Shown here: positions 1 to 64,000 of the stretch, piece after piece
How positions within the stretch are numbered: the stretch's first letter is position 1
Layout: every line of letters begins with the position of its first letter
Translations under genes and position numbers: made by a program
Source of the DNA: Candidatus Hadarchaeota archaeon
GTDB taxonomy: Archaea > CAYQAE01 > CAYVLA01
DNA: 64,000 nt
Direction of reading: 5' to 3'
Assembly (NCBI GenBank): GCA_964621445.1
Contig: CAZUNO010000001.1
Span: 136,496-200,495 of the forward strand
Notes under the pieces: generated by a model
Told to the model about the DNA's origin: nothing
The model's database searches: none
The model's input: only the letters and a program-made list of their open reading frames with translations

Positions 1-1288
1 TTTAGTTCGCCAGGTCAAGGACAACGGGCTGAACGAACAGCTGGAAAGTCTGGCAGATAGGGAGGATATTCCACCCGGAAGATTTGCCAGATCGATAGCC
101 GAAGGCAGGTTGGTAGTGCCCTGGAATACCATGAGGGAGAACATAGATCCCGTGGCCATAGGTGAGGGTGCTAGGGTAAAGATAAATGCGAATTTAGGTA
201 CATCAAAGGATATCAGCGAAATCGACGAGGAAATGGCCAAAGCAAAGGTGGCTTTGGAAAGCGGTGCCCATACGTTAATGGACCTAAGCACTGGTGAAGA
301 TACTGACTCACTTCGCCGATATCTACTATCAAGCTTTTCCTGCCCGCTGGGAACCGTCCCGGTTTACGATGCGGCAATACAGGCCCGTAGAAAGGAGGGG
401 AGCATAATTGACATGGATGAGGACCACATTTTCTCCTCTGTCGAGAAGCACGCAAGGGATGGCGTCGATTTTCTCACCCTCCATGCGGCGGTGACCAAAA
501 GAACCGTGGATGCCCTGAGGACCTCAGGAAGAATACTGGGAGCGGTTTCCAGAGGGGGTGCCTTCATGGCAGCTTCGATTATACACTCCGGCCAGGAGAA
601 CCCTCTTTACAGGAATTACGACTATCTCCTTGACCTGGCCTCGGAATACGACTTCACAATTAGCATAGGGGATGGCTTACGTCCTGGTGCCATACATGAC
701 GCATCGGATCGCGCCCAACTGGAGGAGTTGATGGTATCTTCCGAACTCGTTAGCAGGGCGCGGGACAGGGACGTGCAGGTGATGGTTGAGGGTCCAGGAC
801 ACATGGCCATGAACGAGATAGAGGCAAACGTGAGAATAGAGAAGAGGGTTTGTGACGGGGCGCCCTTCTACGTTCTTGGTCCACTGGTGACGGATGTCGC
901 CCCGGGGTTCGACCACATAACTGGAGCCATCGGCGGGTCCATCGCGGCTATGTCGGGGGTGGATTTCCTATGTGTGGTTACCCCGGCCGAGCACCTCTGT
1001 TTACCCGATGCCCAGGACATTAAGGAGGGGGTAATTGCAGCAAGGATAGCGGCGCATGCGGCTGAGGTCGCCCACGGGAGGAATCGAAGCTGGGATGATT
1101 CAATTTCTCGTGCCAGACAGAAACTTGATTGGGAACGTCAAAGGGAATTATCAATGGATGGCTCGGAATTTGACAAAAGGCGTTCCGATAGACCCTCGGA
1201 TGACCCCAGCGTTTGCAGCATGTGCTCTGACCTCTGCGCAATCAAGTTACTGGAGGAATACCTCAAGCAAGGAAAAGACGGGTGTTGA
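1..1288 (+). CDS. thiC: Phosphomethylpyrimidine synthase ThiC (5' end lies upstream of the window)
   Basis: KINANLGTS, LMDLSTG, SRGG, GDGLRPG, EGPGH and C-terminal CSMC-x3-C motifs. The frame is open from base 2 (LVRQVKDNG...), so the true start is outside the window. Confidence 0.95.
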   Translation, partial: LVRQVKDNGLNEQLESLADREDIPPGRFARSIAEGRLVVPWNTMRENIDPVAIGEGARVKINANLGTSKDISEIDEEMAKAKVALESGAHTLMDLSTGEDTDSLRRYLLSSFSCPLGTVPVYDAAIQARRKEGSIIDMDEDHIFSSVEKHARDGVDFLTLHAAVTKRTVDALRTSGRILGAVSRGGAFMAASIIHSGQENPLYRNYDYLLDLASEYDFTISIGDGLRPGAIHDASDRAQLEELMVSSELVSRARDRDVQVMVEGPGHMAMNEIEANVRIEKRVCDGAPFYVLGPLVTDVAPGFDHITGAIGGSIAAMSGVDFLCVVTPAEHLCLPDAQDIKEGVIAARIAAHAAEVAHGRNRSWDDSISRARQKLDWERQRELSMDGSEFDKRRSDRPSDDPSVCSMCSDLCAIKLLEEYLKQGKDGC

Positions 1289-1289
1289 T

Positions 1290-2318
1290 ATGTCGAATAA
1301 TACGGTATCGATAGTGGGCGGTACCGGATATACCGGTGCTGAATTATTAAGGATACTGACCGGACATCCATCCATTGAGGTGGAACACGTCACTTCTCGG
1401 CGAATGGCTGGTACAAAGGTGTGTTCGAGGCTGCCCAATATTACCAATCGTGATTTGGAGTTTGAAAAGCCCGATCCGGCCCTCTTAAAGGAATCGGATG
1501 TCGTATTTACTTGCGTTCCCCACACGGCGGCCATGAATATCGTGCCCGAAATCATCGATGAGGCAAAGGTTGTGGACCTCTCGGCAGACTACAGGATAGG
1601 GAACAGAAAAGTCTACGAATCAGTATACGGCGTGGAACATACCAGCCCGGAACTGGACTCGGTATATGGGCTCCCCGAAATCCATGGTGAGGAGATAAAG
1701 AATACAAATCTGGTGGCAAATCCGGGTTGCTATCCAACGAGCGCCATACTTGCCCTGGCTCCTCTCTTTTCAGAAGGCATATTGGGCACAAGTGACCCGG
1801 TAGTGATAGATGCCAAATCAGGTAGTTCGGGTGCGGGAACTGGCCTGACCTTTGTTACCCATCACCCGGAGGTTTTCGGTTCCATAAAGCCCTACAAGGT
1901 CTCCACCCATAGGCACATGGCTGAGATGGACCAGGAGCTCTCCCTCATTGGCAATTGTGAGGTTACGGTTAATTTCACCCCCCACCTTGTGCCCATATCC
2001 CGAGGCATACTGACCACATGTCACGCCTTCTCCTCCCAGGACCAGGCGGAGGAGGATGTTAGGGAGTTGTACCATGATTTCTATCAGGGGTCGCCCTTCA
2101 TTAGGCTAAGGGATTCGGTACCCGATCTGAGAGGGGTGATCGGGTCTAACTTCTGCGATATCGGTCTGGAGGTGGATGAGAGGACAGGCAGGTTAATCAT
2201 CGTGTCGGCCATTGATAACCTGACAAAGGGGGCGTCCGGTCAAGCTGTTCATAACCTGAATCTAGTGTTGGGTAAAAGGGAAACCGAGGGCCTGGAGTTC
2301 CTGGGGTTATACCCCTGA
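1290..2318 (+). CDS. argC: N-acetyl-gamma-glutamyl-phosphate reductase
   Basis: GGTGYTG Rossmann motif, DLSADYR, ANPGCYPT, SGSSGAG and DNLTKGASGQA. The ATG at 1290 (MSNNTVSIVGG) follows the thiC stop; the ORF-track start at 1056 is an overextension. Confidence 0.96.
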   Translation: MSNNTVSIVGGTGYTGAELLRILTGHPSIEVEHVTSRRMAGTKVCSRLPNITNRDLEFEKPDPALLKESDVVFTCVPHTAAMNIVPEIIDEAKVVDLSADYRIGNRKVYESVYGVEHTSPELDSVYGLPEIHGEEIKNTNLVANPGCYPTSAILALAPLFSEGILGTSDPVVIDAKSGSSGAGTGLTFVTHHPEVFGSIKPYKVSTHRHMAEMDQELSLIGNCEVTVNFTPHLVPISRGILTTCHAFSSQDQAEEDVRELYHDFYQGSPFIRLRDSVPDLRGVIGSNFCDIGLEVDERTGRLIIVSAIDNLTKGASGQAVHNLNLVLGKRETEGLEFLGLYP

Positions 2319-2327
2319 GGTGATGGA

Positions 2328-3557
2328 GTGCGGTTCTTTGAAGGAGGCATAACTGCTCCCAATGGGTTTAAGGCCAGCTCCTGTTCAAGCGGTATAAAGG
2401 CATCCGGCCGGGACATCGCTCTTATAGATAGCACCGTTGAAGCCAATTGTGCGGGCTTGTTCACCACCAATGCGGTAAAGGCGGCCCCGGTCCTAGTCAC
2501 CATGGAACATCTCGGGGCATCTGGAGGCCTGGCTAGAGCGTTGGTGGTGAATTCGGGCAACGCTAATGCCTGTAATGGAGAGCAGGGATTGAAGGACGCG
2601 GGGCGTATTGCCTCCTGCTTCTCGGAGCGACTTGGAACCTCCCCCGAACGAATCCTGCTGGCCTCGACTGGGGTTATCGGAAGAAGGTTACCGGCCGAAA
2701 AGATTCTGACAAGTGCTGATCGGTTGGTAAAAGGTCTTTCAGGTGATAGGCAGTCATCGCATGAGGCTGCGCTGGCAATTATGACCACTGACACCGTGCC
2801 CAAGGAGGTGGCTCTGGAGCTGGAGATAGGTGGTAAGAAGGTAAGGATAGCCGGCATGGCCAAGGGGGCTGGAATGATCCATCCCAATTTGGCGACCATG
2901 CTGGCATTCGTGACCACCGATGCTGGAATGAAACCCCGGACCTTAAAGAATTCCCTGGAACGGGCCGCCGATACCAGCTTCAATATGATCACCGTTGACG
3001 GTGATATGAGCACCAACGACACCTTATTGGCAATGGCCAATGGGAGGTCCAGAGCCCCAAATATAGTATCAAATAGCGCCGAGCATGCTTTGTTCACCAG
3101 GGGCCTGGCCCGTGTCTGTATTAATCTAGCGAAATCCCTGATCCGGGACGCGGAGGGATCCAACCACCTGTTTGAGATCAGGGTAAAGGGGGCGGCCAGC
3201 CCGGAGGATGCAAAGATCTGTGCGAGGAGTATTTCACGCTCAAACCTGGTTAAATCGGCTATTTTCGGACAGGATCCTAACTGGGGTAGGATCATGGCTG
3301 CCGCAGGATATTCGGGGGCGGAGATTGATCAGGAGAGTGTGTGTATAGGGTTATGCTCCGATAGCGGCGAAATTATCGACTGGGTAAAAAACGGCCAACA
3401 GATCTCCGAGAAGAGAAACCAGAAGGCCAAGGATATACTCGCCCTGCCCTCATTTAGAATTGAGGTGGACCTGGGACTAGGCCCTCATGAGGCGCTGTCC
3501 TGGGGATGCGATCTCTCATACGATTATGTGAAGATTAACTCAGAATACACTACTTAA
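2328..3557 (+). CDS. argJ: Ornithine acetyltransferase / N-acetylglutamate synthase
   Basis: NSGNANA, STGVIG, IMTTDT, KGAGMIHPNLATML (autocleavage Thr), DGDMSTND, DPNWGR, and the C-terminus INSEYTT. Confidence 0.96.
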   Translation: MRFFEGGITAPNGFKASSCSSGIKASGRDIALIDSTVEANCAGLFTTNAVKAAPVLVTMEHLGASGGLARALVVNSGNANACNGEQGLKDAGRIASCFSERLGTSPERILLASTGVIGRRLPAEKILTSADRLVKGLSGDRQSSHEAALAIMTTDTVPKEVALELEIGGKKVRIAGMAKGAGMIHPNLATMLAFVTTDAGMKPRTLKNSLERAADTSFNMITVDGDMSTNDTLLAMANGRSRAPNIVSNSAEHALFTRGLARVCINLAKSLIRDAEGSNHLFEIRVKGAASPEDAKICARSISRSNLVKSAIFGQDPNWGRIMAAAGYSGAEIDQESVCIGLCSDSGEIIDWVKNGQQISEKRNQKAKDILALPSFRIEVDLGLGPHEALSWGCDLSYDYVKINSEYTT

Positions 3558-3566
3558 GGAAAATGG

Positions 3567-4241
3567 TCAACAATCCAAATTCTCTGTCTGAAGACCGGTA
3601 AGATACTTCTTCAACAAATTACGAACCGGATATAAGTCCTTCGACCTTATGACTGCCGAGGCAAATCCCTCCAGTTCGGTGGATTTTGGGTTGAAGGCCA
3701 CCGAATATGCCGCCTCCTTGAACATGGAAAGGTCATTCATGTCATCTCCGACACATGCCCATCTGTTTGGCTGAATACCCCTGGCTTCTCCCAATCGACG
3801 CAAGACTCTTCCCTTTTCCTCGAAACCACAGTTCACCCGTACATTTCCAGTTATCCTTCCGTTTTTCATCTCCACTTCATTGGCAATCACCGTATCTATA
3901 CCCAAGGCCCGGCCTACCGTCTTGGCGATGGAAAGTATTCCGGTGCTGATAATGATGGGTTCCACCGCGATTTCACGCATATCTGTTATGAGTTGGTTAG
4001 CGCCGGGGGTTATGTCCATCCTTTGAAGATATTCCTTAATAGGTTTAGAGTCCATACCTTTCCACAGTTCCGCATCCATTCTGGCCCAGGTCTCATAGTC
4101 TATCTGGCCCGAGAAATAGAGCCCCATGTTCCTTTTGCGGCCTTCATTTGTTCCTAGGATACGATGGTAGGCATCCCAGCTAGATTGATTAGGAAGAAGT
4201 ACGCCGTCGAGATCTAGTGCCAGAAGCCCTTGGGATTTCAA
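3567..4241 (-). CDS. HAD-superfamily IB hydrolase, phosphoserine phosphatase-like
   Basis: DLDGV motif I, ISTG motif II and GDDMND motif IV. The likely TTG start at 4241 overlaps the upstream stop (TTGA). Confidence 0.8.
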   Translation of the reverse strand: MKSQGLLALDLDGVLLPNQSSWDAYHRILGTNEGRKRNMGLYFSGQIDYETWARMDAELWKGMDSKPIKEYLQRMDITPGANQLITDMREIAVEPIIISTGILSIAKTVGRALGIDTVIANEVEMKNGRITGNVRVNCGFEEKGRVLRRLGEARGIQPNRWACVGDDMNDLSMFKEAAYSVAFNPKSTELEGFASAVIRSKDLYPVRNLLKKYLTGLQTENLDC

Positions 4242-4765
4242 TCGTGGATCCCCTTCAAGTAGCATCTCATTTTGACCGTGGTGCCCTCGACCTTTCGGCA
4301 GTCACATGAGACCTTTCGGGCGATTGCCTCCACTTCAGAAAATCTATCTTCGAGGCCAGGAGCAAGAACATATACCATGGTGGAGATTTGGGAGAACATC
4401 TTCCCCAGAATTTTTTTCTTCATTTCACCCGTAAAACGTTCAATGCCAAAAATGAGATCAAATTCATCCAGCCAGCCGTTTGTCAGGTATAATTCATCGG
4501 GCCTTGGTTCAAAGTTCTCGGTTAATAGATCAATGCAGTTAAGATCTTGATTGATTTGGACTCCAAGACCTTTCATAGAATCCTGTAGCCCTCCGCAATC
4601 CCCACATACCAGGGCGCAATGGCCATCTAACTTTGATTTCACGTATTCAGCGAATTTTTGGCGAGGAAGGCGGTGGCACAGCGGTTGAAAAAAATCAACC
4701 TCAGCGTCCGACGCCGATTCCAGGATCTCCTCCTTAAGCACACGACATGCCAATATCTTAGGCAT
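4238..4765 (-). CDS. DUF1638-like Cys-containing protein
   Basis: The ILACRVLKEEI N-terminus, GDCGG, NCIDLL and LYLTNGW resemble DUF1638. Confidence 0.6.
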   Translation of the reverse strand: MPKILACRVLKEEILESASDAEVDFFQPLCHRLPRQKFAEYVKSKLDGHCALVCGDCGGLQDSMKGLGVQINQDLNCIDLLTENFEPRPDELYLTNGWLDEFDLIFGIERFTGEMKKKILGKMFSQISTMVYVLAPGLEDRFSEVEAIARKVSCDCRKVEGTTVKMRCYLKGIHD

Positions 4766-4856
4766 GTGTTGTCATAGGGGGTGAGTTGAAAAAATGTTCG
4801 CGGATAGGGTGACATTTTTGAGCCGCCACTCAAATAACGGCGGGATGATTGGATCT

Positions 4857-6110
4857 ATGAGGTCATCTAAACCCCTGGTATGGATACTGATTATTGTGTT
4901 TGGTTTCCAGGCGACGGTTATGGGTTTCGCGGACCTGGAGGTTCGGGACGACTGGGCGATAACAGACAAGCAGGTGGTTCAGGGAGAGACACGCCTTTAC
5001 GCGGGAAATATAACGGTTGAGAGCGGCGGAGAGCTTCTACTGGACGAGGCGGTGTTCGTGTTTAATTCAACGGAGGACAAGCACTTTGGAATTCTGGTGG
5101 AGGAAGGAGGCACGATTCGAATAGAAAACTCCAGGATCAGGACCGTAAACCAGAGCATAGGATTTGCCTTCTTCGCGTACGGATCGGTAGACATCAAGGG
5201 ATCCAATTTTGAGAGTATCTATGATTCAACACTGAATCGAACCTGGATGGGAGGCTTTAGGATTTTTTCCGATGATCCAGTAATTGAGGACTCTACCTTC
5301 ACCGGAGGAAGAAGATACGGTGTTCGTTTTGAGGGCTGTGAGAACATTCGTTTTGTGAATAATGTCATTAGAGAAACCAGTACCGCCCTGTCGGTGACCG
5401 AAAGCAGCGGGGTAATCAGTGGTAACTGGCTCCATGGTAATAGCGATCGACAGGTTTTCGTGAAAAGGTGCGGAAATATGGATTTCCAGTCCAATATCTT
5501 GAATGGAACCGGAATGGCGGGCCTGGTCCTGATAAATTCAACCGAGTTCCAGAGCTCGGATAACGTTCTTGATGGAGGCTTCTACGTGGTCTATGCCAGT
5601 GGGTCCCAGGGTGAGTTTATGGGAGATGAGCTTTACGGCGATTATGTCGTCCTTGAAGGCAGGGATAATTCGGAGATAAAGATGTTCAACTGCCTGGCAA
5701 ACGTTTCCAAGATACAGGCTAAGAGCGGGTCAACCATTTCCTTCCAGAAAACCGTGAATCTCAGGGTCGTGCGGGGGGGAAACCCGGTGGAGAATGCAAT
5801 CGTTGAGATCCAGGATGCTGATGGCTCGGTGGTTGCTGAAGGCAGGACCAATAGTTCGGGATTAGCTTCTTTCAAGATGATCGCCATGAGGGCAAGTGAA
5901 TCCGGGGTCGAGAACAGTGACCCCCATCAGTTCAAGGCGGTTAAAGGCCTATTTTCCTCTTCAGGTCAGGCGAATATATCTACGGACAGCCGAATTGAGC
6001 TGGAAATGAAGTTGCCATGGCTATTCATTGGAGTTGGAGCCCTGGTTGCGATACTGGTGATACTGGTTGTTTTCATGCCCAGCCTGAGATCAGGCAAGAA
6101 AAAACGTTAG
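4857..6110 (+). CDS. Secreted/surface right-handed beta-helix (NosD-like) protein with Ig-like domain and C-terminal membrane anchor
   Basis: N-terminal signal peptide (MRSSKPLVWILIIVFG), parallel beta-helix repeats (IRIENSRI, FVNNVI, ISGNWL), GNPVENAIVEI...GRTNSSG, then a TM helix and a basic tail. Confidence 0.7.
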   Translation: MRSSKPLVWILIIVFGFQATVMGFADLEVRDDWAITDKQVVQGETRLYAGNITVESGGELLLDEAVFVFNSTEDKHFGILVEEGGTIRIENSRIRTVNQSIGFAFFAYGSVDIKGSNFESIYDSTLNRTWMGGFRIFSDDPVIEDSTFTGGRRYGVRFEGCENIRFVNNVIRETSTALSVTESSGVISGNWLHGNSDRQVFVKRCGNMDFQSNILNGTGMAGLVLINSTEFQSSDNVLDGGFYVVYASGSQGEFMGDELYGDYVVLEGRDNSEIKMFNCLANVSKIQAKSGSTISFQKTVNLRVVRGGNPVENAIVEIQDADGSVVAEGRTNSSGLASFKMIAMRASESGVENSDPHQFKAVKGLFSSSGQANISTDSRIELEMKLPWLFIGVGALVAILVILVVFMPSLRSGKKKR

Positions 6111-6114
6111 GCAA

Positions 6115-6693
6115 CTAGGAGCCAAAACGAGAGAAAAAGTTCTTTATTGAACCAAGGAGATCGGCTTCGGGCTTCTCGCCCAGGACCTTGATCTTGTAAC
6201 ACTTGGTGCATAGAGAGTCCTCACTTCTATAACAGTCGGGGCAGACCCCTCTCCCGCACTCGGGGCATATTTTCTGGCTATTTATGTCCAGGGGCTGTCC
6301 ACAGTTGGGGCATACGCGTCTTGCTGCGCTTGCTCCGCGTTCATTAATTGTAGAAAGGGACGATACGATGTTTTTCAGCTGTTCATCAGCTAGGAAGCCC
6401 TGTCTGTTTGCGGCTATTATGGTGGCCACGACATGGGGGCATATCGTTCCCGGGGGCTGGGGACATGCCTTACATCCTGGTTTTGTGGAGTCCATTGAGA
6501 ATTCTACCTTGGTTTCGCTCTTCGATATGGAGGCCGCCGCGAAATCATTGAATCCCATGGTCCCATTCTCCTGTCTAACCATCCGGTGGTCCTTTTCGAG
6601 CTTGACCCCACCGTCAGCTAGTCTGAGGCCTTTATCTATAACCTGGTCCTCGAATCGACCTCTCAACAGACTAAGGAGTTCTTCCTCCTCCAT
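6115..6693 (-). CDS. Zinc-finger protein (SWIM-like CxxC-x7-CxH plus C-terminal multi-CxxC zinc ribbon)
   Basis: CKAC...ICPH, then CPNC, CPEC, CPDC and CTKC. Confidence 0.6.
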   Translation of the reverse strand: MEEEELLSLLRGRFEDQVIDKGLRLADGGVKLEKDHRMVRQENGTMGFNDFAAASISKSETKVEFSMDSTKPGCKACPQPPGTICPHVVATIIAANRQGFLADEQLKNIVSSLSTINERGASAARRVCPNCGQPLDINSQKICPECGRGVCPDCYRSEDSLCTKCYKIKVLGEKPEADLLGSIKNFFSRFGS

Positions 6694-6706
6694 GCCTTAC
6701 CACAGC

Positions 6707-6943
6707 TTACTGCTCTAGCTCCTGCCAATTCCCTATATCGTTGTCTTCCAGGATGTTCTTGGCCTCGTCATCGACCTCGACCAGGACCTGCCACATCTTG
6801 ACGTCATACCCTTTTTTCTTAGCTTCTTTGCCCATCATGTAGTCCTTTATGTGATCCCTTATTTCGGATTTGGCATAAGCGAAATCCAGTTCGGTGTCAA
6901 ATACAACGTATGGCATGCCTTTTCCTCTCCTCTCTATCGGCAT
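6707..6943 (-). CDS. Small hypothetical protein
   Basis: 78-aa ORF with ATG start, colinear with its neighbours and with globular-protein composition. Confidence 0.55.
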   Translation of the reverse strand: MPIERRGKGMPYVVFDTELDFAYAKSEIRDHIKDYMMGKEAKKKGYDVKMWQVLVEVDDEAKNILEDNDIGNWQELEQ

Positions 6944-6995
6944 GGCCCCTTATAATTATTTATGTATCCCTTTCTTGGCCCTGAGGTTATGAATT

Positions 6996-7736
6996 TTACT
7001 GGAGATAAGGGGGCTCCGAATCTAGCTCATTCTCCAGTTGGCCCACCGCCTTTACTTTTTGGGGGTCACCTCTGACAAGGAGGCGAACGGAACCCCTGTA
7101 ATCCGATACACCACCGGAGGAGATATGAAGGGCCCGTAAATCCAACAATTCCTTCAAGGCCTCTATCTCGGTGAATATTTTGCCTTTGATCTTGTACATT
7201 GTGGGAACCTTGTTTGCAGTGTGAATTGGAGAATTTAATTCGTCGCAGACCGCGTCGATGGGTGAGCATATGCTTTTCTCGAGCCCGATTGGGATTACCA
7301 TGGTAATGCGGCTTCCGATGATTCTAGAGTATACGCTTCCTATGGTTCCACCTACAGGGCTATTTGAAAGTACTCCCACCTCCCCTCCACTGTAATCCAA
7401 GGCATTTCCCCCTTTGATGAAAATATCGCCCTGTGACATGCTTTCTATGGCTTCGGCGAATTGCATATCCCTTTGCTGGCCGTCGATTATAACTATCTCT
7501 TGGATATCCTCCTTTTCTTGGATTTTGCTGGAAGGTGCAACGAGTCCCCAGGCAAATTTTTTCTCCGAGAGGTTCACGCCTAGAATTTCCTCCGCCACAT
7601 AACGGTTCGTCGTTCCTTTGGCTATCACGATTATTCCATCTTTGTATACCTTCCTAAGGGTGTCCCAACTGGCCAAGCCCTTAGCTATCAGTCTCTTACT
7701 TTGAGACGTTTTTAAGAGCAGTTGTCGAGCTGCCAC
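6996..7736 (-). CDS. Conserved hypothetical alpha/beta protein
   Basis: SKRLIAKG, KGTTNRYVAEE, FIKGGNALD, PIGLEK and ISSGGV look like conserved motifs of an uncharacterised family. Confidence 0.65.
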   Translation of the reverse strand: MAARQLLLKTSQSKRLIAKGLASWDTLRKVYKDGIIVIAKGTTNRYVAEEILGVNLSEKKFAWGLVAPSSKIQEKEDIQEIVIIDGQQRDMQFAEAIESMSQGDIFIKGGNALDYSGGEVGVLSNSPVGGTIGSVYSRIIGSRITMVIPIGLEKSICSPIDAVCDELNSPIHTANKVPTMYKIKGKIFTEIEALKELLDLRALHISSGGVSDYRGSVRLLVRGDPQKVKAVGQLENELDSEPPYLQ

Positions 7737-7741
7737 TTTCT

Positions 7742-8644
7742 TCAGATCCCCGTTCTAAGTCCTTCCTGTTCCTGCTCCTCCTTCCTCTTGGTCAGAAAAC
7801 GTACCACGATTAATGCAAACAATATAACGGCAAGTAATACCGTGGCGTCCGATAGAAGGTATGATACCATCAGGGAGGCCAGAACCATTCTATCCCCTTT
7901 GGACATATCACGCGTCATGTACCCTCTCAATTTCCGCCTTGATGCCAGGCTATCCACAGCCTGGGAGTAATCCCCGATTTCATCTATCAATCCCAGTTGG
8001 AAGGCCTCCAAACCGGTGTATAGGGAGCCATTGGCCACGTTTCTAACCTCCTCAACGGTCATGTTGGGCCTGCCCGATGCGATATCCGAAATAAGAACCT
8101 CGTAGGTCTCGTTTAGCCTCTTCTGTATGGTCCTGTTTTCCTCCTGGGTAGGGCTTCTCCATGGCTCATAGAGGTCCTTTGCCTCTCCCGTTTTCCATAC
8201 CCAGTACTTTATGCCCTCGTTCTCCAACCATTCGCTATAATCCTCCCATATTGATATAACCCCAACTGAACCGGTTAGCGTGTTTGCGTGGGCCATCAAG
8301 TCGTCGGCAGCGGAGGCTATGTAGTATGCTCCCGAAGCTCCAACCTCATCCATGACCGCAACGTTCGGCTTGGACATATTGTCGAGATATCTCCTTATTT
8401 CCATGCAGGCAAAAGCACCTCCTCCGGGGCTATTGACGTAGAGCACGAGGCCCTTAACTCTAGGATCCTTCTCAGCGTTCTCTATCTGCCTGGTTATACC
8501 CTGAAAGGAATAGATTGGACCCACCAACTGGACGATTCCAATTTGATTGGACATCTGCAGGTAGCTAAATCCAAGAAGACCGACAAAGTAAATGGCTATA
8601 ACCAGCAGGGCCAGGCGGGATGTAATTGAGAATTCTTTAGCCAA
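7742..8644 (-). CDS. sppA: Signal peptide peptidase SppA (S49), with N- and C-terminal TM segments
   Basis: VNSPGG, GASGAYYIA, TGSVGV, KTGEAKD and GLIDEIG. Confidence 0.9.
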   Translation of the reverse strand: MAKEFSITSRLALLVIAIYFVGLLGFSYLQMSNQIGIVQLVGPIYSFQGITRQIENAEKDPRVKGLVLYVNSPGGGAFACMEIRRYLDNMSKPNVAVMDEVGASGAYYIASAADDLMAHANTLTGSVGVISIWEDYSEWLENEGIKYWVWKTGEAKDLYEPWRSPTQEENRTIQKRLNETYEVLISDIASGRPNMTVEEVRNVANGSLYTGLEAFQLGLIDEIGDYSQAVDSLASRRKLRGYMTRDMSKGDRMVLASLMVSYLLSDATVLLAVILFALIVVRFLTKRKEEQEQEGLRTGI

Positions 8645-8808
8645 TGCAAGACCTCATGTGGGAGAGGCTCTGAGATGACTAATATCTCTTTACCAATATG
8701 GAAACCACCGATCCGCATCTCGTGGCTGAGCGTACATATGCGTAACATTTAAAGAAAGAAATGCATTGGGCCTCGTAAGTAACCGACTAATATACACTAT
8801 AGGGGATT

Positions 8809-9459
8809 TTGATGAATGACCTAACACAGCAGGCTAGAAAGGGAACCACCACGGTTGGTTTGGTGTGCGGTGATTGTGCAATACTTGCTGCCGACACCCG
8901 CGCTACTGCAGGTACCCTGATTGCCAGCAAAAGAGCTCAGAAGATATATGAAATAGAACCACACATAGGGCTCACCACCGCCGGGGCCGTGGGAGATACC
9001 CAAAACCTGGTATCAATTCTCAGGGCGGAAGCTAGGCTTTACAGAATGAGAACCAAGGGACCAATAACAGTCAAGGGGCTGGCTACAATGACCGCCAATG
9101 TTATCCACGGGCAGAGATACTTCCCGTACCTCGTTCAATTGATGATGGGCGGTTATGATAAGAATGGTCCCAGTATATTTATGCTTGATCTATGGGGAGG
9201 TCTTTCGGAGGAGAAGGTCGGGGCCACCGGGTCTGGTTCCCCGGTTGCCTATGGGCTGCTGGAGAATCTTTACAGCCCGGAGATGTCCCAAGAGGAAGGT
9301 TTAGAACTTGCTGTGGCCAGCTTGAAGGCGGCAATTGAGCGTGACTCGGCGACAGGAAATACCATAGAGTCGGCTGTTATAGGTGAGGATGGCTACAGAA
9401 AGGTTGAACAGGATACCATCAATAAGGTGTTGAAGAAGGTACCGGAACAGAAGTACTGA
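8809..9459 (+). CDS. psmB: 20S proteasome beta subunit
   Basis: Short propeptide then KG|TTTVG, AADTRAT, ATGSGS and RDSATG. Confidence 0.97.
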   Translation: MMNDLTQQARKGTTTVGLVCGDCAILAADTRATAGTLIASKRAQKIYEIEPHIGLTTAGAVGDTQNLVSILRAEARLYRMRTKGPITVKGLATMTANVIHGQRYFPYLVQLMMGGYDKNGPSIFMLDLWGGLSEEKVGATGSGSPVAYGLLENLYSPEMSQEEGLELAVASLKAAIERDSATGNTIESAVIGEDGYRKVEQDTINKVLKKVPEQKY

Positions 9460-9464
9460 GGTGT

Positions 9465-10202
9465 TTGGAGTTGTCATTTATGCCACAACAAGGAGCAATG
9501 GGTTATGATCGTGCTATCACCGTTTTCAGCCCCGACGGGAAACTGTATCAGGTCGAGTACGCTGAAAGGGCCATCGAGAAAGGAGCAACCGCTGTAGCAG
9601 TGAAATGTTCGGAGGGAATAGTCTTTCTGGTTGAGAAAAGGTTTGCTAGCCCGCTGATTGAACCCAGAAGTTACGAGAAGATCTTCAAGATAGACGATCA
9701 CATAGGAACGGCAACCTCCGGCCTAATCGGGGATGCAAGGGTTCTTGTGGACAAGGCCCGTCTGGATTCTCAGATATACAGGCTGACATACAGCGAGACT
9801 ATAGGTGTAGAGGAGCTTGCCAAAAAGGTCGGTGACCACAAGCAGATGTACACCCAATACGGGGGTATCAGGCCTTTCGGAGCTTCCCTACTAATAGCAG
9901 GAATCGACGATGTCGGTGCTCAGGTATTTGTAACCCATCCCAGCGGTGCACTTTACGAATACAAGGCGAAGGCCATCGGTCAGAATAACAAGGAAGTCAA
10001 CGATGTTCTGGAGAAGAATTACGATGAGGTAGAGACCCTTAGGGATGCCATCAACCTCTCACTGGAGTCAATTGCGGAATCCATGGAAGAGCCGGTGACC
10101 AAGGAGAATGTTGAGATGGCGCTCATCAAGTCGGAGACCAGGGAATTCGAGAAGGTCTCGGACGAGTTGATCGAGGAGTTTATAGAAGAGCAGAAGGAAT
10201 GA
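9465..10202 (+). CDS. psmA: 20S proteasome alpha subunit
   Basis: GYDRAITVFSPDGKLYQVEYA, EKIFKIDDHIG and RPFGASLL. The start is TTG 9465 or ATG 9480. Confidence 0.97.
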   Translation: MELSFMPQQGAMGYDRAITVFSPDGKLYQVEYAERAIEKGATAVAVKCSEGIVFLVEKRFASPLIEPRSYEKIFKIDDHIGTATSGLIGDARVLVDKARLDSQIYRLTYSETIGVEELAKKVGDHKQMYTQYGGIRPFGASLLIAGIDDVGAQVFVTHPSGALYEYKAKAIGQNNKEVNDVLEKNYDEVETLRDAINLSLESIAESMEEPVTKENVEMALIKSETREFEKVSDELIEEFIEEQKE

Positions 10203-10217
10203 GTGTCCATCCGGATA

Positions 10218-10784
10218 TTAGCTCCTTTCCCCTTCCGATAATTTCGGTGGTTGACCCCTTTCGTCGAGCTCCAGGTTCTTATTCCTGTTAGAGGGTATTA
10301 TTCTTCGTTTTGCACCAGGGAACTCGAGATCCAGCTCCCTTCCCTGAAAAAGATGGTCGAGGAAGATCGCAAGACTTGATATCTCGGAATGAGGCTGGTT
10401 GGTGATCGAGATATTGTAGTCCACCATTCCATATACCTTTCCAGGAACCTTGCTACCGCCCACCAGAACCAGTAGATCTTCATTTTTTGCTCTGGACCTA
10501 ACCTTACCAATAACATCCCCCAGGGGGAGTCCGTACATTGTGAGATGTACTTTGGACCCCTCAAATGTGTTGATGACGTTTGTCCATTCGCGGCAATAGG
10601 TCACCTGGAAATCTCCTCCCCAGTTGTCGACGACATCATTCAGGGTGTCGATGATATTCTGGTCTCTGTCACCGCTAAATATCATCTCACTGGATCCCAG
10701 CGCTCTTGCGGTAAGGCCAACATGGGTGGTGGTTCTCTTGTCCCTTGTTTTACGGTGACCCAATCTTAGAACATGAACCTTCAT
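10218..10784 (-). CDS. trm56: tRNA (cytidine56-2'-O)-methyltransferase aTrm56
   Basis: VLRLGHRKTRDKRTTTHVGLTARALG, VHLTMYG and TNQPHSE. Confidence 0.95.
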   Translation of the reverse strand: MKVHVLRLGHRKTRDKRTTTHVGLTARALGSSEMIFSGDRDQNIIDTLNDVVDNWGGDFQVTYCREWTNVINTFEGSKVHLTMYGLPLGDVIGKVRSRAKNEDLLVLVGGSKVPGKVYGMVDYNISITNQPHSEISSLAIFLDHLFQGRELDLEFPGAKRRIIPSNRNKNLELDERGQPPKLSEGERS

Positions 10785-10925
10785 ATCGCGAAACCTACAA
10801 CATTAGGCCTTTTATGTCCAAAAGAAGGCCTGAGAATTGTTATTTAGACCTAAAAAGGTTAATTGGCAACATTTAAATATTTTTGACTTTAATAAGACAG
10901 CACGAAGTTATCGAGGCCCCACGTT

Positions 10926-11429
10926 TTGGAAAAGGACCTACGGGAATACATAGGGACCAATTTGGGCGATGAAGTTCTTACCGTTGCGGAAACGATTTCA
11001 TCTAGGGAGCTAACTGACGAGGAGATATCCAAGATAACCGGTATCAGGGTCAATGACATAAGAAGCGCTCTATATCAGCTTTATGACAAGCGTCTGGCCT
11101 TTTATCGCAGGTCGAGGGATCCGGATACTGGTTGGTATGTCTACCACTGGCGTATGGACCCTGAGGGACGGGAAAGGGTCTTGGATGGAGTAAAGGAGAA
11201 GGACCTTGAGACCCTTCAGGAAAGGATTGAATACGAGCAGGAAAATATCTTCTTTGTATGCAGGACCGGGAACTGCTCTCGTTTCACCTTCGATATAGCG
11301 GCCGATAATGGATTCAAATGTCCTAACTGCGGGTCGATGTTAGAACACCACGATAATTCGAATATTATCGCTAATTTAGAATCCAAGATAGAGGAACTGG
11401 AAGGTCAGCTTAGCGGAGATCTGGAATGA
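10926..11429 (+). CDS. tfe: Transcription factor E (TFE alpha)
   Basis: wHTH with TDEEI...RSALYQLY...GWYVYHW and a zinc ribbon C-x4-C...FKCPNCG. Confidence 0.93.
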   Translation: MEKDLREYIGTNLGDEVLTVAETISSRELTDEEISKITGIRVNDIRSALYQLYDKRLAFYRRSRDPDTGWYVYHWRMDPEGRERVLDGVKEKDLETLQERIEYEQENIFFVCRTGNCSRFTFDIAADNGFKCPNCGSMLEHHDNSNIIANLESKIEELEGQLSGDLE

Positions 11430-11995
11430 GACCGTCGAGAGAGGAGGTTCTAGGTCTTCTGAGGAAAGTAGGAGTTCCACCGCAGGTGATATCACATAGT
11501 TTAAAGGTGGAGAATGTCGCTCTACGGATAGCGGAAAAAATATCCAATAGAGGGCATCAGGTAGATGCTGGCCTGGTGTCTCTTGGGTCTCTAATGCATG
11601 ATATAGGGAGGAGCGTTACTCACGATATGGGCCATGGAATTATGGGGGGGAAGATAATCAGGAAGCGTGATATCTTTGAATCCATATTGGACCCTAGCGA
11701 TAGGGAGAAATTGGCAAGGATTTGTGAGAGGCATATCGGAGCCGGGATAACTGAAAGGGAAGCTAGAAGGAATGGTCTACCGGATGGCGATTATGTTCCC
11801 CAGACCATGGAGGAGAAGATACTGGCCCATGCGGACAACCTTGTCTGGAATGGCATCCTGAGCATTGAGGAGAGCCGCGCTGCCTTCCGTAAGAAATTTG
11901 GGGAGGAAAGTCCAATAGTTAGACGTATAGAAAAGCTGGGTAATGAAATAACTAAGCTCATGAGGCAGGAAATTGAGGAAGATAACCATACTTGA
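11426..11995 (+). CDS. HD (HDIG) domain protein, TIGR00295-like
   Basis: HS...LMHDIGR...HG...ERHIGAG...EEKILAHADNL; typical neighbour of tfe. Confidence 0.88.
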   Translation: MRPSREEVLGLLRKVGVPPQVISHSLKVENVALRIAEKISNRGHQVDAGLVSLGSLMHDIGRSVTHDMGHGIMGGKIIRKRDIFESILDPSDREKLARICERHIGAGITEREARRNGLPDGDYVPQTMEEKILAHADNLVWNGILSIEESRAAFRKKFGEESPIVRRIEKLGNEITKLMRQEIEEDNHT

Positions 11996-12704
11996 AAAGA
12001 TCTACCGGAATAGACGGGTGGCCGAGAAAGCCCTTCGAGCCATGCTTAAGAAGGCCTTGAAGATTGAGGTGGAGATAGGTTCGTTTACCAGGACGCAACG
12101 AAATTGGGTTACGGTTGCCCTGAGGGGTAAGGATGAAGTAATTGCACAGAGATATCTGGAAAACCTTTGGGGTAGGGTTTGTGATATAGGGGAATTGGAG
12201 GAGAACCAGCTAAGAAGGGGTAAGATAGTCGATCTGGGAAAGGTTGGCTATGGTATATACGTGGATATCGGGGTGGTAAACGTGGAAGGGGAGCCCATAG
12301 ATGCCCTTATTCCCGTACACAGACTGAGAAAGCAACTAGGAGTGAAGGGGAACTTGTCGGTTAATCAGATTGCAAAGTACCTTGGTTTGATGGATAACTT
12401 ACCTCTGGGTATAAGAATCACGGGTATCAACATGATGAATGGAGAGATCGAGGGAAAGCTCACCAACTCTCAGGCACGCGAGATAGGGCGGGGAAAACAT
12501 CGATTTTATGTTTGCGGTGAGACGAGAAGAAAGATTAAAAACGCGATTGATAGAACCGGGAATTCCGGCAATATAGTGAGGATTAGGAGACTGGGACTTC
12601 TGGAGAATGAGGTCCAATGCCCCAAACAGGTGGACCCTCACGATATCATCCGCGACATAGGTCCGGTGGTCAACGCCGATATGGCCGTGTGTAGGGGCCT
12701 GTAG
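11973..12704 (+). CDS. DUF2110 family protein
   Basis: GKVGYGIYVDIG, DALIP and RLGLLE motifs; conserved tfe neighbourhood. Confidence 0.85.
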   Translation: MRKITILEKIYRNRRVAEKALRAMLKKALKIEVEIGSFTRTQRNWVTVALRGKDEVIAQRYLENLWGRVCDIGELEENQLRRGKIVDLGKVGYGIYVDIGVVNVEGEPIDALIPVHRLRKQLGVKGNLSVNQIAKYLGLMDNLPLGIRITGINMMNGEIEGKLTNSQAREIGRGKHRFYVCGETRRKIKNAIDRTGNSGNIVRIRRLGLLENEVQCPKQVDPHDIIRDIGPVVNADMAVCRGL

Positions 12705-12784
12705 TGTAGCCTGGATTGGGTCCTCGCCAGACAGCACAGCACCCTGCGGAGGTGCATACCCGGGTTCAAATCCCGGCAGGCCCA
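12695..12784 (+). tRNA. tRNA-Arg(GCG) with a 16-nt non-canonical intron (12717-12732) in the D-loop at position 20a/21
   Basis: Acceptor stem GGGCCTG/CAGGCCC plus A73; anticodon arm GCACC-CTGCGGA-GGTGC; T arm CCGGG-TTCAAAT-CCCGG. Removing TGGGTCCTCGCCAGAC restores the D arm GTGT-AGCCTGGATA-GCAC with A20 and gives a 74-nt tRNA. CCA is not encoded. Confidence 0.9.
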
Positions 12785-12883
12785 CTTAACTACCTCAATC
12801 ATTCAACGGGATCGATGCCGCGATCAGGCAAGATTTCTAAATATCTCAATTGTTTAGCCTTTCGGAGGAGGCCTGAAGATCAT

Positions 12884-13342
12884 TTGCCTAAGAAATCCGA
12901 AGACCGGTCCATACTAAACGCCTTGGTACGCAATCCCCTCATAAGAATCTCGAATTACTTCATTACCCCACAGTTCCCTGGAGGCGGCATTACAACTGGA
13001 CAAGCCAGAGCTACCGTTTTATTCCTTACCATTACCTGTGGTTTTTTCCTTGTCGTAGGTTGGTTGAGGCTGGAAATTGCGGGTGTTCTTGTCACGCTAT
13101 TAATCGTTGGCTATTGGGGAACTTTTGGACGCATGGAACTGCAGCGACGGGAGGAAAGCAGGAGAGAGGATCCACTGGATGTCAAGTTCAAGGGTGAGAT
13201 AGTGGATTGGAGGGAACTTCCTGAGAGCGAGCAGGCCAAACGTCTTGTTGTCGGGGGAATTACTGTAAGTTCTATTTTGGTGGCCGGTGTCTATATACTG
13301 ATCATGGTTCTAAATTCCCTTGGCTCATCAGGAGGGGTTTAG
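12884..13342 (+). CDS. Hypothetical membrane protein (about 3 TM)
   Basis: Three hydrophobic segments. The start is inferred at TTG 12884 after GGAGGAGG and an AT-rich box at about 12836-12845; the ORF-track start lies inside the tRNA. Confidence 0.55.
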   Translation: MPKKSEDRSILNALVRNPLIRISNYFITPQFPGGGITTGQARATVLFLTITCGFFLVVGWLRLEIAGVLVTLLIVGYWGTFGRMELQRREESRREDPLDVKFKGEIVDWRELPESEQAKRLVVGGITVSSILVAGVYILIMVLNSLGSSGGV

Positions 13343-13358
13343 GCTTTACGGGGGAATT

Positions 13359-14000
13359 TTATTTGAATACCATGCCCGTTTTAGCGCTCCACATTAGGAG
13401 GTCCAGACCATCAGGGGGAATACCAAGCCTCTCAGCATAGGAGAGGAACAGTTTTTCGATTTTCAGATATCTACTCCTAGAAAGGGACGTAGGGACGCAT
13501 TCGATTACTTCCGCCTGGCAAAGGGTTCTAAGGACGTGTCTATCCAGGATGGCCAGGCCTCGATATCCGATATTTCTTAGGAAATGGCTGGCTTCCTTGT
13601 ATCCCAGTCCCTTTATATTCTGGATGACCCTCTCCCGGGCTTGGTAGGGGTCCGATACCAGTAATTGCGAGTATTTTATTTTGGGGTGAGAAAAAAGATT
13701 GAGTCTGGCTTCCAGGATATAACTTGCCTTGTTGTTGGCGTATAGAATTCCACATCCGTTTAGGATGTTGGCTATTTGGCCTTCAGTTCCATCTAAAAGT
13801 AAGCAGGTCCTGGCTAGGTGTCGGATCGCCCTATCGGCTCTCAGGGCTGAGCTCTGAGGGGTAAGTAGGCAGAAACACATCTCCTGGAAAACCTTCTTCT
13901 CATCGTCCAGATCGATACTGGCGAACTCCTCCAGCCTTTTCTCTATCTCGGATTTTTTGTCCTTCCACCTGGATATAAGCTCGAGGTCGGTCTCCTTCAT
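13359..14000 (-). CDS. ogg: 8-oxoguanine DNA glycosylase/AP lyase (Ogg2 type)
   Basis: CFCLLTPQSSA, HhH motif KGLGYKEASHFLRNIG, ILDRH and a C-terminal Lys; ATG at 14000. Confidence 0.92.
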   Translation of the reverse strand: MKETDLELISRWKDKKSEIEKRLEEFASIDLDDEKKVFQEMCFCLLTPQSSALRADRAIRHLARTCLLLDGTEGQIANILNGCGILYANNKASYILEARLNLFSHPKIKYSQLLVSDPYQARERVIQNIKGLGYKEASHFLRNIGYRGLAILDRHVLRTLCQAEVIECVPTSLSRSRYLKIEKLFLSYAERLGIPPDGLDLLMWSAKTGMVFK

Positions 14001-14010
14001 GTTCCCACCG

Positions 14011-14610
14011 CTAGGTCCATAGCTCCCGGGGCAAATGAGATACATCATTGCTCCTATAGAGCTTGGCCCGACCTGGTTTGAGAACGATGGTGGATATGCA
14101 GCAATTATGCTGACTGAACCTTGTGTACCCGCACGGGGGGGCGCCAAGCATGTTGCTCATAAGAACCGCCCCAAAGGTGCCGTGGCTCACGGCCACTATT
14201 TCCTTTTCGGAGTCATCACCCATGGATCGTATTTTGTTTTCAATTCTTCGGGCACGTTGGTATAGGTCCTGTTCCTTCTCGGCTCCGGGCCACCATCTAT
14301 CATAAATATTCATCTTGTGGTTTGGGAATTCGGCCCTTATCTCGGTTGCGGTGGTTGCCTCTGAGCCGTCCCAGCTTTCCATGAGATCCACTAATACCTC
14401 TGGCACGTTTCCCGTTTCGTCGGAAATTATCTCGGCTGTTTTTAGAGAACGCCTGAGAGGACTGCAAAATACCGAAAATATCCCATTCTTAGACAGCTTT
14501 TTGGCGGTTAAGATTGCCTGCTGTTTTCCCGTATCAGTCAATCCGGGATCCGGAATCATCTTTCCCAGGTTCCCTTCGGATTGGCCGTGCCTCACTAGAT
14601 AGAGCTTCAA
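14011..14610 (-). CDS. Histidine phosphatase (phosphoglycerate mutase family)
   Basis: LYLVRHGQS, SPLRRS and VSHG; probable TTG start at 14610. Confidence 0.88.
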   Translation of the reverse strand: MKLYLVRHGQSEGNLGKMIPDPGLTDTGKQQAILTAKKLSKNGIFSVFCSPLRRSLKTAEIISDETGNVPEVLVDLMESWDGSEATTATEIRAEFPNHKMNIYDRWWPGAEKEQDLYQRARRIENKIRSMGDDSEKEIVAVSHGTFGAVLMSNMLGAPPCGYTRFSQHNCCISTIVLKPGRAKLYRSNDVSHLPRELWT

Positions 14611-14744
14611 GATTAGTACCGGCACCACTTGGCCGGGTAATGATCTGATAAATGTGACGAAAGGAGGTCGAACGACCAAATTGGTGCAAAGCACAAATAT
14701 ATTGATCAGCTGAATTATGCTTCCAGTTCCAGGAGAGAGGTTAA

Positions 14745-15974
14745 GTGAGCTCAAGATTACCGATGACTATAATCAAGGCGCATGAGAATTGGAGAATTAG
14801 CTGTGTAAACCTGATACCTTCGGAAAACATCATGAGTCCTGCAGCTCGAGGCCTGCTCTCGTGTGATATGGGTCATAGGTACACCCTTCCCGGAATAAGG
14901 GAAATGGATGGGAGGTTGGTGGAAAATGCCTACCGTGGGACCCGGTTTATGGATGAGGTTGAGGAACTAGCCAGGGAATTGGCGAACCGCGTCTTTGGGT
15001 CCAGATACTCCTGCGTGCGTCCGATATCAGGGCACATATCCTGCATGATAGCTCTCGCCGCGCTTTGTGAAAGTGGAGATTCCATAATGTCGGTCGAATT
15101 CAGCGGAGGTGGATATCCAGGATATGCCGAGGAGGAGATGGCCGGCCTCCTAGGTCTTAGGAGCTTTGCACTTCCCTTTGATCATCTCCAGGGAGATCTA
15201 GCATATCCGGATGTCGTGGAGGAAATTGGGAAAAGGGAACCCGATGTGGTCATTATGGGGGCTTCAAAGATGCTCTTTCCTCCCCGCATAGAGAAGGTAA
15301 AGGAGGTTTGCGAATCGGTTGATGCAAGGATCATGTACGATGGTTCTCATGTCCTGGGTCTATTGGCCGGTGGAGTTTTCGGAGAGCCTCTCGATGAGGG
15401 GGCTGACCTAATCGCCGGCAGCACTCACAAGACACTTTTCGGCCCCCAGGGGGGAATCATCCTTACCGAGGACAGAGAGGTATTTGACCGGGTGGAATCA
15501 AGTCTTCACTGGAAGACTATAGATAACGCACATTGGAACAGAATAGCATCCCTTGCCCAGGCGCTTCTGGAGATAAAGAAATTCGGGAAGGACTATGCCG
15601 GACAGCTTGTACTGAATGCAAAGCATCTCGCCCGAACCCTCGATTCTCAAGGATTCCCGGTCCAGTACGCCCATCGAGACTACACCGAATCCCATCAGGT
15701 TGGTCTCGATGGAGGGAAAATTGCGGACAAATTCGGATATGGGAGCTTTGAGGAGGTTGCTAGGAAGCTGGAAAAGGCGGATATAATAATTGACTGTGTT
15801 GGCCGCTTGGGCACTAGCGAATGCACGAGACTGGGTATGAAGGAGAGGGAAATGGAGGTTATCGCCGAACTGATTTCCAGGGTCATAGTGGATGGCGAGG
15901 ATACCGAGAAGGTTGCGGAGGATGTCCACAGGTTAAGGGCCGATTTCCAGTTCCCGGCCTTTTGTGAACTCTAG
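14745..15974 (+). CDS. glyA: Serine hydroxymethyltransferase (archaeal type)
   Basis: NLIPSEN, YDGSHVLGL, PLP Lys in GSTHKTLFGPQGG, and RLGTSE.TRLGM. Confidence 0.92.
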   Translation: MSSRLPMTIIKAHENWRISCVNLIPSENIMSPAARGLLSCDMGHRYTLPGIREMDGRLVENAYRGTRFMDEVEELARELANRVFGSRYSCVRPISGHISCMIALAALCESGDSIMSVEFSGGGYPGYAEEEMAGLLGLRSFALPFDHLQGDLAYPDVVEEIGKREPDVVIMGASKMLFPPRIEKVKEVCESVDARIMYDGSHVLGLLAGGVFGEPLDEGADLIAGSTHKTLFGPQGGIILTEDREVFDRVESSLHWKTIDNAHWNRIASLAQALLEIKKFGKDYAGQLVLNAKHLARTLDSQGFPVQYAHRDYTESHQVGLDGGKIADKFGYGSFEEVARKLEKADIIIDCVGRLGTSECTRLGMKEREMEVIAELISRVIVDGEDTEKVAEDVHRLRADFQFPAFCEL

Positions 15975-17338
15975 GACATGCGGTCTCCAGGTAGACCTCT
16001 CACCATCTTTCTCATGGCCCGCCCCCTGAAGCGCCTGTTCTTTCCCATACTCTTCATCATCTTCTTCATCATATCGTATTGCTTCAGGAGTTCACGGACC
16101 TCCTGCTCGGTGCACCCGGATCCCATGGCTATTCTAGATATCCGGCTGCTGTTTATCCTCTTGGGCTTGGTTAGCTCCTCGCGATTCATTGAATTCATGA
16201 TGACCTTGAATGTCTGGAGTTTTTCCTGTCCCATTTCCAGGGCCTCGTCGGGCAGTTCGAATCCCATGCCGGGGATCATCCTGATGACCTTGCTCAAGGG
16301 CCCCATGTTGGAGAGCATATCCATCTGCTTGGCCATATCTTCAAGGGTAAATTTACCCTCCAGGAACTTGTACATCGATTCCTCGGTTAGCTCTTCTTGC
16401 TTGGTGGCCTCCTCGAATTTTTCGATAAGGGTCGAGATATCGCCCATGCCCAGCAGTCGCCCGACGAATCGTGGGGGATTGAAGGGTTCAATGTCCTCTA
16501 TCGTTTCCCCCGTTCCCAGAAATTTGATGGGGGCTCCCGTCTCGGCACAGGCGGAAAGCGCACCGCCACCTTTGGCACTTCCATCAAGCTTGGTTACCAA
16601 AATTGATCCGATATCGGTTGCCTCTTTGAAGGCGCTAGCCTGGGCCTTTGCCTGCTGGCCCAGCGTGGCGTCGATCACCAGAATTATTTCCTCCGGCTTG
16701 ACCTGGCCCGCGATATGCTGCATCTCATCGATGAGACCCTTTTCCTCCTTGTGCCTCCCTGCCGTGTCGACCAGGACAAGGTCATAACCCTTTTCGGAGA
16801 AGAGGTCTACTCCTTTTTCCGCCAATTCAACCGCATCGTCCACGTCTGAATCGCCGTAAACCGGTATGCCAAGGTCCTCAGCAAGCATCTCCAGCTGTTC
16901 CAGGGCGGCCGGTCTCCAGGTATCAGAGCAGACTATGGCCGTTTTTCGTCCTCTTTTTTGGAAGTACCGGGCAAGTTTTACCGTGGAGGTCGTCTTTCCG
17001 GACCCCTGTATTCCCACCAGCATGACCGTAGTAGTCTCTCCCTCCGGGGCAAAGTCAATTCCCATGGCTTCCCGGCCCAGGAAATCTGCCAGTTCCTCAT
17101 ATACGATGTTGACAACGTGGTGTCTCCTGGATATGCCGGAGGGCGGCTCCTCGTTCAAAGCCCGTTCTTCTATCTTCTTGGTTAGCCTACCAACCAGCTT
17201 GACATTGACATCTGCTAGCAGTAACGCCCTCTGAATGTCCTTTTTCAGTTGTCCAACGGCCTCGGAATCTATGGTTCGTGATCCAGTTAGCCTGGTGAGA
17301 GCCTTGTGAAGTGATTTACCTAGGTTATCGAGGACCAT
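15971..17338 (-). CDS. srp54: Signal recognition particle protein SRP54
   Basis: GIQGSGKTT, DTAGRH, TKLDGSAKGGG and a Met-rich M domain. Confidence 0.97.
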   Translation of the reverse strand: MVLDNLGKSLHKALTRLTGSRTIDSEAVGQLKKDIQRALLLADVNVKLVGRLTKKIEERALNEEPPSGISRRHHVVNIVYEELADFLGREAMGIDFAPEGETTTVMLVGIQGSGKTTSTVKLARYFQKRGRKTAIVCSDTWRPAALEQLEMLAEDLGIPVYGDSDVDDAVELAEKGVDLFSEKGYDLVLVDTAGRHKEEKGLIDEMQHIAGQVKPEEIILVIDATLGQQAKAQASAFKEATDIGSILVTKLDGSAKGGGALSACAETGAPIKFLGTGETIEDIEPFNPPRFVGRLLGMGDISTLIEKFEEATKQEELTEESMYKFLEGKFTLEDMAKQMDMLSNMGPLSKVIRMIPGMGFELPDEALEMGQEKLQTFKVIMNSMNREELTKPKRINSSRISRIAMGSGCTEQEVRELLKQYDMMKKMMKSMGKNRRFRGRAMRKMVRGLPGDRMS

Positions 17339-17428
17339 TTAACTACCTCAATATCTCTAATATTCCGCTTCTGAAAACTATTGTCTCGCTGTAGGTTTTA
17401 TTGCGAAATCTCCCCACCCTTACATTGG

Positions 17429-18343
17429 TCATTTCCCAAAAATCAGGTCCACGAACCAGTCGGCCGAGAATTTCTGGAGGTCATCATAATCCTGGCCGGT
17501 CCCCACGAATAGAATGGGCTTGTTGGTTGTATGCGCCACGGACACCGCTGCCCCTCCCTTTGCGTCGGCATCTGCCTTGGTCAGGATAACGCCATCGATT
17601 TCACAAGCGGCATCGAATTCCTCGACCTGTTTAACGATGTCGTTACCGGCCAGGGCATCCCCAACGAAAAGGACCGCGTTGGGGTCGTTTACCCGGACGA
17701 TCTTTCTCATTTCATCCATGAGGTTCACATTTGTGTGCATCCGTCCCGCAGTATCTGCTAGTATGACATCGACGCCTTGGGCCTTGGCGTGCTGCTTTGC
17801 ATCATACACAACCGCAGCGCTGTCGGAACCCCGGGCGTGCTTGATCATATTCACCCCCAGCTTGTCGGCATGAAATTCCAGCTGCTCAATCGCAGCGGCT
17901 CTATAGGTATCGCTAGCGGCGATTACACAGGAGAAACCCTTCTCTATCATCATGTGAGCAACCTTGGCTATAGTGGTGGTCTTCCCGGTTCCGTTATAGC
18001 CAATGAAAAGTATGAGATAAGGGCGGCCCTCCTGCCTCGCTTTGCGTATCTCGTCCATCAACTGGGGCCTGTCCGCACTAAGTACGTCTCGTATGGCAGC
18101 TACGATTGATTCACGTGCGATATTTGTTACGTTATCGGTGATGCCGAAATCCTGAGAGGTCAGGGATGCACGGGTATCCTCAATTATGGTCTCCGTTACT
18201 TCCAGAGCCACATCGCTTTCAAGTAGCCCCATTTCCAGGGCCTCGAGGATATCCTGAATATCGTCCTCGCTTAGGGATCTACGTGCTATCTGCTTTGAAA
18301 ATCTGGATACCTTTGTCCTGAGATTATCGAACAACCCTACCAC
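17429..18343 (-). CDS. ftsY: SRP receptor FtsY
   Basis: GYNGTGKTTT, DTYRAAA, DTAGR, TKADADAKGG and GTGQDYDDL. Confidence 0.96.
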   Translation of the reverse strand: MVGLFDNLRTKVSRFSKQIARRSLSEDDIQDILEALEMGLLESDVALEVTETIIEDTRASLTSQDFGITDNVTNIARESIVAAIRDVLSADRPQLMDEIRKARQEGRPYLILFIGYNGTGKTTTIAKVAHMMIEKGFSCVIAASDTYRAAAIEQLEFHADKLGVNMIKHARGSDSAAVVYDAKQHAKAQGVDVILADTAGRMHTNVNLMDEMRKIVRVNDPNAVLFVGDALAGNDIVKQVEEFDAACEIDGVILTKADADAKGGAAVSVAHTTNKPILFVGTGQDYDDLQKFSADWFVDLIFGK

Positions 18344-18358
18344 CAGTGACCTTTGCCC

Positions 18359-18799
18359 CTACTCTTCCTGTTGCTGGGAGAGTTCCCTGTATATCTCCTG
18401 CCATTTGGAGGTGAGGTCCTCGAGGCGTTGGCTTAGCTCCTCTAAATTCTCCCGGGTCTTATTGGATGCCTCTTCCGTTCTCTGTACCCTCTTGTCCACG
18501 ATGGCCTTGGCCTGATCTATGCGTCTCTCAATTGAAAAGTCCGAACCAACACCAATTATTACCTTATCATTTTGTTTTAGGGAGGCTCTTACATAGGAGC
18601 CGGATCCCATAGGTACAAGCATCTCCTTCCCCGGCTCGGTTTTCTTGAGCTCCTCTAGACTTTCCACGGTCTGATTCATCTCATCAATAGAGGTCTGTAG
18701 CAATTCCAGGTTACGGTTATGGACATCTATCTGGTTTCGAAGTACCTCGACTTCAGACGAGATACGTTGAAGCTCTCCTTGTTTATCCTCCATTTTCAT
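18359..18799 (-). CDS. pfdA: Prefoldin alpha subunit
   Basis: Coiled coils flanking LVPMGSGSYV...VIIGVGSD; conserved operon position. Confidence 0.93.
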   Translation of the reverse strand: MKMEDKQGELQRISSEVEVLRNQIDVHNRNLELLQTSIDEMNQTVESLEELKKTEPGKEMLVPMGSGSYVRASLKQNDKVIIGVGSDFSIERRIDQAKAIVDKRVQRTEEASNKTRENLEELSQRLEDLTSKWQEIYRELSQQQEE

Positions 18800-19035
18800 T
18801 CACCTGTAATATATCGAACTGTTGGGTCTTCCGCCTCGGAGGCCTCTATTTCCTCTATTCCCTCGATGTTAATTTTTCCTCTAGGGACCCTATGTTCGCT
18901 GCCCAGATTCGAGTAAACCTTTTCCTTTACCTGGGATTCGTTCATGGATAGCATCTCCATGGTAAACGGCTGATTTTTTTCTCCCATCAGGAAATTTCCC
19001 TTGACTCTGTAGATCTTCGGATTTTCATCACTCAT
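18796..19035 (-). CDS. rpl18a: 50S ribosomal protein L18Ae/LX (eL20)
   Basis: KIYRVKG...EKVYSNLGSEHRVPR.KI.I. Confidence 0.92.
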   Translation of the reverse strand: MSDENPKIYRVKGNFLMGEKNQPFTMEMLSMNESQVKEKVYSNLGSEHRVPRGKINIEGIEEIEASEAEDPTVRYITGE

Positions 19036-19041
19036 CGCTAT

Positions 19042-19725
19042 TCACCACGTTTCACCTTCGAACACCTGTTGCATCTTTCCCATTTCAATCCCTGTGGTTG
19101 GTCTTCCGGCAACCACGCCCTTGGAGTTAGCGAGAATGCATGTTCCGACATTCCCCACGCCAAAATTTGCGGTTCCTTTACCGACCTCGACCTTAAGCAT
19201 ATCATTGATTAAATCAATTTCGGAATCAGCCGTTTTTGGAGATACCAAGGCACCTATGTTATTTGGACAGGCCAGGGACCCAACTATATGCAAGTTGTCA
19301 ATGCTTCCATTCTTTACCTTGACCCCGAGTATATCCGAAATTACTTCGAGCTCCTTTCTCAGATAGACATCGGCCACTATAGCCCCTTTATCATTGGTCA
19401 AGATCAGATTCCCAAGGGCATTGAATCTGGTATCCAGTTTTCCAACCTGTAAATTGGATTGGGTGGAGAGGATATCCATCTCCCTTGAAGTGGCATCTCC
19501 AGGAAGAAGTATGCCTTGGGAATTCATCACAACTAACATTCCAATCATATCGGTACCGGCCACAGTGGTTTCAATTGACTTAACATTCAGGGTGGAGGCT
19601 ATCTCATCAATGGTGTCCCGAGGACTACCAGGTGGAACTACCACCACATCATCATTATTCGCGGCAAATAATCCCAGATAGGGATTCCCACTGAGGTGAG
19701 TCCTCGCAAATTCCATTAGAGGCAC
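19042..19725 (-). CDS. eif6: Translation initiation factor 6
   Basis: GNPYLGLF, ALGNLILTND.GA, GTANFG, ANSKG and TTGIE. Confidence 0.94.
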   Translation of the reverse strand: MPLMEFARTHLSGNPYLGLFAANNDDVVVVPPGSPRDTIDEIASTLNVKSIETTVAGTDMIGMLVVMNSQGILLPGDATSREMDILSTQSNLQVGKLDTRFNALGNLILTNDKGAIVADVYLRKELEVISDILGVKVKNGSIDNLHIVGSLACPNNIGALVSPKTADSEIDLINDMLKVEVGKGTANFGVGNVGTCILANSKGVVAGRPTTGIEMGKMQQVFEGETW

Positions 19726-19992
19726 CTATTCGGCCAGGAAGACCCTGAAAGCAGCCTGTCCTTCCTCTATTTCCTCTTCCTCGGTGACCCTGACCCTGAT
19801 TTTAGAAGGAATGTTCTCTATTCCATTCTCCCAAATCTTGTTGTTTACGGATTCGTCTATTGCGAAAAGGCTCGTCTTAAGGTGGCGCTCCAGGAAGGAC
19901 CTGACCTCCTTTAACGCTCTAGGAGCCCTCTTGCTCCGGGAGAATTTCTTGGCTCCTCTTAGAGGTATAACATAGATCCTATCTTCGGACAA
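19726..19992 (-). CDS. rpl31e: 50S ribosomal protein L31e
   Basis: RIYVIPLR...RAPRA...FLERH...N.KIW.NG....PSKIRV. Confidence 0.95.
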   Translation of the reverse strand: MSEDRIYVIPLRGAKKFSRSKRAPRALKEVRSFLERHLKTSLFAIDESVNNKIWENGIENIPSKIRVRVTEEEEIEEGQAAFRVFLAE

Positions 19993-20004
19993 TTAAATAC
20001 CTCG

Positions 20005-20160
20005 CTATACCTTTAGCTTGGAGTTTCTCCAAGTACGCATCTTTGGATGCCTTCTCACCTTTCTAGCAGTCTTTAGCATAACCCAAATGGGTACCCTTTG
20101 AGTATGGCGATTTGCCTTTGCTAATCTTTTCTTCTTTGGTTTGGATCTATGTCGAGACAA
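20005..20160 (-). CDS. rpl39e: 50S ribosomal protein L39e (51 aa; absent from ORF track)
   Basis: Manual translation from TTG 20160: [51 protein letters not shown]. Confidence 0.95.
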
Positions 20161-20169
20161 TGTATCAGC

Positions 20170-20508
20170 TCAAACTCTCTTGATTTTGGTTTCCCTGGAC
20201 TTTGAACGGGCAATCTTTCGCAATATCCCCTTGAGTTGGCTATCCGTTACCTTTTCCCTGAGATTTCCGGATTGAGCCAATCCTATTAACCTTTGTTCTA
20301 TGGCCTTAACGTATTCCGGCCTGGAAAGTCTCAGATTGGTAAGTCTGCTTCTGGCCTCAGGAGTTAATATTGATTTCAGGACTAATTGTTTCCGGAGTTC
20401 GGCCTGTTTTTGTGCCTCTTCTTGGGTCTCTTCATCCTGCATCTTTTTCTGAAGTTCAGCCAATTTCTTTTGCCGGATCTCATCAATATCCTCCATGGCA
20501 CGCATCAC
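20170..20508 (-). CDS. PDCD5/DUF122 family DNA-binding protein
   Basis: IRQKKLAELQ...LTPEARSRLTNLRL.RPE...QLKGIL; conserved position after rps19e. Confidence 0.92.
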   Translation of the reverse strand: MMRAMEDIDEIRQKKLAELQKKMQDEETQEEAQKQAELRKQLVLKSILTPEARSRLTNLRLSRPEYVKAIEQRLIGLAQSGNLREKVTDSQLKGILRKIARSKSRETKIKRV

Positions 20509-20924
20509 CCGGCGACCTCATCGGATAATTTATCAAGAAGGGACTTGCCCTTGGCGCTTATCTTTCTGCCGTCTCTATCAGTTTTTTCAACCAGACCTGC
20601 CGATTCGAGCTGTTGGCACACTTTTCTTATGATGCTTCCGCTACCCTTGGCAAATCTTGTGGGTTTGCTGCCTCTTTCCCTCTTACCACCGTACTTTGTA
20701 CGCAGCCTTTCAACACCCACGGGCCCGCTAACGTAAATCGTCCTGAGCACGGCTGCAGCCCGGCTGTACCACCAATCAGGGTCATCTGGAACCCTTTCCT
20801 TATGCATACCGGTCTTGACGAACATCGTCCATTCCGGTGGATCTACTTCGTTATAGTCACTCTTCAACTTATTCGAAAGGAGACCTATGAGAAGATTGGG
20901 TTTCACATCAAAAGGAGTGGTCAA
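20505..20924 (-). CDS. rps19e: 30S ribosomal protein S19e
   Basis: PPEW..FVKTG.HKER.P...DWWY.RAA, YGG and GSGSIIRK..QQLE.AG. Confidence 0.97.
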   Translation of the reverse strand: MTTPFDVKPNLLIGLLSNKLKSDYNEVDPPEWTMFVKTGMHKERVPDDPDWWYSRAAAVLRTIYVSGPVGVERLRTKYGGKRERGSKPTRFAKGSGSIIRKVCQQLESAGLVEKTDRDGRKISAKGKSLLDKLSDEVAG

Positions 20925-20987
20925 GTTGGACCACCTGGTGGTGGGTATAGCCCAAGTTGAGCTATAGGATGAGGGCTAAATTTGGAC

Positions 20988-21001
20988 TTATATATCTTTC
21001 C
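20988..21001 (-). promoter_or_regulatory. Putative BRE/TATA (GGAAAG-ATATATAA on the - strand) for the rps19e operon, overlapping the end of yhbY
   Basis: A purine-rich BRE directly followed by a TATA-like box, about 65-70 nt upstream of the rps19e start. Confidence 0.5.
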
Positions 21002-21269
21002 TGGCATCCTTCTCAGCTCTGAAAAGTGTGATAGTGTTTCCCCGTGTCTCTACAAGCTCGGATCGGGTCTCTTTAGTCAATCGGGATGTCATTTCTTCTC
21101 TTTTCAACGCATTGGAGCTTCTGAGGAACTTGATCTTGACAATATTCTTTTCCTCGAGCTGACGGTCGAGTTCCTCTAAAACTCCTTTTGTTAGGCCCGA
21201 CTTGCCAATCCTAAGGAGGGGTTTTGCCTTTGACGCTCTCTTTTTCAAATCCTCGCGATTAACTCTCAT
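20988..21269 (-). CDS. YhbY/CRM RNA-binding protein
   Basis: PLLRIGKSGLT.GV..E..RQL....IVKIKFL...RGNT.TL. Confidence 0.9.
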   Translation of the reverse strand: MRVNREDLKKRASKAKPLLRIGKSGLTKGVLEELDRQLEEKNIVKIKFLRSSNALKREEMTSRLTKETRSELVETRGNTITLFRAEKDARKDI

Positions 21270-21278
21270 TTCAATAAC

Positions 21279-22076
21279 CTACATCAAAGCTCCATCTAAT
21301 GCTTTTCCACATCCGCAGGATCTTTTTTCCGGTATTTGCGGTATCAAATCAGCGAGAATGGACCTGACCTTCCCCACATTTTCCTTCATGGTCTCAACCA
21401 CTTCCTCCCCGTCAACTATCCTGTCGGTCATCCAGCAGTCAAAATCGGTGACCATGGCTATGGTGGAGTAGCACATCTCTGCTTCCCGGGCAAGGACGGC
21501 CTCGGGATACATGGTCATTCCAATGACCGATGCTCCCCAGGATCTGAAAAGCTCCGATTCTGCTCGGGTGGAAAACCTGGGTCCCTGGATGCAGACATAG
21601 GTTCCCTGTGGATGATACTTCATTGAAAGGGACTCCGCCACCTCACCGAGAAGGGTATGAAGGCTCGGACAGACGGGATCGGCAGTGGACACATGACAGA
21701 CCTGTCCCCTGTCGTAGAAGGTATCTTCCCTACCGCGGGTTCTGTCAATGAATTGATCCACGAACACGAAATCTCCCGGTTCATATTTCCTCTGGAGGCT
21801 GCCCACCGCTGCAGGGGCAAGGACGGCGGTTACCCCGATTTCCTTTAGAGCCCAGATATTGGCCCTGTAATTAATTCCATGGGGAGGTATGCGGTGTTCT
21901 CTACCGTGTCTGGGAATGAAGGCCACCCTTGTATCCTCCAGGCTACCGATCTGGACCAGATCGGACGTAGCCCCGAAAGGGGTATATACCTCCTTTTCCT
22001 CTATTTCGGTGAATAATTCAGGGTCGTAAACCCCGGTGCCGCCAATTATTCCCACTGATGCCTGTTCTGAAGTCAT
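21279..22076 (-). CDS. mtnP: S-methyl-5'-thioadenosine phosphorylase
   Basis: GIIGGTG, TPFG, PRHG..H..PP, NYRANIWAL, GPRFSTRAES, GMT and VTDFD; start ATG 22076. Confidence 0.92.
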   Translation of the reverse strand: MTSEQASVGIIGGTGVYDPELFTEIEEKEVYTPFGATSDLVQIGSLEDTRVAFIPRHGREHRIPPHGINYRANIWALKEIGVTAVLAPAAVGSLQRKYEPGDFVFVDQFIDRTRGREDTFYDRGQVCHVSTADPVCPSLHTLLGEVAESLSMKYHPQGTYVCIQGPRFSTRAESELFRSWGASVIGMTMYPEAVLAREAEMCYSTIAMVTDFDCWMTDRIVDGEEVVETMKENVGKVRSILADLIPQIPEKRSCGCGKALDGALM

Positions 22077-22126
22077 GTATAAACATCCAGAGACATCATC
22101 TGAAATAACTTTTCGAGGTATAAGGA

Positions 22127-23146
22127 TTAGAGAGTGATCCACCGGTCCTGAATCGATGATTTGAGAAGACCATCAATGGTTCGAGTGACCCATATGCCGT
22201 CCTCGCCCGTCACCCTGGGCCGTCTGTCCGTGACTATGCAATCGGCAAAGTGATAGATGCTCTCGGTGGCAAATCCCCTGTGCTTCCCGTCGATATTCAG
22301 ATTAAAAAGCATATCGGGGTTCTCCTGATTTCTTTCAGTGTACTTACAAGCCAGGTTGCTGTGGCTGACGTTCGCGGTATAGCTTCCTTCGGATCCCACG
22401 AAATCCATTTTCAGTTGGAAGACGGAGGGGTGGCTCTCCGGTAGTATCCAGCAGTTTTCCAGAGATGCGAGGGCCCCGGATTGGAACTCGATGAGACTGT
22501 GGAAGAAGTCCGGGGTGTCAATACCCATGGAGGCAAGTTTGCCTTCACCCTTGGTTGAGAGCACTCTTCTTGGGTTGCTTTGGAAGAGCCATCTACAGAT
22601 ATCTATGAGGTGGCTTCCTAAAAACCAAAGAACGTTGCTTTTATGGGACCACCTCAACATCTTTGTGGGAACGAAAATCGTGTCGTTGAGGGCGGCGCTG
22701 AGGTACTTGGGAACTCCCATTTCTCCCTCTTCTATTGAGTTCTTGAGAGCAATGAATGGTGGGGACCAGCGATTATGGAAGTCGATCATAAGCTTTGATC
22801 CAGATTTATCCACCGCTGCCATTATCTGCTCAGCTTCATCGACCGTGGTCGCCATGGGCTTCTCAAGAAGTATGTGCAGACCTTTATTGGCCGCAAGTAG
22901 GGCAGGGTCTGTGTGTAAGTAATCAGGAGTGGCTATGGAGACGGCATCCAGTTCACTTTCCTCCATCATTTCACTGTAATCCGTGTAGAAATCGCACCCA
23001 TACTCCCTGGAGACCTTTTCCCCCTCCTCCTCATTGATGTCGCATACCGCCGCGATTAGAGTTCTGTGATGGCTTCCAAAGGCCTGCACATGGATTTTCC
23101 CGAATGTCCCCAGCCCTATTACTCCGACCTTCGCCTTATCGGCCAT
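22127..23146 (-). CDS. Gfo/Idh/MocA family NAD(P)-dependent oxidoreductase
   Basis: GVIGLGTFG, IATPDYLH and LEKPMA. Confidence 0.9.
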   Translation of the reverse strand: MADKAKVGVIGLGTFGKIHVQAFGSHHRTLIAAVCDINEEEGEKVSREYGCDFYTDYSEMMEESELDAVSIATPDYLHTDPALLAANKGLHILLEKPMATTVDEAEQIMAAVDKSGSKLMIDFHNRWSPPFIALKNSIEEGEMGVPKYLSAALNDTIFVPTKMLRWSHKSNVLWFLGSHLIDICRWLFQSNPRRVLSTKGEGKLASMGIDTPDFFHSLIEFQSGALASLENCWILPESHPSVFQLKMDFVGSEGSYTANVSHSNLACKYTERNQENPDMLFNLNIDGKHRGFATESIYHFADCIVTDRRPRVTGEDGIWVTRTIDGLLKSSIQDRWITL

Positions 23147-24515
23147 TGGATGTGCCCCCTTCGAGAATATCATTAACAAGTTGAGTGGTTTGATCGGTCA
23201 GACGAGAAGCCTCCATTTCATCCTTTGCCTCGCATATAACCCTTACCAGGGGTTCGGTTCCCGACTTTCTCACGTATATTGATGAGTCCTTTCTTGTGAC
23301 CCTAATTCCATCGGTGAGATCTATGTCCTGACCTCGGAAATGTTCTCTTAATCCGTTGAGAAGCATTTCCCAGTTAGTGGGATCGAATTGTATCTTTTCC
23401 TTGATCATATGATACTCGGGAAGGGTGGATAGTAGCTGGCTTATGGGGCCCTCGAAATCACACATACCCTGGAGGACCAGAGACATTCCTGCTGGGGCAT
23501 CCCTAGCATACTGGATGGATGGGTTGATTACCCCGCCATTTCCTTCCCCACCAATAACCGCTCCTAGCTCCATCATCTTCTTCACCACGTTTACCTCACC
23601 CACTGGAGCACGGGCAAATTCACAGCCGTGGGAGCTGGCTACGTCCTCCACGGCTTTTGTCGTAGCCACGTTGGTAACTACCGGGCCTTGCCTCTCCTGT
23701 AGTACGAGCTGTGTGGCAAGGGTAAGGGAGTATTCCTCTCCAGCGGGATTTCCTTTCTCGTCAATGATGGATAACCGGTCTCCATCTGGGTCAGTTGCAA
23801 ATCCAACATCGGCATCATTTTCCCGAACTACACGGGATAAGGCTTCAAGATTTTCCGGCGTGGGTTCCGGTCCTCGATGAAAGGTACCATCACGTTCGCA
23901 GTTAACGGCTATGGTCGTGCACCCGATCCTATCCAGAAGGATTTGCAGAATCTCTGACGAGGAGCTGTTACAGCAATCTATTGCCACGGTCGGTTGGGAA
24001 GCTGTTATGCTATCAGTATCTATGGATTTCAATACATGCTCGGCGTGTTTTCTGGCTCCCTCCGATTCGCCGTAATTTTTCCCGATTTTGTGCCAGGGAA
24101 CGTATTTGATATTGTTTTTCTCGTAAATCCCAATTAGCTTCCTTGCCTGTTCCTGGTCGAGGAAGATCCCCGTCTTGTGGATAAATTTCATGGCATTCCA
24201 TTCGATGGGGTTATGGGAAGCGGTTATGGCCACTCCTCCCTGGGCGTTCCTTTCCTTTACCAGATATTGGATGGTCGGCGTGGTCACCGTTCCCGAATCA
24301 ATGACATCGCATCCTGCTGAACGGAGACCTGCGGTCACGCAATCCTTTAACATCGAACCGGAAGCGCGGGCATCCCTCCCCACGACTACCTTTTCCCCTT
24401 TGCAGAAGGTGCCAAAAGCAGCTGAGAATCTGGTCACCACGTCCGGGGTCAATGTTTCACCCACTATCCCTCGGACGCCGGATATACTGATCATTAGCTT
24501 TTTCAAATGATTCAC
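23136..24515 (-). CDS. Phosphoglucosamine mutase / phosphohexomutase
   Basis: SISGVRG, ITASHNP, DPDGDR, GGEGNGG and RKSGTEP. Confidence 0.9.
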   Translation of the reverse strand: MNHLKKLMISISGVRGIVGETLTPDVVTRFSAAFGTFCKGEKVVVGRDARASGSMLKDCVTAGLRSAGCDVIDSGTVTTPTIQYLVKERNAQGGVAITASHNPIEWNAMKFIHKTGIFLDQEQARKLIGIYEKNNIKYVPWHKIGKNYGESEGARKHAEHVLKSIDTDSITASQPTVAIDCCNSSSSEILQILLDRIGCTTIAVNCERDGTFHRGPEPTPENLEALSRVVRENDADVGFATDPDGDRLSIIDEKGNPAGEEYSLTLATQLVLQERQGPVVTNVATTKAVEDVASSHGCEFARAPVGEVNVVKKMMELGAVIGGEGNGGVINPSIQYARDAPAGMSLVLQGMCDFEGPISQLLSTLPEYHMIKEKIQFDPTNWEMLLNGLREHFRGQDIDLTDGIRVTRKDSSIYVRKSGTEPLVRVICEAKDEMEASRLTDQTTQLVNDILEGGTSNGR

Positions 24516-24574
24516 CGATCGTAGATTGATTAAGCGGTATAGAGGATTAACTAAAAAAGTTAATTTTCTGGAAA

Positions 24575-25255
24575 TCAGAAAAGTCGTGAATCCAGGGCGA
24601 CGGGAAGTTCCTTTATCGAGTTTATGACCTTAGAGGCGCCAAATTTAACGAGTTCATCTTCCGAGAGAGTTGGCACCCTATCGCTGTTACGTATGACCCC
24701 TATCCCTCTAAATCCGCCCTCTCGCGCCGCCTGCATATCCGTTATGTCGTCGCCAATGAATATGGCTCGCTTTGCCTTCAGGTCTCGGACACAGCTGATG
24801 AGTTTGTCTGGTCTCGGTTTTTGTCTTCCGGGGTCTTCTCTCCCCCTCACCTGGTCAAAGAATGGACGGAGGTGGAACTTTCGGGCGGTTGCCTCCAGTA
24901 TCCTCTTGGAGTTTGAGGTAACTATCCCGATCTTGGCGTCCATTTCCGAGAGATGGGACAGTACTTCTCTTGATCCCTCAAGGGGTTTAGCCCGGTTCAG
25001 GGCCTCCATTTCTCCTGCGCCCATTGCCTGATCCAATAACCTTTTCATGCTATCTCGACGGGGGCAATCTGCTAGTTCTTGGTCCACTATCTCTATATAT
25101 GCTCGAAAGGAACTTCGTCGTCCTTCCAAAAAATCATGTAGACCCAATGATCTGCAGGCGCGTCTGAGGTGTTCCATTATGACCTTGCCGTTTAGTCTCA
25201 GGTCGACTAGAGTAAGGTCGTAATCAAAGACAATGGCAGGGCTGTTTGGTTTCAT
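24575..25255 (-). CDS. HAD-superfamily IA hydrolase (phosphoglycolate phosphatase-like)
   Basis: FDYDLT, VTSN, KPRPD and IGDDITD. Confidence 0.8.
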   Translation of the reverse strand: MKPNSPAIVFDYDLTLVDLRLNGKVIMEHLRRACRSLGLHDFLEGRRSSFRAYIEIVDQELADCPRRDSMKRLLDQAMGAGEMEALNRAKPLEGSREVLSHLSEMDAKIGIVTSNSKRILEATARKFHLRPFFDQVRGREDPGRQKPRPDKLISCVRDLKAKRAIFIGDDITDMQAAREGGFRGIGVIRNSDRVPTLSEDELVKFGASKVINSIKELPVALDSRLF

Positions 25256-25332
25256 CAGGACCACGTATCTTTGGCTGGCCTGGGCCCATGCCCTTGTATA
25301 TGGTTTCAATCTGTGCCTGCTTGCTCCAATAG

Positions 25333-25542
25333 GTGAAGAAACTCATATTAAATCGGCCACATATGTGGAGGTATATGGATGTCTCATCACGCAGCACGTA
25401 CCCCCTCTTCTTCGGCTTACTGCTTTGGCTCATTGCATTTGCTGACCTGGCCATATTTCATTTGGATATCTTCGAATACCTGGCGGCCGCTGGGTTCTTT
25501 TTGCTCATGATGGGAATTGGCATGAGGGTGAGAGGCTTCTGA
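25333..25542 (+). CDS. Small 2-TM membrane protein
   Basis: Two hydrophobic helices; the start may be the ATG following GGAGGT (MDVSS). Confidence 0.5.
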   Translation: MKKLILNRPHMWRYMDVSSRSTYPLFFGLLLWLIAFADLAIFHLDIFEYLAAAGFFLLMMGIGMRVRGF

Positions 25543-25762
25543 GGCCTTCTTGGACCTTGGCGTTTACCCTGGGAAAAAGCAAAGTTTTTTCGGGAAATAT
25601 GCCTGCTACAAAATCATATTTTTTAGTTTTGAACTTATAAATTTGGCAGTCTAAAATAACGGTTCCGTTTTCAGCATGATGTCCCCATAAAAAATAGCAA
25701 ATACTGGAGCAAGCCATCGGCGGCCGAGTACTCGGTGGAGGACGGAGCCGTAGACTCGGGAG

Positions 25763-26197
25763 GTGATGGCAATAGCCACTATAGTTTCTGCAGGTGGAGT
25801 TGTTTACCGGAACTTCGAGGACAACCTATTCTTAGTTCTAGTAGGGAGAAGAAGGGGAAATTACTGGTGCTTGCCCAAGGGCAAGATAGAGGAAAACGAG
25901 ACGGAGACCCAGGCGGCAAAGAGGGAGGTCTTCGAGGAAGCCGGGATATCAAATGTGTCACTGGGGGAGAAGATAGGCACCATCCGATACGAGTTTTATC
26001 GCAAATCGACTGATACTTCGTACCAGAAGTATGTCCATTTCTATCTCATGCGAGCGGCATCCAACGTACTAAATGTGGGATCAGAATTTGACCGGGTGAT
26101 GTGGTTCACTGCGGACGATGCAGTTAACATGGTAAGCCATAGGAAGGAACGGGGGATCGTTTGTAAAGCAATCGATATGCTGGGATCGATGTCCTAG
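25763..26197 (+). CDS. NUDIX hydrolase (Ap4A hydrolase-like)
   Basis: SAGGVV, W.LPKG and the Nudix box G.....E....AAKREVFEEAG. Confidence 0.9.
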   Translation: MMAIATIVSAGGVVYRNFEDNLFLVLVGRRRGNYWCLPKGKIEENETETQAAKREVFEEAGISNVSLGEKIGTIRYEFYRKSTDTSYQKYVHFYLMRAASNVLNVGSEFDRVMWFTADDAVNMVSHRKERGIVCKAIDMLGSMS

Positions 26198-26264
26198 TGG
26201 CTCACTCCATGTGGGATATCTAAAAGAGATTTAACCATGGGTAATAAGATATTGGGGGTAGATC

Positions 26265-27050
26265 TTGAGAGTCATCATTTGTGAGAACTACGAGGAGGTG
26301 AGTAGGAGGGCCGCCGAAATTATCTCCAGGCAGGTGAGGGATAAGCCAAGATGCGTTATCGGTCTGGCAACTGGTAGCACTCCCATGGGGGCCTATCGTC
26401 ATCTGGTAAAGATGCACGAAGAGGAGAGCCTGGATTTCTCAAATGTCACTACCTTCAATCTCGATGAATATTTGGGGCTCCCCCCCGATCATCCCCAGAG
26501 CTATCATTACTTCATGTGGAATAACCTATTCGATGGAATTGAAATCCCAGCCAAAAACACGAATATCCCGGATGGTCAAGCGGACGACTTGACCGCTGAA
26601 TGCGAGGAGTATGAGAGGAAGATAAGGGATGCTGGTGGCATAGACCTACAACTTCTAGGTCTGGGGAGGGATGGTCATGTAGGTTTTAATGAACCCGGTT
26701 CATCCCTGGGATCGAGAACGAGAATAAAGGCGCTCGCCCCGGAGACCATAAACGATAACTCCCGGTTTTTTGGAAGCGAGGAAGAGGTGCCGCGATTGGC
26801 CATAACAATGGGCGTAGGAACTATAATGGATTCTATGAGGATCCTGATCCTTGCCTCGGGAGAACATAAGGCCGAAGCGGTTAGATCGACGGTGGAAGGA
26901 CCCATAACCGCTGGTGTTCCAGCCTCGGCGCTGCAGCTCCATCCAAGGGTTACTTTGGTCCTGGATCCAGAGGCGTCAAAACTTCTGGAGAGAAAGGAAT
27001 ACTACCGATACGTTGAGAAAAGAGCTCGCGAACTTTTCCCCAGATCATGA
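26265..27050 (+). CDS. nagB: Glucosamine-6-phosphate deaminase (bacterial NagB type)
   Basis: GLATGSTP, TFNLDEY, GGIDLQLLGLG.DGHVGFNEPGS, AITMGVGTI and PASALQLH. Confidence 0.95.
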   Translation: MRVIICENYEEVSRRAAEIISRQVRDKPRCVIGLATGSTPMGAYRHLVKMHEEESLDFSNVTTFNLDEYLGLPPDHPQSYHYFMWNNLFDGIEIPAKNTNIPDGQADDLTAECEEYERKIRDAGGIDLQLLGLGRDGHVGFNEPGSSLGSRTRIKALAPETINDNSRFFGSEEEVPRLAITMGVGTIMDSMRILILASGEHKAEAVRSTVEGPITAGVPASALQLHPRVTLVLDPEASKLLERKEYYRYVEKRARELFPRS

Positions 27051-27055
27051 TCTGC

Positions 27056-27751
27056 TTAGCTCTCCCCGTCAAGTGTGGAAATCCTTGGATGTAGTAAGGT
27101 GATTAGAACTACAAAAAGACCTTTCCATAAGGGGAACCCGATTTCGGGAATGGGAAGGGATTTCGTGAGGCCGATGAACAATCCCCCGAATGATTTTGCG
27201 CCTTCGGGTGCATTAAGTCCGGTTGAACGAATTTCAAAGGCGCGATATCCCTGGATTTCTTTCCACTTCGGGTATGATTTGTCGAAAGTGATATTCCAGT
27301 TCTTCCATATCAAGCTCCTATCTGGGTCATATGACCATCCTTCGACCGAGTCATGTATGCCGATCCAGACGAAAGAATCGTCCTTCACGTAAATTGCATC
27401 GGTCCAGCTATAGGTATCGTTCCCGGACCCAGTGACCCCGAGGGGAAGGTTCCAACCTGAACTAGGCTTTGGGAAATAGGAAACCATCTCCTCGTGGGGA
27501 GTCGCCTTGGTGAATCTTTTTGTAGCAGACTCTATCTCTGAAAGATCCATTAATTCCGAAAACTCATACAGAACCTTGTTACTGGATGTGTTAATACATG
27601 CAATTTCGATGGAGGTCCTTGCCCTCAGCTGCTGACCGGCGGAAACCGTCGGCAATTGGGTTTCAAGACCGGAGATCGCTAGGACAGATAGCGCGACTAT
27701 TAGCATTAAGGACCTCAAAGAATAATCACTACAAACGTAACTTAGATTCAT
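27056..27751 (-). CDS. Secreted hypothetical protein with PEF-CTERM-like tail
   Basis: N-terminal hydrophobic signal; C-terminal IPEIGFPLWKGLFVVLITLL. Confidence 0.55.
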   Translation of the reverse strand: MNLSYVCSDYSLRSLMLIVALSVLAISGLETQLPTVSAGQQLRARTSIEIACINTSSNKVLYEFSELMDLSEIESATKRFTKATPHEEMVSYFPKPSSGWNLPLGVTGSGNDTYSWTDAIYVKDDSFVWIGIHDSVEGWSYDPDRSLIWKNWNITFDKSYPKWKEIQGYRAFEIRSTGLNAPEGAKSFGGLFIGLTKSLPIPEIGFPLWKGLFVVLITLLHPRISTLDGES

Positions 27752-27849
27752 GTGAATCCCAACCTTTGGGCGTCAAATTACTGTTGACTCGAATTCGAGT
27801 ATTTAATTCCCCCGTATTGAATCAGCGAGTACCCGGCTTTTCCAGGGCT

Positions 27850-28551
27850 TCACATATAGTGATGATTGGCCTTTTCCTCGCTCTGAGCGGTAACCATTTG
27901 TTGTATCTTTCTCTCCAGGTGTTCAGCTTGGATTAGCTCCTCCGTATCAACATCGAAATGGAGTATCTCGGCTAGCTTATCTATTGCAAACGCTGCTGCT
28001 TTTCTATCAGGCCGGGATTCTGCAAATGGCAGAAGACCCAATAGTGGGATATCCATCTTCTCCGCGTGGAAGAGTAAACCGGCCAACGGCCCCACGATAT
28101 TTAGATCGTCCAGCATCCATTCTATGTCATTTGCCTCCATCAATGATCTTCCCTTGGAGGTGGCCACTCCCAGAAGAGGGGGATCCTCCTCCCTCTTCAC
28201 GGCCTTGGTCAGTCCGCCCAGCACTATGGCAGCCTTGAACTTGGAATCCTTGATCCACTTTGCTATGTCACCGGTAATGCGCATGGTTTGTTCCTGTGGC
28301 AAGGGGGCTTCTGAAGCCATGTACACGTTCCCATCGAGAAGGAAAAGATCGTAGGGGAAACTAACCTTCTTTTCCCATAATCTAACTACCGGGCTCATTC
28401 CGTCGAATTCCAGGTATCCGATCCGTTTCCCACCGAGTTTGTCAAAGAGAAATCGATTCGCTATATACCCGGTCCAGCCGATGCCCCGGAAACCGGTGAC
28501 GAAATACCTATCCTCCAGGCTGACTTCCTCTTTTAGAATGATGTTGCTCAA
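27850..28551 (-). CDS. Proteasome assembly chaperone PAC2 family protein (PbaA/PbaB-like)
   Basis: GFRGIGWTGYIA, IVLGGL, IVGPLAGLL, RPDRKAA, and a C-terminus ending HYM. Confidence 0.88.
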   Translation of the reverse strand: MSNIILKEEVSLEDRYFVTGFRGIGWTGYIANRFLFDKLGGKRIGYLEFDGMSPVVRLWEKKVSFPYDLFLLDGNVYMASEAPLPQEQTMRITGDIAKWIKDSKFKAAIVLGGLTKAVKREEDPPLLGVATSKGRSLMEANDIEWMLDDLNIVGPLAGLLFHAEKMDIPLLGLLPFAESRPDRKAAAFAIDKLAEILHFDVDTEELIQAEHLERKIQQMVTAQSEEKANHHYM

Positions 28552-28628
28552 TTCAGTTCCCGGTTCCCGTTTGCCGGATCTCTAAAAAATGTTCCAAAGC
28601 GGGGCCCCCGTTTATGTAATTAGTTCCC

Positions 28629-29831
28629 TCAGGCTTTTTGCCGGCTAGTCAGGAAGTCCTCTATCTCGGCAATATCCCAATCAACGACGTAGGACATGTT
28701 AAACCGGTCGCCTTCCCTTCGGACGAGGCCCTTCTCGATTAGGTTGGTCATGTGGAGAGAGACGGTTCCCTTTGTCCTATTCAGATCCGATACCAGATCA
28801 CCAAGGGAGGCCTTTCCCTGATGACGTTTGACAAGTGTTTCCAGAACCTCGGTTTGTTTGGGAGTTAGGTGTCTTAGTATTCTCCAGGTGAAGGAGAGCT
28901 TTGCTTCTTTGACTACCTTTTCAACTATCCCGGTGTCGATCCTGGGAACATTCATGCTATGTGCGGTTTCAACTGCCTTCTCACATATCTGCATTAACCG
29001 CCTTGGATTACCATCAGTATATTCTATTATGACCTCGACCGCTTCCTCTGTGAACGGATCGAGCGGATTATTGCAGGGGGTCTCTTCATCCCTGGCCGCT
29101 TTGAGGCGGGATTTTATTATCTCCACCTGTTCAAGCCTAGTAAAGGGCTCTAGGTCAATCTCATGCCCCAATCTGGCATAGGTTGACGGGGATTTGGATT
29201 GAAGTTCGTTTGGGGTGTCAGGATAACCGGCCAGTATCCAGGTCATTTCGGGTTCGAAGAGTAGGTTGTCAAGAAAGGGAAGGTTTGATTGGCAGTCATA
29301 TTTATTCATTGTATGGGCATTATCGACGAGAAAAACGAAATCCTGCTCCAGCATATCCCTAAGCATGGTAAGGTCCTCCTCGACCGATAGAAGGTCATAA
29401 TGCACTGGAGATTTCGAGTACTTGGTCATGCGGACGATGATCTTTCGCAGGTCGCTCATTTTGGAACGATCTATCCTCTCCACGAGGTGGTTTCTCCTAA
29501 TGAGGTCCAATGTGAGTGAGATTATCATCTTCCTTACCGACGGATAATATGAGCCGACCGATATGAGGTATTTTTCAGGACATTTGGCGCGGAGGCAGAC
29601 CGATAGAACGTTCATGAGGCTGGTTTTACCCATCCCGATTTCACCCACCAGGAAGCTGTTCACGTTATTGGAGATGGAATGGACGGTTTGCTGCAGTTCC
29701 CTCTCCCGTCCCACGAAGTAGTGTAACTCACCGTTTATAGGGCTTATCCTAAATGGCTGTTCACTTAGTCCCTGGGTGGAGTAATCCTCCTCCATCTGTA
29801 CTCTGTTGAGAATTTCCTCTAGTCCCTTCAT
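28629..29831 (-). CDS. AAA+ P-loop ATPase with C-terminal winged HTH
   Basis: FVGREREL, Walker A GEIGMGKTS, Walker B FLVDN, TDGNPR, and wHTH LTPKQ..VL...GTVSLHMTNLIEKGLV; probable ATG at 29831. Confidence 0.8.
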   Translation of the reverse strand: MKGLEEILNRVQMEEDYSTQGLSEQPFRISPINGELHYFVGRERELQQTVHSISNNVNSFLVGEIGMGKTSLMNVLSVCLRAKCPEKYLISVGSYYPSVRKMIISLTLDLIRRNHLVERIDRSKMSDLRKIIVRMTKYSKSPVHYDLLSVEEDLTMLRDMLEQDFVFLVDNAHTMNKYDCQSNLPFLDNLLFEPEMTWILAGYPDTPNELQSKSPSTYARLGHEIDLEPFTRLEQVEIIKSRLKAARDEETPCNNPLDPFTEEAVEVIIEYTDGNPRRLMQICEKAVETAHSMNVPRIDTGIVEKVVKEAKLSFTWRILRHLTPKQTEVLETLVKRHQGKASLGDLVSDLNRTKGTVSLHMTNLIEKGLVRREGDRFNMSYVVDWDIAEIEDFLTSRQKA

Positions 29832-30278
29832 CTCTTCACCGAGAGGAGTGTATTGACATTTGGATAGTTGGGTATTAAAGGAATCGATGGCCGGATTATG
29901 CAACATATTCGGTGATGCATTTTGGGAGAGGGTGAGGGCCCTAATGCCAACGCCGAGTGAATTTTTTCTGGGAGTGGATAATGTTTTTCGTAACTTCTTT
30001 TGCTGTTTTGGCTTGAAGGATTATTAGTTGCCGGACAAGAAATTTACGATTCAAAAAATTTGGTTTTACGCCACCTTCCTAGGTCCGGGAATTTGGAACA
30101 AATTAGAGGCGGTTTAGCTTTTTTGGCATGGCGCCTTTTACACAGTGTGATGAAGTTCCATGCCAGCTTGTTTTTCATGGTGGACACGGGCTTAGATGCT
30201 TCAGATAAATTTTAAGAATTTCTGGATTCTCTTATGCTAAGAAAAAGACATCCTAAGCCTTTTTCGGGTTTTGTATAA

Positions 30279-31169
30279 CTAGTTTTCATTTTTGTTGAAA
30301 TGTCCACGTTTTGAACCAAAATGGTCAAGTGCCTCTTCAGCTCTTCGGAACATGACCTCGGTGTCAGGTTCCCTCCCGGTCCAGATTTGTATGGAATCGG
30401 CTGCCTGGTAAATGAGCATGGAAAGCCCCCCTATAGTCCTGCAACCCGCTTTTCGTGCCTGCCTGAGAAGCTTTGTTTCCGGTGGGTTATACACCAGGTC
30501 CATTACCGCGAGATGGTGATTAAGCATATCGGATTCGACTATTGTTCCCTCGGTTCTGGGGTGCATTCCTACCGGGGTGGCGTTTATGAGGACTGATGAC
30601 TGGGCCAATTCCTTCTCCAGTTCCTCCCTGGTATATGGTCTGCCCCGTACTTTCGGCCATCCGGTCTTGCTCGATATCTCCTCCGCCAGGCACACCGCCT
30701 TGTCGACCGTCCGGTTGCATATGGTGAGGTCGGCTTTTTCACTGGCCAGGCCAAAGGCAACGGCACGGGCAGCACCCCCTGCACCGACCATGGTTACCTT
30801 GGTTCCTCTCAATTCTTCCTGCGCTCCCTCTTCCAAACATCTCATGGATGCGGAGACATCTGTGTTGAATCCGGAGATCTTACTCCCGAATCGTATGGTG
30901 TTCACGGCCCCCACTTTTCCGGCCAATGGCTCGATCTCGTCGAGAGCAGGGATTACCTCGGTCTTGTAGGGGATGGTCACGTTGATTCCGGAGACACCGA
31001 GGCGGGAAAACGATTTTACGGCCGAAGCAGCTGAGGTGGAAATCTTGAAGGATACGTAGACCGCATTCAGGCCCATCTGTTGGTAGGCGGCATTTTGGAT
31101 CTGGGGTGATATGGAGTGCTCTATGGGTTTGCCTATCAATCCATAAATTGATGTGTTGGAATCAATCAT
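30279..31169 (-). CDS. aroE: Shikimate dehydrogenase
   Basis: HSISP, NVTIPYK, GAVNT, NTD, GAGGAARA, NRT, INATPVGM and DLVYNP. Confidence 0.96.
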   Translation of the reverse strand: MIDSNTSIYGLIGKPIEHSISPQIQNAAYQQMGLNAVYVSFKISTSAASAVKSFSRLGVSGINVTIPYKTEVIPALDEIEPLAGKVGAVNTIRFGSKISGFNTDVSASMRCLEEGAQEELRGTKVTMVGAGGAARAVAFGLASEKADLTICNRTVDKAVCLAEEISSKTGWPKVRGRPYTREELEKELAQSSVLINATPVGMHPRTEGTIVESDMLNHHLAVMDLVYNPPETKLLRQARKAGCRTIGGLSMLIYQAADSIQIWTGREPDTEVMFRRAEEALDHFGSKRGHFNKNEN

Positions 31170-31867
31170 GTTTCCTTCTCCGATAGATTCAGAATTTGTT
31201 GGTGGATGTCCTTCATTTGGGGAATGGACAGCATGCCAGGAGCCACCGGTTTTGCCCCCTCGGGATAGGCGTAAGCAAATTGAGAGCCAAAGAACGGGGC
31301 TAACAGCCGTCCAACCCTGCCTATGCTTCCCATAGGGATTGCTATCACCCTGTTTTTGATGGTTGGGATGGATATCACTCTCAGCACCTCGTTTTTGGAG
31401 TGGGTCAGGGTAGCTATCTTGGCGTAGGCTGCTCCATATGATCTCGCCTGTGACACCGTGTTCAATAGCTCCTTCCTGGAAGGGGTGCCTTTGAAGTTGT
31501 GGATGGACAGAATGACCTCGCTTCCGTTTTCTTTCGATTCATCCATCAAACCTGACCCGGCGTGACCTAGTTCTAGGTCCACAAGATCACAGATCGAGGA
31601 GAAATCCTTCAGGGTCCTCAGGTGTTTATCCTCGGGTCCTTCATACTTTCCTCCATCCGCCCTGTAGCGGTGGGTGGCGATTACGGGGGCCTCCAGGTCT
31701 CTAATCCAATCGAAATCCCGAGTGCTGGAAACCACCTCGAGGTGGTCCAGGCGGATTTCTAAAAGATCGGCCCCCTGAGAAAGGGCCGCATTAGCCGCTT
31801 CTTTCATCCCTTGATGATCGATGGCCGCTAGCGTCCCGCAAATTCCGGTGCAGGATTCATCTCTCAA
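31166..31867 (-). CDS. aroD: Type I 3-dehydroquinate dehydratase
   Basis: EIRLD, IATHR...GG, DLEL, SIHNF..TP, AKIA, MG and APG. Confidence 0.9.
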   Translation of the reverse strand: MRDESCTGICGTLAAIDHQGMKEAANAALSQGADLLEIRLDHLEVVSSTRDFDWIRDLEAPVIATHRYRADGGKYEGPEDKHLRTLKDFSSICDLVDLELGHAGSGLMDESKENGSEVILSIHNFKGTPSRKELLNTVSQARSYGAAYAKIATLTHSKNEVLRVISIPTIKNRVIAIPMGSIGRVGRLLAPFFGSQFAYAYPEGAKPVAPGMLSIPQMKDIHQQILNLSEKET

Positions 31868-32960
31868 TTAGCTTCTCCTCGACAGCCATTCCGAAGTGTC
31901 TTGCCTGTCCCGAGAGGTAAGCGAGTACGTGATCGCCTTCTTTGAGGTCCTTTATTGACGCCGCTTCTCCCTGGGGATCGACCAGTCTAATGGTCTCAGC
32001 GTCCTGTAGCATGGCCTTGAAGGTCCTGCCCTGGTGTCTGAAAACCACCATGGACAGTGGCCTGGTCTCTATCTTCACCCGGCCTATGGTAGCGGTACGG
32101 GTTGTCCCATCGGATTTCACCACCATAGTGGTATCGCCGCCTCTTAGCTCGCTCAGATATCGGGTCTTGTTATCGTTGTCCAGGATATAGCTGTGAATTG
32201 CCCCCGCATTTATCCTGAACGGTCTTGATTCAACGTATTCGGTCTCTATGTTTTCGGCATGGATTAGAAGTAGGCCATCCGCTTGACTTCCAATTAAGAC
32301 CCCTTCTCCCTTAACCAAAAGGGAACAGGTATCTATGCATGCCCTATCCCCGGAGCCTATGCCTTGGACCGAGACTATCTCCACTTCCGAAAGGGAAAGA
32401 GTCCCTTCCATGGACCTCACCAGGGAAGCCGCATCCTTCACGTCATCCGCTTTGCTGGGTGCGATGAGTATGCCGTCCACGCCCTTTTGCAGAGCTCCCA
32501 ATGCTACCTGGGCCTCCTCAAGATCGGCCACTGAGGCGACTAATTTACACTCCTTCTCCTCGCTTGCAGCTATCAAGTTTTCGATAGGAATGACCTGCCA
32601 ATTGGCGCATTCGATAATCAGGTTATCATATTGGTCGGCCAATCGGGTGGCTTTTACCTGATCTTCGCCGCTCTCTATGGTTATCCAGGCTGCATCCCGG
32701 ATCTTGGAGTCAGGGCTGGGATTTGTATCTATAAGGGTTACGCCCTGAGGAGCGTCCTTATCACCTTTGGTCATCACCCCAATATTTTCCAAACCCAGCT
32801 TCCTTGCTCTTGGGACATCCTCGGATTTGACTATCGCCAGGTCAACGTTGGTAGTGTTCCCGGAACCGAGTATCTCCTGGGCTTCATCCCACGAGTCCTG
32901 GAGATCGCCCCTGATCCAGATACATTTTTCGTCCTTCTCATTTGATGATTTTGAGGGCAT
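31857..32960 (-). CDS. 3-dehydroquinate synthase II (archaeal AroB')
   Basis: [48 protein letters not shown] and RHFG. Confidence 0.94.
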
Positions 32961-33744
32961 CCTCTACCTCCCAATTTTCATGTACTACCTTGGCTATGGC
33001 CCTGACCATGTCGGGGGTATTTGGGTGCTGGAAAACATTTCGTCCAGCTGCAACACCGGACCCTCCCCCCTCGATTACTCCCTTGACATCCTTAAGGAAT
33101 TCTTCATCTGTTTCCGCCTTGGGGCCACCGGCGGCTACAACCGGTACCGGGCATCCTTTGATGACCTCCTTGAAGGTGTCGGGATCCCCGGTGTAGTTTG
33201 TCTTCACTATATCGGCTCCCAGTTCTGCCCCCACTCGAGCCGCCTGCTTTACAAAACTGACGTCCCTTTGATTCGCTATCTTTTCTCCTCTCGGGTACAT
33301 CATTGCCAAAAGGGGCATGCCCCATGTCTGACATTTCTCGGCCGTGGCTCCGAGATCCTCCAACATCATGTCCTCGTTTTCGGCTCCCACATTTACGTGG
33401 ATTGACACTGCGTCGGCTCCTTTACGTATGGCTTCCTCAACTGTGGCAACCAATACCTTCTTGTTTGGGTCTGGAGCCAGATTGGTGGAGGCCGATAGGT
33501 GGACGATCAGCCCGATGTCCTTGCCGTATCCCCTATGGCCAGAGGTGATCATCCCCTTATGCTCTATTACCGCGTTGGCACCCCCTTCCGCTGCCTGATT
33601 AACGGTGTCTCGCAGGTCGATGATTCCCTTGACTGGACCTAGGCTGACTCCGTGGTCAAGAGGTACTATCACCGTTCTCCCGGTGTCTCGGTCAATAATG
33701 CGTTCAATTCGTATGGCTTTCCCTATCTGTGGCAATTTGCTCAC
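32938..33744 (-). CDS. 2-amino-3,7-dideoxy-D-threo-hept-6-ulosonate synthase (archaeal AroA', class I aldolase)
   Basis: [42 protein letters not shown] and GRNVFQ; probable GTG start at 33744. Confidence 0.93.
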
Positions 33745-33773
33745 CGTGATATAGTGAGCCACGGTAACACGAT

Positions 33774-33785
33774 CATTTATAAATG
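33774..33785. promoter_or_regulatory. Palindromic TATA element CATTTATAAATG between the divergent aroA' and aroA genes
   Basis: Perfect 12-bp palindrome about 28 nt from the aroA ATG and about 36 nt from the aroA' GTG. Confidence 0.55.
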
Positions 33786-33807
33786 TAAATGCCATGCTTA
33801 GAGACAT

Positions 33808-35091
33808 ATGGGAAAAGACCTCATTGTTAGAAGATCTCAGCTATCTGGTGTGGTTACCGCACCAGGATCAAAGAGCGTGACCCATCGTGCCCTTGTTGTG
33901 GCCTCCCTAGCCAGGGGTCGATCTTACCTTGAGAATTGTCTCCGGTCTTTGGATACCGAAAGTACAATAAGAGGATTGCGAGCTCTTGGAGTCAAAATTG
34001 AGTTGGATCAAAACGGAGCTATCGTGCATGGGACGGGAAGCGGTTTTTTACAGCCGCAAGGCCCCATAAACCTGGGGAACTCGGGTACCACTTTGAGGTT
34101 CATGACCACCCTTTGCGGCCTTGTCCCCGGGCCATGCGTTCTCGAGGGCGATGAATCGCTGAACTCAAGGCCGATGTCAGAATTATTGGAATGCCTGGAT
34201 ACAATTGGTGTAAAGGCGATTTCCCTGAAGGACAATGGTCGGGCCCCGATCAAGGTTCAAGGGAAGGGAAGAATTAGGGGAGGATCGACAAGCATAACTG
34301 GCATGACCAGCTCACAATTTATTTCCTCGCTTCTGCTGTCCTCCCCCTATTTCCAGCAGGGCCTAGATCTGCAGGTTGTTGAGGGCTTTAAATCAGGACC
34401 CTACATAACCCTGACCTCAGAGGTTATGAATGATTTTGGGGTTTCGGTGAGAAGGGAGGGCGAGATATTCAACGTGGAGCCCGGTAACTATACATCCCGT
34501 CGCTATAGGGTGGAGGGGGATTATTCATCGGCTGCCTTTCTAATGGCATCCGCGGCGGTTACCAATTCATCGATCGAAATCGCTGGTTTGGACAGGTATT
34601 CGAGTCAAGCAGACAGATCCTTCTTAAATCATATCGGGAAGATGGGTCTGCATGTGGTCTGGAAAGGAGAACTTCTAGAAGTGGGAGGCTGTCCCAATCA
34701 GGGCATTGATTTGGATCTCTCCGATAGCCCGGATCTTGTTCCCCCGGCAGCAATAATGGGGGTCCTAGCCCCGGATACTACAACAATCCGTGGAGCCGAA
34801 CATGTTAGGTTGAAGGAATCCAATAGGCTCAGGGTGCTTGCCCAAGAACTCAGCAAGATTGGTGTTCCTATCGAAGAGACCGCTGATGGTCTAGTATTGG
34901 AAGGAGGCAATTTTCCAGAGGGAGGCGAGGTGGATTCCCACGGGGACCACAGGATTGCCATGTCCATGGCAGTTATTGGGATGGCCACCGATGGCCTGAA
35001 GGTTAAGGATGCCGGATGTATAGAGGTCTCCTACCCGAGATTCGTAGAGGATTTGATAGGCCTGGGTGCAGATCTACGGTGGGCTGCTTAA
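33808..35091 (+). CDS. aroA: EPSP synthase
   Basis: [46 protein letters not shown] and SYP.F. Confidence 0.96.
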
Positions 35092-35492
35092 TCGTAAAGG
35101 TCAGGTCGAAGGGCGGATGGTATGATGGTGACCGGGATGGTTGCCCTTTCCATAACCTGGATTAGAACGTTGCCCTTGATCCATTTCTTTAGCGTTGGTT
35201 CCGCCGTTGCGCCCATGACGATTAGGTCCACGTTCTCCTCGTCGGCATAGTTCAAGATGCTATCGACAACGTCTCCTTCCACGAGTTTGGTCTTTATTCG
35301 GACATCCGCATCCCGAGCGGCGTTCTCAAATATCTTTAAAGCCTTCTTCTCCTCCTCTTCGCTAAGTTCCGACCTATTTGACCTCACGTGAATTACAACC
35401 ATTTCAGCATCAATATCCTTGCACAAACCCGCAATGAAATCAGCGCTTCTGGAAGCGGGCTCGGGGCCGGCAGTTGGAGCCAGTACCTTCAT
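35088..35492 (-). CDS. Universal stress protein
   Basis: KVLAPTAG, EGDVVDSIL.YA...DLIVMG and PVTIIP; ATG at 35492. Confidence 0.88.
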   Translation of the reverse strand: MKVLAPTAGPEPASRSADFIAGLCKDIDAEMVVIHVRSNRSELSEEEEKKALKIFENAARDADVRIKTKLVEGDVVDSILNYADEENVDLIVMGATAEPTLKKWIKGNVLIQVMERATIPVTIIPSALRPDLYD

Positions 35493-35600
35493 GTAATCAC
35501 GTGCCTGGTCGCCCCGATAAGATATAAAAGTGTGCCCCCCGAGCCGGGACGGGCTTGTGTAAGCGAAGCAAATACGATGAAAGACTAGGTTGTATGAGAT

Positions 35601-36797
35601 TTGACCGTTTCGGGATCGGATCGCGTAAGATCCATGTCCTATGCGATCAGAGAGGTAATCGAACATAGCAGGGTTCTGGAGAAAAAGGGCCACCGAGTCC
35701 TCAAGCTAAATATCGGGGATCCCGTGAAATTCGACTTCAGTACCCCCGATCATATAAAGAGAGCCTTCATTCGGGCTATAGAGGAAGGCAGGTCCGGTTA
35801 TTCCGATTCGGAGGGGATTCCTCCTCTATTGGAGGCAGCGGCCAGGAGTGAGAGGGATAAGGGCGTTGAAATCCAACCAGAGGACGTGGTGGCTACAACG
35901 GGGGTTACCGAAGGCCTAGAGATGGTTCTGGCGGCCACCCTGGATGAATCATCCGAGATACTCATTCCCGGGCCCTCATACCCCGCCTATGTTGAGTACC
36001 CAAAGCTTTTCGGGGCCGATCCGGTGGCCTATAGAAAGATCGAGGCCCAGGATTGGATGCCGGACCTGGATGATATACGAAGAAAGATAACTCCCAGGAC
36101 CAAGGCCATAATCATATGTTCCCCAAATAATCCCACGGGGGCCCTCTATTCCAAGTCGGAGATCGGGGCAATAATGGATATAGCTGCGGAGAACGAGTTA
36201 CTGGTCATATCCGATGAGATCTATGATAGGGTCATATACGAGGAGGAAACCAACAGGCCTGCGGCCATAAACAAGGACGTCCCCACCGTTATTCTTAACG
36301 GTCTCTCAAAGGTCCACATATGTCCCGGCTGGAGAGTGGGATACATAGCCTTTAGGGATCCCAGGGGAGATCTTGAGGATATCAAGGAAGGGGTGATGAA
36401 GCAGGCCAGGGCCAGGTTATGTGCCAACACGGTTGCCCAGTATGGCCTTCTCGCCGCTTTGGAGGGTCCCGATGAGCATGTTAGGGAGATGTGCCAGCGG
36501 CTGAAACCAAGACGAGATCTGGCAGTGAAGATGATCAATGAGATAGATGGCCTTTCAGTCACCGTGCCCAAGGGAGCATTCTACATGTTCCCCAGGATAG
36601 ATCCCAGCATTACCACCGATGACAAACGGTTCGTCCTTGATGTTCTAGAAAATTGTCACGTTCTGTTGGTTCACGGCAGTGGCTTTCACCCACAATATGG
36701 AAAGGGTCACTTTAGGATAGTTTTCCTCCCGCCTGAAGAGGTTCTTGAAGAAGCGCTTGGACGTATAGGGGACTATGTTTCGAGCCTGGCCAACTAG
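35601..36797 (+). CDS. Class I/II PLP aminotransferase (AlaA-like)
   Basis: LNIGDP, SPNNPTG, SDEIYD, GLSK...PGWRVG and GAFY.FP. Confidence 0.92.
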   Translation: MTVSGSDRVRSMSYAIREVIEHSRVLEKKGHRVLKLNIGDPVKFDFSTPDHIKRAFIRAIEEGRSGYSDSEGIPPLLEAAARSERDKGVEIQPEDVVATTGVTEGLEMVLAATLDESSEILIPGPSYPAYVEYPKLFGADPVAYRKIEAQDWMPDLDDIRRKITPRTKAIIICSPNNPTGALYSKSEIGAIMDIAAENELLVISDEIYDRVIYEEETNRPAAINKDVPTVILNGLSKVHICPGWRVGYIAFRDPRGDLEDIKEGVMKQARARLCANTVAQYGLLAALEGPDEHVREMCQRLKPRRDLAVKMINEIDGLSVTVPKGAFYMFPRIDPSITTDDKRFVLDVLENCHVLLVHGSGFHPQYGKGHFRIVFLPPEEVLEEALGRIGDYVSSLAN

Positions 36798-37153
36798 AGT
36801 TCACGGCGAAAATGCTTGATATTATCTCCCATATAATGCCTCACTATGAGGCCAAGGGCTTCCTCCCGGTTTTGAGCTTGATCCATCGTCCCCATCCAAT
36901 CCGTTAACACATCCAGCTTGCCCTTGACGATTTCAAGGATGCTGTCCTTGTAGCTAATTCCCATCTCCATAAGTTCCTTGAAATCCTTGTAATCCTTGCC
37001 GGATTTGGTCTCTATAGAAGTCATCACGTCGCGTATTATCCTGGCTGAGAGCTCATATGCTTCCTTGTGGTCCTGGTAAGAGGGCTTGAAATCACCCAAC
37101 TTTTCCTGGGTATCCTTATCTAGTTTGGCGGGATGAAAATGTGTTTGATCCAT
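36794..37153 (-). CDS. Hypothetical helical protein
   Basis: ORF converging on the aminotransferase stop. The start is inferred at ATG 37153 to avoid overlap with the divergent ORF. Confidence 0.5.
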   Translation of the reverse strand: MDQTHFHPAKLDKDTQEKLGDFKPSYQDHKEAYELSARIIRDVMTSIETKSGKDYKDFKELMEMGISYKDSILEIVKGKLDVLTDWMGTMDQAQNREEALGLIVRHYMGDNIKHFRREL

Positions 37154-37261
37154 TATTCTACGAATTTTTGAGATCAAAATCGGTCTCTTCTCTCTATTTC
37201 CGTCGCACATATTTAAGAGAGACTCTTTAATAATCTTATCAGCCTGGACCGGGCGATTCCC

Positions 37262-37948
37262 TTGGCGCAACCTAAGGAAGAAGTGCTGGAATTCATAGAT
37301 TCCCTGTCTCCATTTCAATGGATGACCTATCTGAGCTACATTGTAAGGCCCTCTAGCAGGCTCCCCCAGCCGGTAAGATTGGATCTTACTCGAGCTTGCG
37401 TGGGCGGGGATCGATGCGCCACGATTTCCTGCTTCGAGGAGGCCTCAAAGGAGGTGGAGGATTACGTCAACCGACTCTGCGACCTGAAGATAAATTTTGA
37501 GGTTATACCAAGTCTGGAGGCGACAAGATCAAAGCTCAGAGATGCCATAGAGCGTGAGCTGCTAATGGTCATAAACGACCTCGATGACTTGTCAAAGGGA
37601 TTCCTGGATGAGTACCTTTCCGTAAGGAGATACAGGGTTTCCGGTTCCCTTGATGTTAACGCCAATTATGGTTTGATCATCTATGGCAAGGTTCCCCGTA
37701 GAACGAAGTACGGGAACCCTGAGGCTGCAACCTACAACAAGTTGGGTAGAGCAGTCTACAAATTGCTGGAGCAGCAGAGAAGAGCTTTTGGTTTTCATAT
37801 AGTGAAACCTGAGGACCTTCAGAAGCAGAGAAAGCCTAGGATAGAGCCCGAGTCGCCATACTCGGATTCCTACCTTTTGAGTTCGTATTTCTCGAAGTAC
37901 AGGGAAAAGTTCATCGTGGACACCGGGATAAAGAGCATATGGCGTTGA
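37262..37948 (+). CDS. Hypothetical protein
   Basis: 228-aa ORF filling the gap exactly up to the serA stop; no recognisable family. Confidence 0.6.
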   Translation: MAQPKEEVLEFIDSLSPFQWMTYLSYIVRPSSRLPQPVRLDLTRACVGGDRCATISCFEEASKEVEDYVNRLCDLKINFEVIPSLEATRSKLRDAIERELLMVINDLDDLSKGFLDEYLSVRRYRVSGSLDVNANYGLIIYGKVPRRTKYGNPEAATYNKLGRAVYKLLEQQRRAFGFHIVKPEDLQKQRKPRIEPESPYSDSYLLSSYFSKYREKFIVDTGIKSIWR

Positions 37949-39526
37949 TTAGAGGCTGAGTGTCTCTACCCTCTCCATTCCTTTCATGCTTCTCAGTTCC
38001 TTAATAAGATCCGCGGGTACTTCTCTATCGGTCTGTATTACCATTACCGCCAGGTCTCCCATCTTTTTCCTTGAAACCTGCATGGTGGCTATGTTGATTC
38101 CCGAAGAGCCCAGCCTGGTTCCCACGGCTCCCACCATCCCAGGAATGTCCCTGTGTTCGGTGATTAGTATATGTCCCTCGGGGGCGAATTCAAGGTCATA
38201 ATCCGCAAGACCAACTATCCTTGGCTTATTGGAATCGAGAAGCGCTCCCTTGACCGTCCATTCATTCTCGGATGTCCTGACCTTTAGCTGTAAACTACTA
38301 AGATAGACGTCCCTTGCGCTGCTCCGGGAGATCTCGGTTTCGATTCCCATTCTCTCGACGGCGGTCATAACGTTGACTATATTAACTTCATGAAACTGTG
38401 ACAGTATTCCCAGCATGAATCTTCTCATCAGGTAGTCCGCATCCTCGACTTCGGTTGCCTCTCCTAGCAGGGATAATGACGCCAATTCCGGCCTGCTATC
38501 CACGAACAATGTAAGGATCTCAACCATCTTTCCCGTCAACTCCAGGTAGGGCTGTAGACCTCGAAGCGACTTCCGGTCGATATAGGGCATATTTACCGGA
38601 TTCCGCGTCGGCTTGCCTTTAAGCGCTTCTAGTACCTCGTCGGCAATTACCCTGGCTATTTGACTTTGGGCCTCGTGGGTTGAGGCTCCCAAGTGAGGGG
38701 TCAGTATCAGGTTCTCAATACGTGAAAGCTCATTAATCCGGGATCTGTCAAAGACATCCAGAGCGGCGCAGGCGATTTTCCGGTCTCTCAGCGCACCGAT
38801 CAATGAGTCAGCATCTACAACCTGGGCCCGGGAGGTGTTGACTAGAATGGCGTTCCTTTTCATCCTCTGTAGCTCCTCTTCACCTATTAGGCCCCTTGTG
38901 GATTCGGTGAGTGGAACATGCAGGGTTACAAAATCCGATTTTGCAAGAAGGTCCTCCAGCTGAACCAGTTCCGCCCCCATCTTGTTGACATATTCCTCGG
39001 ATGCGTAGGGATCGCTTACCAAAATATTTAGACCAAATCCCTTGGCTATGGTTGCCACCTTGGTGCCAATTCTGCCCAGGCCTATTATTCCAATATTCTT
39101 TCCCTCTATCTCCCTACCCACTAAATTTGATTTCTTCCATTCACCCTTGGTAAGGGATTCATTGGCCCTTGCTATTTTCCGGGAGGCGCATAAGAGTAGG
39201 GCGAAAACATGTTCGGCAACTGAGGTAGTGGAGGGATCGGGTGAGTTGACCACTAGAATTCCCTTCTCGGTTGCGGTTTCGATATCTATATTATCGGTGC
39301 CCACCCCGGCCCTGGCGATAACCCTTAGTTTACTAGCTCTGGCGAGTACTTCACTATCCACCTTGGTTCTAGATCTAATGACCATGGCCTCGAATTCCCC
39401 GATGGTGTCCAGTAGTTCCTGCCTTGAGATCCGGGGCGAGTTCACGACTTCGTTTTCCTTTCCAAGAATCTTCAATGCCGTTTCCCGGATGGGATCGCAG
39501 ATTAGGATCTTAGCCATGAGAGTCAC
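37949..39526 (-). CDS. serA: D-3-phosphoglycerate dehydrogenase (long form with ASB and ACT domains)
   Basis: RAGVG.DNID, GLGRIG, HVPLT, TPHLGAST.EAQ and ACT motif HRD.PG. Confidence 0.95.
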   Translation of the reverse strand: MTLMAKILICDPIRETALKILGKENEVVNSPRISRQELLDTIGEFEAMVIRSRTKVDSEVLARASKLRVIARAGVGTDNIDIETATEKGILVVNSPDPSTTSVAEHVFALLLCASRKIARANESLTKGEWKKSNLVGREIEGKNIGIIGLGRIGTKVATIAKGFGLNILVSDPYASEEYVNKMGAELVQLEDLLAKSDFVTLHVPLTESTRGLIGEEELQRMKRNAILVNTSRAQVVDADSLIGALRDRKIACAALDVFDRSRINELSRIENLILTPHLGASTHEAQSQIARVIADEVLEALKGKPTRNPVNMPYIDRKSLRGLQPYLELTGKMVEILTLFVDSRPELASLSLLGEATEVEDADYLMRRFMLGILSQFHEVNIVNVMTAVERMGIETEISRSSARDVYLSSLQLKVRTSENEWTVKGALLDSNKPRIVGLADYDLEFAPEGHILITEHRDIPGMVGAVGTRLGSSGINIATMQVSRKKMGDLAVMVIQTDREVPADLIKELRSMKGMERVETLSL

Positions 39527-39563
39527 CTAGTTTGAGTTTGAGCTACACAATAAATGTCGTATG

Positions 39564-40142
39564 TCACCGGCCGGATAGATGGGGGTTCTCGGGGATGTAG
39601 AATCTTAGGGGAAGTTCCTTGCCCTTGCTAAGGCCTATCCTCTTGCTGACCTCTATCCTTCTAGGTTCACCCCGACCCGAGGTGAAGAAGAGAACCTCGT
39701 CCGTCAGGTCCAGACCATTATGCCTTTTATCTATGTCCAGCGCCTGGGTCAGTTTGGCCGGTCCACTGGTGAGTTCCTCAAGCTCACTTCTTCGCCTCCT
39801 TTCCATCATCTTATCAATCCCTTTTACGGGTTCCAAGGCCCTAATCAACACCGCTCCAGCCTCCCCAGGGGGCTTGGCAACGGCGTTGAAACAGTAATGC
39901 ATCCCATAAGTAAAATAAACATATGCTATAGCGGCCTTGCCGAACATCACCGAATTCCTCGGTGTCCTGCGTGTTGATGCATGGCTCCCGGCATCGTTTC
40001 TCCCCAGGTAGGCCTCGGTCTCGACAACTATGCCGGATACTACTTCCTTCTCGGTCCGGTGAACCAGTTTGCTTCCCAGTAGATCCCGGGCAACTTCCTG
40101 GGTGGGCCTCTGGTAGAACTTCCGGGGGAGCAGTTTTTCCAT
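39564..40142 (-). CDS. mpg: 3-methyladenine DNA glycosylase (MPG/AAG)
   Basis: IVETEAY, YVYFTYGMH.C.N, AVLIRALEP, GPAKL and RIG. Confidence 0.93.
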   Translation of the reverse strand: MEKLLPRKFYQRPTQEVARDLLGSKLVHRTEKEVVSGIVVETEAYLGRNDAGSHASTRRTPRNSVMFGKAAIAYVYFTYGMHYCFNAVAKPPGEAGAVLIRALEPVKGIDKMMERRRRSELEELTSGPAKLTQALDIDKRHNGLDLTDEVLFFTSGRGEPRRIEVSKRIGLSKGKELPLRFYIPENPHLSGR

Positions 40143-40562
40143 TCACTCACCGATAATTTGAAGGTGTAAGGTTCTGTGTCGGGGACGGGTGTCAAGCTCT
40201 ACGAAAACTATCTGTTGCCAGGTTCCAAGTAGCAGTTTTCCGTCCTTGAAGGGGACGGTGATATCAGGCCCCATTATGCTGGCCCTTACATGGCTCCTAC
40301 CGTTATCATCTCCCCAGGTCTCGTGATGTGCGTAGTATTCGTCTTTGGGGGCGATCCTCTCCAGAGCGGCCGGTAGATCGGTGAACACTCCGGGCTCGAA
40401 TTCTGTGGTCGTCAGGGACCCGGTCGACCCGGGGACGAAAACGGTGACCGTCCCTGTGGTCATCCCTGATTTCTGGACGGCGGATTGTACCCGATCGGTG
40501 AGGTTAATCACGTCGAGTTCTTTCTTGGTATCTAGTTCGAAGGTAACGGTCTTGGTGGGCAT
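40143..40562 (-). CDS. YjbQ/UPF0047 family protein
   Basis: DNGRSHVRAS and LGTWQQI...E.D. Confidence 0.92.
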   Translation of the reverse strand: MPTKTVTFELDTKKELDVINLTDRVQSAVQKSGMTTGTVTVFVPGSTGSLTTTEFEPGVFTDLPAALERIAPKDEYYAHHETWGDDNGRSHVRASIMGPDITVPFKDGKLLLGTWQQIVFVELDTRPRHRTLHLQIIGE

Positions 40563-40809
40563 GGTACAATGATTTTTATTCTCAGGTTTGATAAAGCCTT
40601 ACGTACGATATGGCCATGGTTTCATTTATATATCTGAGAATTTTATATAAATTTGTAAAGAGACCCTTTGCAACATACCGCCAACCCCCCAAAGATGCTG
40701 AAGAAGACGTGAAATATCTTCCCCGAATCACGTTTTCTGATGATGCATCTACCTCCAATATTACTAGCGACAATAAACCGTTTAAGAGACCCGGCCATGA
40801 ACTCTTTCC

Positions 40810-41526
40810 ATGGAGAGTGAGGAATCTCGTGGGTTGGCCAGAAAGATAGCGGGGGAAATTTCCACTTCGCCGCGGCCCTGGGAGGCGATAAGGAAGTGGA
40901 GAAATATCTTCGATTTGTCGCAGGCAGATCTCGCCCAGGCCATGGACGTTTCACCATCAGTGATAAGCGATTACGAATCGGGTAGGAGAAAATCACCGCG
41001 CATAGATACCATAAAGCGCATAATCAAGGCGCTTTTTGAAACCGATTTGTCCCGTGGGGGAAGCACTATGAAATCCCTAACCCGGATGGTTGTACCCGAG
41101 ATGCCGGAAGGGGTTGTTCTGGCCATTCAGGAGTTCTCCGCGCCGATTCAAGGGAATAGACTTCTGGAAAAGGTGGAGGGAAGCGTTGTTGTGGGCGAGG
41201 ATTTCATCGACAGAGATCTTTTTGGTTTTACGGTAATTGACAGCGTCAAGGCCATACTTGAGCTTAGAAGTAGTGATTTCATGAAATTTTATGGCTTGAC
41301 CTCGGAAAGGGCATTAATATTCACCAGGGTATCCACTGGAAGATCACCCTTTGTGGCCATAAAGGTCGGTGGCATTAATCCTGGGTTGGTGGTCCTACAC
41401 GGGGCGAATCTTTCCGGGATCGATCAGCTAGGAAAAAGAATTGCCGAAAAGGAGAATATACCGGTTGCGATATCCAAGTGCCCAACAGTGGAGGATCTGA
41501 TTGATGGACTCAGAAGCCTAAGTTAG
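40810..41526 (+). CDS. XRE-type HTH transcriptional regulator (archaeal COG1709-like)
   Basis: IAGEI, RKWR.IF..SQ..LA....SVISDYESGRRKSP and RALIFT.VSTGRSP. Confidence 0.88.
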   Translation: MESEESRGLARKIAGEISTSPRPWEAIRKWRNIFDLSQADLAQAMDVSPSVISDYESGRRKSPRIDTIKRIIKALFETDLSRGGSTMKSLTRMVVPEMPEGVVLAIQEFSAPIQGNRLLEKVEGSVVVGEDFIDRDLFGFTVIDSVKAILELRSSDFMKFYGLTSERALIFTRVSTGRSPFVAIKVGGINPGLVVLHGANLSGIDQLGKRIAEKENIPVAISKCPTVEDLIDGLRSLS

Positions 41527-41527
41527 G

Positions 41528-41638
41528 CTATTCCTCTTCTTCTGAAGGACGCAGAAGGAGCCAAGAATAGAACATCAATGCTATCGAGATAAAAATTATC
41601 ATGAACATTAAAATTATCCATATACCGCCCATTTTCAT
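41528..41638 (-). CDS. 36-aa single-TM small protein (absent from ORF track)
   Basis: MKMGGIWIILMFMIIFISIALMFYSWLLLRPSEEEE*, with SD GGGGTGA 7 nt upstream and a stop adjacent to the convergent regulator stop. Confidence 0.6.
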   Translation of the reverse strand: MKMGGIWIILMFMIIFISIALMFYSWLLLRPSEEEE

Positions 41639-41820
41639 TGGTCGTTCACCCCTCTACCGAGAATCAGCCTCGACAAGTTTCTTTCTTTCCGCCCTTCGAT
41701 TGAGATATAAATGTTACGATTAATGGATCAAAGGCCCTTCCTGCCCTTTTGCCGAGATCTTCAATTCCGGAATTTGGATTTGGGCAATAAACAAAAGGAA
41801 TAGAGAAAAATACTCCTTCA

Positions 41821-42480
41821 TTGAAAGCTCGAGACCGGGGATTTCCGTGGGTTACCCTCTTTCTAATCGTATTTAATCTGGTAGCATTCGGGTTAACCAC
41901 CGGACCAACCCTTGAACTGGAACCTGGAATGGCAGTCCGGTACGGTCTAGTGCCCTCCCGATTACTTTCCGGTGATAACCCATGGTCCATAATGACCCAC
42001 ATGTTTGTACATGCCGAAATCTTCCACCTTTTTTTCAACATGTTGGCCTTGATGTGGCTCGGCTCATCACTCGAACCCCGAATTGGAAAGGCGGGGTTCC
42101 TGGCCGTGTATATCGCGTGTGGAATGATGGCTGGGATTGGTTTTGGCATCTTCAATGCGGCTGTGAATGTGCCGGCAGTGGGCGCCTCGGCGGCGATATT
42201 TGGTTTGATGGGGACTCTATCGCTCCTATACCCAACCAGTTTCGTGGTAATTTTGGTAATCCCGGTTCCAATCATGCTGATTTCGACCGTTTATGCGATA
42301 GTAACGGTGGTCACCATACAAAGCGGGAATACGGGACCGGTTGGTCACCTTGCTCATCTGATTGGAATGGCCAGCGGCATGTTACTTGCCTTTCTAATGG
42401 AACCCCAAGACGCATTAAAGGGGATGGTTATTTTCATTATGTGCTTCATAGGCATAGTTATTGCTATCCAGATAATCTAG
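41821..42480 (+). CDS. Rhomboid intramembrane serine protease
   Basis: MFVH...HL.FNM, GASAAIFG and HLAHLIG. Confidence 0.92.
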   Translation: MKARDRGFPWVTLFLIVFNLVAFGLTTGPTLELEPGMAVRYGLVPSRLLSGDNPWSIMTHMFVHAEIFHLFFNMLALMWLGSSLEPRIGKAGFLAVYIACGMMAGIGFGIFNAAVNVPAVGASAAIFGLMGTLSLLYPTSFVVILVIPVPIMLISTVYAIVTVVTIQSGNTGPVGHLAHLIGMASGMLLAFLMEPQDALKGMVIFIMCFIGIVIAIQII

Positions 42481-42552
42481 ACGCCCCTTTGCCTTTTCCA
42501 TCAATTTTTCCTGGATAATCAAGTCACATATTAAAACAAAAAGGCGCCCAGG

Positions 42553-43479
42553 TTGAATATGAAGGTGCTAGTTACCGGTGGAGCAGGCTTCATCGGGTCA
42601 AATCTCTCCAACCTGCTTTATGAGAGGGGGTATGAGGTCATCGCTCTGGATGATCTGAGCCTGGGAGTGCCCGTGAACCTCCGAGATCAGGTCGAGCTGG
42701 TGGATGGCTCGGTAACCGATTTTCAAACCGTTAAAGGCTGCATGGAAGGCGTTGACGCGGTATTTCATCTCGCCGCCAAGAGCAGCGTGACCATGATCGA
42801 CGATGATCCGATATCCGGAGAGGAGGTAAACGTTGGCGGTTTTCTGAAGATACTGGAGGCCGGTGAGGAGGAAGGTATTCGTCGCGTGGTTTATGCCTCA
42901 ACGAGCAGCATGTATAGCTCGATTGAGCCTCCCCACCGGGAGGATGCCTACATTATTCCCCGAACCCTTTACGAGCAGAACTTTCTTGCCAGGGAGCACA
43001 TAGCTGGTATCTATTCTGCTACCAGGGACGTGGAGACGGTGGGCATGAGATTCTTTAGCGTATACGGCCCCAATGAGTGGCATAAGGGGGAATACGCCAA
43101 CCTGGTTAGCCAGTTTTTATGGTCGATGATGAAGGACGAGAGACCTGTGCTTTACGGTGACGGGAGTCAAACCCGGGATTTTACCCATGTCTTGGACGTC
43201 TGTGAAGCCTTGATTCTCGCTTCCGAGGTCCAAGGTGTAAGCGGGGATGTTTTCAACGTTTGCACGGGGGAGAACTACGATCTCAATCAACTGGTGGAGA
43301 TGATCAACCAGGAGCTAGGAACGGATATAGAACCCGAGTATGTTCCGAACCCTCTCGACATGTATGTTCAATCAACGCTCGGAGACCCACAAAAGGCAAG
43401 GGAAAAACTAGGCTTCGAAGCCTCCATCTCCCTTGAAAAGGGTGTATCCATGCTGGTGGCCGAGCAACAGGAGCACTAG
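42553..43479 (+). CDS. NAD-dependent epimerase/dehydratase (extended SDR)
   Basis: TGGAGFIGS, HLAA, R.FSVYGP and GDGSQTRDF. The YxxxK motif appears as YEQNF, which is atypical. Confidence 0.88.
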   Translation: MNMKVLVTGGAGFIGSNLSNLLYERGYEVIALDDLSLGVPVNLRDQVELVDGSVTDFQTVKGCMEGVDAVFHLAAKSSVTMIDDDPISGEEVNVGGFLKILEAGEEEGIRRVVYASTSSMYSSIEPPHREDAYIIPRTLYEQNFLAREHIAGIYSATRDVETVGMRFFSVYGPNEWHKGEYANLVSQFLWSMMKDERPVLYGDGSQTRDFTHVLDVCEALILASEVQGVSGDVFNVCTGENYDLNQLVEMINQELGTDIEPEYVPNPLDMYVQSTLGDPQKAREKLGFEASISLEKGVSMLVAEQQEH

Positions 43480-44870
43480 TTCTCCTTCATCAGGTTTTTC
43501 CCAATGCCGATGAGCCGGTCCACCTCTTCCTTTGAATCGGCCTCGGCATAAACCCTTATTACGGGCTCCGTACCGGAAGGCCTGAGAAGGAGCCAGCTCC
43601 CGGAGTCAAGATAGGCCTTGATACCGTCCTTCCTAACCACTTTTTTAGGTCTACTTCCCAGCGCTTTGGTGAACTGTTTGGTCGAGATCTTGAAATCCTC
43701 ATCCGAAATCGCCATCGGTACTTGGCTCCGACTACTCACAAATTTACCATACTTTTCGGAGAATTCATTCATCAGATCGGTTATCGGCTTCTTCCTTTCG
43801 GCCAGCATCTCGGCTATTCTTAGCGAGGTCAGAATCCCGTCCTTCTCCGGAACGTGATCCCAGTATCCGAATCCCCCTGACTCCTCACCCCCGATGACGG
43901 CCTTTTCCTTCATCAGGTAGGGAGCTATGTATTTGAATCCCACCGGGACTTCATGGAGTTCAACTCCCAGGTCAGCGGCCAGGCCATCCACGGATGAGGT
44001 GGTGGCCACGGTCCTGACAATTCCTCCCCTTTTTGCGCTCTGGATCTTGGTTGCTAGCAGGGGGAAGATCATGTTGGGAGATATGTAGCCGCCGTCCGGT
44101 CCGATGGCCGCTATTCGGTCGGCGTCTCCGTCGGTGGCCAGTCCTAGGTCGGCTCCCTCTTCCTGGACCTTTTGGCTGAGGGCAGTAAGCCTTTCTTCAG
44201 CCGGGTCGGGTTGTATGCCTCCGAAGTCGGGGTCGGGATGATCATTAATGGTGACCACATCAACCCCAAAACTGTTTAGCAGACGGTCAACGTATCCCCT
44301 GCCCGTACCGTGCATGGGATCGTAAACTATCTTCAGATCGGATGTTGACAATACCACCGCTCCCATCATGGCCCTTATGTCCTCGTAGTATGCCTGGAAG
44401 GGATCTATATTCTCGATATCTCCCGTCTCCTGTTCCTCAAATGAAATTTCCGAGGTCCCCTGGGATACCAGGATTTGGATGGTGTTTGTGATCTCTTCAT
44501 TTGCGGGACCGGCGTAATAGGGTATGAATTTGATTCCGTTCCAATCCGAAGGATTATGTGATGCGGTTATCATGACCCCGCCGCAGGCATCCCAGTAATT
44601 TACGGCGTTCGCAATTACCGGGGTGGGAGCGTCCCTCTCGGACTTGAGGACGTTGAAACCTGCTGAAGAGGCTACCTCGGAAACCCTCTGGGCATATTTT
44701 TCAGAATTTTTTCTGGTGTCGAAACCCACTATGATCCGATTTTCCGACGGGGAGTTTCCAGATTTGACCAGGAAGGTGCAGATGGATTTGGCGAGGGCCT
44801 CAACCCCTTCCATTGTGAATTCCTCATCCATTCGCGCCCGCCAACCGTCCGTCCCGAAATCAACTCTCAT
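43476..44870 (-). CDS. Phosphoglucomutase/phosphomannomutase
   Basis: FGTDGWR, ITASHNP, DGDADR, GGEESGG and RPSGTEP. Confidence 0.93.
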   Translation of the reverse strand: MRVDFGTDGWRARMDEEFTMEGVEALAKSICTFLVKSGNSPSENRIIVGFDTRKNSEKYAQRVSEVASSAGFNVLKSERDAPTPVIANAVNYWDACGGVMITASHNPSDWNGIKFIPYYAGPANEEITNTIQILVSQGTSEISFEEQETGDIENIDPFQAYYEDIRAMMGAVVLSTSDLKIVYDPMHGTGRGYVDRLLNSFGVDVVTINDHPDPDFGGIQPDPAEERLTALSQKVQEEGADLGLATDGDADRIAAIGPDGGYISPNMIFPLLATKIQSAKRGGIVRTVATTSSVDGLAADLGVELHEVPVGFKYIAPYLMKEKAVIGGEESGGFGYWDHVPEKDGILTSLRIAEMLAERKKPITDLMNEFSEKYGKFVSSRSQVPMAISDEDFKISTKQFTKALGSRPKKVVRKDGIKAYLDSGSWLLLRPSGTEPVIRVYAEADSKEEVDRLIGIGKNLMKEN

Positions 44871-44984
44871 CGTTCGTAGGTTGTGATGATTTCAATAAAA
44901 AATTTGCCTTCCATAATGCAATTAGAGCGGGAATGTCGGTCCTTATAGTGCTAATTTATTAGATGAAGCACAAAGATTCTCAGC

Positions 44985-45545
44985 GTGAAGGCAATAATCG
45001 GCTTGCTAATCACCGCTCTTCTGGCTACCGTCCCGGTATTGGGTCTCGATCAGGTCCCGCTTGGGGAATATCTGCCTGGGGCCTACGAGGGTTATTCCAT
45101 GCAGGGCGGTGAATACTACGTTGTGGAGAACTTGACTGGGCTATATGATGGAGAATATATGAAATACGTTGAAAGAGGGGTCATGGCCGCGGTCTCCGGT
45201 ATATATACCAGGGATTCTTCCTACTACAGCGTCATCATTCATCAGATGGAGTCGGAGGCCGATTCAAAATCCATCGTTGAATACTTCGAGGAGACAATCT
45301 ATGGAGGGGGGCCTTCGAAAGTGGATATCGGTGACGGAGGTTTTAGGTATGAGCAGTACGAAATGAATTACCTTTATTTCTCCGAGGGGTTTATATTCGT
45401 AAGATTGGAGGGCTCTGGGGATTCAATTTACAACACGATGTGGGATTCGGCGAATAGGGTGGTTCAGCGGATCCCATTTCCCTCCTTTACGGCCGCCCTA
45501 TCGATCCTATCTTTGTTAGTTTTCGTCCGGTCATCCCGGCCATGA
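44985..45545 (+). CDS. Secreted protein with C-terminal sorting-signal-like anchor
   Basis: Signal peptide MKAIIGLLITALLATVPVLG; C-terminal RIPFPSFTAALSILSLLVFVRSSRP. Confidence 0.65.
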   Translation: MKAIIGLLITALLATVPVLGLDQVPLGEYLPGAYEGYSMQGGEYYVVENLTGLYDGEYMKYVERGVMAAVSGIYTRDSSYYSVIIHQMESEADSKSIVEYFEETIYGGGPSKVDIGDGGFRYEQYEMNYLYFSEGFIFVRLEGSGDSIYNTMWDSANRVVQRIPFPSFTAALSILSLLVFVRSSRP

Positions 45546-45635
45546 ACTTCGACAAAAGCCGAACATATCATTACATTTCGCCGATACAGTTAAGTAAACT
45601 CCTCCTCTGAAGGGATTTAGACAGAACAGTGCAAG

Positions 45636-46697
45636 GTGTTTGATTTGAAGTCAGCCATTATCGGTTATGGAGCCTATGTCCCCCGTTTCAGAATCCGGTC
45701 AAGGGATATAGCAACGATATGGGGTCAGGATCCCGATGCAATCGAAAAGGGACTTGGTATCACCGAGAAGTCGGTGCCGGGAATAGATGAGGACACCATA
45801 ACCATCTCAGTCCAGGCATCTAGGTATGCCGTTAGGAGGGCCGGGATAGACCCGAGGGAGATAGGGGCCATATACATAGGGTCAGAATCCCATCCCTATG
45901 CGGTGAAGCCCAGCGCAACCGTGACGGCGGCCGCCATTGGGACTGGAGATGATTTGACGGCGGCCGACTTCGAGTTCGCCTGTAAGGCGGGGACGGCGGG
46001 CATGCAGACGGTGATGGGTCTTGTGAACTCCGGAGGCATAGATTATGGCCTGGCCATAGGTGCGGATACGGCACAGGGGGCACCGGGAGACCCACTTGAG
46101 TACTCGGCCGCCGCCGGCGGTGCTGCATTCATCATTGGTGCGGATAACGATGCCAGTGTGGCCAGCGTGGACTACACGACCTCCATGACCACCGATACGC
46201 CTGACTTCTGGAGGAGGGAGGGCCGTGCATATCCCAGGCACGGTGGGCGGTTCACCGGGAAACCGGCATATTTCAAACATGTGGTGGAGACCACCAGAAG
46301 GCTTATGGATGATCTTGACAGGAAACCCGAGGATTTCACCTACGCCGTTTTTCATATGCCCAACAGGAAGTTCCCGGTAAGGGCTTCCATGGCCCTGGGT
46401 TTCAATATGGATCAGGTCAAACCTGGTCTGGTGGTAGAGAAGGTGGGTAATACCTATTCAGGCTGCTCGCCTCTTGGCTTGACCGCCGTTCTTGACGTAG
46501 CCAATCCGGGAGACACGATTGTGCTCACCAGCTACGGGTCGGGAGCGGGAAGTGATAGCTTCGCATTCACGGTGAAGGAAGGTATAGAATCAAAGAGAGG
46601 CCTGGCTCCTCTGACCAGCGAGATAATTGAAAACAAGAAGTACATAGATTATGCCACATATGCCAAGCTTAGAGAAAAGCTGATGTTTGCGGAGTGA
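45636..46697 (+). CDS. hmgB: Hydroxymethylglutaryl-CoA synthase (archaeal)
   Basis: GSESHPYAVKP, EFACKAG, PDFWRR, FTGKPAYF, GNTYSG and SYGSGAGSD. Confidence 0.95.
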   Translation: MFDLKSAIIGYGAYVPRFRIRSRDIATIWGQDPDAIEKGLGITEKSVPGIDEDTITISVQASRYAVRRAGIDPREIGAIYIGSESHPYAVKPSATVTAAAIGTGDDLTAADFEFACKAGTAGMQTVMGLVNSGGIDYGLAIGADTAQGAPGDPLEYSAAAGGAAFIIGADNDASVASVDYTTSMTTDTPDFWRREGRAYPRHGGRFTGKPAYFKHVVETTRRLMDDLDRKPEDFTYAVFHMPNRKFPVRASMALGFNMDQVKPGLVVEKVGNTYSGCSPLGLTAVLDVANPGDTIVLTSYGSGAGSDSFAFTVKEGIESKRGLAPLTSEIIENKKYIDYATYAKLREKLMFAE

Positions 46698-46702
46698 TTT
46701 GA

Positions 46703-47860
46703 ATGGATAGAGTAGCCATAATCGGGGTCGGAATAACGGATTTTGGAGAGCTATGGGATAAATCGCTGCGGGACCTCACCGTGGAGGCCGGGCTGGGGGC
46801 AATCAGGGATTCCGGCCTTCCCGGGGAAGAGATAGATGCTCTCTACTCCGGCTGTATGTCAAGCGGTATTTTCGTTAAGCAGGAGCATATATCGAGCATT
46901 CTCGCTGATTACTGCGGGCTGACTCCAAAGCCCTCTACCAGGGTTGAGAGCGCCTGCGCGTCAGGTGGGTTGGCTCTGAGACAGGCCATAATGGCCGTCC
47001 AGTCCGGAATGCATGATGTGGTGGTTGCCGGTGGAGTGGAGAAGATGACCGATATATTGACCGAACAAACCACCATGGCCCTAGCATGTGCCGCCGACCG
47101 GGAATGGGAGGCCTTTCAGGGCGTAACATTTCCCGCCTTGTATGCGATGATTGCACAGCGTCATATGTACGATTTTGGAACCACCGAGGAGCATCTTTCC
47201 CTGGTCTCCGTCAAGAACCATCAAAACGGGGCCAAAAACCCTCACGCACAGTATCAAAGGGCGGTGACCCTTGAACAGGTAATGGGGAGTTCACTGATAG
47301 CGGATCCAATTCGCCTTCTTCACTGCTCTCCCATAAGCGACGGGGCTGCGGCCTTGGTGGTGTGTTCGGAGGAAAGGGCCAAGGAAGCGGCGGCGGAACC
47401 GGTGTGGGTTCTAGGATCGGGACAAGCATCGGATACCATTGCCCTCCATGACCGAAGAGATATCACCACATTGGATGCCACCATACATTCGGCGAAGAAG
47501 GCATATGAAATGGCAGGTATTGGCCCCCGGGATATCGATTTTGCGGAGGTGCATGACTGCTTTACGATAGCGGAGATCTGTGCGATAGAGGACCTTGGGT
47601 TCTTTGAGAAGGGGGAAGGTGGAAAGGCGACCGAGGACGGTCGGACGGAGCTCAATTCGGATATCTCAATTAACCCCAGCGGAGGGCTCAAATCAAAGGG
47701 CCACCCCGTTGGGGCCACTGGAATTGGGCAGGTCGTGGAGGCGGTTACCCAACTTAGGGGGGAAGCCGGAGATCGACAGGTGGATGACGCGGAGCTGGGA
47801 TTGACCCACAATATCGGCGGTTCCGGCGGAACATGCGTTACTCATATACTCGGAAGGTGA
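46703..47860 (+). CDS. Acetoacetyl-CoA thiolase (archaeal, SCP2-type)
   Basis: [32 protein letters not shown] and HNIGG. Confidence 0.94.
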
Positions 47861-47861
47861 T

Positions 47862-48257
47862 ATGATGGGAGTACCGAGATTCTGGAGAGAGATTCACTAC
47901 AGATATAAACTAATAGGCACAAAGTGCTCGAACTGTGATGAGGCCTTCTTCCCTCCCAGGGGGATCTGTCCCAACTGCAGGGGGTCAGGGGATGTGGATT
48001 CCCTAAAACTGTCAGGAAGGGGAGAGATCGTTACCTACACGGTGGTGAGGGTTCCTCCTGAGGGGTTCGAGAAAGAGGCCCCCTACGTGGTGGCCATAGT
48101 GAAGTTGGAGGAAGGTCCCAGGATAACATCTCAGATAGTGGATTGTGACCCGGATGAGGTTAAGATCGGGTCCCGGGTCAAATCGGTTTTCAGGAAGGTT
48201 GACGAGGATGGCCCGGCGGGTATAATCCACTACGGGTATAAGTTCATTCTTGAATAG
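47862..48257 (+). CDS. DUF35 Zn-ribbon/OB-fold scaffold protein of the thiolase-HMGCS complex
   Basis: PRFWR, CxxC...FPPR..CPxC and G.IHYGYKF. Confidence 0.93.
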   Translation: MMGVPRFWREIHYRYKLIGTKCSNCDEAFFPPRGICPNCRGSGDVDSLKLSGRGEIVTYTVVRVPPEGFEKEAPYVVAIVKLEEGPRITSQIVDCDPDEVKIGSRVKSVFRKVDEDGPAGIIHYGYKFILE

Positions 48258-48262
48258 GAGGA

Positions 48263-49531
48263 TTGCTATTGGTGACTAGTCGAATATCAGGTTTCTATAA
48301 GCTATCAATGGAGGACAGACGTGCAAAGGTGGCCGAATTAGCTGGGTTGGATGAGGATTCCCTTGAGGCCATAAGTGAGGTGGGAAGTCTGGGCTCGTCC
48401 CAGGCCGACAAGATGATCGAAAACGTCGTGGGAACCACCGAACTACCCTTGGGTATAGCCACAAATTTCGTGGTAAATGGCAGGGAGGTCCTGGTGCCCA
48501 TGGCCATAGAGGAACCGTCGGTGGTGGCAGCAGCAAGTAATGCTGCCAAGATAGCCAGGGCCGCCCACGGGTTCAAGGCTGAAGGGGGGGAACCGGTTAT
48601 GATAGGCCAGATCCAGGTTTGTGGAGTTGCCGATCCCCATGCCCAGGCCGTATCCTTGATCCAGCATAAGAAAGAGATAATTGACATGGCTAATGAGCAG
48701 GATCCGGTCCTGGTTAAGGTTGGGGGAGGTGCAAGGGACCTGAAATGCAGGGTGGTGGACACGCCTAGGGGAGAGATGCTCATCGTTCACCTACTGGTTG
48801 ACACTCGTGATGCCATGGGCGCCAATGCGGTTAATACCATGGCCGAGGCAGTTGCTCCTTATATAGAGGAGATAACCGGCGGCAAGGTCTACCTTAGAAT
48901 CATAAGTAATCTGGCAACGGAGAGAATTGTCCGAGCTTCAGCCGTATTCCCCAAGGGTGAGCTGGGGGGAGAGGAGGTCGTTGAGGGCATATTGCAGGCA
49001 TATGCATTTGCCTATGGGGACCCTTACCGTGCTGCTACTCACAACAAGGGCATAATGAATGGAATAATTGCCGTTGCCAACGCGACCATGAACGACACGA
49101 GGGCTTTGGAGGCCGGAGCTCACGCCTACGCATCGATGACTGGAACCTACCGTCCTCTCACATGCTGGGAAAGGAACTCAGATGGTGATCTATCTGGGAG
49201 CATCGAGATCCCCCTGGCCGTTGGTCTCATGGCTGCCACGGCGGTGCACCCGGTGGCCAAGGCCGCTATTTCAATACTTGGGGTTGAGAGTTCTCAGGAT
49301 CTATCCCGGGTGTTGGCCTCGGTTGGCTTGGCCCAGAACCTGGCCGCGTTGAGGGCCCTGGCAACGGAGGGCATCCAGAAGGGTCACATGGCATTGCATG
49401 CTCGTAACGTGGCCATTCTCGCCGGGGCTAAGAAGGGGGAGATAGATGAGCTAGCCGATGCCCTGGCTTCCGAGGGAAAGGTTAGGTTGGACCTGGCCAA
49501 GCAGATTCTTGATGAGATGAGATCGGACTGA
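48263..49531 (+). CDS. mvaA: Class II HMG-CoA reductase
   Basis: ENVVG, EEPSVVAA, DAMGAN, THNKGIMNG and EGIQKGHM.LH. Confidence 0.94.
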   Translation: MLLVTSRISGFYKLSMEDRRAKVAELAGLDEDSLEAISEVGSLGSSQADKMIENVVGTTELPLGIATNFVVNGREVLVPMAIEEPSVVAAASNAAKIARAAHGFKAEGGEPVMIGQIQVCGVADPHAQAVSLIQHKKEIIDMANEQDPVLVKVGGGARDLKCRVVDTPRGEMLIVHLLVDTRDAMGANAVNTMAEAVAPYIEEITGGKVYLRIISNLATERIVRASAVFPKGELGGEEVVEGILQAYAFAYGDPYRAATHNKGIMNGIIAVANATMNDTRALEAGAHAYASMTGTYRPLTCWERNSDGDLSGSIEIPLAVGLMAATAVHPVAKAAISILGVESSQDLSRVLASVGLAQNLAALRALATEGIQKGHMALHARNVAILAGAKKGEIDELADALASEGKVRLDLAKQILDEMRSD

Positions 49532-49599
49532 GTTGGTCGTCCGGTCTAAATCCCAATAGATTTATTATTTAATATCAGGAGTTTAGGACTTGTTCGCAA

Positions 49600-49890
49600 A
49601 TGGACCTGCTAACCGATAATTTCATCTGGCTGGTTGAGTCGTTTTCCGACCTATTGCTCTGGGCCGGTAGACGTTTCTTCAGCGCCATAACCTGGATCCT
49701 GGACCGGACTAGCGCGTTGATAGTGGGCGGGCTTCGCCTTACCTCCCGGTTATTGGAGTGGTCCATCGAGAATCCATGGCAGGCGGCCCTAAATGTGGCA
49801 ATAGCCATTGGAATAGTTCTACTTATTCTCTCCATCGAGATCTACATATACGACCTTCTCAAGAGACGGAGTAGCCGGTCGGGGGAGTGA
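49600..49890 (+). CDS. Small membrane protein with amphipathic N-terminus and C-terminal TM
   Basis: 96-aa ORF after an AT-rich TATA region; TM segment followed by the basic tail KRR. Confidence 0.6.
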   Translation: MDLLTDNFIWLVESFSDLLLWAGRRFFSAITWILDRTSALIVGGLRLTSRLLEWSIENPWQAALNVAIAIGIVLLILSIEIYIYDLLKRRSSRSGE

Positions 49891-49896
49891 GGCGGA

Positions 49897-52014
49897 TTAC
49901 TCCGCCTCTGCCGCGACCTTCTTAACAAATTCCACGGTCTCGGACTTGAATTCCTCGTATGCGTTCTTGAACTGGGTGGTGGTCTTTATCACTGAGCCGA
50001 AGTTGGGCCAGTCCTCGGGCATCATTCCCCCATCGCCGAAGCCGGGCTCGATACCCGCTTCCTTGAGCTGTTCGTACAGCCATGGGTTCATCTCGTATGC
50101 CTTCTTGAAGTCCTCCAGTTTCAAAAGACGATCTGCTATCTCCGGGTCATGATCCATCAGCACGGCATCCTCGAAATCTTGGAGCTCAAGGTCCTCCTCC
50201 CTGTAGGCCTCCAGCACGTTAAACTGGTGGTTGGGGAATTCGGTGTTGGTCATTCCCCTGCTGGCCATGGTCAGATAGGTGTCCATCGGTTTCCTCTTGG
50301 AGGCTGGGAGCATGTCGATCTTTCCCATTACCTCTTCGGCCTCCGATGGGGTAATCCCGAACTTGCTCTGGAGATAGGCCAACCACTTGGGCCGGTTCTC
50401 CTCGCTGAAAAAGGTCCAGTATACCCGCTGACAAACCAGGGTTCCTGACATGCCTATATCCTTTTCCAGATCTCCAATGTATTTCGCAGTTTCCTCCGGG
50501 TTACCGAAGGCCCCAGATTTCTGTATGCCCTTCAGGAAGGCTTCCTTCTCCAGGGACTTAAGGCCATAGTTATAGGAGCAAATTGCGGAGATCTTGTCCT
50601 CGGTGCTCTGTAGGGATTCCTCTATACCCATTCCCTCAGCTATTTCATCGAGGAATTCGTCCTCGTCCTCCACCTCGGTCAATGCCTTTCTCAGAATTCT
50701 CTCCGATTCTAGGTCCCGGAGATGGCTCTCCAATCTTCCACCCATGTTGGTCTCGTAAGCCTGGGTTATGGGTATTCCCGCCTTGAGGGCTTTGGCCATT
50801 CCCGTGATGGCCCGAATAATCAGGGATGCTTCCTGCACCACACTGTAGGTGACGGTGTTGTTGGTGCCTATTCCCAGGCCGTCGAGGGTCGTGGTGATGT
50901 CCAGGGATGCCGGGGAGCTAGCTGCTACCTTAAATACGATGTTCGGCCTGGACCTTTCCATCATCTCTGAATATGCCCATACTAGGTTCTTATCGTACTC
51001 CCTCAGGTAATTGGTGGCTGCGGAGTATATCTTTAGGGCATCCTCGACGCTGCCTTGATAGCTGTCTGCAACGTTGGGGTTAAGCTGGTAGCTCACCATT
51101 CCATGCTGCCTGTTTGTTGATAGGAAAAGGGGCCTGAAGACCTCTAGGTTTGGCCAGAGTGCTACCTGGGTTGCTTCCATTGCGATTTCGTCCCCGTAAT
51201 CCTCCGGAGATTCATGCCAGCGTTCGTTCTCAAGTACCACTTGTTTGAATTCGTTCCAAAGCTCGGGAATATCGACATATGCCTTGGCCGCCAGCACTGG
51301 GTTGGTTGAAACCTGTACGTATCCCAGGTGCCTGAGCCATCTCAAACCCATGGCATAGTCATTTCCAAGCTTGCAAAGCCCCTGATAGGTCATCTGGTAG
51401 TAGACGTTGTTCTTTAGGGCATTACTGGTGGCCTCAAGGTAGGTGCTGACCGGGGATTCCTCATCTATCTGAGGATCTATTTCCTCTGCTATCTTGGCCA
51501 TCATTCCGTCGCCGGCCATTATCTTCTTCATGTCGACGAGCATCTTTCTCGCCACGGCCATGCCCACCGGGGCCTCTCCGTCGAAGTTCTCGCACTCGAG
51601 TTCGGTCCACCTATCCAGTATCTCCAACACTCTCTGGTAGGCGTCCTCGCACTCCGCTTCAGAAAGCCCTATCAGTTTCGGTTCCATTCCCGTAAGGTTT
51701 AGTCCTATCTCGGTCATGACCTCATATGCCCTTGCCCGGGCCAGGATCTTCTCCTTGAATTCCTCGTCCGTGTCTTCGGGACAGGTGGCTGTCCACCTGA
51801 GCTGAAGGTTCAGCTGTCTAGTGACATTTCCGATGGTTTCCAGGAGATTTCCCTTCATCTCGGGGTGAAGCAGATGGTCTGCTGCCACGCCCGTGTTCCC
51901 TTCGAGGGCCAAAAGCACTACATGTTCGGCATGATCGAGGCTCTCGGGCTCCGAGAGCTCCTCCGGTTTGGTATTCAGAACGATATCATTAATGTCCTGT
52001 TTCATCCGGTTCAC
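49897..52014 (-). CDS. Large transaldolase-family protein (705 aa)
   Basis: STNPV, VSYQLNP, NIVFKVAA (Schiff-base Lys), GTNNTV.YS, GGRL and ASKRK motifs of the Tal/FSA fold. Confidence 0.8.
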   Translation of the reverse strand: MNRMKQDINDIVLNTKPEELSEPESLDHAEHVVLLALEGNTGVAADHLLHPEMKGNLLETIGNVTRQLNLQLRWTATCPEDTDEEFKEKILARARAYEVMTEIGLNLTGMEPKLIGLSEAECEDAYQRVLEILDRWTELECENFDGEAPVGMAVARKMLVDMKKIMAGDGMMAKIAEEIDPQIDEESPVSTYLEATSNALKNNVYYQMTYQGLCKLGNDYAMGLRWLRHLGYVQVSTNPVLAAKAYVDIPELWNEFKQVVLENERWHESPEDYGDEIAMEATQVALWPNLEVFRPLFLSTNRQHGMVSYQLNPNVADSYQGSVEDALKIYSAATNYLREYDKNLVWAYSEMMERSRPNIVFKVAASSPASLDITTTLDGLGIGTNNTVTYSVVQEASLIIRAITGMAKALKAGIPITQAYETNMGGRLESHLRDLESERILRKALTEVEDEDEFLDEIAEGMGIEESLQSTEDKISAICSYNYGLKSLEKEAFLKGIQKSGAFGNPEETAKYIGDLEKDIGMSGTLVCQRVYWTFFSEENRPKWLAYLQSKFGITPSEAEEVMGKIDMLPASKRKPMDTYLTMASRGMTNTEFPNHQFNVLEAYREEDLELQDFEDAVLMDHDPEIADRLLKLEDFKKAYEMNPWLYEQLKEAGIEPGFGDGGMMPEDWPNFGSVIKTTTQFKNAYEEFKSETVEFVKKVAAEAE

Positions 52015-52179
52015 TGCCTCAGAGAGAGTTAAATGAGAAGCTCAAAAATATATCCCACTGATGGGCCTCAGATGGGCGTCTGAGGGGGACCTGAATGAAT
52101 GAAAGTAGAACCTCATGGGGTCATTTCCCTACCAATCTGCTTTCCTGAGGTTTTTCCCTGCTAAGGGGAGGATGTAGTT

Positions 52180-53019
52180 TTGAAGATACACATTGCCGCC
52201 TGCCAAATCAATACATATCCGGATCTAGAGAGGAGTTCAAGCAAGATAATTGACTGGATCAAGAGGGCATCCGAGGAAGAGATCGATGTCATAGCCTTTC
52301 CGGAGGCCGCGACATGTGGGTATACCTCCGAGCCATCCTACTGGGAGAAGGCCAAGCCCGGAGATTTTGAATCCGCAGAAGAGGTCATAATCGATGCTGC
52401 ACGTGAAAATGAGATTGGGGTGATTCTGGGAACCGCTAACAGGGAGGGGGAGAAGTGGTTCAATAGCATCCTGGCCATAGGTAAAGGGGGAGAGGTCAAA
52501 GGTCGGTATTCCAAGACCCACCTGGCCGAGTCCTGGTCCTCACCCGGAAAGATACTGCCGATATACGAAATATCCGGAGTAAAATCCTGCTTTCTGGTAT
52601 GCCACGACATAAGATACCCGGAACTAGTGAGACTGCCGGCCATACTTGGAGCGCGAATCTGTTATTTCTGCAGCAATGAGAGCGGTCTTTTTTCCGAACA
52701 CAAGCTAAGCGCCTACAGGGCCATGCCCATAGCTCGAGCCACCGAGAACGGCATATTCCTGGTAATGGCCAATGCCCCTGCTAATCCCGATGATATTCGG
52801 GGGAGTTCACAGTCCCACGGGAATAGTAAGATCATTCATCCTAACGGGAATGTATTGAACGAGGCTGGCTACTTCGAGGAGAGACTGGTCACCCAGCTGA
52901 TAGATGTCGATGACGCCGGCAGAGGACCGGCAAAGAGATCCGTGGATGACGAGACCATACTCAGGGAATGGATGAGGAATGGACTGGATCTAGTTGAGGT
53001 CAGGGAGAGTGAGGGCTAG
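52180..53019 (+). CDS. Carbon-nitrogen hydrolase (nitrilase superfamily)
   Basis: Glu-Lys-Cys triad in FPE, YSKTHL and VCHDIRYPE; ARATEN. Confidence 0.9.
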   Translation: MKIHIAACQINTYPDLERSSSKIIDWIKRASEEEIDVIAFPEAATCGYTSEPSYWEKAKPGDFESAEEVIIDAARENEIGVILGTANREGEKWFNSILAIGKGGEVKGRYSKTHLAESWSSPGKILPIYEISGVKSCFLVCHDIRYPELVRLPAILGARICYFCSNESGLFSEHKLSAYRAMPIARATENGIFLVMANAPANPDDIRGSSQSHGNSKIIHPNGNVLNEAGYFEERLVTQLIDVDDAGRGPAKRSVDDETILREWMRNGLDLVEVRESEG

Positions 53020-53082
53020 CGGAGCTCCTGCCGGATGATTAGGGAGTGTTATAAGCGACATCAACTATAAATCACCGAGGAA

Positions 53083-53670
53083 ATGGATATCAATCTGGAT
53101 GAGAGGTTCAAGCCACATCCAAACCTCAAGAAGGTTTACAGAACCTATACTGCAATGGTGCTGCTAATCCCGGCTTTGGTCACGGTGATCGCCTTTGCTG
53201 CCGGGGGATTTCCGGTGGCAGCCCTGGCTTCTTCGGTGGTCTGGGCGGTATTCCTGGTTCCCGCCATATTTGCCCTTTACTGGATAAACAGGTTTTTTGA
53301 TACAGTTTTCTTCAAGCTGACCGATAGTGAGGTGGTTGTTGAGAAGGGGGTATGGTTCAAGCAGGTCCAGAACGTGCCCTATAAACAGATAACCAACGTC
53401 ACCATCAAACAGGGGCCCATCTACAGGCACTTCGGCCTTGGGAAGGTCGAAATCCAGACTGCTGGGCACTCCGCAAACCAATCTGGGCCCGAGGCCTCGA
53501 TATTCGGAGTACGGGATTTCAAGGGAGTAAGAGACCAGTTAATTGAGATAATCAGAGAGGAGAAGGCATCTCCCGTATCGATGCGTTCGGGGGACGATGA
53601 GGTTGGGTTCAGCCCACAGATACTGGAGGAACTCAGGAGTATAAGGGATCTATTGGAACGCAATCTCTAG
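53083..53670 (+). CDS. Membrane protein with bacterial PH (bPH_2/YdbS-like) domain
   Basis: Two TM segments then KGVWF...VPY.QI..V...QGP..R.FGLG...IQTAG. Confidence 0.85.
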   Translation: MDINLDERFKPHPNLKKVYRTYTAMVLLIPALVTVIAFAAGGFPVAALASSVVWAVFLVPAIFALYWINRFFDTVFFKLTDSEVVVEKGVWFKQVQNVPYKQITNVTIKQGPIYRHFGLGKVEIQTAGHSANQSGPEASIFGVRDFKGVRDQLIEIIREEKASPVSMRSGDDEVGFSPQILEELRSIRDLLERNL

Positions 53671-53683
53671 CTGCGGATTAGGG

Positions 53684-55375
53684 TTAGTTCTCGGCGAATA
53701 GTTCGATGCCCTTGACATCTGCGAAAAGGTAACCATAGGGCATATTCAGGGGTCGCATGCTCAATTTGCTCTCGCCCTCGGGAATCTCCAGCTCACCTAT
53801 ATCCTGAAACTCGAAGTCCTCGAATGACTCGGTGCCCTTGACAACTCCCTCCAATCTATTCTCTCCACACTCGATCCTGAACCGGGAGCCTGAGTAGATC
53901 ATTGGACATGAAAGTTCAACCCTTACTTGACAATACACTCTTTCCTGAGCATTGAGGGACCAGATGGCCCTTTGTTCCAGAGCACTCCAGGAGGTTATGC
54001 ATTGGCCTGCCTCCGTTTCCCTTAATCTGAGGGTTTTCCCCTTTACCCCTCGTCCCAGAAGCCGGGCATCCCGGGCCGGAAGCTTTTTGGTGGTCCCTGG
54101 TTCCACAACGTGGACTTCTGCCTTTTCCGGTTTATCCTCCTCCTCTGAAATACTGGGCCTTCTTTGGAAATTCAGGGAAACGACCCAAGGTCCCGTGCTT
54201 GGAGGTGATGGGGGTAGGCCCCATATTTCAAGTCCTTCCGGCGAGGAATTAACCTCTAGGCTTACCGATTCTCCCAGAAAACGGGCCTCCTCAGGTCTTG
54301 TCCTAATATGGGGAACCTTTAGACAATCCGTGGGGGGCCAGCTCATCAGGTGGATGAAAACCTTACTCTTTTTCCTGGTGGCCAACAATTGGTTGGAATT
54401 ATTGGTTAATTTCAGGCCACTTGTTCGATATATGGATTCTCCATTTCTTTTAAGCCAGAGACCTATCTCCCTCATTCGCTTAGCGTGTTCGCTTGGTATG
54501 GTTCCGTCAGGTTTAGGTCCTACGTTTAGAAGGTAATTACCTCCCGCACATGCCATGCGTACCAGGGAATGGAGTAGGTACTGAGTACTGTATAGAGGGG
54601 TGTTCTCCACATACCCCCAGTGGATCTTTTGGACCGATTGACATGATTCGAACAGATATCCGGTAAGGTCATCGGGAAGGCTTCGCTCCGGGGTGAAGAA
54701 ATCACCAAAGCGCGCCCGATCATTGACCACCGCGTGGGGCTGATGCCTCTTGATCATTCTGTAGAGCTTCTCCCCACGCCATTCCACCCTGCTCTTATGC
54801 GAACCATCGAACCAAATACCATCGATCTTGCCGTAATTGGTCACTAGCTCCTTTACTTGCCCCTCTATATAGTCCTGAAAGAGCGGCCAATCCGGGTCCT
54901 GGTCAGGGGGCGGGTTTTGAAGGTCCTTGAATGCCCCCTTACGGTGGAGGTAATTCGGATGGTGCCAGTCAGGTTGCGAGTAATAGAGTATGATGGGCAT
55001 ACCTGACCTCTGACATGCGTCGATCACCTCCCCAACCAGGTCCCTTTCAAATGGGGTGTTGGTTATCTTGAAATCGGTCAGTTGGCTGTCAAACATACAG
55101 AAGCCATCGTGGTGCTTGGCCGAGAGGTTGATGTATCTGGCCCCAGCCTCCTGGGCCAGGGAAACCCATTCCTGTGCATCAAACCTCCGAGGGTTGAAGG
55201 TTTGTGAGAGTTTCTCGTATTCATGTCTGGGTATGTCCTCCTCGTACATTACCCATTCTCCCAGCCCGAGCTGCGAATAGATGCCAAAATGGATGAACAT
55301 GCCGAATCTGGCTTGACCAAACCACCTGATTTTGGGATCCAACCTGCTTTTTTTGGATACTATGGGCATCTTCAT
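53684..55375 (-). CDS. Alpha-L-fucosidase (GH29) with C-terminal beta-sandwich
   Basis: WF..ARFGMFIHFG, AKHHDGF.M, YYS..DW, IWFDG, VNDR, TPE and LLNVGP; no signal peptide. Confidence 0.92.
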   Translation of the reverse strand: MKMPIVSKKSRLDPKIRWFGQARFGMFIHFGIYSQLGLGEWVMYEEDIPRHEYEKLSQTFNPRRFDAQEWVSLAQEAGARYINLSAKHHDGFCMFDSQLTDFKITNTPFERDLVGEVIDACQRSGMPIILYYSQPDWHHPNYLHRKGAFKDLQNPPPDQDPDWPLFQDYIEGQVKELVTNYGKIDGIWFDGSHKSRVEWRGEKLYRMIKRHQPHAVVNDRARFGDFFTPERSLPDDLTGYLFESCQSVQKIHWGYVENTPLYSTQYLLHSLVRMACAGGNYLLNVGPKPDGTIPSEHAKRMREIGLWLKRNGESIYRTSGLKLTNNSNQLLATRKKSKVFIHLMSWPPTDCLKVPHIRTRPEEARFLGESVSLEVNSSPEGLEIWGLPPSPPSTGPWVVSLNFQRRPSISEEEDKPEKAEVHVVEPGTTKKLPARDARLLGRGVKGKTLRLRETEAGQCITSWSALEQRAIWSLNAQERVYCQVRVELSCPMIYSGSRFRIECGENRLEGVVKGTESFEDFEFQDIGELEIPEGESKLSMRPLNMPYGYLFADVKGIELFAEN

Positions 55376-55451
55376 CTACCTGCATCAGGTTCAGTGCCCG
55401 CCGGTAGGAAAATCTTCTCCTTAACTACTGGTGGATTCAGAAACCACTTTT

Positions 55452-56168
55452 CTATGATTCTAGGGAATCCAGCGTTGAGGGAATCTCCTCTAAACCCTTT
55501 ATCACGGGGCAGAAAAGTTGGTTGTACCTCCCCTCGCGATCGATAATTATGGGCTGGATCCCCATCTTCATAGCCCCCACGGCGTCGGATCCAACGCTAT
55601 CTCCAATGTGAACGGACTCATGGGCCCGACCATCAATTGAGGCCAATGCCGCTGCAAAGATCTCGGGGTCCGGTTTGCGGAACCCCAGCGCTCTAGAGGC
55701 CACAATGGTGTCAAAGAACTCGTGGATACCCAGGGTCTTGCAGAATCCAATCAGATCCGGATCCCAGTTGGATATTACTCCAATCTTAAGGCCGCGTTTG
55801 CTCAATTTCCTCAGAACGGGTACTGCGTTTTCATATGGCTGAATGGGATTGAATTGGCTCTTCAATAGGTCTTCCGCTATCTCCCTAGCCGGGGAGAGTC
55901 CCAGAATATGCAGAGTATTCTCTATCTTGGCTAGAAGCCTCCTGTTCAGATTTTCAACGCTTTGCTTGTAAGGAGTTAGGTGGGGAACCTGTTTGCGGGC
56001 ATTCTGGTATGCATCCAGCATTTCCTGACCCGAGATATCGTAATCCCATTTTCTCAATAGAATGGCAAATCCTACCTGGCGATCGATCTCTCTATGTACC
56101 AGGGTGTTTCCCATATCGAAGAAAACATTCTCGATGCGCATTGGGTTTGGGAAAGGAAGTCTACTCAC
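55452..56168 (-). CDS. HAD-superfamily IA hydrolase
   Basis: FDMGNT, ISNWD, KPDPEIF and HIGDS..SD. Confidence 0.88.
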   Translation of the reverse strand: MSRLPFPNPMRIENVFFDMGNTLVHREIDRQVGFAILLRKWDYDISGQEMLDAYQNARKQVPHLTPYKQSVENLNRRLLAKIENTLHILGLSPAREIAEDLLKSQFNPIQPYENAVPVLRKLSKRGLKIGVISNWDPDLIGFCKTLGIHEFFDTIVASRALGFRKPDPEIFAAALASIDGRAHESVHIGDSVGSDAVGAMKMGIQPIIIDREGRYNQLFCPVIKGLEEIPSTLDSLES

Positions 56169-56303
56169 AAATATTTCCTTCCCAGCATGATCCAGCCAGC
56201 CCGGAAATGAGAAATCACGTGTCCAGAGGGTAGTTGAGCTGGGGAATACTTATCAAATATATGGACTTCCCCCTAAAGGAACTGTAACCGAGGAGAACGG
56301 AGA

Positions 56304-57407
56304 ATGATTGAGAGGGAGGATATCAGTGAAACGCTAAGCGAATACGACGGCAATAATCTAACTTTGGGGGTGCTTTGTTCCCATTCGGCCCTCCAAATCT
56401 TCCACGGTTCAAAGCTCGAGGGCTTCAGAACCATGGGAGTTTGCCCTCAGAGAAGAAAGAAAGCCTACAGCGCCTTCGCCAGGGCAAAACCCGATGAATT
56501 TCTAATGGTGGATTGCTTCGCTGATATCCTGAAGGAGGAGAATCAGGAGATCTTGAGGGAAAAGAACACCATAATGCTGCCTCATGGATCTTTCGTGGAA
56601 TATGTGGGGTCGGATAATCTGCTGGAAAAGTTCAGGGTACCCATATTCGGAAATAGAAGGTCATTGAAATGGGAAGGGGAGAGAAGCAAGCAGAGGGAGT
56701 GGTTGAGTAAAGCCGGGCTAAGGCTTCCGAATCAGTATGGGGATCCCTCGGAGATTGACGGCAAATGCTTTGTCAAATTCAGCGGAGCAAAGGGAGGGCG
56801 GGGATTCTTCACCGCAAGCAGCGAAGAGGAGTTCAACCAAAAGCTAGAGGAGGAACTAGAAAAGGGAAACATAACCGATGAGGACGCGGAAAAAGTGACT
56901 ATCCAGGAGTTCATGTCTGGAATAAGGTACTATCCCCACTACTTCTTCTCACTTTTCGATTTAAGGGGAGCGCCAACTGCTGATGGCGCACTGGAAATTT
57001 TGGGAATGGATCGCAGGATAGAGCCCATTGATGAAAGTTACCGTGGGTTACCCAAAATACCACCTGCTTTCTTTAATTACACGGTGACCGGGAACCAACC
57101 CCTTGTCATCCGGGAAAAGCTCCTTGTTGATCTGTTGGAAATGGGCTCCAGGGTTGTAGAATCTTCCAAGGTGATATTCCCACCGGGGATCAATGGTCCA
57201 TTCTGTCTGGAGACGGTTTACCACCCCGATACCGGTTTCACAGTCTTTGAGATCTCTGGTAGGATCGTGGCGGGGACCAATCTCTTCCCTATGGGTTCTC
57301 CCTATTCAGATCTTTCCTTCGAAGAGCCAATGTCCACGGGCAGGAGGATGGCAAAAGAGATTAAGGATGCAATGGCCCAGGGTAAATTGGATAGGGTAAT
57401 CTACTAG
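56304..57407 (+). CDS. purP: PurP-family ATP-grasp formate--AICAR ligase
   Basis: SHSALQI, PHGSFVEY, GGRGFF, TGN.P.VIRE, GPFCLE and RIVAGTN. Confidence 0.88.
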   Translation: MIEREDISETLSEYDGNNLTLGVLCSHSALQIFHGSKLEGFRTMGVCPQRRKKAYSAFARAKPDEFLMVDCFADILKEENQEILREKNTIMLPHGSFVEYVGSDNLLEKFRVPIFGNRRSLKWEGERSKQREWLSKAGLRLPNQYGDPSEIDGKCFVKFSGAKGGRGFFTASSEEEFNQKLEEELEKGNITDEDAEKVTIQEFMSGIRYYPHYFFSLFDLRGAPTADGALEILGMDRRIEPIDESYRGLPKIPPAFFNYTVTGNQPLVIREKLLVDLLEMGSRVVESSKVIFPPGINGPFCLETVYHPDTGFTVFEISGRIVAGTNLFPMGSPYSDLSFEEPMSTGRRMAKEIKDAMAQGKLDRVIY

Positions 57408-57426
57408 TTAAAAGAGGGAGTAAGAG

Positions 57427-58614
57427 ATGATTGAGAGAGAGGATATACAGCAAATAGCACGGGAATATGATGCGGAAGATGTACATATCGGAATTTTTGG
57501 TTCACACTCAGCTCTTCCTATAGGTTACGCCGCCAAAAAGGCGCGTCTGCCCACGGTTCTATTTGCCAAGGAGGGCAGGGAAAATACTTACGTCAAATAT
57601 AATCCAGCTCTTTATGATGATATAGTGATCGTCAAAAAGTGGAAAGAGATACTGGATAGACAGAGTGATATGAGGGATAAAAACCTGGTGTTCATCCCAA
57701 ATCGTTCCTTTGTGGTCTATGTGGGCCTGGATGAGATCGAGGAAAATTTTGAAGTTCCCATTTATGGGTCAAGAGGGCTTCTGCGGGCGGAGGAGCGGAA
57801 CGCTAATCCTCCCAGAAACCAGTATTACCTGATGGAAAGTTCAGGGGTTAGAAAGCCACACCTCTTCCAGGACCCGGATGGTATCGACAGGTTATCGGTG
57901 GTAAAAGTCCAACAAAAGAACAATCCCCTGGAGAGAGCGTACTTCTATCCCAGTGACCCGGACGAGTACCGGGAAATGGCAGCCAGGAAGATAGAGTCTG
58001 GTGAGATAAGCGAGGAAGGCCTTGATAAGGCGGCGATTGAGGAGTTCGTAATTGGCCCCATGCTTAATGCTAATTTCCACTCCTACGGCCTCAACCTGGG
58101 TGGTGCTGGATGGTTCCCGACTGATATCGATCTTCTGGGATTCAGCGACCGGGAGCAGACCAATGAGGTCGGTTATAGGAACCTTCCTGCCGAGATACAG
58201 ATGGAACTATCCAGAAGGGGTTTCAGAAGGACCAACGAGGAGATATGTCACAGGGGAAAGACGCTACGGGAGTCCAAGCTGGATATGGTCTACAATAGCG
58301 CGGAAAGGATAATGCGGACCCTAAAGGAGGAGGTACCACCGGGTATGATAGGCCCCATCGGGATACAGGGAGCGGTTCCCACCGACGAGAATGACAGGCC
58401 GGAGTTCGTTATCTTCGATCTTAGTTTCAGGGTTCCTGGAGACCCCGCAATGGGTCCAACCTCTCCCTACCTGAGGTACCTTGATGCAAAGAGCTCAAGT
58501 ATCTACCGCGAGTTCATGGGAGATGGGTGGCGAATTGAGAGCCCGCTTGATGTCTCCATGATGGAGATAAGGAAGGCCATGCATCATGAAATGTTGGAAG
58601 AAGTCGTAACCTAG
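57427..58614 (+). CDS. PurP-like paralogue (DUF1246/DUF1297)
   Basis: GSHSAL, IPNRSF, LERAYF, TLRES and PPGMIGP...Q. Confidence 0.85.
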   Translation: MIEREDIQQIAREYDAEDVHIGIFGSHSALPIGYAAKKARLPTVLFAKEGRENTYVKYNPALYDDIVIVKKWKEILDRQSDMRDKNLVFIPNRSFVVYVGLDEIEENFEVPIYGSRGLLRAEERNANPPRNQYYLMESSGVRKPHLFQDPDGIDRLSVVKVQQKNNPLERAYFYPSDPDEYREMAARKIESGEISEEGLDKAAIEEFVIGPMLNANFHSYGLNLGGAGWFPTDIDLLGFSDREQTNEVGYRNLPAEIQMELSRRGFRRTNEEICHRGKTLRESKLDMVYNSAERIMRTLKEEVPPGMIGPIGIQGAVPTDENDRPEFVIFDLSFRVPGDPAMGPTSPYLRYLDAKSSSIYREFMGDGWRIESPLDVSMMEIRKAMHHEMLEEVVT

Positions 58615-58667
58615 GGTCAACTCTGGGGACGAGTGCCATTTAAGAGTAGATTTATGGGAGTGACGTT

Positions 58668-60074
58668 ATGAGCAAGCAAGATAGACCCAATATTCTTTTT
58701 ATCATGTCCGACGACCATGCGGCACACGCCATCAGTGCCTATGGGAGTCGGATCAATCAAACGCCAAATATAGATAGGATTGCAAAGGAGGGCGTTCGTT
58801 TTGACAACTGCTTCTGCACCAATTCGATTTGTACACCAAGCAGGGCCACCATATTGACCGGAAAACATAGCCATATGAACGGAGTTTTAACCCTCAGGAA
58901 CGACTTTAACCGGGATCAGCAACACGTTGGGAAGTTGCTTCGGAAGGCTGGCTACGAGACTGCGGTTATCGGAAAATGGCATCTGCATACACAGCCCAGC
59001 GGATTCGATTACTACAATGTCCTGCCCGGACAAGGTCTATATCATGACCCCTTTTTGAAGGAAAGGGGAAAGGAGTGGAGGGATCACAATAAAGGTGGAG
59101 AGAGATACGAGGGTTATGTAACCGATATCATCACGGATCTCAGCATCGATTGGATAGAGGAAAGGGATGAAGGAAATCCATTCTTCCTTTGCTGTCACCA
59201 TAAGGCTCCACACAGGCACTGGGTCCCGGATGAGAAACATTCCCATATGTATGATGATGTTGAGATACCCCAACCGGAGACCTTTAATGACGACTACAGC
59301 AACAGGGCCCGAGCCGCAAAGGAGGCCAAGATGAGGGTGGGAGAGGACCTCAATGAAAAAGACCTGAAAACGGAGGCACCGAAGTCGCTAAGCGATGAGG
59401 ACTTGAAGACCTGGAAATACCAGCGTTACATAAAGGACTACCTACGATGCGTCGCCTCCATGGATGACAATATTGGGAGGTTGCTTGATTATGTGGATTC
59501 CAGGGACCTCATTGATGACACCATAGTGATCTACACCTCGGACCAGGGATTCTTTCTCGGTGATCATGGCTGGTTCGACAAGCGTTTCATGTATGAGGAA
59601 TCCCTCAGGATGCCCTTCTTGGTACGCTATCCGGATGAGATTAAGCCCGGAACGGTAAATGATGATATCGTTCTAAACCTGGATTTTGCCGAGACCTTTC
59701 TGGATTACGCGGATGCGAGGATCCCGGAGGAGATGCAGGGGCGTAGCCTAAGGCCATTGTTCAGGGGCCAAAGCCCTGAAGACTGGCGAAAATATATGTA
59801 CTATAGGTATTGGATGCATCTGTCCCATCACTATGTGTGTGCCCATTATGGGCTACGCACTAAAAGATACAAGCTCATATACTACTATGGGGAGGCGTTG
59901 GGGGCTGAGGGGGCCGTTGATGAACCAAAGGACCCTGAATGGGAGCTTTTTGACCTGGAAGAGGATCCCCTGGAGATTAATAGCATCTATGATGATCCCC
60001 AGTATGAAAATGAGGTTAGGAATCTTAAAGAAATGCTTAAAAAAGCCAAGTCCGAGGCCGGGGACTCAAAATAG
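58668..60074 (+). CDS. Formylglycine-dependent (Cys-type) sulfatase, S1 family
   Basis: PNILFIMSDDH, CTPSRA.ILTG, GKWHL, HKAPH, YTSDQG and DKR.MYEES; no signal peptide. Confidence 0.94.
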   Translation: MSKQDRPNILFIMSDDHAAHAISAYGSRINQTPNIDRIAKEGVRFDNCFCTNSICTPSRATILTGKHSHMNGVLTLRNDFNRDQQHVGKLLRKAGYETAVIGKWHLHTQPSGFDYYNVLPGQGLYHDPFLKERGKEWRDHNKGGERYEGYVTDIITDLSIDWIEERDEGNPFFLCCHHKAPHRHWVPDEKHSHMYDDVEIPQPETFNDDYSNRARAAKEAKMRVGEDLNEKDLKTEAPKSLSDEDLKTWKYQRYIKDYLRCVASMDDNIGRLLDYVDSRDLIDDTIVIYTSDQGFFLGDHGWFDKRFMYEESLRMPFLVRYPDEIKPGTVNDDIVLNLDFAETFLDYADARIPEEMQGRSLRPLFRGQSPEDWRKYMYYRYWMHLSHHYVCAHYGLRTKRYKLIYYYGEALGAEGAVDEPKDPEWELFDLEEDPLEINSIYDDPQYENEVRNLKEMLKKAKSEAGDSK

Positions 60075-60159
60075 ATATCGGAATCCTGTGAAAATAGGTC
60101 ACGAAACAGATACTTATTATGCGGAGATAGTGTGCTAATACCGGTTCCATGGTGATGGT

Positions 60160-60264
60160 TTGGACCTGGCCTTGTATGCCCTTTACTATTTCGGAATCAC
60201 CATAATCTCGGCCTTCTTACTTTGGAAACTAAGTCAGAGGTTTAATGGAAGGAGGATAATGTAA
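60160..60264 (+). CDS. Possible 34-aa single-TM peptide or gene remnant
   Basis: TTG after GGTGA, giving MDLALYALYYFGITIISAFLLWKLSQRFNGRRIM*. Confidence 0.25.
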   Translation: MDLALYALYYFGITIISAFLLWKLSQRFNGRRIM

Positions 60265-60310
60265 TCAATGTTCTCCAACCCTGGATGAGTGAGGGCTTTG
60301 CCCCCCCCCC

Positions 60311-61529
60311 TCAGGTTTGCTCCATATTTATGAAACAAAGTGGGTCCTCCGCAAGGTAGTCCCCGGTTGTGGCAAAGGCCCTCGCTCGACAGCCCCCACA
60401 GATCTTCTTGTACTGGCAATCCCCGCATCTGCCCTCGAGTAATTTTTCTTGGTCCCGTAGATTCTGCAAAACTTTGCAGCCCCTCCATATTGAATTGAAA
60501 GACTCCTCCCGAAAATTTCCACAAACGATATCGATAAAGGGACAGGGCAGAACATCGCCGTTGGGCCTGATATATTCGAATCCCCACCCCTTGGAGCATC
60601 CGTGAAATAGGTGCTCGGCGAGCTTTCTTTCCAAGCTACCCTTTCTGCCCCGACTTTCCAGGATATAGGGCCAATACTGAGGACCGACAAGGGGGGTCCA
60701 ATGATGGCACCTGAGTCCCTTTGCGCCCTTGCCAGGAATTGAATGAACTTCCGGTGTTGGTGCCTATTGAGCTGTGATTTCTCCATTTTTGCCGCTCTTC
60801 CCACGATTTGGTAGCAGAGAGTGAGTGGGGCTCCTAGCTCGGAAAGAGTTTGGTTCAGGGACTCTATCTGTTTGATGTCCCTGTCCATGAGCGTTATATT
60901 GACGTGGAGTGCTATGCCCGCCTTGACTATGGCTTTCATTCCGTTTATTGCGGCCTGGTAAGTGCCCGGCTGGCCCCTTATTTGGTCATGGATTTCCTGG
61001 TTCCGTCGAGGCTCACCGCCGCGATTGAAACCCCATGACGCTTAAGCTCCCTGGCCATCTCGTCATCGACAAGCGTCCCATTTGTAGCCAGGGTATTGAC
61101 AAATCCAAGTTCCTGGGAATACCCGAGAAGATCGAAAATGTCATCTCTAATCAGCGGTTCCCCTCCCGTGAATGCTACCATTCCGAAATCGTCAACTTGG
61201 GCCAATTGACGGAGAAGTTGATGCCCCTCCTCGGTTGTGAGTTCGCTCTTTCTATAGGTCTGGCTTGAGTGGCAGTGAACACAGTTAAGGTTGCAATTCT
61301 TGGTAACCTCCCATACGGGGTGGTACGGAAAGCCAATGCAGCCCATGCCTATGGACCCACCTGCTCCTGGTAGACATTTTAGGCCGCTTCCAGCTAGCCA
61401 CTGGGGCAGCTTCCTCCCGCCGGTTAGAGATCCCAGATAGATCGCACTCAGCCCCTGTCTTGCGAGCAATGTGGGAGGCCACCAGAAGGGCTTCACTATA
61501 TTTCGTCTGGATTTATGTGAGGTAGCCAA
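60311..61529 (-). pseudogene. Radical SAM/SPASM protein, frameshifted
   Basis: CNLNCVHC, FTGGEP and SLDG, then a frameshift near 61000 (resumes EIHDQIRG). A second frameshift occurs in a C6 run near 60691-60696 (resumes GPQYWPY). The SPASM domain carries C...PC...CGDC....CGGCRARA...DPLC. Confidence 0.88.
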
Positions 61530-62438
61530 TCATGTAGCCCCCGGTGTGCCGATATTTACCAGTATGTTGAGACCGCACAGGATCTCTATTTTGGGTTTTT
61601 CCCACCAGCGGGCATTCCTTATCAAGATAACTAGGAGGACGGAGAGAATGGACACGGGAATGTATGCGACCAGACTGGTGAATACGCCTGTTTTGAGAAC
61701 CGATGCTGAGAATGCTGTTATACTGACAACGGATAGGAACTCGTAGAGTCTAGATGCCGATTTTTTTCCTATCCGGGCCACCATGTTGTGTTTCCTGGAT
61801 ACGATATCGGCCTCGTGGTCCGGAAATTAATTTAGTAGGATGACGTTGAATATGGTGGTGCCTATTGAAATGGAGATCAAGTGAAGGATAAAGGGGATTT
61901 CACCCCTCTGCAGGTAATAGCCGGTGGCCACCGGTAGTCAGCCATAGCAAAAGGCAATCCACATCTCGCCAAGTCCTCTGGACACCCAGCGGGCTGGTCT
62001 GGTAGAGTAGAAGAAACCACCAATCAGTCCCATCAACCCAGTGGTAGCGTTAAGTGGCATGTTCCAATCCAAAGCCACAGTACATGCCCACTACACAGGC
62101 CCCAAAAACACATGTTATTGAGGCGTAAAAGACGGGTCTTTCCTCGACTTCACCCGCCCAAATCTTGCCTGGCCCGCCAGAGTAACGGCTGGATCCTTGG
62201 GCGTGTGAGATGGCATCCTCTTCCTGGTCCCAGTATTCTCCAAATAGATGGGCACTCAGCATTACCAGGACAACTCCCATAGCTCCGAGGGCAAGAATCG
62301 CGGCATAAAACTGTCCGGCTGGATTCCAGGCCAGGAAAGTACCCAGAGCGAAGGGCAGGACCCCACGATATGGAACGGCGGACGGGCAAGAGCGAGCCAG
62401 GTTGTCATGGAATCCGTGATGATGACGTCCATTTCCAT
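61530..62438 (-). pseudogene. UbiA/MenA-like prenyltransferase, disrupted
   Basis: Reconstructed WLALARPPFHIVG/VLPF, GEYWD..ED, FYSTRP.RWVSRGLGE, YG*LP (TGA 61938-61940) and N*FPDHEAD (TAA 61827-61829), with several frameshifts. Confidence 0.85.
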
Positions 62439-62728
62439 CCACCGAATTGCTGTGTGGACCCACCCGGAGGTGATAAATATGGTCTATGGAAAAGATGTAG
62501 GTCAGGGTTCAACTCATGCCATGTATTCAACACGAATGCCTTTGGAGAAGGCACTTCCGAAAAGGAGGTATTGACTGGGAATGGAATTTCTAGTTTTCTT
62601 CAAACCCTCAGTAGAGGGGCACCTATGACCAGGTGAATATTGAAATCACGTTATTAGTTTTGGTTCCATGGGTAGGTAAGGCTTTTCCCGGACCGAATAA
62701 TCAAGTGAAGAAAGGCTTTGGCTCCGTG

Positions 62729-63772
62729 CTAATACTCCATCGGATTCCATATGGTTGCCCCGATATACCGCTCGGGCCCGGTTTCAAGGTCATTGAAATA
62801 ATAGACAGTGACTACCCGTCCATCAGGTCGCTGAACCGTTCGGCAGTACCCGATATCCCCGTTGGCTCCGTCATCCCGAAGAACGATTTCATCGCTCCAG
62901 GTCTTACCTTGATCGGAACTTAAGCGGACGCAGATCCGGTAGGGCTCTTTTCGCACTCCGTATGTTAGGCATAACCTGCCGTCACCTAGTTTGATGAGGG
63001 CTGGAGGGTTGCTCCCGATATTTGTGGCAGGCTTCCCTATATGAGTCCAGTTACATCCATTATCATCGGACATGTAGCAGGAAAGCCACCCCGTGTTTCC
63101 CTCATTGCTCCCTCGGCGCTCCTTCCTCCTAACCACCACAAGTAGCTCAGTGGGGGAAAGTCGAACTGAAGTGGGCATGATCGAATATCCTTCAGGCTCA
63201 GGTCCGATCCAGGATATCTTCTCCCAGGCAAGTCCACCGTCGGTGGTAATAGCACAGAAGGGGCGTCCTTCGAGTTGGTTGCTTTTAGCCGCTGTTAAGA
63301 ATACCCTGAGGGAACGCTGCCCCTCGATCAGATAATCGGTGCGTGCTGCGATTCCAGGTGTTCCCATATCAGGTAGGCGAAATGGTCCTTTCCATGTTCT
63401 CCCTCTGTTCTGTGAATGGAAGAAGTATGAGGGACCTGTGTTATTGTCAGCCTTGCGCATGGAAAGGACGAAATTCGGGTTGGTGAAATCCATAGGGTGG
63501 CTAAGCTTCTCACCACCATTATCGGGTAACCTGAACCCTGTCTCCATGGACCAGGTTTGGCCTCCGTCCAGACTACGAGCGAACACCGGTTTGCGGGGCC
63601 TGTGGGGATCGATGGGGTGTCCTTTTTTCATGTTCTTATAATAGCCCCTTACGAAGCCGACCAGTATTTCATTTCCCCAGGACCAAATTCCTCCGTTAGC
63701 TGGCCATCCACCATAGCGTCCCTTTTCGAAGTATATTTGAACGTGTTTTAATTCTCCATGAGGCGAAGTCAT
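62729..63772 (-). CDS. Asp-box (BNR) beta-propeller glycosidase, sialidase-like
   Basis: Five Asp boxes: SLDGGQTW, SQNRGRTW, TTDGGLAW, SDDNGCNW and SSDQGKTW; also a DIGY motif. Confidence 0.8.
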   Translation of the reverse strand: MTSPHGELKHVQIYFEKGRYGGWPANGGIWSWGNEILVGFVRGYYKNMKKGHPIDPHRPRKPVFARSLDGGQTWSMETGFRLPDNGGEKLSHPMDFTNPNFVLSMRKADNNTGPSYFFHSQNRGRTWKGPFRLPDMGTPGIAARTDYLIEGQRSLRVFLTAAKSNQLEGRPFCAITTDGGLAWEKISWIGPEPEGYSIMPTSVRLSPTELLVVVRRKERRGSNEGNTGWLSCYMSDDNGCNWTHIGKPATNIGSNPPALIKLGDGRLCLTYGVRKEPYRICVRLSSDQGKTWSDEIVLRDDGANGDIGYCRTVQRPDGRVVTVYYFNDLETGPERYIGATIWNPMEY

Positions 63773-64000
63773 CTAGCACCCTCTTTTTGGGATTTGAATC
63801 TCGTATAAGAGATTTAAGTCTTTAGAGGACCGTGCTGGAGAGGGTCGGTCAAATAGAGGGATCATCTGATAGAGAGGGCTCAGAGGAAGGGAAGATAAGG
63901 CTTCATAACGGTATTAAGCTGCCGGGAGACTGGCCACCGGATTATGGGATTAGCACAGAAACGGAATCGGATGTAATGCCGGTTCCATACCTCGAAAATC

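Follow-up and report, generated by a model that had tools for sequence, protein, structure and literature searches.

A tRNA-Arg(GCG) gene in the archaeal DNA analysed here appears to be functional and to be interrupted between Sprinzl positions 20a and 21 by a 16-nt archaeal intron of the protein-spliced kind, a reading to which we assign a probability of about 85% on the strength of sequence comparison. The gene lies at positions 12695-12784 (+) of the window, by which we mean the whole 64-kb stretch of DNA that was analysed, and it had been proposed there by a first-pass annotation; the Rfam model RF00005 matches exactly those ends with 55.9 bits (cut-off 29 bits; the match covers model positions 1-71), and the letters and coordinates given earlier for the insert, helix and bulges agreed with the window when we re-read it. 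The RF00005/Infernal alignment of 12695-12784 places 23 letters in the D-loop against 4 in the consensus, and the D-loop of the unspliced gene is 26 nt long. The 5’ exon (12695..12716, +) comprises, by the same alignment, the acceptor 5’ strand, U8, A9, the D-stem 5’ strand and the D-loop as far as GGAU (Sprinzl 1-20a). It is followed by the putative intron, TGGGTCCTCGCCAGAC (12717..12732, +), which was placed just 5’ of A21 by excision scoring and by an alignment of six variants of the gene, and by the 3’ exon (12733..12784, +), which runs from A21 to the discriminator A and holds the D-stem 3’ strand, the anticodon arm, a 4-nt variable loop, the T-arm and the acceptor 3’ strand. The anticodon GCG (12746..12748, +) reads CGU and CGC, and CCA is not encoded at the 3’ end of the gene (12784).

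Excision after pre-tRNA positions 22 and 38 (counted from 12695) yields, as had been claimed, a 74-nt cloverleaf with A20, in which stems of 7, 4, 5 and 5 pairs are intact at 21/21 pairs and which obtains the highest score (33) of a simple in-house cloverleaf scorer. Its acceptor stem is GGGCCUG/CAGGCCC, its D-stem GUGU/GCAC, its anticodon loop CUGCGGA and its T-arm CCGGG-UUCAAAU-CCCGG, and it keeps the conserved U8, A14, GG, U33 and T-loop letters. The spliced D-loop reads ...GGAU-A with A at position 20, and the anticodon supplies C35 and G36; C35, G36 and the D-loop A20 are the identity elements recognised by ArgRS in E. coli and yeast. GGAT also follows G19 in the other three Arg tRNAs of the source genome (G000). 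The expectation that standard scans would miss or miscall the gene held on both counts: ARAGORN under default settings found no tRNA in the whole 64-kb window, and with introns enabled it drew a tRNA-Arg(gcg) with a misplaced 15-nt intron. Upstream lies a DUF2110 gene (11973..12704, +; Pfam DUF2110 N, central and C domains), the TAG stop of which (12702-12704) falls inside the tRNA gene, an overlap of 10 nt, so that the DUF2110 gene runs into the tRNA. By eye, the 70-nt upstream regions of the four orthologues share no AT-rich box that would indicate a promoter of the tRNA's own.

The candidate splice sites can be drawn on a 4-bp central helix, in which CTGG of the exon (C17 U17a G18 G19; 12711..12714, +) pairs with CCAG of the intron (12727..12730, +). 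Folding of the complete precursor gives this helix (pre-tRNA positions 17-20 with 33-36) in the MFE as well as the centroid structure, and RNAalifold gives it in the consensus of the six variants. On its 5’ side lies the splice-site bulge A-T^T (12715..12717, +), which in the consensus fold becomes a 2-nt A U bulge with the cut at its 3’ edge; on the opposite strand lies the 3’ splice-site bulge A-C^A (12731..12733, +), the last letter of which is exon A21, followed by an outer GC/GC pair (12709-12710 with 12734-12735, +). In G000 the arrangement of two splice-site bulges on opposite strands of a 4-bp helix is thus found in relaxed form. The first-pass annotation had closed the inner side with a G.G mismatch (pre-tRNA 24/32) and had called the motif BHL. 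The letters do allow that G.G pair, as an alternative reading with a 3-nt bulge, but the motif is better described as a relaxed bulge-helix-bulge (BHB) than as pure BHL: the fold that RNAalifold prefers on six variants has a 2-nt 5’ bulge (pre-tRNA A21 U22), then a 3-bp inner helix h’ with a 4-nt loop (12717..12726, +; 23-25 with 30-32, namely U.G, G-C and G.U). As modelled, the conserved fold is a relaxed BHB in which the 4-bp central helix is separated from a 2-bp outer helix by a 3-nt 3’ bulge and from a 3-bp inner helix by a 2-nt 5’ bulge. The 2-bp outer helix requires two D-stem pairs to be open, and the MFE fold has the 3’ site in a 3x3 internal loop. Twenty-one excisions reach the maximum cloverleaf score, and only the one at 22/38 combines 4/4 central-helix pairs with a 2-bp flanking helix. 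The precursor MFE is mildly better than that of shuffled sequences (z -1.87; 9/200 shuffles fold equally well). Among 2000 shuffles of the 16 insert letters, 330 gave an equally good motif at a cloverleaf-compatible site; we therefore rejected statistical support from the motif alone, and the evidence for an intron comes from the comparison of relatives.

In the genome collection used, the phylum contains five species genomes, none with a DPANN label: the source genome and three relatives (G001-G003) form one family, and G004, a class-mate, belongs to another. G001, G002 and G003 each contain one full-length orthologue with 87-89% identity to the 90-nt gene, and the order HD gene - DUF2110 gene - tRNA is the same in G000 and in all three. 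An exon-anchored pattern was also found at seven metagenome loci, three of which carry one new insert variant and one of which carries a second, the remaining three being identical to G001 or G002. We aligned the six distinct sequences, that is, those of G000-G003 and of the metagenome loci L111 and L117. The exons are invariant in 71/74 columns against 0/16 in the insert, the length of which varies from 12 to 16 nt; the 5’ exon is identical in all six save for column 17 (C or T). The central helix is nevertheless paired in 22/24 cells, and its first pair takes three forms, C-G (three variants), U.G (two) and U-A (one). Both-side changes occur in the inner helix: three variants have C-G at pair 24:31 and two have G-C; at pair 25:30, C-G is found three times and G.U and A-U once each. 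Run unguided on the six variants, RNAalifold recovered the cloverleaf together with the same central helix and the inner helix. The covariation measure is weak (42/500 shuffles reach the observed value), as the alignment comprises six related rows and the 5’ strand of the central helix is exon and not free to vary. In G001 the motif is a strict 3-4-3 one flanked by 2-bp helices, and in the conserved register the 3’ bulge measures 3 nt in 5/6 variants. At T-stem pair 66:82 the C-G of the other five variants is replaced by U-A in G003, and this compensatory change argues for selection on the tRNA. The earlier proposal that the insert is an intron is borne out by this comparison, in which the exons are fixed, the insert is free, the helices are kept and the junction equals the D-loop of G004.

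The counterpart in G004 (L027:1501-1589, -) has no D-loop insert, and its normal, uninterrupted 10-nt D-loop, AGCTTGGATA, equals the junction GGAT|A that had been predicted for the spliced product. The G004 gene carries ~15 extra nt in its anticodon loop; since this insert is there and not in the D-loop, the intron site of tRNA-Arg(GCG) differs between the two families. The register of the cuts in the G000 family is less firmly placed than the intron itself: in G002 and in G003 the 4-bp central helix contains one mismatch, and both fit an alternative 3-bp register, so the exact junction is not fixed by sequence alone. The alternative register would have an intron with both cuts shifted by one letter in the 5’ direction (the first after A20, the second two letters before A21), leaving a D-loop that ends GGA-A(A), and in G002 and G003 it fits without mismatch, with a 3-bp helix, bulges of 3/3 and 3/4 and flanks of 2-3 bp. 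We consider this shifted register unlikely, because the 4-bp register is perfect in G000, G001, L111 and L117 and because it is the only one that gives an identical spliced D-loop for all six variants, the same as that of G004.

It is also conceivable that no splicing occurs, that the 16 nt are retained and that the mature tRNA has an enlarged 26-nt D-loop, the insert being an insertion and not an intron. The chance-level quality of the motif in the single sequence (330/2000, above) would suit such an outcome, and an Asgard preprint (bioRxiv 10.64898/2026.10.13.758758) cautions that D-arm insertions without a canonical motif may in some cases be something other than introns. Retention is nonetheless improbable in our view: the insert is free in both sequence and length beside fixed exons, yet its pairing to G18 and G19 is kept, which in a mature tRNA would prevent the D-loop from contacting the T-loop. 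The version of the same tRNA in G004 has a D-loop of normal length, and G000 encodes endonucleases with residues known for broad specificity (see below). An excised intron between 20a and 21 therefore remains our preferred reading.

No tRNA other than this tRNA-Arg(GCG) was found in G000 that would decode CGU and CGC. The first-pass annotation had named an intact copy elsewhere, coupled with the lack of a spliced product, as the sign of a pseudo-tRNA, and no such copy was found: the 37 RF00005 matches of this 96%-complete genome include no second tRNA-Arg(GCG or ACG), BLAST searches of G000 with the gene and with its 3’ exon returned no second tRNA-Arg(GCG), and a regular-expression scan of G000 for an anticodon arm with GCG or ACG ahead of a T-arm detected no further locus. 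CGY codons are used: of the 433,500 codons in the 738 ORFs that reach 400 aa, 4588 are CGT or CGC. A decaying pseudo-tRNA, with a working tRNA-Arg(GCG) in unassembled or undetected DNA, might be accommodated by an assembly that is 96% complete in 89 contigs (3.21 Mb, 4.2% contamination) and has 37 tRNA matches only, with several anticodons missing, but it is very improbable given the near-invariant exons, the compensatory T-stem change, a locus that is syntenic in four genomes with one full-length match in each relative, and the lack of a second such arm in the G000 scan. A run search returned seven sequencing runs, none recorded as RNA. Independent DNA contigs contain the insert: within the same study, a contig from a second sample spans 12617-12913 with 0 differences, and one from another study covers 12500-12785 with 5 differences, of which one is a strain variant in the insert (12720 G>A) and none falls in the covered exon letters. 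None of the contigs covering the locus lacked the insert with the exons joined.

A broad-specificity splicing endonuclease had been predicted for this genome, and G000 indeed encodes one of the epsilon2 type, together with a second EndA of two-repeat architecture. Pfam EndA domains occur at two loci. At the first (G000:C9:28563-29768), a 402-aa protein carries the domains in the order N, N, C and partial C in one frame and consists of one chain with the three units alphaN - alpha - betaC; its residues 20-402 match residues 13-387 of the ARMAN-2 enzyme 4fz2_A, that is, over its full length (E 2.6e-74). Five epsilon2 sequences (alignment A1) all keep Y250, H263, K294 and K167, the first three aligning to the ARMAN-2 catalytic residues Y236, H251 and K282 and the fourth to the specificity-loop K161, as these residues are named in the cited portion of PMC6379350. 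The second locus (G000:C2) encodes a two-repeat EndA of ~347 aa, in which a beta-like half and an alpha half are joined in one chain. Its C-terminal, catalytic half is closest to the Aeropyrum pernix alpha subunit 3p1z_B (E 3.4e-43) and keeps the Tyr, His and Lys; K44 of the Crenarchaea-specific loop in A. pernix is matched by a Lys in the alignment. The N-terminal half matches structural beta subunits weakly, and the protein as a whole can be aligned with two-repeat enzymes such as 3p1y_A. An RtcB ligase is also present (609 bits). Each of the family relatives G001-G003 carries counterparts of both EndA genes, which makes contamination unlikely.

From these sequences we infer cleavage, its exact sites, the acting enzyme and ligation as follows. 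In the precursor, C17-U17a-G18-G19 of the D-loop would base-pair to the CCAG close to the intron’s 3’ end, forming the 4-bp central helix of a relaxed BHB. On the 5’ side a 2-3-nt bulge (A U / U) would lead into the short inner helix, and on the 3’ side a 3-nt bulge (A C / A) would be followed by the 2-bp outer helix, which would compete with the D-stem. A broad-specificity endonuclease, either the epsilon2-type or the two-repeat EndA, would then cut after U20a and before A21, and RtcB would ligate the tRNA halves. Splicing would release G18 and G19 for the D-loop/T-loop contact.

The gene belongs to a heavily interrupted tRNA set. At least one insert interrupts 25/37 RF00005 tRNA genes of G000 by a region-level parse, and Infernal alignments reveal D-loop inserts also in Val(CAC), Glu(CTC), Lys(CTT) and Glu(TTC), which makes five with tRNA-Arg(GCG); tRNA-Glu(TTC) carries an anticodon-loop insert in addition to that in its D-loop. 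Many long tRNA matches occur in the family relatives too. About ten anticodons are missing among the 37 tRNA genes detected in G000, a number that suggests that heavily disrupted genes may have been missed. The only CGU/CGC decoder of this genome is invisible to default ARAGORN and misdrawn when introns are allowed, and with at least four more D-loop inserts and some ten anticodons missing, statements on completeness or codon usage that are based on tRNAs need intron-aware curation. In G004, we found one EndA match only, an alpha-type frame of ~190 aa, and a crude parse placed D-arm inserts in 5-6 of its 20 long tRNAs. We considered whether the arrival of epsilon2 could explain the D-arm introns of the phylum and rejected this, because on that crude parse G004 has such inserts with only an alpha-type EndA match, so that epsilon2 is not a precondition for them in this phylum.

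The epsilon2 type of endonuclease may so far have been described only in ultrasmall archaea. According to Kaneta et al. 2018 (PMC5829648), ARMAN-1, ARMAN-2 and Mancarchaeum were the only archaea in which epsilon2 had been found, and its origin ‘remains elusive’, since no source other than ARMAN-type archaea was known. The same paper describes a Hadesarchaea genome in which many tRNAs are disrupted and the endonuclease is of the alpha4 type, with an extra loop. Our literature searches, run without supplements and with few subscription journals, found no published report of epsilon2 outside DPANN or beside a second EndA. Two of the family relatives were labelled ‘Candidatus Hadarchaeota archaeon’ by their submitters, and their epsilon2 sequences show 62% and 68% identity. 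A scan with a single epsilon2 protein found no relative, whereas a scan with alignment A1 against one genome per species found relatives, with at least 594 stretches, at least 574 of them confirmed by tblastn. The A1 scan patterns also fit other EndA types, and we kept the best 80 of the at least 574 confirmed loci. These best 80 include ten labelled Aenigmatarchaeota (39-44% identity), and most of the others carry Micrarchaeota labels. In a quick, midpoint-rooted tree of 81/82 sequences (one partial 324-aa sequence was left out), the family (3 rows) is supported by an SH-aLRT of 100 on a stem of length 1.05 and, among the best 80 of at least 574 loci, falls within a 14-row set that includes the ten Aenigmatarchaeota rows (SH-aLRT 95); with a midpoint root only, the direction of epsilon2 transfer is not readable from this tree. 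Two small genomes among 36 sampled ‘same domain’ genomes had a full-length epsilon2 match, one match each. Only tentatively, and with considerable doubt, do we suggest that this family is the first lineage seen to use two broad-specificity endonucleases together, that the two-repeat EndA with its crenarchaeal-type loop lysine is the resident one of the pair, that its epsilon2 has its nearest kin in Aenigmatarchaeota (among the best 80 of at least 574 loci) and that epsilon2 is not a DPANN speciality. The presence of epsilon2 in large genomes of another phylum, beside a second EndA, and the many Aenigmatarchaeota and Micrarchaeota genomes that hold epsilon2 relatives (among the same best 80 of at least 574) provide material for tracing the origin of this enzyme, and a genome with two enzymes provides material for testing how substrates are divided between endonucleases.

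Several features of the system have precedents. In Methanopyrus kandleri, pre-tRNA-Glu(UUC) has a D-loop intron at 20b/21 with a relaxed HBh’ motif, as set out in the cited part of Kaneta et al. 2018 (PMC5829648). As there, the intron described here is short, has a relaxed motif, lies immediately 5’ of A21 and occurs in an organism outside TACK, and tRNA-Glu(TTC) of G000 likewise has inserts in both the D-loop and the anticodon loop. In contrast to M. kandleri, the tRNA is Arg(GCG), and the relaxed element in G000 is the 5’ bulge with the inner helix; the M. kandleri enzyme, by the same account, is an (alpha-beta)2 that lacks a specificity loop and cuts its D-loop intron poorly, whereas G000 has two enzymes with specificity lysines. 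The (alpha-beta)2 EndA of A. pernix alone removes the D-loop intron of pre-tRNA-Thr2(UGU), and K44 is required for this, according to the cited passages of Hirata et al. 2011 (PMC3241643). This resembles G000 in the D-loop location and in the enzyme, since the two-repeat EndA is closest to A. pernix alpha and has a Lys at K44. Unlike in G000, the A. pernix intron, as described there, forms a canonical BHB, and its EndA is made of two separate subunits, whereas in the G000 enzyme the beta-like and alpha halves share one chain.

The closest precedent for the 402-aa enzyme is that of Candidatus Micrarchaeum acidiphilum ARMAN-2. Excerpts of Fujishima et al. 2011 (PMC3239211) report that epsilon2 cuts strict as well as relaxed motifs, and they and Kaneta et al. 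2018 describe an ARMAN-2 pre-tRNA-Cys intron at 59/60 with a relaxed hBH/BHL motif. G000 keeps the three-unit architecture of ARMAN-2 EndA (PDB 4FZ2) over its full length together with the catalytic triad and the ASL lysine, and both tRNA sets are heavily interrupted (25/37 in G000 against the 56% reported for ARMAN-2 in the cited source). Unlike ARMAN-2, an ultrasmall member of DPANN, the host here has a 3.2-Mb genome in a phylum of five species; its epsilon2 is ~40% identical to Micrarchaeota-type sequences, and it has a second EndA, as compared with one match in each of the two epsilon2 genomes among the 36 sampled. In Asgard archaea, the preprint cited above states in the relevant section that D-arm intervening sequences, often with non-canonical motifs, were missed by tRNAscan-SE; the D-arm inserts of G000 were similarly overlooked or misplaced by standard annotation (here ARAGORN), in a different lineage from Asgard, the enzymes of which are described there as (alpha-beta)2-type. 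Overall, D-loop introns of such a kind are already known, and the occurrence of epsilon2 and a second EndA in one genome is the more unusual feature.

The tRNA-Arg(GCG) gene (window 12695-12784) overlaps by 10 nt the DUF2110 gene (window 11973-12704), the TAG stop codon of which forms positions 8-10 of the tRNA. In two relatives from the same family (G001 and G003), as in the source genome, the alignment of the DUF2110 protein extends into the start of the tRNA. Inspection by eye of the 70 nt upstream of four tRNA-Arg(GCG) orthologues revealed no AT-rich box common to them, which suggests that the DUF2110 gene and the tRNA gene are co-transcribed. A contig from another study's run carries a G>A substitution at window position 12720, within the intron, which corresponds to position 26 of the pre-tRNA and lies in the loop of the intron's inner helix; the tRNA exon letters covered by that contig showed no differences. 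The sister family's tRNA-Arg(GCG) (L027:1501-1589, which is G004:C40:15631-15719, minus strand) has a normal D-loop and an anticodon loop that is ~15 nt longer, and the intron of this tRNA is thus located at differing sites in the two families.

Infernal alignment of tRNA-Glu(TTC) from the source genome G000 (L121:21-128, which is G000:C10:20779-20886) revealed two inserts, one in the D-loop and one in the anticodon loop. The whole genome yielded only 37 matches to the Rfam tRNA model RF00005, among which no tRNAs for Asp, Asn, His, Gln and Cys, among others, were apparent and from which tRNA-Ser(GCU) was absent. Several T-arm-like BLAST matches fall outside these 37 (example sites are C17:17229-17248, C61:6481-6500, C46:6006-6025 and C82:27-50), and further tRNA genes, more heavily disrupted or split, probably remain undetected in this genome.

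Two class II tRNAs (L122:21-105, which is G000:C45:5941-6025, and L123:21-104, which is G000:C15:2241-2324) have a Ser-like body with a long variable arm and a discriminator G. In the Infernal alignment both display the anticodon loop UUGAAAA and hence the Phe anticodon GAA; an ordinary class I tRNA-Phe(GAA) is likewise present in the genome. Searches of G001-G004 at an E-value of 1e-6 returned no counterpart of either class II tRNA. The copy on C45 adjoins a GATase1_like surface-protein gene, with an rve integrase fragment ~1 kb away.

The source genome contains two splicing endonuclease genes, one encoding an epsilon2-type enzyme (L009:1501-2706, which is G000:C9:28563-29768) and the other a two-repeat enzyme with a catalytic half of the crenarchaeal type (G000:C2:82887-84050). 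Each was found again in all three family relatives (G001-G003). In a midpoint-rooted tree, for which the relatives were the best 80 of 574 confirmed stretches, the family's epsilon2 clade clusters with sequences from Aenigmatarchaeota.
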